A stretch of DNA of 63,484 nucleotides, filler included, from Intoshia linei (lineage: Eukaryota > Animalia > Orthonectida): NCBI GenBank assembly GCA_001642005.1. It is 7 parts of 7 records of this genome, joined end to end, with 100 filler letters (N's around TTAATTAATTAA, not from the genome) between each part and the next. Parts side by side here need not be neighbours in the genome. Positions count along the whole stretch, not along the records: positions 20,822 to 42,671 come from LWCA01000625.1; 6 more parts are not named here. One strand, given 5' to 3'. Within the stretch, counting starts at the first letter, position 1; the number at the start of each line of letters is the position of its first letter. This document shows positions 1 through 63,484 of the stretch, piece by piece. The notes under the pieces are model-generated. The model searched no databases. It saw only the letters and a list, made by a program, of their open reading frames with translations, and was not told where the DNA came from. A program made the position numbers and the translations under genes.

Positions 1-13328: not shown

Positions 13329-14727
13329 TTACATTTCAACGATTTTTATAGAAGTATTTTTTATGTATTTATAATGCATCGTTGTTAAATAGCACATTGC
13401 CACCTAATAAATTTCATTAAATATTTTATTAATTTAAAAGCATACCTGAATAAGCAAAAAAATAATAAAAACTCCCCAAAGTAAAAATCGATATTTATAA
13501 ATATTATTCATCATTTCATCGATTAGGTTCTAATTTACTTTTATATTTTGTTTTATTTTAATTAAGTGTAAAATATAGTGCGGTACTACTACAAAGATAA
13601 ATAATAAACTACTAGGATAGATTTCAAACTCAAAAATTGGCACCTTCAAGGATAAACCAGAAAACTACCCTTTTTTGAAATGTTAAGAGTCCTAGAATTT
13701 TAAAAAACTTAATTCTTGGACAGTTTTTTTAAATCATAAGCACTATAATTTACTGTAGAATGTCTAATAATGTTTAATTTACCGAATCGTTTTTCCATTG
13801 ATCTATTGACTTGGGATGACAAGCTTGCATTGCAAATTTCAATTGATATTGCAAACGATGACGCAGATACGTTTTGTGTGCCCAAATAAGCGATACGTAT
13901 GCAATTTCAATAATCATGGTAAGGATTAATAGTACGATAAACTAAATAATACATTATTTTAATTATATGCTACTTTTTAACCATATGCATTTGTTACGTT
14001 ACAATGAAATTTTTTTCATAAAGTTAAATTTCATCGCGGACAATTATTATCGTGTCGTAGCACAATGATGGGAGGGACGAAGATGACCACTGTTATAGAC
14101 TAATAAATATAATGATAATTACCAAAATCCTCAAAGCTAAGAATCGAGAATTGAGCAATGCATAAGCAATTATGCTATCGACTATTATAAGAAATGTAAT
14201 TTTCCACAGCACAGCAGAAAATAAAGTCAGATGTGGATCCAAACTTTGACAAGTCATTATACCTGTATAACACTCTAAAAGAATTGCAAAAACCAATATA
14301 ATTATTCCAATTATCTAAATGTAAACTTTAAAATTTATAGAGCCAATACTCAAACAAAATTATAAATGTGATTGTTTTTACTTAAGATGGATGGGAAATA
14401 TTTTCGCTGGGACCCTGAGATAGTATTCAAATAAAATAATACTACTGTATTCTAAATCGGTTTAATTTTGCATTGATGGTTTAGTATTAACGTGTAAATA
14501 ATTTCACCATAATATGTCGAATATGTGAGTTTCACAGTGTGAGTACATGTATTTGTTTTGTATGGAATACGATTTAAATTTTTTTGAAATGTTTGAAAAT
14601 AACAGATTAAGCTTACAATTGGAAATATCGGTAGCACTATTTCGGCACATTGATGTATTTTGCATAATGGAGGATTTTTTTGTCGATATTGATCCCAAAT
14701 TTTATTATTTATATTTCTATAAACCAT
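13329..14727 (-). CDS. Divergent tetraspanin-like 4-TM protein, 5 exons (14727-14617, 14314-14123, 13941-13783, 13529-13446, 13403-13329), ~206 aa
   Basis: All phase-0 GT-AG joins keep an open frame. TM1 PIFPI|IIGIIILVFAIL, TM2-TM3 ..RFLALRIL|FIVLLILTMIIEIAYV (TM3 Glu), TM4 LWGVFIIFLLIQ|VAMC (TM4 Gln). No CCG motif. Confidence 0.7.
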
Positions 14728-15754
14728 ATTTATAGTTTAGATTTGATTGCAGGTGTGTATTGTGAATAGTAAAATGTTGAGTGATTACTATAAAATTTAA
14801 AACATTACGTTTAATTTGCGCAGATGAATAATACATGGTATGGTCACTAAATGTTTTGTTTCATCTCAATAGGGGGTTAGTGTCTTATTTACATTAGAAC
14901 AGTAGTATCTTGTTCAAATTTTGTAAAAAAGTAAACAATCAAAAAGTAAAATTAAAAGTAATGGTACTATTTAAATTAATGTCATTTTATTTGTGGGATC
15001 TGGATACTTTTTTTTATTTTAAAATTTATAGCTAAATGTACATTGTATTTAGTTTTATGAAACAAATAAGATTTGATATAGCTACAGATATACATGTATG
15101 TAGTTATCAATTTTTACAATCTATAAAATTAATATTTTTAAATTAAATTCAATCATAAAAGCTAAAAATAATCAAATATGTCTAACTACCTGTCTATTTA
15201 TATTATTGGTTTCATTTATTTTTAACGCAAGTAAAATTTTCACATCGTGTATTTGAAAGTTTTAACATGAAAAAACTCATGTACCACAGCCTGTCTGAAC
15301 TAACATTTAGTTCAAAAAAATTACTCATCCAAAATTTCAACATTTTCTGATTTGGCACACTTTCGGGAGTATTTTTCAAAAAAAATTAAAAAAATTCTTA
15401 GTAGCGTTTTTGAGTAAGGTCAAAAATGTATATTTTTCTACAAAAATTTACATAGATGGAGATTTCAATATCTTAAAACTTTTGAATTCAAATTTTTTTA
15501 ATTTTGAAAGACTTTAAACATTTTGTAAAATTTTTTTGAAATGGCATATATGTATTATATAATATATAATAATATATATATAATCTCAGTATCAGTGAAT
15601 ATTGAGCAAAAAATTTATTAACATTTCAACTTAAAAAAACTTATAGTTAGTAGAAGAAAATTACATGTATTAGATATGCTTGCTATCATAGTCTTGTACT
15701 GATTTTAGGAGCTGCTGACCATATGTATCCACATTAACTTGAGAAACTGAGTAT

Positions 15755-16040
15755 TTATTCCACGTTTATTCCAGCAATTTCCCAAGTTAAATAAAGTTCT
15801 TTCAAATTCCCAATAGTTCTCATTTTTTCACAAGAACCTAAAAATAAATTTTCTTTTGAAATATCACACCAAGTACGAGGGTGATTGGAACCATGACCCA
15901 TTAAACCTGCTAAAATATTTGCCAATTTCAAATCGGTAGCAATTGTGTAAGGCAATGAAAGTGTTTCAATGTTTAATTTTCTCTAAACTTTTATCACATT
16001 TTCGTAATTCTCAGGAATATCTGGAATTATTGCTAAAATT
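15755..16040 (-). mobile_element. DDE transposase fragment, Chapaev/Transib (RAG1-like) type
   Basis: PENYENV..*..PYTIATDLKLANILAGLMGHGSNHPRTWC has the D-x-K...GL...CxxC spacing (first C changed to R) of these transposases. In-frame stops. Confidence 0.6.
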
Positions 16041-18726
16041 AAATTTAGTAATCTAATAAGTTAAAATAAATTTTTATACCATGTACAATTAAAATGTCAT
16101 GTCTAATTTAATTTTTTAAGCAAGCAATTCGTTCATAATCAATATTTATACTATTCCTACTTGAATGTATTTAAACAAAAAACGTCAAAGGGTTAAAAAT
16201 TCCACATTTCTATAACAGTTTTCCGAGATGAAAGAAAGATAAATGTTCACACACAATTATCAATTACAAAACCACAATTATCCTTTTTTTTAAAGCAAAC
16301 GAGTCCTAATATTTAAAAAAATATACACTTTCATACAAATTTTAAAACCACGTACATTATCAGAAATTTAAATTTCAAAAAATTTTATCAAGGCGAAAAC
16401 CACAAATTACCCTTTTTTTAAAAAATGTAGAAAATAGTCCCAAAATTTTAAAAACATTAAAGTTTATACAGTTTTAGATGTTACACACAAAAAGTTTTGA
16501 TCTCACAAAGTGAAGTCTTCATGGTCAAAAAAGCATTTTTATAATCAATGGAAACAGAATTTAAAAAAATACTGCTTTTCCAGTTAAAATATATAAAAAG
16601 TTTCCATGTTAAGTTAAGCTTTCATATTAAAAAGAGCAAATTACTGTTAACCCCTTTTTTTTGGGAAATTATTTCATTAACATCAACAAAAAATTTGATG
16701 TAATTAATGGTCCTAGAATTTAAAAATAAAAAATTGCCTTCACGTTTGGGAATCATTATTTTAAAAGATTGTTTATAGTGAATAGTGGCATTTTTATGTA
16801 AGATTTTATTTTTTGGTGAACTAGAAGTCAAAGCAGAGTAGACAGAGATAGGTCCTGTTTGTACAAAACAGCCAAGCTAGATATTATTATAAATAACTAA
16901 TTTTAAAATTTTAGTTGGTAGAAAATTCAATCAAACAAAATAATTCAATTGATATTTATGAAGATTATTTTGATAACATTGAAAATGATACAGATCACGA
17001 AAGTCCTTATGCTAAAACTATCAATGTATTTAGGTATATTACAGATTAATATACATAATGTGTCGTAAAAACGAGTATCTAGTATTTTAAACTCGAGTAC
17101 GCGAAATATTGTATTGATATATAAATCAAGACGATTTTGTAATTATGATAAAATGTTAATGTTTGTTTATCGCAATCGCAAAAATTAAAATAAATGTGAC
17201 ACCCCAATGCAGTGGTTGTCAAATGGGGGGGGGGTGCAAAGTCTGAGGTCTTAAGATTTTAGAAAAATTTTTAAATTAAATTAGAATCGTTAAAATTCAT
17301 TTGATTTATGTTAGTATTTGATATTTAATTAATATATTTTTGAAATTTGGATTATAATAAATTTAAATGTATGTTAGGAAATCATTCTATTAGTAACGGG
17401 ACTTTCATAAAAAGTTTTGACACATCTGAGATCGCATGATAAAAATGTGGTGCATGTATGTAAAAGGTTGGCTACTCCTGTTATATAATTAAGAGTGGTA
17501 TCACAACAGTAATTCTAATTAACTGCTTATTTGTTTAGCTCAGTACTTCCCAAATGGTGCACCGGTAGCTGAATTTTATTTTTTTAAATATTGATTAATT
17601 ATTTTAAGCATCTATAATTTAAAATTATAAAAATGTCTAAAGTACATAAATTTTATAAACACACTAGTTGACTGTTATGTATTACGTACAAACAATATCT
17701 AGCTCTGTCGAGAGAATATTTTTATTCTACCAAAAAAATAAATTCAAGTTGAAAATCTAACTTAAAAATTCTACTATCCAATATACAATTAATTTAAATA
17801 TTTATTATTGTGACAATCCATATTATTAGATCCAAAACTTGAATAAATGTATAACATTCATGCTTTTCTGCTTAATTTGATTGTTGAAATTGCTATTCCA
17901 TTTCAAAATTTCAGGAAATGAGAAATATGTTTGATGAATTATATTAATCAGTTTGTATTGACCAATTATATTGATTATAACCCTTGAAATAATATTAAAC
18001 TCCGAAAAATAATAATTTGTTAGTTCTGAATGTAAAATTCCATAAACAAACATAATTGTAATCATCCGTAATTGTAAATGGTAATGGTAGAGTTGTAGAT
18101 TTACTACAATTAACAATGACATTACACGCTTAGAAAATTTATATAAAAAATGTTCTTAGCATATATTGTGGATATATATCGTAAAAGGAAACCTCAATGT
18201 TTCTTTCTTTTATACTTTTTATTTTTTGATTCAATTTTACCATTTCTTCTTGAATAGCTTTTATAAAGTAATCAAAAATGTACGAGTTCAGTTTTGATGC
18301 AATATATGATGTACATCCCAAAAAAAATACTACTCATTGTAGATATTTTAGTGTCGTAAAAGTCTTTGTTTCCAATTGCAAAAGAATTTAAAATTCCCGC
18401 ATCATATTCAATTTGTATAATGCATCCTGGCATTATTAATGTAGCACAAAATCACAGTAATCGTTAATATTAAAACTTTACCCATTTTTAAAATGTATAT
18501 AAAATAATAAATTGTGTATGTTAATATTTACTATTGCTATTTTACAAAATAGCACAAAGTTATTAATTAGACTTACATATAGTTATTTGTATTAAACATG
18601 TAGCGTCAAAACGATATAATGATAGACTAAAAAATTGTAGTAAATTATACTTGTAAAGATATTGAGTCAATTATTTCAAACAGTTCAAACAAATTTATTT
18701 ATAGTTGAAGTATAATTTAAGTTTCT

Positions 18727-20721
18727 TCAATTTTGTTTGACAATAGAATGGTGTTGCCTGATTGGTTTCCTAGGATTAAGTTTATTTACTGGTTCGGCTG
18801 TGATATTGGTAATATTATTACTACTCCCTTCCTTTGGAAAAGATATTTGATAGTCATCTAAATATTTGGAATATTTTAAGTTTTTACGTAGTCTGAAACG
18901 TGGTTGAGTTTTATTAACGATTTGGCTATTTATTTCAAAGTTTTTTACGAAGCTAGATTCCCTTTTTAGGGCTTTTTTATCATAATAATATTTCATCTTT
19001 TCATTATATTTGTTGTTGATCAATTTTTTTTTGTTAAATTTTGTTCATGCGCCATTAAGGTTGTATATGGGCAAGTGAATTTTTTTGTGAAATACGATCT
19101 CAGCTGGACTCATTTTGTTTTTTTCAGTAGGTGAGTTCGGGATACTGAGTAAAATCTTTGACAATTATTCGTCCCAGTCGTTGACTTCTGAATTACAATT
19201 TACTCTTATTTTGTCACGTATTGTGCGATTCATCTTTTCCACTGTGCCCACGCTGTTGTGATTGTATGGTGTACAATTAGTTTTTATGAAACCACATAAT
19301 TGAGATAAATTTTTCATGATATTTGATTTGAATTGAGCATTAACACAGCACCTACACCATAATCTGATGCATCGGTCTCTAAGCAAAAACTTTTGTTTGG
19401 ATCGGGTAGTGCTAAAACTGGAGCCGAAGTCAGTTGGCTTTTCAGATTGTCAAAAGCATTTTGACATTCAATGCTCCATTCAAATCTATTATTTTTTGTT
19501 TGTAAACGTCTTAAGGGTGCTGCTATGTTAGCGAAATTCTTAATAGACTGTCTATGATAATTGCATGCACCTAGGAATGATCGTACTGCTTTTACGGTCT
19601 TTGATATACTCATATTTGTTATTGCCTCTATCTTTTTTGGATCACAGTTTATTCCTGTTTCATTCCTATTTTGCATTTGTTGGGACTTATTGTCATTCCA
19701 TGTAGTTTAATTCTACTGAATACTTCCTTTAACGTTATAGCATGTTCTTTGTGATTTTTGCTGGCTATGATTATATCGTCAACATATGTGACATACATAC
19801 ATAAAATACACAGGGGTATCTGTGAAAACCTGTTTATATTTTACAACAATATTTTCTAATTCTATGTGTTGTGTTTTTGGGATATTTATATTGATTTGTT
19901 TATTCCTTGTTAAATAATTCTTACCTACAGAGTCACAACACCCTAAAAGATTTTTAGTGTTCCGAGATACAAAGAATTTTGATTTTTTAAGACTACCATT
20001 TATTTTCAAATATATTATTCCAAATATTTTAATTTTCAAATTTTGCACTGATTTTAATTCATTTAGAGAAGGTTTTATTTGATTGCTAACTTTTAAACTA
20101 TATACATGTTTAATATTTATGATATTTACTGGTGATCCAGTATCTAAAACAAAAGGTATTACTTTTGATTTTTCATCTGATGATATTTTAATGTTTTCTA
20201 TCGTCTCGTTCGTATTAGTTGTTTTAATTTGGTTGATTAAGTAAGTCTTATTTCTATTCCAGCAAATTTTCTCAAAATGATTTGGTTTTCCACAACGAGT
20301 ACACTTTTTACCGTAAGCAGGACATTTGTATTTTTTGTGATATTTATATTTACCACATCCTCTACATTTATAAGTGTTGTTATGAGGTGTATAGTTTTTA
20401 TAGTTCAGATTTTGATTTGAGCATTCAGCTTTGTTAAACATTTCTTTAATTTCTAATGCAGCAATGACCTGATCTATGTTATCTACCTCTTTTACGATTA
20501 ACTCTTCTCTTATTTTCTCATCTTTTAATCCATTAATCTATTAATTACCTGTAACAAGATTTGATTTGAGTTATACTGCAAATGGTTTCCTTCTAATGCC
20601 ATTCTGTTGTAAAATTGTTTTATTATTTCATTGCACTGTTGCTTCATTTGAGTAAATTTAATTTGTCTTTTCCATTTAGAGATACACAGCTTCATTACCG
20701 TGACACTATCGGAATTTGTAG
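18727..20721 (-). mobile_element. Decayed Ty3/gypsy LTR retrotransposon (gag-PR-RT-RH-IN remnants)
   Basis: Two CCHC knuckles (CRGCGKYKYH..C, CTRCGKPNHFEKIC), protease VLDTGS, RT YVDD (~19775), VRSFLGACNYHR, RNase H ETDASDYGVGAVL, integrase TPYNHNSVGTVEKMNRTIRD. Large internal deletions and frameshifts. No LTR identified. Confidence 0.93.
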
Positions 20722-22149
20722 NNNNNNNNNNNNNNNNNNNNNNNNNNNNNNNNNNNNNNNNNNNNTTAATTAATTAANNNNNNNNNNNNNNNNNNNNNNN
20801 NNNNNNNNNNNNNNNNNNNNNATGAAAGTTTTACAAATACAAATCAATTTAAAAATAAACATGAGCTTGTTAATTGAACTGAATTGGTAAATTCGTTGTT
20901 AGCAAAGTATGTATCAAACTCTTAATTGGCGTCTAAGACACATTCTTAGTCAAATACATTCTACGACTTGCCCGTGGAATGTGTACATTTATCAGTTGTA
21001 CACATTCTATGCAACATATATCTAAATGTTTATAATACAGTATTGTATAATATTGGAATTTACTCAAGATGATGTCTTTTCGATTGAATATATTACAGAT
21101 TCTTTTGACACGATCCATAATTTTCCATACAATATATTAAAACTTACTTAATAAGATTATAATTATCCTAAATTAATATTTAATAAAACCTTTTAATTTT
21201 ATGAAAATACTTATTGAATCGTATATATTTGATTAGTAAAAATATTAATTACTACATCTACATTGTACAATGTATCTGTATAATTATTGATTGATAAAAA
21301 TATTATTTATAAATATCAGAAGTACTTACAGAAAATTAGTTAAAAATATTAGAATTACATAATTTTTCAATTAGTGACATATTAAAAAGTCAAAAATTAC
21401 TTATCAATATATAAAACTATTTAAAACTTACAATGTAGCTAAGCTAAGATAATATTTTGATTTTAAGCATATTGATTTTGTGATATTTTATATTGTATAT
21501 TTTAGTAATCCTTGTAAATGACATAATTGATACCTTTGTCTCCCCATTTAAAAAGGAATCAAAAATGTGTAACAGTGATTATTAACCAATATTTATTAGT
21601 TAATTATTTTAGATATGATATCCAAAAATAACATTATTTTAAATATTTTTTTTTGTATCTTTTATCTAATTAACATATCTAACGTGTGAATCTACAAATC
21701 GAAGATAACATATAAAATGTAAGTGTAAATTTAGAAAAATCTTTTTTGCATGGATGCGAGAAGAAAATTTGATTTTCTTGAAATATCACCGTCCCTTAGA
21801 TGACCCTACCCCGTTTGATAATAACTAATTGTTCGAAAAAGTTGTATATTAATTTAGTTTTAAAAAGGCATAATTAATATTTTTTTAAGTGTACTTCAAA
21901 TAATTACATTTTCAATAAAATTTATTACAGAAAAAATCATAAAGTAGATGAAATACATTACATTTTATAGCTTTAAAGTCTACAAGTTACGATCATCGTA
22001 TTGCATTTGTTTAAATGTCACAAAACTGAAAAAATTTAGCTTGCGACCCAATCGCAATCAAATTTAATACAATATGTCTGATCTGTTTGTTACCGCCGAT
22101 GTATTCTTAAAAGTAAAATAAAAACATCACTTAACTTCAAATGGTTTTG

Positions 22150-22412
22150 TAACTATCCATTTTCAAATTTAACTTAAACTTCAGATTCATTTTTTAATTA
22201 AAAATTCCGAAATGATAAAGTAAAGCAAATTGTTTCAAATTATCGATTTTCAAATTTATTTTTTAATTAAAAATTCCGGAATGATAAAGTTAATAAAATT
22301 TTTTTGTATCTATTGATTTTCAAATTTATTTTTTAATTAAAAATTACATAATGATAAAGTTAATTCAAATTATTTTGTAACTATCGATTTTCAAATTTAA
22401 CTTAAACTTCAA
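22150..22412. repeat. Tandem repeat, ~62-bp unit, ~3 copies
   Basis: Repeated TTTTTAATTAAAAATTCCG.AATGATAAAGT...TATCGATTTTCAAATTTA. Confidence 0.75.
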
Positions 22413-23056
22413 TTTCATTATTTATTATTTTTTTTATATTATTGTTCTTATTTATTTTTTAATTTTATTAATTAAAACTGTTTAATAGTTTTTTTCACAT
22501 TTAATCCGCCAAATAAATTCAGTCTAACACTTCTGATTTAGAATGTACAGTATTCTCTCTATAACGCGCCATTCTTGAGATTTAGAAAAAGTTGGCGAGA
22601 TAGAGAATTTAAAATTTTAGAATTAACAATTACCTCTCCCCATGTTACTATTACAAAACTATTTGAATTAACTTTATCAGTATCCGAGAAATATAAATAA
22701 AACACATTTAAAGTAAATTTGTATTTAATTTTTTCATCTCAATAACTAAATGTACAATATGCGCAGTTTTGATTATAATGAAAATTTGAAAAATAATGAT
22801 TAATAATGGCAATGATTGTTTTGATCTGTAAATAAAAATATCTGAATTTTAAATTTAAGCCAAGGTATCTGCTAGAAATAACTTTTTTGATGTTGTGATT
22901 TCAAAACTATGACTCTTACATTCTTAACTAATATGTTAGACATGACATGTATGAAATTTCATTATAAAAGTTGCGATTATTATTTATTTATAATAAAATG
23001 ATATATATTAGATGATATAAAGGTGTCAATTAATTTTTATTTTTATAACATGTTAG

Positions 23057-26000
23057 TTATTGACTGTATGCGACATTTATTAAATAGCCAAGAGGCATGC
23101 TATGGCTGCAGAAAATTGGGATTATATTGGAATAATAACGATTGTACAGGTACTACAATTAATATAATTGATAAAATCCATAATTAGTTGTCGATTGCAC
23201 TGTAATTACAATAAACAGTAATAAATATATGTGTAATGCGTGTGAAGGGTATTACTATAACGGGATAAATTGTGTTGGTATGTTAATATATATTTAATTT
23301 ATTAATTTTAAATAAAAGGAAATGGACCTTCAAGCTGTGATGGTGTATCTGCAATAGTAAACTATTAATACTTTTATATTTTATTATATTCCTATGATTT
23401 ATATGTAATGTTATTATGTATTATGTGTATTATTGGAATGAACATATCATTTTATAGAACGAATCGTTATGCAACCAATGTTGGATGTTGACTGAAACTG
23501 GAAATGGTATTTTATTTAATAATCTAAATATAACTTATAGGCGATCAATGCGAAACAGCTGATAATAATTAGTGCCAAAAATGTAAACATAAATACATTG
23601 ACGATTCAAACAATTGCATCGGTATTAACTGTATTATCATTATTTAGTTTTTAGTATTTGAAAGGAATTTGACGATATCATCAAAAAGTATATGCGACCA
23701 ACTATTACAATCATATTGGGATGGGATAAATTGCACAGGTACAGAACACACTTTAATTTCATAATATATATGCGTGAATGTTAATGTTTATTAAAAAATA
23801 AAAATTTAAATATAGAATTGGCATCTGATGCCTGTACTAAAGCCGATTATCATACTTTTCTAACATCGATGGAAGAATGTAGTGCATGTTTAAATACTTA
23901 CTGGGATAATACAATAAATGGATTCTGTAAACGTAATTTTTTTATTATAATCCAATACCATTTAATTACATTAAATCAATTATAAATCAGCTTTGGATTG
24001 TACAAATATTCCTAATATTAACACTGAAAAAGTAAATTGTTTACGATGTGGTAATCTAAGAAAAAATAGATATTGGAATTCTGAAATCTGTCAAAGTAAT
24101 TATAAAATTAAAATTGTAAAGATATTGTTAGATATCAATTGTGAAAATTTGGATTTGTTAAATCATGATGAGTGCAATACGTGTTCTGAATCTTTCTATG
24201 ATGGAACGAACTGTGTCAGTAAGATTTTTTTTTGGTTTTTAATTATTTTTAAGAAATCGACTGTGAGAGACACCCTATGGATGTTTTAGAACGGTGTAGG
24301 GCATGTTCAAAGGAGTCAAATCCACTGGTTTGGTTAGTAAATAGGTCAAATTGTATAGGTAATTTACATTGTTACAGCTAAATGTCAAATGCTAAACTAA
24401 CCTATTTACATTTTTCAAACCAAAATATTTAACCAATACATTTTCAATCATGATATTAAATAGTACGACTATAATTTGGCGCTTTGCCAAATGCGTAAAG
24501 ATACTTATTTTGTTATCTTGATAAAATTTCATCTAACTTCCATGTAATATAGTTTATATAAATAATAGTTTATACAAAATATGTGTATAAATATTGAAAC
24601 TGTAAAACTTTTTAAAATTACCTTTCATCAACATTTTGAAAATTTGTAAATTTTTCTTTTTATTTTTGTAATTATATTTTAAATAATGACTTCATATATG
24701 TAATATTTTCATTTTGTTATGAATTTGTATTGATTTTTATTTTGTGTTTGTCAAAGTCTTAAACACCACGTTTTTAAGTATAGATTCTATAGATAACAAC
24801 ATACATGTAGTCAAAATACTATATAACATAGTCGCACTATTTTAAAATCATATTTTAAACATTAAGAACTTAATTTTGTTGTAATAGCCATCAATAATAT
24901 AATTAATGGCTATTTTGGATGCCTTTACATATAAAATTTGACATGTTCAATTTTACATGTATATAAAATTGAATGTCTGTGTGTGTTACCTTTAATTAAA
25001 AAACTAAAACACCTAGAATTAAAAAAACCCAATTTCTAATACATTTTTTTGAGTGCGATATTTTGTCAAAAATTTTATTTTCAGAAATTGAGTCATTCAG
25101 GGTCAAAAACCAAAATTAACATAGCTGCTATATATCAACTAAAAAAAATGTTGCGATTATTCAATTGAAATGAAATTTTTGATTCTTGGCATATGGGGTC
25201 ATATTGTATAAAAATTGAGAAAGCCGGATTAACCAGACCGCAGTTGAGTCGTTGCAACCATTGGCAGTTGGGAAACACTGAATGATATGATTGTATTTAA
25301 ATGATTATAAATATTACAGTATGCCCTGATGACTGCTCTTCATGTGGTACAATGGGATGTACGAACTGTATAAATAACACTTTTTGGAATGCAATAACAT
25401 GGAATTGTGAATCATGTCAAAATAATAATCTAGAAACGGAAATTAAATGCAATACTTGTATCGGTAGAGTATATGTTAACTTAGAATGCAAATGTACGAT
25501 TAATAGTAATATTTATTAATTTCTCATATTTGCAGATTGTCCTCAAAATTGTATTAAATGCATGACTGAATATAGCTGTGATGAATGTAGCGGTACAAAA
25601 ATTTGGTGGGATAATGCCTGTGTGGGTAATTTCATTAATATTACTAGTTATTGTAGGAGTGATTAATTTGTATGAGTTTCAATATCATCAATTTAATAAT
25701 TGTTACGGTATTATACTAAGCAGTGAAAATTGTATTAAAAAATGATATCACTTTTTATTGGGTTATTAAATTTTTTTGATCTTGACAATATATATATTTA
25801 TACCAACGGCATATAAATAGTTCTATAATGAACAATGTACATAATAAAAACTGAATACACTTATAAATGGTCATAACGCTTTCATCGATCAACTGGGCTA
25901 TGGCAACGTGTCGGTAACCTTGTTATATACAAGCAGAGTTGAACCTAGAAAGCTAGACGCCACCAAAAATGAAAAATAGTCTCCTAAAAAATTATTTAAC

Positions 26001-29000
26001 AAAGAGTTCGCAATTTTATACAGTCCTTAGACACCTCTTTAATGCTTTTGAATTGATATTTTAAATTTACCACACAAAATATATACTTTTTTATGTTATT
26101 TATTCACATAATTTTTTGAATGTTCAATTTGATAAAATCAGGCCTTCTTTATACAAACATTTTGTTGAGTTTTCAGACTTGGAGACTGGGATTACGGTTA
26201 AAGCCGTTTTAAGGCATGGGCAATATGGAATGTAGCCCAGGGCCACTCATTAAAAAAGGCCCCCAAATTAATAAAAGTACTTTACATTTATATCTTAAAA
26301 AGAGGCCCCTAATTTATTAAAAAATACTTCAGATTTATATTTTAAGAATCAGTTTATAACTTTTTAAGTGTGGGAATTCAAATAGCTAGAAAGAAAATAA
26401 TTTAAAGAATCATAATTCTGGTAATTATTCAATTTAAAATATTTCTACAATGTTCATTATATAATATTGACCTAAAAACTGTTTCAAATGATAATATTAA
26501 AACCTTTCTATTATTGAATATTCAAAAAAGAAAGTAGGAAATCTTTGATTTTCTCTTATTAATTTTCAATTAATTAATAAAGTTTTCGTAAAAGAAATAA
26601 AAGTTACTAGAAACTTACATAGTATCTTTTAATGCTTTTATTAATACTCAATGAAATAAGACTCTAAGTCTCCAACCAACCCTATTTCTTGTCTTCTAAA
26701 AATGGGCACTAAAATTTTATCGCTTCGTTCTTTAAAATTTTGGAACTTTAAAAAGCCTCCGGTCCTTTTCTTAGCCCAGATCCACGAAGTGGTTTAAGAC
26801 GGCTCTGGCTACGGAAGGTTCTCACTGGATGCAAGCATAATAAGTAGTATACTGCTTAAATATTATTATTAGATTCTTTCTACAAAGATAAAGAAAACTG
26901 TGAATCTTGCTCACTTATTCATTCATATTACTTTGAAAGTGGTTTATGTCAAAGTATATTTCTTATATTATAAATTTAATTTAAATTATAGCTTGCTTTA
27001 GTCACATGAATATTGATAATGCGTATCAATGCGTTCAATGTGGTTTATACATAAATAATAATGTGATGGGGAAATTTTGGGATCTGGATGTAGAAGAATG
27101 TTTAAGTATAATTTAAAATTATATAACTAGTTACTAGTACAATGAAACGGTACATTGACAACGAGTTATGAATTAGTTATTAGTAATAAATTATTATGTA
27201 CATTTTCATTTAATTCTAAATATAGAGACCCGTATCTGATTGGGTTCGACTATTACACGGTTTAATAAGGTGTGAAACAAGAGAAATCATTAACAAATAA
27301 TATTTATTCATGTATTATATATGTACTACATTGTATATATTTTAATCTATATAGTTTCTATATTTTAGTTTTAATAACACGAATAGTAAATTTATAATCG
27401 CTCGAAAAAATATATATTAAAAGTTATTTTTCACCGTTTTTACAAAAATTTACGGTCGTAGAATATAAAAAAAACCAAATTTCTAATACAGTTGTTACCA
27501 GCGCGTGTTTATATCCATTTTATAGATTCCGAATTCGACTGCTTCAAGATCAAAAACCCAAGTTTCCGTTTTGTTTAAAAAATAAATTAGCACAAAAATT
27601 TAATAAAATATGCATTCTGGGACAAATTTTAAAATTATTATCATTGTCGTAAATCTCAGCATCAGAATTTTTTTGAAATCATCTTTCATGGTCAAAACCA
27701 CAAATTACCCTATGTTTAAAAATGAAACATGTACTAAAATTTTATAAAACATAAATTCTGGGATTAGATTTTAAATATTTAAAATTATAAGCATTAGAAT
27801 AAATGGTAACCTCAAAAAAGTGCATTTTAGCGATCAAAACCCCATATTACCTTTTTTAAAAAAATAAAAAGGTAATGTGATATAACGGGTCCACGTGAAA
27901 AAAATTTTGGTACCTCTCCATTAAAGGGTTGATAATTATTATAATAGTGGATAGTAGTATTTTTAAGTTAGATTTTCTTATAGAATTTATTTTATTGTAG
28001 AATTAAAAATGTTTGCCTTCGGCAGATCTAGGATCCTGTTTGTACGAAGTACACAACAGTCAAGATAATTACTTTAATAATTAGATAATTAGATAATGAA
28101 ATTTGCATTGTATATATTTTTTAATCTACCATGGTCCATAGAATCCACTCTCTGGATAGAGTCACTTGTAAATTTATAAAATGTTTCATTTTTATTGTAA
28201 AGGAGTGTTTTTTATTTATGGATATTTGCGGTTGGATTAATTCACTTTATGACATAATTATCACTATTTGTTTACTTCTACTTAAATTATTATCTTTTAG
28301 ATTGTCCAACTATGTGCCTTGTGTGCTCCAATGCAGAGTTTTGTGATGTGTGTCCTGATGCAATGTATTATGAATATGAAACAAATTCTTGTGAAAGTAT
28401 TTATTATTAATAATAAATAATGGATCATATTATAATATAATATTATTATAGTATATTATAACTTATAAATCGTCATATACATGATAAACTGGTCGCTCTG
28501 AAGATTAGTTACTTTTGAAAGGGTTTCCAACCTTTTAGTTTGCAGTCCACTTAACTACTTATAAATAAATAATTCTAAATTTCTTTTTCAATTTTTAGTT
28601 TGTCCCATTTTGTGATTTCACCAATGTCTTCAAGATTTGAAATAATATTATCCAATTTCTAGGCATTTTGATTTTTTTTTCACTCTTAACAACAAATTCT
28701 GTTTCAAGTTGTCTCTTTTGAGATGTAGATAAATTAGTTATGTTAATAACATTTTGATTTTAAGCGCCGTTTAGAGAGTGTTCTATTCCTAGAATCAGAG
28801 CCGTACTTACCACTTTAGAAAATAAAAATAGACCACAAGCAAAGGTCTGTAAACGATGCGTAGTCGCATAGTCACCTCTTCAAGGATGTTTCTTTGACAT
28901 TTTAAATTTAGCACACATAATGTTTATAAATCATAAATTATGATATTCACATGTCAATCATATAATTTTATTAATACTTTAGTTGTATTAATGATGGCCC

Positions 29001-32000
29001 TTTTCCAACAAATTTCGTCGAGTCCCTCTACCCTCCCCCATTAGATGTGTCATTTTTGAGAGCGACCACTTTATATTTAATTTTAGGATGTTTAATTAAC
29101 TGTGCAAATTGTAAAACTTCAAATACATGTTTAAATTGCGAAGAAGGATTTTATTTAAATAATGAACCACCATCATGCAATGGTATACATTTTTTATTAA
29201 AATTTATAATTCATTCTTTTAATTAAATCGGTGCCACTCTCGTCATCTATATTATAAATATACATACTCTACTTAGTATGTTTGAAAAATAAAAATTTTT
29301 AAATCGTTCTGATACCTAATTTCATATCTGCACCATAGAAACGTATATTTTTTTAATATGGGTGACCAAGGTATAGGATATTTTATATAAAATATTAATA
29401 GTATTAGGTATGGTTTCTATGGCTACCTTTCCGACTATTTCGTTAAACTCTCCCACATGTCAAAGTTATATGGGTCCCAACATTGGAAACTACTATTGTA
29501 GCGAGAGAATACTGTAGTATATATCAAATATTTATACATCATATCAAGATAAATTAATTTAGTTTGCCCTAAATCATGCAAAATGTGCATTTCGTCTAAT
29601 TTTTGTTTGGTATGTAACGATAATACTTATTGGAAATCTGAAATAGGTTTTTGTAAATGTAAGTAGTGTCGTTTACACTTTATTATGAATCGTTTTTAGC
29701 ATGCATACCTAATTGTAATATTTGTAGCACTGCTGAACCATGTACTAAATGCGATCCTAAATATTATTTGCACATTGATGACTCACATAATTGTCTATGT
29801 ATATTACTTGCCCTTATATATTTAAGATATTATATAATTATGTATAACATAATTATAATTTCATTTATATGCTATTTATTAATTAGCTTGTTCGGTAAAT
29901 TGCTATGAATGTTTATCTGATAAATATTGCTTAACGTGTGATGAAAACTTTTGTCTCAACAAAAATAAAGAATGTATAGGTTTCATTTTTAAGATAATAT
30001 ATATTAAATTACATAATAATATTAAATATTATATAATTATATTATTAAAAAGTACTAAAAAATTTATAAGTAAATTTTGGAATTTAGCTGATACACATAA
30101 TTGTTTAACATGTAATCAAGATTATGGATTAAGTACTTATTCCTGTGAGACTTGTATTAAAAATTACAAACTTAAATTATGCTTAGGTATTTCAATATAA
30201 TATTAAAAATATAAATATGGTATAATTTAATTATTAAATTTAGAATGTAGTCAAAATTGTTTAATTTGTTCAGATGGTGAAAAATGTACAAAATGTATTG
30301 ATGGCTATTATATTTATTCCTTCTTTTGTCACAGTAATTAAAAAAAATTTTTATTGTTCAAAGTTTAAAAATTTTTAGTTTGTCAGGAAAACTGTTTAGA
30401 ATGTTCATCTGAAACAAATTGCTCAAAATGCAAAATTGGATATTATTTTGATTCAAAAGAAATAGAATGTTTAAGTAAATGACTTTCATTAATTTGGATT
30501 TAATGTTTTAATTTAGAATGTCCTGAAAATTGTGCTACATGTAAAAGTAGAGATACCTGCAGTGCTTGTGTCTTTGAAAATTACTTTTTCGATGCTGAGT
30601 TGAATATGTGTTTGAGTAAATTAAATTTTTTGCATATTCATATTTTTATTACATATATATTATATTAAATTACATATATTATAGTGTAAAAAATTTTAGC
30701 ATGTAAAAACAACTGTAAATCTTGTACAAGTCAAAACAAATGTGTACAATGTTACGATGATTCTGTTTTTGATACTACTATATCGCCATCATCTTGTACA
30801 AGTAAACTGTTATTTTCAACGAATTTAAAAAATGTATTAGAATGTTCTGTTGCAATTGAAGGATGTAGAAAATGCCGTATGTTGAATGAAAACTTATATT
30901 GTGACAATTGTTATGAATATTATATGCTAGGAAAAAACGATAAATCGTGTATTAGTATGTTTTAACACAATCAATTTCTAGTAATTTTTAAAGTTTTTTA
31001 AACTTCTAATGTACCAATTTGAAAACAATTCCAAAAATGAGATAAATGTGATATTTATATTTTTTTAAGTTTTCTATTGGAAAATATAAATTGTCAACTC
31101 TATGAAATGAATTAAATTTTGAAAGATAACTTCTTTTAAACATCTCGTTCTAAATTAATATACATGTATTTATTAGAATGCCCTAAAAATTGTAAAATTT
31201 GCATGCAACAAAATGATATTTGTACAAAATGTAACACAAATCACTATATATCTAATGATCAAGCAAATTGCTATACTAAAAGGTGTTTTGAATGCCTTTC
31301 TGGTAATAATTCATGTGCAAATATCACATCTACATCAATTGGAAACAAGTATGGATGCAAACATTTGGGAGTTGCATCGAGTTGTTGGGTAAAATTTTAT
31401 TATTTTTCAATAATTTTATTTAGATAACAACAAAATCAAAATTTAATGAAACAATTAATATTTCTTATTCACGTACGTGCAAATCAATTAAATGCCCTAA
31501 AGATTCAAATAATATGATGTGTACTAATTCATTTTCTACTAATGAAACAGTAAATATACTAATTTACTCTACTTATTATATTTGTTCAATTCAAAAAAAA
31601 TTTAAAATACATTTGTATTTTCTGTTAATAATACGTAAAAATATATAAATTTAACTGGAAACGTGTCCTTTTTTTTGAAAATCAAACGAGATCGATAATT
31701 TAGAAAAATATATACTCTGATACGGATTTTAAAATCATAAATATTATTATAAATTTATATTTAAAAAAATATATCTTCAGGGCCAAAACTACAAATTACA
31801 CTTTGTTTTAATGAAAACAGCCCTATAATTTTTAAAAATTTACAGGTGGTAGAGTTGTATCATGTTAACATACATAAAAAATTTCAATCCGAATAAGTGA
31901 TGACTTCACGGTCAAGAAAGCATTTTAGTATTCATATATTTTTTTTCCGAAATATTTTATTAAAACAAAAAATATGAAATAATTAATAATCCGAAAATTT

Positions 32001-34062
32001 AAAAAAAGGATTATTCTAATAGAGATTATTCCAGTTGATATAATTACAAAATTTCAACCCCAGAAAACTACGCATTCCCGGTGAAAAATAATTTTTAATA
32101 TATTATCAACGAATATTTTTCAAATATTTCGATTAAAATAAAAATGAAAATGCAAATTGATCCTACAATTTTAAAAATAAAATGTGCATTGAACAACATC
32201 TACACATTTCCAATAAAGAAATATGGGTGAAAATCTATTTAATTCATTCCTTCGGAATTTTTTTCATTTTACACAATTTTAAATCTCAAATTCTCTCTTT
32301 CAAAACATTTTGTTTAAAATTTAAATTGAAACTACAACAACGATTACTAAAAGTAATACAACTTTGTTATTATTATTTTTATATTTATTACAATCTTTTG
32401 CAATATTGGTAAAATTCGCCTAAAATATGTTTAATATGAAAGTGAAGATTCCGTAAATTATTGATACATAATTGGTATTTTTAAGTATTTATTAAATTGT
32501 TACTGAATATATATTATCACATTGAAAATGACAAAATAGGTTTTTATAATTTTATTTTTTTTGGAATTTCTGCTATTTATGACAATTTTTAGGATTGGAC
32601 TAATTTTACTTTTTTTAATATTATACACACATTCTGTCTAATAAATTAAAAAAATGAAATAACAATTGTTTTTAAAATTCTTTACGCAAATATTAACAAA
32701 CAAAAAATTAAGATGGAATAATTCACTTTAAAGTAAAAAGTAATGTGATATGATGGTTCCAGCTGAAACAAATTTGGGAACCACTTCTTTAAAGGATTGA
32801 TAATAGTGAATAGTAGGATTTTTAAGTTAGATTTTCAACATGAATTTATTTTTTTGATATAATAAAAATGTGCCCTCGGCTAGGTGGTGTGTCGTATTGA
32901 TATAATCATGTTTTCATTTGATATGGTCATGTTTGCGTTTGATTAAGTCATGCTGTCATTTGATATGGTTATATTTGCATTATTAAGTATCAGGGATTGT
33001 AAATAATTGATTTCAGTAATAATAGTAGTAAATAATATTTTGCAAATAAAATAGTTTGATATCCTTACTTATATAATTCGCTACGCAATATTTGTTTGTG
33101 TGTGTGTTCCACTTTATTTCAATAAGTACCAGTCTTAGAATTTTATAAAGTCCACATTTCAATTACAGTTTTTCCTGGATGATAAGATAAATTTCAATCT
33201 CCCAAACTCAACTTACAGGTCAAAACCCCAATTTTCTTTTTTTTTTTGAAAATGAAACGAGTTGGAGAATTTAAAAAAATATATACGCTGATAAGGATTT
33301 TAAAATCAAACATTAAAACTAATACAATTTTGTTATTATCATTGTTATATTTGTTACAATCCTTTGCAATATTGGTAAAATTCGTCTGAAATATGTTTAT
33401 AAAGTGCTGATTCCGTTAATTATTGATACATAAGTATTTATTAAATTGGTATTGAATATATATTATCACATTGAAAATGACAAAGTAGGTTTTTATAATT
33501 TTATTTTTTCTGGAATTTATGCTATTTATGACAATTTTTAGGATTGGACTGTTTTTACTTTATTTTTAATATTATACACACATTCTGTCTCATAAATTAA
33601 AAAAATGGGATAAAAATTGTTTTTAAAATTCTTTAAGCAAACGTTAACAAAAAAAATTAAGATGGAATAATTCACTTTAAAGTTAAAAGTAATGTGATAT
33701 GACGGTTCCACCTGAAACAAATTTGGGAACCACTGGTCTATAGTATACATTTTAATATACTAGTAATGAATAATACTATACGACAATTATTATTAATGCT
33801 TACACTAAATGTCTTAATTACATTCTCATTGGATAATAATACTTATAATTAGATTATATTGATTATACATTGTTTGTGGTATGTATTACATTTTATATGT
33901 AATTTAATTCAAAATGTATTGTAGGTATGTGAGAGATGCTGTAGTGAAGATAGCTGCAATTATGGTTTAATCAGCTCAGCAATAACTCATCAATCAAATA
34001 TTGTTTTTTATATATCAATGCCATTACTTTTAGCAAAAATTATTTATTTATTATATTTGTAA
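23057..34062 (+). CDS. Large cysteine-rich (CXXC/furin-like repeat) surface protein with C-terminal Ly6/uPAR domain and GPI-type tail; ~28 exons; 5' end unresolved; one in-frame TAG
   Basis: Successive ~80-175-nt, mostly phase-1 exons such as CPENCATCKSRDTCSACVFENYFFDAELNMCL. Terminal exons CFEC..SC..GC..SCW|..SRTCKSIKCP..MC..|VCERCCSEDSCN then hydrophobic IVFYISMPLLLAKIIYLLYL*, with AATAAA immediately after. TAG at 23570-23572. Confidence 0.85.
26199..26807. mobile_element. hAT-type MITE in an intron of the Cys-rich gene
   Basis: Imperfect TIRs TAAAGCCGTTTTAA / TTAAGACGGCTCTG; flanks ATTACGGT / GCTACGGA (5/8 match) resemble a decayed 8-bp TSD. Confidence 0.6.
31660..33735 (+). mobile_element. 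Two tandem partial copies of the Helitron family in the last intron of the Cys-rich gene
   Basis: High similarity to 3915-5160; 5' end ATCCTTACTTATATAAT at 33061. Confidence 0.78.
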
Positions 34063-34450
34063 AAAATAAAAATTAATTTAATATTTTGTATATATTCCAA
34101 TTATTACATTCCCAAAGTAATAAATGTAATGAATTTTTATTTGATTTTTCAATTTTTACTAAATTCATTTTTTATATATCATTTTAAAAATATTTTTATA
34201 TCCAATAAATACATTATGGTAAAGATTTAACAATATTACCTGTTTTTTAAAATTGAAAAAAGTCCCATAATTTAAAAAAACATAAATTCTAGAACCCTAT
34301 GGATCACATGCCCACGTTTGAAGTATTCGATGTAATACACTATTGTATATATAGTTTAATAGTATTTAAAATTTTACATATAACATGAAATTTAAGCATC
34401 AATTTTGAATATATTTGATTGAATTCTTGAAGAAGAAGGATTATATCGCT

Positions 34451-37400
34451 TTATAAATTATTTAATGAAATTGAATGAGTATATTCATCAATATCAAATT
34501 TTAACTTTGTATCGTCATTATAAATACCAGTATCATAACCACATTTTTTCAAATCCTTGAGTACTACATTTAAATGTAAAAATACGTTTCCTTGTGATCG
34601 TACTCGAGTTACTAATTAAATGTATATCGTAATTACAGTGTACAATGAAATTACCTTCTCTTCCATCTCCTTTAGACAAAACTTTTGGTTCAACAAATTC
34701 AGGTCTACGACTATATAACCAAGAAATAAAAGTTTGGAAAATTGAACTGCTTTCTGGTACAAACATTGGAACTTTAATTATGTGGCTAAACAACATTTAT
34801 AAATTTTAAATTGTCAATAAATTAAAATAGTTAACAGTTAACCGTTAACGTATAATGCAATTTAAACCTACACTAATTAGTTTTAAATATTTTGATCAAC
34901 GTTTTAATAAAAAATTACTTTCCTGGGGTAACTGGTAAATGGCATACACCATATCCACGAACAACATCCCTACCAAATATATCGTATCCATAAGTGTGTA
35001 ATATTATTTGAGGCCCTATAAATTTTACATTTAACGTGTAATTAAATATATTAATATAATAAAAATAGTTAAATATACATCCAAACGGGTTTGTGCTTTT
35101 AAAAGATATGTCCAAAGGAAAATTAAAGGTAAAATGATTGCTGTGAGTATCTTTATGGGTAGTTTGCGTTATCCCCTCTTCTAATCCCTAAATATTTGTA
35201 TAATAAGTAGGCCCAAACAAAAGTTAATAAAGTTAATTTTTGATATGTTAAACAGTTTTAAATTTCATGCAGGATAGCACCGATATTATCAATATTAATT
35301 AGCTAATTAAAAAATTTTAAAGTTAATAAAGTTACATCGTTATCTCAAAAGTTACATTTTTTTAATAAAATTACATTTCGAAAATTATAAATTATAAAAG
35401 TACTTTTTTGACCTTAAAGACATCACTTATTCAGATTGAATTTTTGTACGTGTCTTAACAGGATACAACTGTACCATTTGTAATTTTTTTTTAAATTCTA
35501 GGGCTGTTTTCATTTAAAAAAATAATGGTAATGTGGGTTTTGATAGTGAAAATTATCTTTTTTGATGTTTAAATATATGATAATGTTTATGATTTTAAAA
35601 TCTACCCCAGAATTTATGTTTACAAAAATTTTAGGACATGTTTCATTTTCAAAAAAAAGGGTAATTTGGGGTTTTGACAATGAAGGTATGAGTTTCTGGG
35701 GCTGAGATTAACGACAATGTTAATGATTTTAAAACGCGTCCCAGAATGTATATTATATTATTTAATTTATATTTAAAAATTTAAATTTTTGGGCATTTTT
35801 TTTAACAAAAGGGGAAATCGTATCATGGGGCGGAATTATTATCTGACCGGACCATTGATGACACTTCAGGTTCCTGATTTTCCAATGACTTACAATAGAA
35901 AAATAATTTTCGTTATTTGTCTCAGTATAGCTACAATATTTCTATAAGGATAAATTGATGTGTACATTTGAATATATTAAATTACTGAAATTATTGCCCA
36001 ATCTTGTCCAAAGCTAAAACCATATTTACAATATATATCTTGAAATGATTCAAACTAAAAGTATCGTAAAATTATAATTTAAAAAGAATAGAAGAAAAAA
36101 GCAAAAATTACTCTATATCCTAACTTACATATATATTATATATATTGTATATAAAACTCTTTGTTTGTCCGTCTGTTTGTCTGTATGTGTGTGTTATCGT
36201 TTATTTCAATAACTAAGAGTCTTACAATTTTAAAAGTTTCACATTTCTATTACGTTGTTTTCCAGATAAAATTAACATAAATTTCAATCTCATAAACTTA
36301 CATCTTAGCTATCAAAACCCCAATTATCCTTTTTATAAATCAAACGAGTCCTAGAATTTAAAAATATATCCTTTGATGCAGATTTCAAAAAATGAAAATA
36401 GTCCCAGAATTAAAAAAAATTACAGTTGATACAGTTATCTCAAGATTGTACACACAAAAAATTTTGATTTGACAAAGTGACGTTTTCGCGGTCAAAAAAC
36501 CATTTTTATAAAGATATCACTTATATAAAACAATTTGTTTTACTGTCTATCTTTGTATGCATTATCTTTATTTTATAAAAAAACCGCATAGTCCTAGAAT
36601 ATAAAAAATATCACATTTAATACAGCTTTTTCCAGTTACAATATATAAAAATTTTCGAAGTTAATTTAATCATTTATTTTCAATAAAGGAATTTACTGTT
36701 TATCCTTTTTTTTGGAGAAATTATGTCATTAAAAAACAAAAAATTTGATATAATTAATAGTCCCAAAATTAAAAAATAATATGATATATTTGAGTACTTA
36801 AATTTTATAAAAGTGTGTAGTATGTATAAGTTATCAGGGGCGAACATATCGTACACAAGATGTCTCTCGAGGTTTCAACGAAATTATAAACCATTTTTTC
36901 AATTGAGCATTTAAATTTATTATATTTTTCAATATTAAACTATCAAGTCGAAACTGGTGAAGAGTTGGCTAAGGGTTATATGAAATTACGTATTTTCAAT
37001 GTAATAATATGTAATGTATGTAATAAAAAAACTGGCTGATAATATATTAAAAGATATTTTTGACAGAAAATCCGTAGACTTGTTTGGTTTTAATTTTTTC
37101 TCTAGATTAACTAGAATAAAGCCTATTAGAATAATCTTTTGTTAAATTCTAGGACTAAAATTTTAGAAAGTAGTTATTTAATATATTTTGTTTGAATAAA
37201 ATAATTATCAAATAAAAAAATCAATACTATAGTGATTTTTTAACCGTGAAGGCATCAATTTGTGAAATAAAAATATTTTGAGTAGGTTAAATGGAAATAA
37301 CTCGATTAGCTCAAATTTTTTAACAATTCTATATAATCAAAAATCTACTAATAGATACAGTAGGACTTTTTTCATTTTTTCAAAAATTAATCAAAAGGGT

Positions 37401-39397
37401 CATCTGTGATCTGACCGATCCATGGAAAATTTTTGAGGGTACGATTTATGAAATTCTCATTATTTTAAAAACTATCTCAGAATTTATCTTTTATAAATTT
37501 CGACATTTTTCATTTATTTATTTTACAAAAAAAAGATAATTTTGTTTTTTTGACAATAAAGATGTAAGTTTCTTAGATTTAGATTATCGAATAAATTAAT
37601 GATTTTAACACGCGTCCCAGAATTTTTGTTTTTTTAAATTCTAAGGCTGATTGCATTTTAAAAAAACAGTGTCAATTGTGTTTTTGACCGTGAAGGACTC
37701 AATTTCTGACAATTCAATTTACGATAAAACATGAATCTCGAAAAACTATATGAGAATTTGAGTATTTGAAATCCTTGGACTGTTAATTTTTAAATTAAAC
37801 GGTAACACAGATACACAGATATTCAATGTTATATAAGTAAAGGATTATAAATTATAATAAGCATAATAATAATACTTTGCACAGTATTGGTCAGGGATTG
37901 GAATTAATTGTTTGGAATTAATTGCTTTATGAAAAATAAAAAATTTCAATTGATTAAGATTGATAACAATATCATAATCATGTTTAAAAAACTGTCATGT
38001 GGTCATAATGAATACTAGGATGCTGTTTGTTCGAAGTACATAAAAGTCAAGCTAGAAGGTTAAATACATCATTTTTCTGTTTATTAGTTAATTTTTTCAT
38101 CCAACCATTCGTCAATAAAATGATTCAATTTATATTTTTTCAGTTATATGAAAAAAACCAATTAATTGAAAATTATCTTTTCATTTTTTAAATTAATTGG
38201 TTTATACATAATAATTGATTGTAATCAATTATTTCTAATCCCTGGTATTAGTTGTTAAATGTTGTTAAAATAGTAATACTTTTCTGACCGTAAAGGTATG
38301 CATCTCTATCAGTCATGAATTTTTCTTAGAATTTGTGTTTTTAAATTCATAGATTCGTCATAAATTTTGTCAATAATTATCAAAAAAAACACCGCTACAC
38401 ACACTAAGACATAAAATTTAAATGTTATGCAAATAGAGAACCTTTGTTAGGGGCGAATCCAAGAAGATAGTTAATGAGGTGCGAGCGAAGCCAGCAATTT
38501 ATTTAACTTGGCCGAAGGGCAAAAAATTTTTAGGGGCGTCTCTTTTAATATCAAGGCGTCTAGTTTGATTTTAAATCGTCTCTTTTAATTTCATTTCAAG
38601 GTTGTTATACAATAGTTTCCAAATTGGTATTTTTCCGCATCATTGAAAAAATGATCAGCACAAAAAAAAAAGAAATTAATTTTGTTCATTAAATAATCCT
38701 AAATCAATTAGGTTCAGTCTTCTTAGATGAAGTATTGCAAATTCATTAACCAAACTTTCAATATCAAAATTATAGTCATAGTGGCAATTCATGAGGGCCA
38801 GTCCACATAGACGATTACCAGTCATTGTTGATCTTAAAAAGGTTTTCAATCTTCTCAAAAATTTTTTAAAAAAATTTGCAAAAAAAGTGCAACTGCACCT
38901 TCTGCACCCCTTGAATCTGCCCCTGTTTCTAACATAAATAACGACAAAGTAAATACTATTAATTATTTCTTAAGACTCATCTTGCGAAATGAAATTATAT
39001 AAAAAAAAATCAGATTCTCTAACATAATAAAATGAACTATACGTTAAAATGTATAAATTAAAATAAACATGTTATTTTAAATGTAAAAGTATATAGGATA
39101 TAAGAAATAAATAAAATACTTAAGGGTTATGCCAGATAGGACAAAATTTATCGAACCTAAAATACATGGTTCTAATTTGAATAAAACCAAACACTGTACA
39201 ATAGTGTATAATTAAAATTGAATCCAAGCATATTAAAAGAATCAATGAATGTATTAAATTTTAAATGTAAATTATTTAAAGTTTAAAAATAAAAATTGAA
39301 TTACTATGAATAACCAATAAATACATGAACAAATTACTTGAGCATTTTCAATTTGACCACAAACTTTTAACATGAATACTGTCAACTTTGCATCCAT
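34451..39397 (-). CDS. B9D1: B9 domain-containing protein 1 (ciliary transition zone), 6 exons
   Basis: [20 protein letters not shown]|[23 protein letters not shown]|[24 protein letters not shown]|[18 protein letters not shown]..|..[27 protein letters not shown]|[13 protein letters not shown]; collinear with known B9D1. Confidence 0.95.
38448..38925 (-). mobile_element. Internally deleted hAT (Tip100/Blackjack-like) element retaining the dimerization-domain C-terminus
   Basis: TIRs TAGGGGCGAATCCAAG / CTTGAATCTGCCCCTG; [34 protein letters not shown]. Lies in B9D1 intron 1. Confidence 0.85.
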
Positions 39398-40365
39398 ATT
39401 TAAATTTCAGTGTTTATTATTAACAATGCAACTATACTCCTTAGTGTGAGATACACAAATACATGTATGCATTTTTCAGTATTTATCGGTATCAATAATG
39501 CATTATCAATTAGAGACAACATAAACAATACATGTATAAATTCCCTATTACAAAAAATTTTAATAAATTCATTTGTCGGTTATAAATAAATAAAATACAA
39601 CTTTATAATTTAAACAGGAAGTATTTCTTCATTAAGTATGCACTAGTCTGTTTCTCAAAGTCGACAACGGAAAATTCCGTCGTTGAATGCAAAATATCAC
39701 ATCAATAATTATAATTAATAATTTTGATAATCTAATTATTAGTATAATTTAGAAAAAACATTAATACATTATATATTTATTTTTAATATATAATATGTCA
39801 ATGTAATAATAAAGACCAAAATATTTCAAAATCTTTTTATACCGTAAAAATTAGCAAATGAGTTTTATAACAAAATGTTAAAATTTCTGTTGTAACGCAA
39901 AAAATTGAGTTTTCAATATTATATTTATACATTTTGACTAAATTTACTCTTTTCATAATGTGTTTTTTTTTTAATTTTTTTTTAAATTTTTTTGATTATC
40001 TGCTGCCTCAACTTTTAAAGTTTTTATCACTTTTTATGAAAAAATCTAATAGTTAAAAATATATCCAATACATTGTTTTATTTACTGTTAATATTTGTTA
40101 ATTCTAATGTGAAATTTACGTCATCTCGTTTTATACGGTTTCTAATTTGTATTACCTGTAGTTATTTTTCTAAAATTATCTAAATTATAGTCCTAATCTT
40201 TATCATATCATAAATCATGATATCATTATTTTGTTAAGAATATTAAAAGATGAATGTAAGCAATAAAATACTTAAATCGATTGACTAGTAAATTGAATAT
40301 TCCCTCCCTGCTCACCCGATTAAAACTTAATTACTAAATAATATGATAAATCAGAAATCTATATA

Positions 40366-40585
40366 CAGTGTAACCTCTTTATAAAAAACCCCTCTATAAA
40401 CAAATTATCATGCTTTAAAAAATATATCAATCCTATATAATTTGTTTATTACATTTTCACATGTCAACAGTTTACGTATGAAATTGTATGAAATTTGTAT
40501 GACACTTATCACCTTTTTTGATACTCCAAAAAACATATTAATCGTTAAAATTTATCAATCGTTTAATTATAAAGAGGTTTCACTG
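40366..40585. mobile_element. pogo/Tigger-type MITE (220 bp)
   Basis: 19-bp TIRs CAGTGTAACCTCTTTATAA / TTATAAAGAGGTTTCACTG (18/19 match), TA on both flanks. Confidence 0.85.
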
Positions 40586-41066
40586 TACTATATACATTTC
40601 ATATCTTGTAGATTTATAATTAAAATTATTGGGTATATTAGTCACCTTAACCGAGGTATTCTTATATTCAAAAATTATACAACATAAAATTTTTATAAAA
40701 ATGTCTAAAAATAATATCAAATTAAAAGATTTCAATATACCTATTGTTTCCTTTGATTATAGTTGAACCATAGTTCAATGAACGTAACGTTCAAATTTGC
40801 ATTTTTATTAGATCAAACTCCATAACATTTAAAAACATGATCCAAACTGTAAGAAAATAATTGCATAATATTTAATTGTGTTTTTACGTTACCCAATAAC
40901 AAAGTCAATGTCCTTTAAAATGAAGTGAATCGAACCAAATTTTTAACCAAGTAAATAACAACCAAAATTATATAAGAAAAAATTTGTTTCAGTAATTTCA
41001 TTATTGTAAAAACGTAATAGAGATTGCAATAAAATTTGTAAAATTAATATAACGAAAAAAGCTTAA

Positions 41067-42112
41067 ATGGGGTATTTGAAAATGTTGGCAATATGCCTAA
41101 CACTAACCTGTAATATTTCCATTTGCATTTTCAATTTATTTTAGATTTTATTTGTGGAATTTCAGCAATGGGTAAAAGTAAAAAAATTAGATATTAATTA
41201 ATATAGCATCCGGAAAATGTCCTATTACAAATTGCAAAAAATGCAACGATCAACCGATAGAATGTTTAGAATGTCAAAAAGGGTATTTTGATGATACCGT
41301 AAACAACAAATGCGGACGTTTATTTAATATTTTAATAATTGTATTAAAAATTTAGAATGTCCTACCGGTTGTTCAGAATGTTCATTAAAAGATACATGTT
41401 CTAAATGTAAAATTGCTAAATTTTGGGAAGCTACTTTAAAAATGTGCTATGGTATAAACATAAAAATTTTGAGTGATTATCTTTAGGCTGTCCAATTCTT
41501 TGTGATGAATGCGATAATGATTTGTCTTGTAAAACTTGTATGCAAAATTATTACAAAATCAGTTTAAACATTAAATGCATTGGTAATATTTTTATTTCAT
41601 TTGCTTGATTTCATATTTTTTAGCCTGTTCATTGGGGTGTAGTGATTGTTATTCTACTTCAGATTGTAAATTTTGCAGACCTGGTTATTACATTGTTGGA
41701 ACTGTTGGTGCCAAATATTGCACGAGTATTATTTTACTTTTTCAGTCTCTAATTTAATAATGTAGAGTGTGCGTCAAATTGCGATTCGTGTAACGATGGT
41801 TCATCATGTACTATTTGTAAACCCGATTTTTACTGGAAATCGAGCAGCAAAGTCTGTGCAAGTAAACATTGTAGTATTTTTTCTCATAGTTTAGCATGTG
41901 GAAGCAATTGGATCAAATGTGACCACAATAATGGATGTACGTCCTGTGATCCAGGATACATTGTAGCAAATGAATTATGCAAACGTATAAATATTGTAGT
42001 TCATTTTTAACCATTCCAATAGCATGCCCAGAACTCGGGAGTGGTGATTGTTCATATTGTCGAGATGAAACTATGGGAAGAGAATGGGATACTGCGTCTC
42101 AAACTTGTTTGT
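41067..42112 (+). CDS. Second CXXC/furin-like repeat protein with signal peptide, 9 exons visible, 3' end unresolved near a gap
   Basis: MGYLKMLAICLTLT|YFICGISAM|ASGKCPITNCKKC.. followed by phase-1 repeat exons (CPTGCSECSLKDTCSKC.., CPILCDEC.., CASNCDSC..) separated by ~33-41-nt introns. Confidence 0.85.
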
Positions 42113-43164
42113 GTAAGTTTAAATTATTAACATTTTTTTAGGAACCATTATTACACTGCACTTCACTCAAATAATTTTTGGGTTGTAACCCATATTTTAA
42201 GAATATTTAAGGTTATATCTCCACATCACAGAAAAAAATAAAAAAATGAATGGTTAATGAGATAATTACACTCATTCAATTATTTTCAATACTAGTTACA
42301 ATTACAGGTATTTCTTGGCGAACATTCAGTTGAGCGATGTATTGTTAAAGTGACATGATCATAGATTTTGCAAATTGATGATATCATTGATTTTTTGACC
42401 AAATTTTTGTGGGATCCATTAAAGAAATTTTTCAACTAAAATTTTGTAGGGTTTTTAAGGGAAGTTTTTTTCAGCCAATTTTAATCATTTTTAAGACACT
42501 TTTGGGATCAAAATTTAATAGGGATTTTTAAGGGAAATTTTTTAACATTTTAAGAGTTCTTCAAAATCTTTTAAAATTAAGTTAAAAATGTTTCCTTGAC
42601 TTGTTTTGAAATTTGAAGGTTAAATTCTTATTTAAATATTATTATTATATTTTAAAAGTTAAATATATTTANNNNNNNNNNNNNNNNNNNNNNNNNNNNN
42701 NNNNNNNNNNNNNNNTTAATTAATTAANNNNNNNNNNNNNNNNNNNNNNNNNNNNNNNNNNNNNNNNNNNNTAATTAAATTGATTTAGTTTGTAGTTTTA
42801 ATTTCGATTTCATAAATCTTTCACTCTTTTCATTATTTTCGTTGGAATTAATGTTTAAATTCTTAAAACCATCTCATTTCTTCTTTATGGGTTATTAAAA
42901 ATTTTGCTTTAAATGTTTTTTTATAAAATATTTCAATGACTTATCAAATAGAAAAAACTTATATACTTCGTACAAACAGCACCTAGCTCTCAATTAATCA
43001 ATCAATTTCCGAAAATAATATTCATGAGACTACAATCTATCTTAAAAATATATATAAAATTTGTTTTTTTTAAAAATATGATTTACTTTTTAAATATAAT
43101 ATTTTAATATTGAAATTTTGATTATTTGATATTTCTATTACATTGCTTAATTTTAAATGTGTAG

Positions 43165-44020
43165 TTATCACCGTGATATATGAAGCAAAAGCGTAAGATT
43201 TACCACAATTACCAGACGAAATTGAAAAAGTTGATATTATAATAAGTGATTATATGGGCTATTCACTGATATCAGAATCAGAACTGACTAGTGTATTATA
43301 TTGTCGTGATAAATTGTTGGCTAAAGGTGGGTTAATATTTTCAGATGAAATCAGTTTAAATCTTGGTGGAATTCAGGACTACAATCATAGGGATGGTAAA
43401 GTCAAATGGTGGAAGAATGAGTATGAATTTAGCATGACTTACATGATTCGATGTGATATGGCTCAAATTGGCAAATTGTATACTGACATTAAAGAAATTT
43501 TTGTAAATATTCATTAACGCGTTTATTAAATTTTTAGAGAGTTAATATGTATTTCATAAAACCGAAAGATGTCAATTTTGAAAAAATATCCACGAAAGTT
43601 AATTGGGGTTCCGTGAAATATAGATGCGATATTTTTCAATTTAATGTTTTTCTCAATTACTGTTGTTTTTAATTTTACATAAATATATTTTCTAAATAAA
43701 AATTTAATATAATATATAAAACCTCTGTAAAAAATATCAGGCCCAAATTGCTTATTGAGAAGGAAAAATACATTTCATCATTAAAAAATTTATGTTTTCA
43801 ATATTAGAAGCGTAATTTTTTAATTAAAAATTAAATTGTTTTATATATGCGACATGCGAAAAAAATTTTTGATCATGCTTTTATGTACCGCGATTTTATG
43901 AAATTTCATAAGGGTTCCGCGCAGTAAAAAAGGTTGAGAAACACTGGTTTAGGACCATATACATTTCCCACTCATTGGAAACAAACAATACATTACACAG
44001 ACTACTTAACTTTAAAATAA
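43165..44020 (+). pseudogene. Type I protein arginine methyltransferase (PRMT1/8-like) pseudogene fragment
   Basis: LPDEIEKVDIIISDYMGYSLISES..SVLYCRDKLLAKGGLIF..KVKWW, plus a downstream exon GPYTFPTHWKQT. In-frame TAA at 43194-43196, missing internal segments, premature stop. Confidence 0.8.
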
Positions 44021-44953
44021 AATATTTATAGTGTTTTAAATGCTACCATTTTTAATAAGCAATTCATAATTTTAAAAATTGCCCATGTTTAATTTATTTG
44101 TTTATGCAAAATTATAGATATATGGTGAAAACGGCACAACTTAAATAATTATAATTACATAACAATGAAAATACAATTGTATTGATATGATCAGAGTTGC
44201 TAAATTAAAAAGTTCATATTGCGCAAAATAGTGAATTGGAAAACAATTTAAAAATTCAAATTGATTTACTAGAAATAATCATTTACATTGTAAATATATA
44301 ATTGTTAATTTTAAATTCAAAATTAATTATTTATTTCATTTCGGCTAAAAAATACATGCTCGGAAAAGCCTATGAGTCAATAGTGACTAAAATAAGTAGG
44401 TTTTGATGAAGTTTCCTTAATATCTAAACAATTTAAATATCCGAAATTATTTGATAAAAATAACAAGTGTTCGGTTCATTTCAACTGTTGAAATGCAAAC
44501 ATAAAATAGACGGACACAGAATATTTTAAAATGTATTGAGTTTTTTAATGATATTAATTTTACAAAATTTTGTTTCAGCATTTTGTTCGACGCATTCGGA
44601 TACAGCTTGTAAGAGATGGAATTAAATAAGGTTGTCAAATCATCGACTGATCTAAGCAACATATATCAAGCGGTAAATATAGCTGATTTTATTTTATTTG
44701 GATTTGAACCAGTATTGATTGTCGAATTAAGTGTGGAATTCATTGTAATATCAGAGAAAATAGAATTGGTTAGATTTTCCCTATGCCTTTTACTGGTTAA
44801 ATGTTGATCCCAATATTTTTTATGTCGTCTCAAATTACTTTATATAAATTCAATGTAATTTGAATTCAAACAAAAAATGGATACAAGAGTACAACATACA
44901 AAAGTAGTAGCGTAAAAGTTTATTTAAATTTTGATCAATTCATTATTCAACAC

Positions 44954-45067
44954 GTAGTTCACAAAGTCTACCTACATAGTCGCTAGTACATACACACGTA
45001 AAAGAATTTATCCCATCAATACAAACGCTAGAATTTTGACACGGAATTGTGGAACATTCGTCCACTT
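44954..45067 (-). CDS. Calcium-binding EGF-domain exon (Notch/fibropellin type); rest of gene disrupted or unresolved
   Basis: 114-nt phase-1 exon: EVDECSTIPCQNSSVCIDGINSFTCVCTSDYVGRLCEL, six Cys and cbEGF consensus. Absent from the ORF track. Confidence 0.8.
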
Positions 45068-46508
45068 CTAAAAACTTTTGTAAAGTCCAATTATTAAAAA
45101 TTAATATAAAATGTGATATTAAGATAAATCATGATTTTAATCAAAAAATATACTTTGCAAACGATTATTACTTATTATAATATGATCATACATCATGTAA
45201 AACGATTAATAAATATTTTGTCTCGTGCATCTAGAGCAGGGGTGCACAACCTTTCCACCAATTCAGCCACAATGCTACTTTTCTCATTGGTGCTACGTCC
45301 GCACAAAATTTACTTCGACAATAAGAAAGTTTACTCTGGAATCCAAAGTCTGGACCTAAATTTTAGGTCTAATAAAATAGTTTTCTTTAAATTTTAATAC
45401 ATTATTGTATCAGCAAGTTTTAATTAATAATTTTCAATTCAAGTTAATCGTTAATTCATTCATAAATTAACACCACATTTGTCATTTATCTGAATCGGAA
45501 TAAATAGCAATACAGTAATAGTAATAGTATTAATGTAGCAGGATTAATGCAGTGCTTCGCATGGGGGTAACTGGTCACCCCAAGGGGTGAATACGAAAAT
45601 TTAGATGATTGTAGGCTAATCTACAATTTTCAACATATTTCATTAAATCATCCAATTAATATAGTCTTATGAGAAAAAACCAAAATTTTACAAACCCTTA
45701 AGAAAGAAATCCCTTTTTACCAATATTTTTTTTTAAAAATCCATTTTTACCAAAGTTTTAGAATAAAAACTATCCTATCTGATTCAAAAAGAAAAAATCA
45801 AATTTTACCAACCCTTAAAGAAAAAAATCGCTTTTACCAATATTTTTANNNNNNNNNNNNNNNNNNNNNNNNNNNNNNNNNNNNNNNNNNNNTTAATTAA
45901 TTAANNNNNNNNNNNNNNNNNNNNNNNNNNNNNNNNNNNNNNNNNNNNAAATTTTAATTAGCCAATTAATATTGACGATATTGGTGCCATCATGCTGGAA
46001 ATATTAAACTATTTAACATATCAAATTTTAACTTTTTTGACTTTTACTTGCCTTAGTTATATGAACTAAAATTTATAAATATAATATATCATTAAAATCA
46101 GCGTTAGATTATCCACAAGATGGATTATTTTTATATAGATGTATTTTTCAGTGTTGTCTAGTGTAATATAAGATTTAATAATAATAATAATAATAATAAG
46201 ATTAAATATGAAATAATAATTAAAATGAAATTATCACAATGTTGTTTTAACAAGAACAAAAAAATTAAATTAACTCAAATTTTACATACTTTAAAAAGAA
46301 AGCTACTGCAATCTAGCCTGTTAGTATTCTAACTTGACATTCTAATTTTATATTTATAGTAGTACATGTTAACTTAAATGTTAAGTTATTGTCATTGTTA
46401 TAGTTAGCAATGTTTGTAGAAATTTATAAAATTTTATTTATAAATATTTTTTGGGTTACATTTTGGACTTTTCACATTATAATGGGAGTTAAATTTTATC
46501 CTTTAGAG

Positions 46509-46865
46509 CAGAGTTGCCCAACCTCTATTGAATTATTATCTATTTTTACATTTTCCAATTTTTGAAGATCTACTAGCCTGACGAAAGCCGAGAACGCAAT
46601 ATAAAAAACAAGCCTATGGTTATGCGAATATATTCATTATTCAGTTTCAAACACAACTTAACTTAATTACAATCATATACATACAAAATTATGTATCAGA
46701 ATTAGCATCTACATTACTGCTGTATTACAAGATTTATACAGCTGTAATTACTAGAAAAAAAACTACTAAATAATGATAGAAATTTTTTCTAAAAATCATC
46801 CCATGATTGACTTTCGGGTACTTGAAGATCGACTGGTTGATCGCGACCGTCGGGTTGGCGTCTAT
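46509..46865. mobile_element. hAT Charlie/Buster-type MITE
   Basis: CAGAGTTGCCCAACCT left end; GATCGACTGGTTGATCGCGACC..GGTTGG decayed right end. Confidence 0.55.
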
Positions 46866-47033
46866 ATTATATAGGATAAATCGTTAGTTAAAAATATATA
46901 CATTTGTATATGAAACATTTCAATTGAAGACGTCCGATATTGGCTAGCTAACTACTTTTTGTACACGCTAAAAAATAGACGAGTTGATCAACTATATACA
47001 AATATTATAAACGTAATCTATAACAATATTTAG

Positions 47034-47446
47034 GTGAGAGCACATTATCGGACTACCAAATTATGAAATCATTTATGAAAACTACTGGAAAAACATTTGA
47101 ATCAATACCATATTTAATGTTAAATCCTAAACACCCAAGATATAGTGACATTTTGTTCACTTTGGATGGCGTAGAATTCACCACTTCTCAATTGCGTCAA
47201 TATTTACCAAAAGTCGCTGATCGATACTATTATGCTCAAAAACAAATCAAAAAATATTTTAATTTACTTGAAACTATAAGGGAAAAACAATTGTTGGAGG
47301 TTTTTTGTATATACGGAAAGGAAGAGGTAGATTCTACTATAAAAACGTTTAGCATAGTAGACGGAGATGTTTCTTCCACTTTGACTGCCGGAGACGGAAC
47401 TGTGTCGCTTGATAGTACTATTTCACATTTATTTAAAAATATTTAA
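47034..47446 (+). CDS. Hypothetical protein exon(s), no recognised family
   Basis: 127-aa ORF with coding-like composition, AG acceptor at 47033 and a spliceable upstream segment (~46912-47012) preceded by an in-frame TGA. Confidence 0.45.
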
Positions 47447-49031
47447 GTATAATTAAACGTAATGGACGAATAAAAAATAGTATTTTATATATTAAAAATA
47501 TTAATTAAGTAATATGATTTATGAATATTATGTATAACTACTAGTTATTAACTAGGTTAACTGTTACGTACTACGTACAAACAGGACCTAGCTCTGCCGA
47601 GGGCACATTTTTATTATACTTAAAAAATAAATTCACGTTGAAAATCTAACTTAATGTAGTTTTGGCCCTGAAGATATAATTTTTTTTATTTTAAATTTAT
47701 GATAATGTTTATGATTTTAAAATCCATATCAGCACATAAAAGTAAAATAAATTGCAACCTCCGAAACTCACATCTTATGGATCAAAAACCTCAATTATCT
47801 TTTTTTTTGAAAAACAACGAGTCGAGAATTTAAAAAAATATACTCATACAGATTTTAAAATCACAAATATTATCAATGATAATTTATCATATATTTAAAT
47901 GTTGAAATTGGAAATCTCTGCTTTAAGAGTCTTAATTAATTAAATAAATTAAGACATAAACATTTATTCTAAAAATATATACTTAGGTTCAAAATTATGC
48001 GACCGGTATGCCTCAAGTCCACAAAATATATTTATAAAACATAACGTTACTCATGAAACAATTCTTACTGATCAAGATGTAGTCAATTTTATAAAAAGTA
48101 ACATGTATACACCCAATTAATATATAAATATTTGTAATAACACTTTTAAATTAGTAGTCTTGATTTCGTGTATGCTACACTACCAAAGAACATTTTCTGT
48201 GGAATATTCCACTTTTATCAACTATCGGAAAAAATTTATTTGTTTACACAAGAATTAAAATTTGCATCAATTTGTGAACTCTAAGCACAAATTCAGTGTT
48301 CGCCAAATTCTTTTATGAGTTCCACCCTGCAGGACTAAAAAAATATCACCCTACCCTTCAAAAAAAATTGTATTATCTAAAAAGCTACAGAAAACCATAC
48401 GAGACGACATAAATATTGTCGCATGCAAAAACTAACGAGCCAAAAGTTACTTTAGAGTGAATATAACTTTACTTCTTAATTCTTTTCAGTTATTGTTACC
48501 GTAATTAGTTGTATGTTCACTTATATCGTATCAAATCTCCTTATCTCTATTACCTAAATCATGGGTTCTTAACCTTTTGTTTCTCAATTTTAAGATGCAA
48601 AATTTCCAATAAATTGAATTAACTTTAATTTTTAACAAATTATAATTAAAATACACATTCTTTCCAAATGTTGAAATTAAATTTATCATTAATTTATGGA
48701 ACTATAACAACAAAAAACAACTGTACACTTAGACAATATAAATTTTAAAATGATTGTTTTAAAATGAATTTAACTTTATATATGGTAACTTATAAATTTT
48801 GTTACCGGTTATTTTAAAAAAATATCATACTAAAGTGTAGTACTGTATAATTATAATATAGTTAACTATTATTTTTTTAAAGTTCTTGAAATCAGTTGGT
48901 AAAACTAGTTTTGTGAAAACCGAAACTAAAATGTCTTTACTATAGTTTCAAAACCGAATTAGTTTCCAATTTAGAAACACTAATTTTAGCTGACGTTGAA
49001 ACATTTATAATCATAAAAACTACAATATAAT

Positions 49032-49944
49032 TTAATCTATAAAATACTTCATTACAGTTTCAGCAATAAATGTTATCTTTATATCATTATGTCTTCCTTT
49101 GTTACTTATACAGACCATGTTATTAGAGTCATACAATTTTTTGAGACCAATTGTGTCAAACCAATAAATTTCGCTTTCATTAAATGACTGAATATGATTT
49201 TGGCCTAATTTTGGATTATAATATTCAAAGCATGCACTTTGGTGTGGCAAAACTAGATCATCATCCAATTGTTGGATCATAATTAACCGTTCAAAATTGA
49301 TTTTTTTGCCGTGATAATTCATATAACCGATAAGAGATTTTTCACGATATAGTTTTTCCTGATATACATCATGCCAATACGATAAAAATGTTATGCTGCT
49401 TGACTTGTATGAATGGTTATAAACAATTTCCGAAATATTATACGCAGTAATTATTGCATCACATATGGAACACATTGGAACATGTGAAATGCCACGATGA
49501 GGAGAAGCCAGTGTCAATAAATTTACCATTTTTGGTCCATTAGTGCATGTTTGAGAAAGTATTCTTAAAAAAACTCCGCCTTGAGAAATGCCTATACCGT
49601 CAAATCCGTTCAGAAAATGTTTCTTATTATAATGCAGCCAGTTGCATGCATAAGTTACTTGGAATAGAGGGAAGAAATAAGAAATGATTGTGTCCAACGA
49701 GGGAAATTTTGTAAATTGTATAACATATATTTTTCTTAAGGTCAACATTTCCAATTGATTGACAACATAATTTACATTTTCAAAATTATCTCCTAACCCT
49801 GACGTTACAAATTAAAATCAAATAATAATAAACAATAAAGAGTATCATACCTGACCATAAAACAATGGGTATATTTCTATTCAGAGCCTTTGGTTTCGAT
49901 ATATTAGTCAAAAATAAAATAGTAGTGAAAATTAAGAATTTCAT
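49032..49944 (-). CDS. PPT1: Palmitoyl-protein thioesterase 1-like, 2 exons
   Basis: Signal peptide MKFLIFTTILFL, PIVLWS|GLGD, nucleophile GISQGGVFLR, NLLTLASPHRGI, SYWHD, DDLVLP (Asp), DTIGLKKL, GRH (His). Confidence 0.9.
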
Positions 49945-50324
49945 TTAAGCAAATAGATATATCGCAGTTTTAGAGTTAATATGTTCTATTTGCATTTTTG
50001 TCAATATAGTGATATATAGCTATCATACTAATCGAGATTCGAATATACATAACGTGTATACTTATGATATAACTCATTTGTGATGTCTAACTGGCAGAGT
50101 GGTTATGGTCATATCGGATCGGTCGGATCCCGATTTGGACATCTTTTTATTTAAGATGACATACATATACACTAGGTTGACTGTTATGTACTACGTACAA
50201 ACAGGACCTAGCTCTGCCGAGGGCNNNNNNNNNNNNNNNNNNNNNNNNNNNNNNNNNNNNNNNNNNNNTTAATTAATTAANNNNNNNNNNNNNNNNNNNN
50301 NNNNNNNNNNNNNNNNNNNNNNNN

Positions 50325-50559
50325 GTCGCCTGTGATCTATTATGTATCCCATAAGACGGTGGTAAATCAATTCAAGTTTCATTTGGTAGAATCTGGTAAT
50401 GTCTATAAAAGCATCGTTGTCTTTTACGAACTTATATACAGGACCAGAAAATTCGGTTTCACTCTCCACCTCATTCATTTCGGCATTTTCAATGATATCT
50501 TCTTCATCATTGATTGCTCTCAACACATTATTTAACAATGATCGGTTTGGATTGGGCAT
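50325..50559 (-). mobile_element. Possible PIF/Harbinger- or ISL2EU-type transposase N-terminus, cut by the gap
   Basis: Acidic N-terminus then AFIDITRFYQMKLELIYHRL..RR, resembling the HTH that precedes DDE_Tnp_4 domains. Catalytic region not visible. Confidence 0.4.
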
Positions 50560-51336
50560 AAACTATAAAGGTAAATAATATATTTTAATGTTAAATATTA
50601 CCAAATACCATGTAGTATATATTTGCAATGGAAATTGAAAAAAAAATTGATATAAAAAAACAAAAACACTAAAGATAAATTGTAAACTTGTGATTTTAAT
50701 TTGAATACATCAAAATAAAAATCATTTTTATGTGGCCATATTACAGATCGCGAGCCGTGAATGTTGAAAAAACAGAATACTAATGTTTTATTGCTTTGAT
50801 ATAAATTTATGCAATAAATATGCAGGTGGTGATCATTTATTAAATTAAAAATGCACGTATATTTAATTAAATTGTATTGTGAAAAACGTTAAGTATATTC
50901 ATTAAATTTGATTGTGATTTATGACAATTGTGCTCCACAGTGTTTGATAGAGTTATGAAGAATTCACTGTACTTTCAAAATAAATCTTAGTTGCAAAAGA
51001 AGTGACAGAGTTATCAAGAGTTATTCGAGTTTAATTAAGTTAATCTCAGTCATGAGATAACTTAGTTTTGAATATTTTCATCCATTATATTTTAATTCTA
51101 AAATTATTTGTCACAGCAACTAGTAAAATTTCAAAAATAGACTTCAAATAACTTGAAATCAAGTACAGTATAATCATTTAAAACCACCATTTTTGACGAA
51201 TAATGTACATTGTATAATTTAATTATTTTTAAGATTATACCCTTATTGTCTATAATCAATTAAAAAGTCAATCCTCGAAACAGCTAACTGTTTGTATCAA
51301 GTACACAACAGTCAACCTAGTATAAAATATAATTAC

Positions 51337-51838
51337 CCTTGTTTCTTTTTTCTTATACTTTTTTGTACATCTTTCACACCTTTACTGACTGCCTTGGCCT
51401 CGAAAGCTAATTATAAAATTATAACTTATAATTCACAAATTACAACACAATAGGTTTAATTGTAAAACATAAACGTAACCCTAGAACTACCTATTTAGAA
51501 AATTTCAGGATTCCGATTATCATTATGCAAAAAGTATACTTAAATTTAATCAAGCTAGTAATTAATGTAATTAAAAATGGATTATACAAAACGAAAGTAT
51601 CAAAACATATTTGAGATTAGTTCAAGGGTCAGGAGTAGTCAGCAATGTCAATTTGTATCAACTACCAGTCGTAACTTCCACTATATTTAAAATTTAACAA
51701 TTTATTACCAACGCCAATTAATTTGTATAATTTCTTGGCAAATTTTCTGCTAACCATAGGTTTAGCAATTTCCAACGTTTGTTGCATTTGCCAATTCCAT
51801 ATTTCTTTTTTGGAAGATTTTTTTAAAACGTCACACAT
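51337..51838 (-). CDS. NHP2: H/ACA RNP subunit NHP2 (L7Ae family), first two exons only
   Basis: EIAKPMVSRKFAKKLYKLIGV|AFEAKAVSKGVKDVQKSIRKKKQG matches NHP2 IA.PLA..KL.KKLYK / GVK.VQK. Downstream exons not found before the gap. Confidence 0.72.
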
Positions 51839-52021
51839 AATTTGAATCGTGTATAAATAAACTTTTATTTTTATTAAAATTTCACATAATTAATTTTAAG
51901 TTACCTCAGTAATGAAAATTAATTTGAACATTTAAAAAAACAAAAATGAATATCGTTTAAATTTAAATGTCATTTGATAATTTAATAAATAATTTGTAAC
52001 AATTGTAATAATATTAAAAAT

Positions 52022-53314
52022 TTATAAAACAGCGGAATCAATGTATCCAAATTTAAGTCTTAATTGTTCCATAAACATGAACGTTAAGATAGTGTGGGGC
52101 CCTAGTCGAACAAAAGCTGGTACAAAACCCTATAATAAATTTTAAAAGTATAACAAAGATAAACCTTGAAAAATCCAAAAATTCCCAATTTTTTCAAGGA
52201 CAAATAAAAATCGTTAAATTTCTAAAAAAGAATTATTTATAAAATAAAAATTTTAAATTAACGATAAATTATAAATGCACCAATTTCTCTTTAGAATCCT
52301 TGGTCATCATTCTAGTTTTCATAACATCAAACGGCATTGTAACTATGTATTTTTTATTTGATTGAATTTAATATTATACCAAATGTAGCCAATACGGCCT
52401 AAAATTTGTGTAAAATTTAATGTAATGAAATGTTATATGTAAAAACAAATACCGCAATCAAGCTTGCAGTGAGGTGTGTAATTTTTTCATCGTCTTTGAA
52501 ATATGTAGTTCTTTGAACAATGAAACCTTTAAATTCATCATATGTTGCCAACTGAAAATATTACATTAAATTTGATATTTAAAATTTCAGTAAATACTTG
52601 AGCAACTGTTATAAAAATAGCCCTAGTAGAAGCCATACTACAACCATTGAAAAATTGAGAAATTCCATTAATTTTATAAATTTTTTTAAATGCATCCAAA
52701 AGGTTTTTGTACCTAAGTTAAAAATATACAATTACGATAAACTGTTGATATCTAGTCTACCGTTTATTTTCTGATATTGCATCAGTTTGCATTCTAAATT
52801 GGATTATAATTAAAAATATTTAAAAACGAAACCTAACATTAATAACATCAGCAGGACAACCCACAATTCCTGCAACTAAACCACCCACAGATGCAGACAT
52901 GATTTTATCAATCAATGAAAATTTTTTATTGTCTGAGGTGTAATTTTGCTTGATCAATTCATAAACCCCAAATCTACTGGCAGTGGAAGTCATCTTAATA
53001 TTTAAATATATTTAATTATTGGTATCAACATCACAGATTAGTTAATTTTTGATTATAATTTATAAATTACTTGACGGAGCATTGAAGCAGGCAAGCCAGA
53101 ATAAAGAGCAAAAGGTCCATTATTTCTTACAATTTTTATAGATAAATTTAACAAATTATTTTTCTTGTTTTGTTCAACCTGTCTCTGAACCTAATTAATA
53201 TATAATTAAAATTAATGAGATTTTTACTTTAAGTAAATCCAAAGGATGTGTTAATAAAACTGCCGCGCAACTAGATATTCCCCCAAAATACCATCGATTT
53301 TGTCTTTTTTGCAT
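52022..53314 (-). CDS. SLC25A10: Mitochondrial dicarboxylate carrier, ~10 exons
   Basis: RWYFGGISSCAAVLLTHPLDLLK|V..ALYSGLPASMLRQ|MTSTASRFGVYE..GCPADVINVR|MQTD..MASTRAIFITVAQ|..THLTASLIA|..TMPFDVMKTRMM..|GFVPAFVRLGPHTILTFMFMEQLR. Confidence 0.93.
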
Positions 53315-54280
53315 TTTTATTAATTTTCTTTAATTCAAGTTCAGATTTCAACTTGTAAGTTATTTTCAAAGTCACTAATTCAATCCTTAGTTTGATTCAT
53401 TACAATTTGTACAACCTAATTATTTAAATCAATAAATATCAGTTTATGTTGTTCGTTCAAAATGGCACTTGTTAAACAAGTCTTGTTGCATAATATATGT
53501 TAATAGTAATATGACATTGTAATGCAATGGTAGTATTATAATAAATATTCCTGGGATCGACAAAAAGATTCATATGGACCCTTGAATTTATGAAAAATAT
53601 TTCAGACCATAAAGGTTCGCGTAAATGGTTATGGTCCCATAAATCTATAAATCACACAATTATAAAAGTATTTCCCATGGAATGAAATTTATTACATACG
53701 CATTGTGTCGATTTCTGAAATTGATATCTTCACTATCAAAAAAATATGTTATCATAAAAACGACTAAATTTTTACACGTTTTGGCAGGATTCCAAAAGTC
53801 TAGCTTAGAATTTTTTTTTTTCAAAATATTTTATTAAAACAAAAAATGTGAAATAATTAAATGTCCGAAAATTAAGTTTTTTTCTCATAAGACTTCGTAA
53901 AATCGGATTTTTCAAAAAAATATCGATAAAAGTAGATTTTTCCAAGTGTTTTGTAATAGTATTTTTTATTAAATTTTATTAATGGTGAGATAAGTTTGAA
54001 TTTTTGAAATAACAATAATAGCGGTAATCTAGGCTTATATATTATAGCTTTGGGATAAATTACCAAAATCTGTAACTAATAAATATTAGAAATTCTTCCA
54101 TAAAAATAAACAAATATGATAATTTTTTTTTATATTTTTATTTGAATCTCATATAGTTTTGGACCCCAATCGGGAATCACGGGTCTAAATAAAAAAAATT
54201 TAAAATAAATTTTAATTTTAATATAATTTGAATGTACAATGGGTGATTTAACTACAAAATAATTGCAACTGTAAATAACA

Positions 54281-57200
54281 TCAATATTTGTTTAATATAT
54301 TTGGATATTCCTCCATAATGCGTAACGTAAGCTTTTCAATATACCGAATTAGAGCAGAATTTACATTTTTCAATTCAGCAAGCTCGGAGTGCTAAATATA
54401 GTAAATTATATTTAATTCAGCCCTACCAAATCTGTCAAAATTAAATGTAGTAATACAAACTGTATTGATCTATATATAAGTTAAGACAGAGTTTCCTAAA
54501 TGCCGGTCCGCAAAATAATTGTGAATTATAATTATTATTGTAATTTTTATTTTTAAATTTTTAAAGAACATTAAACATTTTCTACTACCATTGGCTCATT
54601 ATAATCATTTTAATACTGAATTTTCAAATCGCCCCGGATTTTATTTTGTTGAATATACTAGAACCGTTTCTTTTTATTTAAAAGTGAAATGTATCATGTG
54701 TATTACACATTGTAAATTTTTAAAAACGGGGCCCGTGGAATTTTTTGATATAAAAAAGTGACCTACGTAATGTAAAATATTGCAGACCCCTGATCAACAT
54801 TGTTATTATTAGTATATTTACATTATTAATATCAATAGTTTGTTCCATATCTTGTTTCAATGAAATATCTGTTATATTCTGGGAATCGAATCCCATTTTG
54901 TCGTTTATGGAATATATTTTTCCAAATAATTTTTCATTTTCACTCTCTAATACTTCTTTATCCTAAATGTTCTCAATTAATTTAAATTGTACAATTTAAA
55001 AAAATTACACATTGCAAAGTTTCATTAATTTCTTTAAGGGTATCAATCTTTTTAATATAATCTTGGCAATCGAGACAAATCTCATTAACTGAATTATTCA
55101 TAATGTCGTTAATCTAATTAATTAAAATATTAATACATAATGGTTTTCTACGATAAATTTATTGTTATCACAATTTTTTGATTCGATTTAATGATTTTCC
55201 GTCTTAGAAAATGCTTATTAAAATGAATGTATTTTAAAATTTTTGGGTTGATTTTATTTTTAAAAAATAAACCAGTTGGGTTGTTGACCCTGAAAGACTC
55301 AATTTCGGAAGATGAAACTTAAATATGGACATGACCCGCGAAACACTGTATTAAAAATTGGGTTTTTGTAATTTTACGATTTTAATTCTTTAAATAAACG
55401 GTAACACATACATTCCATTTTATACAAGTAAAGGATTACATCATGTTACAGACGCACAATTTGAAATTAAATTAAAATTACCCTCTTAACTTCATTAATT
55501 TTATTTTTCATTTCATTACTCAAATCGTTTTTTTCTTTAAGCATATTATGATTCTCAATTTCTAATTCAATGTTCCGTTCTTTATATTCAATTATGTCAT
55601 TATTTAATTCTTTATTTTTCTAGAATATAAGGGTGAGTACAAATATTAAATATTTATAAAATAAAACACCCAATTTACCTCTCGTAATGCTTCTATACAC
55701 TTCAAATTTTCCTTTTTAGATAAATTTAGTTCTGTTGTTTTATACTCCAAATCTAGAATACTAAAAATACAATTTCAAATGTTTTAATAAGGACATCCAA
55801 TCTTACTTATATAAAGTAAAAATTACTAAAAATATATCATAAAATAAAATGTAAATTAATTTATTGAGATAACTTTATAGTTTCATCAATGGCATTTTAC
55901 AATAAATAGTGTCGATAGTATATAACAGGGATTCCCAAAATGATTTGGTCTACCGCTTCCTTTTTAGAAATATATTTTTTCAACGCCTCCTTGAAAAAAA
56001 TTTCGATTACGCCGTATAATATTTATTACTGTGTCACTGTCTATCTCAGTGGATCCCAAAATGGCGATAAAAATCTACCCTTACAACCCAATAATTCATC
56101 AACACCCATTCTATACTATATTATTATATACTAGTACTATATAATATTTTTTTAAATCGCCCTCACTGAATTAATCGCCCCCCTGGGGGCAATATCACCC
56201 ACATTGGGAACCCATGGTGTATAATAACGAAAATAATACGTATTTCTTAGGTGTTTAAGTTCATATTCATAAGATTGTATGGAATCATTCTAAAATATAA
56301 AATTAATAATTTTATTTACAGTACTGTACACTTAATTAAGTACAATTTTATAAAATATACATATTTCAATTTTATAAAATGACACAGTAAAAGTTTAATT
56401 TGAGATTGTACAATGTACATAATATTAATTAAAATTAAAACTTATCATTTAACAATAAAAAAAATTAAATACATCATTAAAAAATATAATCTCCTGAAAC
56501 AATCATTAAATAAAAAAGATTAATAAAATATGTACGCATTTTTTTTCTTGTTCGTCAATAATACGAGATTCCAATAGATTCATTCTAAATAATTTTAAAT
56601 AATAATAACAAAAAATAAAAAAATCTACCTATCCATAATTTCACCATTTTGATTTTTAATTAAATACTGTTTAGAATCATTAGAACCTTGACGTTGTGTT
56701 AATTCATTCAATTGATTTTTAACGAGCTTTAACTGAATTAGTAATTAAAATAAAATTAATAATATCAACAATTACTTCGTCACTCAAATCATAAATGTCA
56801 TTTTCGACAATTAATTTAAATTGATTAGACACATTTGAAGGAATTTCTTTTTTAATATCTTTACAACTTTCGTTAGATTTGGTATATCGATGGAATGTGC
56901 TAAAGTTTACATTTACGATTATAATAATAACATGTATTAATAATGACAGTAATCATAAAACAATCATTAATAATATTGTAAATTACAAGCTACCCTGTAC
57001 ATTTAATGTACACAAAGGTTCTCCAAAAGTAGTGAAAATAACTTTGATTATATATTTTAGTGGTGGAATGAAAAATTACTTTGATTTATATCGACGGCTG
57101 TTTCTAAAATACAATATTAAATAATTAGCAAACTGTATTAAATTACGAATTAATTACATTAGATAATAATTTGTAATAATCAGGGGTCCTCACAAAATGA

Positions 57201-60200
57201 TGAAACAAAAAAATAATATATTCTGCCATTACACCAATTTGAACTGTTTTAATATCAAATGTAGCTTTCAAATTTACCTTCGATAAAATGAAGATTTATT
57301 AGAGTCTAATCCATCTTGGTTTATATCACTGTCAGAATCGGAAGAATGATTTTTTATATCTTGACTGTGAGTACTAATCATATTTTGACGTTTTTCAATT
57401 TCTAAATATTATTTAAAAAATGATTCACAAAATTTTGCGTAAAATAAAAATTTCAATATTAAAACACGTTTCAATCATTTTAAATAATTTTACAAGTTTT
57501 TTAACTATAATAACATCGCACATAAAATTATAGTGTATCAAAGCTACAATAATTGTATCAATGATGTTCAAATATTAATAAAATTTAATACAACATACAT
57601 GTATTGTAACATTACATTATATGTAAAATTAAAAAACGATGAAAAATCAAAATAAAATACAGTATTCATGTTTGTTGAATTCAATTTAATTTAAATTTGT
57701 ACCAATTTTCTACAAACTGCACAATGTGCTTAACAAAATGGTATCTAAAGACGAAATTCTAGCATTAATGAAATTAAATGAGCTCATTCACTAGTCTAAA
57801 AAATTTTGCTAGCTTGAAAATTTTACTGTCTAGATTATAGAATATGCATTTATTACATGTCATTTGTTTATCTTGTTAATAATTTAGGTCCTAAATTATT
57901 CTCCTAAATTTTAGGAGAATATTCTTAAACCCAATCATTTTTATTTAAATCCAACCATTTTTACTTAAATTTAACTATTTTTACTAAAAATCAAAATTTA
58001 CCAACCTTTAAATCCACTTTTACAAACCCCTTTAAAGAAAATTCCAGTTATACCAACCTTTAAGGGAAAAATCCCAATATTACCAACCCTTATGGGGAAA
58101 ACCCACTTTTATCAACCTTTAATGGAAAAATCGAGTTTTTATTTTTGAGTTATATCATCCACTACAGACCCAATTTAAAACTGAAATATTAAGATACCAT
58201 ATTATACCTACAAACCATATTACAAAAAAATTAGAAATATTCTATGGTGTTCACACCAAAAAATATTTTTTTATGAGAACAAATAGAATGTAATTATGGC
58301 AATAGTAGAGAATTGTAATATATTTTACAAAAGCATTTTTTGTCAGTTTCAATTTATACATAACATTCAATTTAAATACTGACAGTATATTTAAAGTACT
58401 GACAAAATAATTTTTTTTAATCACCTCCCAATTTAAATACTGACAATTCATTATTTATACTGACACCTAAAACACTGGCAATCCATTATATCAACTAAAA
58501 ATTCAATATTTCTACTGACAAACCATCTAAAATATTAACACTTTACGGATTAAAATATTGACGCGATTAATAATAATTAATAAATATTAGCCATTTTTAA
58601 TATAAAAATTTTATTTTTTTTTAAAAAGTTTTTTGTTTCATCATCAGTTTAAGTAAGTATTAAAGCGTTTATAACTTGTTTATCAATAATCTTTCTATTT
58701 GAGAACTTCATTTTGTTTCATTTGTGATATTGAGTTTTTATGGGATACTCCGCAATTCTGTAAAACTGGATTTTTGTCTTAAAGGTTGGTAAAACTAGAA
58801 TTTTCCTTTTAGGGTTGGTAAAACTGGATTTTTCCTGTTAGTGTTGGTAAATTTTGATTTTTAGTAAAAATGGTTGGATTTAAGTAGACACCCATAATTT
58901 AGATTTTTATTTTACTATGAAAATTTTGAGGTTTATTGTTGTTAATACGTAAGTCTAATATATGTTTATATTAATACGAGTAAAAATGTTAGATATCCCT
59001 ATATATCAGATGATACCCGTATTTTTTAATGTTAGTACTGAATTTATTAATATAAAAATTATTTTTTTAATATTTGTAAATTCAAACTTAAACACGTAAA
59101 TATAACCAAAATATATTATTATCTTTTTAAGTAGTATACGATGATTATGTTATTAACAATAAATGTAATATAATACAAAAAGTTATTTGGTGACAACATA
59201 AAATATATTATAACGTCATACTTTGCTTAATGAACCTTAATATAATTCTCAGAGTCAAAGTACTGAAATTAATATTACACTTGTATTTATTACAACCGCA
59301 TTGATTTGTATTTAAAATATAGAAATTGATTAATTGTGATATATAATATTATGTTTGTCTAGAATTTGTTTAAAAATGTTTCAGGTGTCATGTGACTCAT
59401 TCCGCTTTGTTAAACACTTTACATTGAGTATTTTACCTTCCATGTAGGTCCCACATTACGTATATGCAAACGCCCACCTTACGTTTCCATCAGTGTCAAG
59501 AATTGTGGTTCATAATTTAAATTATGTGAAAAATAAAATATCATGACACTTGCTAAATATTATGATAATAGTCTCTTTTACCAAAGGAAAAAATTGGTTT
59601 TGATAGTTTCAAATAGAACTGTCAGCGGCTTAGAATAAACGTATCATGAATAGGTTGTTAATTAGTTCATAAATTTATACTTCTATGATTAGTTACATTC
59701 ATTATTTACTGTATTAAAGTTTTGAAATTTTTTTTATTAAAAAAATTTTTCGAATGAATTGAAACATGAGTCAATTCATTTAACTGTTACAAATGTACTT
59801 TTTAATGTTACATAAATGGTTCATTGTACAATGTATTATACACTATTTATAAAATTAAAAAAATGCAAATCAATATTATAAAGTATACATTTTTATTGAT
59901 TAGCAGTTAAAAACTCATTAAAACACATTTCAAGTAAATAACTTAAATTAAATTACCATTAGATTCCAAAAATGTATCAATATGTATTTTGAATTTGTTA
60001 AAATAGATGCACCCACTAAAATAGATTGATAAATAAAAAATGATAAGTACCTATTTTCAGGATCCAAAAGTATAACAAGATTGGAAGTTATCTAAAAATT
60101 AACTAAAATTAACACTCCTCACGAGTCATAATAAAAATAAAATACATTCGAATCCAATTCATTTTTATCACACAAATTAGCATTGCAATAATTAGTAAAT

Positions 60201-60292
60201 TGATTAACAGTAAGATATCCCTTTTTTTCAGTATCACAAGATTCAAAAATGTGTTTAAGTTTATTAATGAGGTATCGCCGCCGAGTCGACAT
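54281..60292 (-). CDS. Rab11 family-interacting protein class II (FIP3/FIP4/Nuf-like), multi-exon
   Basis: N-terminal EF-hands (IFESCDTEKKGYLTVNQF; LDPENS|GCIYFNKF), central coiled-coil exons, C-terminal Rab11-binding motif NSALIRYIEKLTLRIMEEYPNIL. Missed entirely by the ORF track. Confidence 0.85.
55926..56216. mobile_element. hAT Charlie/Buster-type MITE with TSD
   Basis: Ends CAGGGATTCCCAA / TTGGGAACCCATG; 8-bp flanks GTATATAA / GTGTATAA (7/8 match, central TA). Confidence 0.8.
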
Positions 60293-62829
60293 TGATTCTT
60301 GTAAATTTTGAATATTTTGATTTTTTCAATTACAATTTGTATATTTTCCTAGTTGTCAAATTAAAAACTTTTAAATTTTAATCTGTTGAAAATTTTTCTT
60401 TGAATTACTATACCTTTCTGTAAATATTAAAAAGGCAAATATAATTTAAACATGGAAGTAAAATTTTGATTATATTCCAACTATTCTTTATTGGAATGAA
60501 AATAATTGATGCATAAATTACAAAAATTTACGACTCTAATAATACGTTGAGAAACGCTGTTATGATTGTTTTTCATACAATACATTGATTCAATTCCATG
60601 GTACGATATAGATTTCTAGTAATATTAATCTCACAAATAGTGTCTAATTTATATTACGCTTGTTTTTTTTGTATGGTAACAACATATTAAAGTTTTAATC
60701 GATAATATTGAGTTTATCAAAATTAATATACATGTATGTATTCGACTTTTTCGGCTTTTCGTTTTTTGTTGTCAATGAGTCATACTAGTACAAGCAGTAT
60801 CACTGCCGGATTTAGAAAAGACAAAGTAAGAGTCAAGTTGTAGGGAATTAATCGAATCTTAGTACAAAGTCTGTATTACAGACAATTAATACATCAATCC
60901 AATGTACAAACAATAATTAATAATACAGTACTTATATTTGACTGGTTTTATTGTTTTTTACTTTGTACAAACAGTTTTAATGGATTATTGAAAATATCAA
61001 ATCAGTTGATTGATGTTATACTTTTTTCAAAAATAATGTTTAATTTGGGGTTTTGGCGATAAAGATGTAAGTTTCTGACCTTCAGTATTACGACAATGTT
61101 AATGATTTTAAAACGCCACCATGCCTTGATTACTTTAATAATTTTTAAAAAAGCAACATTATCGTAAATTTCAACTTCCGAAACTTGCGTCTTCGTGGTC
61201 AAAACTCAAATTATCTTTATTAAAAAAAATGCTGCTAGTTTACATAATGTACATTATTATAGAGACTTAGAGAAATAGACAGTGATACTTCATTTCCTTT
61301 GTCATTTGGTAATTTAAATTAAATTAAATTACGTCTTTATGTAGTATGTAATATATTTATATTTTATTTAGATGAAAGTAGTTGCTTCTTATAAATCTTT
61401 TCTTGTACAATTATATAATTAACACTATAAATGTAAATAAATTTAAAGGCCATGACTATGTTATAATTTTTAAACAAAATTCTTGTGAATTTTTTTAATA
61501 TTTAATTTAAGGCTTGTATTTATCGCGTCAGTATTTTAATCCGTAAAGTGTCAGTATTTTAAATAGTTTGTCAGTAAAAATATTAAATTTTTTAGTGTTT
61601 TAGGTGCCAGTTGACAAGGTGTCAGTATAAATAATTTATTGTAAGTATTTAAATTGGAAGGGCAGTAAAAAAAATTATTTTTTCAGTACTTTAACTATAC
61701 TGTCAGTATATCCTTAACTATACAGTATATACTAACAAATATGTAATTGAATACTCACAAAATAATTTTATTACTGACATTTTAATATTTATACTGACAA
61801 TTTTTGTTCAAAATACTGAAAATTTTTTATTAAAATACTGAAAAATAAAATACTTACCTTAATTTAACTCATTTAAAAGAAACATTTATTATTTTAATTT
61901 CGATTATATACATTCTAGACAAATATCTATAGATTCTGTTGGTATATTGAATATATTTCAGAATCATTAAATAAAACAACCTGAGATTAAATAATTATAA
62001 TTAATATAATTATATTTAACCGGTAAAATATATAGTAGTGGTTATTTTAAGTTGTTCAATGTTATAAAATATTGTAATACTGAATTAAAGGCAAACGATC
62101 GAAATAGCGACGTTAATAACAGCGACTATTGCAAAAAGCATCATAAGTGTTGTTATGATTCATAACAGCGACTGTTGATAAATTTAATTCATTTTCGTAG
62201 TTAACATTTTCAAATTTCGGCTTGTAATAATTATAACTAATTTCATTGCATACATTTGACCTACTTTATATATTTAGTATATTAGATTCATTCTTATTAT
62301 TATTAGATTTTATAAAATCTTATAAAATAAATTGTTTTTTGATTATTTTTGTTCACGATCTAGAATTCATCCACTACAGACCCAAATTAAAACTGAAATA
62401 TTAAGATTAATTTTTTACCTATAAACCATATTACAAAAAAATTAAAAATATTCAATTATATATTCTAATTAAAAATACACAATATATGATGTTTTGTAGT
62501 GAATAATAGAGTTACGCTGTGAAAAAATGTCAATTATTGGTTATTATAATTATTATCAAGACGAAATTTGAAAATGTTAACTACGAAAATAAATTAAATT
62601 TATCAACAATAGTCACTGTTATTAACGTCGCTATTATGATCTTGCACCCAAACGTGCCAATGGCAATCAAAATATTGTAAACCAATATCGATATTGTAAT
62701 CTTCAATAAATTTAACTTAATGTCGTGTTTTATAAAACTTTTATCCATTCACTATTTATATAGTCATGTTTGTATTTGATAGTCATATTTGAATTTAATA
62801 TAGCCATTTTTTAAATTTAAAATTTAATT

Positions 62830-63484
62830 ATGCCAGGAAATACTATTCCTAATAGTCAAAAAGAACTTATAGTAAACAAAACCTTAGAGGGATTATCGAT
62901 TACATCGATATCCAGGATTCTATCGATTCCTAGAACATCTGTTTCAAACATAGTTCACAAATTTTTAAGGTAATATATAAATATTAAATCATAAAAAATA
63001 AGGACGGGAAATGCAATCTCTAGCCCACGGGGTGGAAATCGAATATCGATTTTAAACGAAGATCAAAAAAATAGTATCCGAACATGGGTTGATGAAAATT
63101 GCATACTCACCTTAAAACAAATTCAAACCCGTATTTCGGATGAATTTTCATTAGACATTAGCATCAGCTCAATTGACAGAATTTTAAAAAATTTCCACTA
63201 TAATTTAAAAGCACTCGTCCTTGTGCCTGTCGGTAGAAATTGCGAACGTACCATTATATCACGGTGCGAATATGCATGGATGTTTCGAGAGTTAATGATG
63301 TCAACTTCTCAAAAAAATATAGTAATTTATTTTTTATATAGTATTATTAGTATAATTAGATCTTTCTTGATTATGTCGGATTTTCTGTCGTAACTCGACC
63401 AAAAAAAGGAAGGTCTAGGATTGGAATATATCCGTATCTTGGTGTAGCTGCTGCTAGAAGTATATAGTATTGTAATGTTATAAT
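62830..63484 (+). mobile_element. IS630/Tc1-mariner transposase gene with spliceosomal mini-introns (runs off window)
   Basis: Exons 62830-62969, 63003-63321, 63360-63459: HTH ISRILSIPRTSVSNIVHKFLR|TG..PRGG, WVDENCILTLKQIQ..SISSIDRILKNFHYNLK..VPVGRN, IFLDYVGF..RPKKGRS. Confidence 0.88.

Follow-up and report, generated by a model that had tools for sequence, protein, structure and literature searches.

A gene of the orthonectid Intoshia linei, a parasitic worm, most plausibly encodes a rod of about 25 cysteine repeats that is followed by a membrane-proximal 12-Cys module of the Ly6/uPAR (LU) type and a GPI signal, and its 3′ end is mis-spliced in the public gene model; we give this reading a probability of roughly 0.6. 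All coordinates are positions along the whole stretch of DNA that was analyzed (the window, 63,484 nt), and the gene, A3Q56_04679, lies within the part of it derived from contig LWCA01000625.1 (20,822-42,671). It is one gene of at least 27 exons on the + strand, and its source bears out the original prediction that this is an animal gene. The piece delimited by that prediction was also accurate, as it begins at 23057, close to the annotated ATG (23050), and ends with the stop codon at 34062. The public product, OAF67579.1, has 903 aa and is titled "hypothetical protein," while the splicing predicted here would give a true product with a length of about 930 aa from the annotated Met onward. The name assigned automatically in UniProt, "RanBP2-type domain-containing protein," appears to be an artifact of the CxxC motifs, a database entry that the present result corrects. 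The intron sizes of the locus are typical for the I. linei genome (PMC6543705). A ciliate genetic code was ruled out, as TGA interrupts the gaps between coding segments too and these gaps are GT..AG introns.

The rod is encoded by the following features, which are listed together with one set of intronic positions.

23050-24357, + strand: nine annotated N-terminal 4-Cys repeat exons, C-x10-14-C-x2-C-x9-13-C, in which YW often precedes the last Cys
25319-27104, + strand: four mixed 6-Cys and 4-Cys repeat exons, with long repeat-laden introns of ~1.2 kb between them
28303-30953, + strand: eleven canonical 6-Cys repeat exons of the furin-like/VSP type, one repeat per phase-1 exon, with introns mostly of 35-110 nt
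30016-30054: positions inside the intron at 29979-30086

Segmentation of the annotated product by exon gave units of 28-40 aa, most of which occupy a phase-1 exon each and are separated by tiny introns, and 14 of the 16 unambiguous introns are in phase 1. The N-terminal half of the rod belongs to the 4-Cys class and the C-terminal half to the 6-Cys class. The array is strand specific and far above chance: within the piece, the strict six-Cys motif (C-x2-4-C-x2-C-x3-9-C-x2-C) had 17 occurrences on the + strand and none on the − strand, and none arose in 50 shuffles. The long CXXC-repeat stalk that had been predicted is present, and the claim of more than 20 divergent repeats is borne out because the ~25 units share a mean identity of 18% at non-Cys positions. 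Judged by their sequences, the repeats are old and diverged, without recent amplification. The annotated junction after ...WKSEI (~29646) loses the sixth Cys of that repeat, which a GTAAGT donor at 29659 (7.6 bits) would regain. The product contains 11 N-x-S/T sequons, 5 of them in the 12-Cys module, which may be taken as a sign of an extracellular location.

The best PDB sequence match of the repeats was to the furin-like (FU) repeats of R-spondin-1 (E ~0.003), and the repeat half of the exon that bridges the rod and the module is matched by P0002, a Furin-like_2 protein. Among the furin-like repeat profiles (PF15913/PF00757), Furin-like_2 gave E=0.63 on one exon. The FU repeats of R-spondin, of the Eph-receptor Cys-rich region, and of the PCSK5 Cys-rich domain are similar CxxC disulfide modules; however, the Intoshia units are shorter, with 4 or 6 Cys, and the gene has no protease, receptor, or thrombospondin part and does not reach the Furin-like_2 cut-off.

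One homolog, P0008, comes from an organism other than Intoshia and is a protein of 1,451 aa encoded by a single open reading frame with 49% GC, on transcript contigs from SRR28002504/SRR28002475 and two JGI samples. It matched with a database E value of 4.5e-16 and a pairwise E value of 3e-32, collinearly over ~710 residues. A clear signal peptide is followed in P0008 by collinear repeats, a 12-Cys module ending in CC-x4-CN, and a hydrophobic tail. The two proteins thus share the overall plan, both repeat classes, the module, and the GPI-type tail but are only 25% identical, and P0008 has ~40 repeats instead of 25. A metagenome scan with P0016 returned one further locus only, which was identical. 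These comparisons place the gene in a small unnamed family that also occurs, with the same plan, in at least one other eukaryote. The suggestion that this is a lineage-specific coat is refuted by the original prediction's own test, because P0008 shares the architecture.

The same homolog bears on the 5′ end of the gene, where the annotation places the start Met (23050) within a repeat. No signal peptide follows this Met, and upstream there are candidate 5′ exons only, of which the following is one.

22806-22827, + strand: candidate first exon, with an ATG, a short hydrophobic start (MAMIVLI), and a GTAAAT donor

This exon could be spliced to an acceptor at 23011 in phase 1, and further candidate starts exist, e.g., an ATG at 21615. 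The start inside a repeat, the missing signal peptide, and the mere 2.2 kb of sequence that the contig holds upstream would all fit a larger gene, either convertase-like (PCSK5/furin type) or encoding a receptor, of which only the 3′ part is seen here and the 5′ exons lie beyond the contig start. We consider this very unlikely. No Pfam-detectable exon was found in the 2.2 kb upstream, and a subtilisin catalytic domain with a P domain was found neither there nor in P0008, a full-length homolog in which the repeats follow the signal peptide at once; catalytic domains are absent, as expected from the predicted lack of a subtilisin or kinase exon. The contig itself holds several candidate short 5′ exons. 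The C terminus of convertases and receptor kinases is a transmembrane segment with a cytoplasmic tail, unlike the LU-type module and GPI signal of the gene described here.

The 3′ end comprises the following features.

31177-31388, + strand: bridging exon, in which the last 6-Cys repeat (CPKNC...) runs uninterrupted into the start of the module (RCFEC...SSCW)
31424-31549, + strand: second module exon (ITTKS...STNET), with three Cys and three N-x-S/T sequons, in phase 0 on both sides
31550-33924, + strand: last intron of the revised model, 2,375 nt
33853-33882, + strand: disputed 30-nt mini-exon of the GenBank model (IILIIHCLWY), with an acceptor of 7.4 bits and a weak donor (-0.1)
33925-34062, + strand: last exon, encoding VCERCC-SEDS-CN, small residues, a polar spacer, and a 20-residue hydrophobic C terminus, followed by TAA

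The bridging exon matches P0001 residues 769-838, and its GTAAAA donor is in phase 0. It carries both the last repeat and the beginning of the LU module, and the LU exons are therefore part of the same gene; a separate transcript for them is what the original prediction had named as evidence against itself. The last intron of the GenBank model is non-canonical, with no GT..AG solution, and the final exon is read out of frame; the LU-type ending and the GPI-type tail are hidden in the public model because of this frameshift by mis-splicing. In the revised model, the strong GTAAAT donor at 31550 (8.7 bits) would be joined in phase to the acceptor at 33924, which is canonical and average (3.6 bits). 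The intron between them is inflated by a tandem duplication of ~950 bp (32348-32797 versus 33314-33746, ~91% identical) and by dispersed MITE-like repeats that recur in other introns. The last exon matches the C terminus of P0008 with z=6.3 (0/500 shuffles), and the six reading frames of the piece contain a single CC-x4-CN, where ~0.06 would be expected; together these indicate that the exon is coding. The second module exon falls collinearly just upstream of the last-exon match in P0008, although this exon and the LU part of the bridging exon gave no significant alignment to P0008 on their own. A homology search with the C-terminal region returned only the protein itself, and one with the last exon returned nothing, including no transcript-derived fragment.

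A rival acceptor at 33852 is stronger (7.4 bits), and read-through from it gives a hydrophobic C terminus that might itself be an anchor signal. It is conceivable, but in our view improbable, that either the GenBank 3′ end or an end at the stop at 33922 reached via this acceptor is real and that the CCSEDSCN exon is unused, belongs to another transcript, or is a relic. The non-canonical GenBank intron, the match of the CCSEDSCN exon to P0008, and the uniqueness of its motif all argue against this; moreover, no upstream exons for a separate LU gene were found between 31650 and 33925, and only the direct 31549-33925 join gives an even number of Cys. The mini-exon at 33853-33882 has a GC content of 20%, would make the number of Cys odd if used, has no counterpart in P0008, and is probably non-coding. 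With the direct join, CN is followed by 14 mostly small or polar residues, reading ...SSA (the candidate GPI omega region) and ITHQSN, and then by the 20 hydrophobic residues, which run up to the stop at 34060-34062 without a cytoplasmic tail. By heuristic reading, these are the small omega residues, polar spacer, and terminal hydrophobic stretch of a GPI C-terminal signal, in agreement with the GPI-type tail that had been predicted.

The module that precedes this tail has 12 Cys in ~89 residues over three exons (the LU part of 31177-31388, 31424-31549, and 33925-34059) and runs from C-x2-C at the start (RCFEC) to C-x2-CC-x4-CN at the end (VCERCC-SEDS-CN). The P0008 module has 12 Cys in 91 residues, with spacings C-x2-C, C-x13-C, and C-x2-CC-x4-CN. 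Both modules show the LU motif, defined as an N-terminal C-x2-C, a C-terminal CC-x4-C-N, and 8-10 or more Cys within 70-100 residues. The 12-Cys module ending in CCSEDSCN and its Ly6/uPAR hallmarks, as originally proposed, are therefore present, the ending lying behind a canonical acceptor in matching phase. Ly6/uPAR proteins such as CD59, Lynx1, Drosophila Quiver/Sleepless, and Schistosoma SmLy6 likewise have the C-x2-C start, the CC-x4-C-N end, a module of ~90 residues, and a GPI-type signal directly after it. Classical members, however, have 8-10 Cys and are built from a single small domain or from as many as three LU domains, whereas the Intoshia module has 12 Cys, longer first and second loops, and no profile match and is preceded by ~830 residues of Cys repeats, to which it is fused within one exon.

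Profile and structure searches were less informative. The Pfam families UPAR_LY6, QVR, Toxin_TOLIP, and Activin_recp had no match in the Intoshia exons (searched singly) or P0001 and none in P0008, P0016, or P0017 even at E≤10, and no Pfam family of any kind reached its cut-off over single exons, P0001, P0008, and P0017. An exon-by-exon PDB sequence search gave nothing significant, with a snake short neurotoxin matching the RCCSEDSCN motif only (E=2). The AlphaFold model of the homologous module P0017, built from a five-sequence alignment, had a mean pLDDT of 34. In a language-model protein atlas, the named neighbors of P0017 all belonged to the three-finger clan (TGF-beta receptor II ectodomain, Activin_recp, and UPAR_LY6/Toxin_TOLIP), with scores of 0.75-0.82 that are below evidence level; the atlas was uninformative on P0001 residues 800-880.

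It may be that the stalk is real but that the module is a family-specific Cys-rich cap whose CC-x4-CN ending arose by convergence, a reading that we find doubtful. It would account for the lack of a Pfam LU-clan match in any member, the AlphaFold result without a confident fold, the atlas scores at chance-prone levels, and the C3-C4 spacing of 13, as this spacing is shorter in classical LU domains such as CD59. Set against it are the textbook LU context, in which the C-x2-C start, the CC-x4-C-N end, and a length of 89-91 residues adjoin a GPI-type signal, the single clan to which all named atlas neighbors belong, and the conservation of Cys count and size between two very distant homologs. We infer that the module is a member of the three-finger (Ly6/uPAR) group, as suggested by its motifs and by the weak language-model lead.

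Ly6/uPAR modules and furin-like repeats are each well known, and we found no description in a literature search or in Pfam of their fusion in one GPI-anchored rod. The public Intoshia annotation conceals this fusion by its mis-spliced 3′ end. From the architecture of the protein, we hypothesize that it enters the secretory pathway and that a GPI anchor replaces its hydrophobic C terminus near ...SSA. This would place the three-finger module on the outer leaflet, with an extended, disulfide-knotted, and glycosylated Cys-repeat rod reaching outward from the cell as a coat component that is structural or adhesive. The orthonectid genome reportedly retains only ~9,000 genes, and a 27-exon surface protein that survived this gene loss and is also represented elsewhere can reasonably be proposed as part of the parasite's outer surface. 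Antibodies or in situ probes could be aimed at it directly. Schistosome Ly6 (SmLy6) tegument proteins sit on the parasite surface (PMC4839075, PMC4492491). More tentatively, the gene may belong to an ancient and hitherto unrecognized animal family of "stalked three-finger" GPI proteins, in which a Ly6/uPAR-type module carries a rod of 25 to 40 furin-like units and which would have been kept in the reduced orthonectid genome because the protein builds a host- or sea-facing surface layer, either the plasmodium membrane or the microvillar cuticle.

The original prediction had instead proposed a VSP-like surface antigen of lineage-specific architecture, which could be a variant parasite coat serving immune evasion at the host interface. 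Giardia VSPs, ciliate VSP-family proteins and immobilization antigens, and Entamoeba Igl also have a long CXXC-repeat ectodomain, and Igl and the ciliate antigens are GPI anchored, and the stalk and tail of the Intoshia protein resemble these protist coats; the closest relatives of the stalk by sequence include ciliate VSP-family (PF03302) proteins (25-29% identity), Intoshia is an endoparasite with a plasmodial stage, and a paralog lies 7 kb downstream. We nevertheless regard a variant antigen as unlikely. The Pfam VSP match (20.7 bits) is below the gathering cut-off (31.4), and a transmembrane segment with a CRGKA-type tail is absent, as the hydrophobic end runs to the stop. In contrast to the protist genes, this one is from an animal, is divided into phase-1 exons, and encodes a three-finger-like module at its end, which the protist proteins lack. 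The age of the repeats and the shared architecture of P0008 also speak against this reading, and whole-length and bridging-exon searches, which had limited sensitivity and length windows, found no other Intoshia protein. Nothing suggests a variable surface antigen. A hAT-transposase resemblance elsewhere on the contig (38679-38969, − strand) had no Pfam match even at E≤10. On the number of paralogs, which had been proposed as a check, one small local copy and, within the searches above, no multigene family were found.

41067-42138, + strand: downstream paralog, with an annotated product of 250 aa and a signal-peptide-like start at 41067

This paralog has at least six Cys repeats, which share 30-45% identity with the repeats of the main gene. 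Since a GTAAAT donor in phase 1 comes after the last exon that is visible, the paralog probably extends further and is truncated by the end of the contig.

Window positions 20822-42671 are the complete Intoshia linei (Orthonectida) contig LWCA01000625.1 (assembly GCA_001642005.1; 21,850 nt, 24% GC). Three genes are annotated on it:

23050-33970, plus strand: A3Q56_04679 / OAF67579.1, a "hypothetical protein" of 903 aa in the GenBank annotation (here the Cys-repeat gene)
34451-39397, minus strand: annotated B9-C2 ciliary transition-zone gene, with Pfam matches on two exons (E=2e-19 and 4.5e-07)
41067-42111 (taken here as 41067-42138), plus strand: annotated paralogous Cys-repeat gene, 250 aa, with a signal-peptide-like start

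Six-frame translation of the contig showed many short, Cys-rich, stop-free pieces, exclusively on the plus strand, where a strict six-Cys motif occurs 17 times (0 on the minus strand and 0 in 50 shuffles). A ciliate genetic code was considered and rejected; the gaps between these pieces carry TGA besides TAA and TAG and have GT..AG at their borders, and they are therefore read as tiny introns. An unambiguous canonical solution exists for 16 of these introns, 14 of them in phase 1, and their sizes, mostly 35-100 nt, agree with the published genome median of 57 bp (PMC6543705). The annotated product, mapped back onto the DNA, contains ~25 repeat units of 28-40 aa; the N-terminal half is made up of a 4-Cys class, and the C-terminal half of a 6-Cys class. 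Identity between repeats at non-Cys positions averages 18%, which indicates that the repeats are old and diverged. One annotation error removes the sixth Cys of a repeat, which is recovered by using a GTAAGT donor at 29659. There are several candidate short first exons, the best being ATG 22806 with a GTAAAT donor. The product (P0001; UniProt A0A177AZY0) has been auto-named "RanBP2-type domain-containing protein", which looks like a spurious pattern hit on the CxxC motifs; Pfam detected no zinc-finger family in P0001.

The original prediction was that the Cys-repeat stalk and a C-terminal Ly6/uPAR (LU) module form one surface protein. The exons of the module do not belong to a separate transcript, as a single uninterrupted exon runs from the last 6-Cys repeat into the beginning of the module. 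The 3' exons in the model that we prefer are as follows:

31177-31388, plus strand: bridging exon, last 6-Cys repeat and RCFEC..., followed by a 35-nt intron
31424-31549, plus strand: second module exon, ending ...STNET, followed by a 2,375-nt intron
33925-34062, plus strand: last exon, VCERCC-SEDS-CN and tail

Past CN, the tail begins with small residues, passes through a polar spacer, and ends in 20 hydrophobic residues directly before TAA. The CC-x4-CN signature occurs once in the six frames of the contig, against ~0.06 expected. The GenBank model instead inserts a 30-nt mini-exon (33853-33882), after which its last intron lacks any GT..AG solution and the final exon is translated in the wrong frame. 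Splice sites were scored with matrices trained on the introns of the Cys-repeat gene itself:

Splice-site scores at the 3' end of the Cys-repeat gene
donor 31550, after ...STNET: 8.7 bits
acceptor 33924, before VCERCC: 3.6 bits, inside the training range
acceptor 33852, before the mini-exon: 7.4 bits
donor 33883, after the mini-exon: -0.1 bits, lower than every training donor

On sequence grounds we would prefer the direct join of 31549 to 33925, because the mini-exon has a GC content of 20%, makes the Cys count odd when included, and lacks any equivalent in the homologue P0008.

P0008, a 1,451-aa protein from transcript contigs and one of the distant relatives retrieved by the whole-length search described below, is the decisive one. 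It has a clear signal peptide and ~40 Cys repeats, is collinear with P0001 over ~710 residues (pairwise E=3e-32), and ends in a module of 12 Cys and 91 residues with a C-x2-C start and a C-x2-CC-x4-CN end, followed by a spacer and a hydrophobic C-terminus. Its source contigs are mRNA-like (117-nt 5' untranslated region [UTR], uninterrupted 4.35-kb coding sequence at 49% GC, and 2.6-kb AT-rich 3' UTR) and were recovered from two SRA runs; two JGI samples contain versions at 95-96% identity. The Intoshia module was compared with P0008 one exon at a time using a local alignment script. The last exon matched the P0008 C-terminus (z=6.3; 0/500 shuffles); the middle module exon aligned collinearly, immediately upstream, at a score that was not significant alone, and alignment of the first part of the module was not significant. 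Among 1.84 billion representative proteins, a search with the bridging exon retrieved nothing beyond the product of the gene itself and a Furin-like_2 repeat protein of Tritrichomonas. A whole-length search returned no other Intoshia protein; the distant relatives, at 25-29% identity, were ciliate VSP-family proteins and several unnamed proteins. P0007 (Logan, 1,468 aa), distantly related to the stalk, carries a DOMON domain at its N-terminus together with VSP-type repeats and ends in a hydrophobic C-terminus, a further unnamed Cys-repeat surface architecture.

Like Ly6/uPAR domains, the module starts with C-x2-C and ends with CC-x4-C-N, measures ~90 residues, and is immediately followed by a GPI-type signal. 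At the profile level it is not placed in the LU family: Pfam gave no match in the Intoshia exons taken singly, in P0001 or P0008, or in the C-terminal fragments P0016 and P0017. The predicted structure of the homologous module, from a shallow alignment, had a mean pLDDT of 34. In the language-model features of a protein atlas, the P0017 module adjoins the TGF-beta receptor II ectodomain, Activin_recp, LYPD2/UPAR_LY6, and Toxin_TOLIP clusters, all four of which belong to the three-finger clan, with scores of 0.75-0.82 that are at lead level by the atlas's own rating. Given this combination of motif, profile, atlas, and structure results, we term the module "LU-like" and put the probability of a three-finger fold at roughly 70 to 75%.

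No catalytic or signaling domain was found on the contig or in full-length P0008, and the product has 11 N-glycosylation sequons. It is inferred to be a GPI-anchored, glycosylated rod at the cell surface that serves as a structural or adhesive component of the coat. A variant-antigen role is not supported, since the sole family expansion seen is one small local paralogue and the design is common to another organism. The annotated stop of this paralogue (41067-42138) is probably intronic, because a phase-1 GTAAAT donor comes after the last repeat; if so, the 3' end of the paralogue would fall past the contig end, together with any LU module.

The long last intron of the Cys-repeat gene is expanded by a ~950-bp tandem duplication (32348-32797 versus 33314-33746, ~91% identical) and by MITE-like repeats, which occur in other introns as well. 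These dispersed direct and inverted repeats, of 50-120 nt and 60-90% identity, lie at 27420-28010, 31670-33750, 34235-34295, and 35390-37800. The B9-C2 gene has introns of unusual length for this genome, filled with the same dispersed repeats. As MITE-like families are spread through the long introns of the two genes, the few long introns of this compact genome look like results of repeat insertion. A 97-aa stop-free stretch (38679-38969, minus strand) with a tentative resemblance to a hAT-transposase C-terminal region had no Pfam match even at E<=10. Tandem repeats of ~70 nt (families D6/D7) at 22136-22424, in the 5' flank of the Cys-repeat gene, could be a promoter-region satellite or another element.
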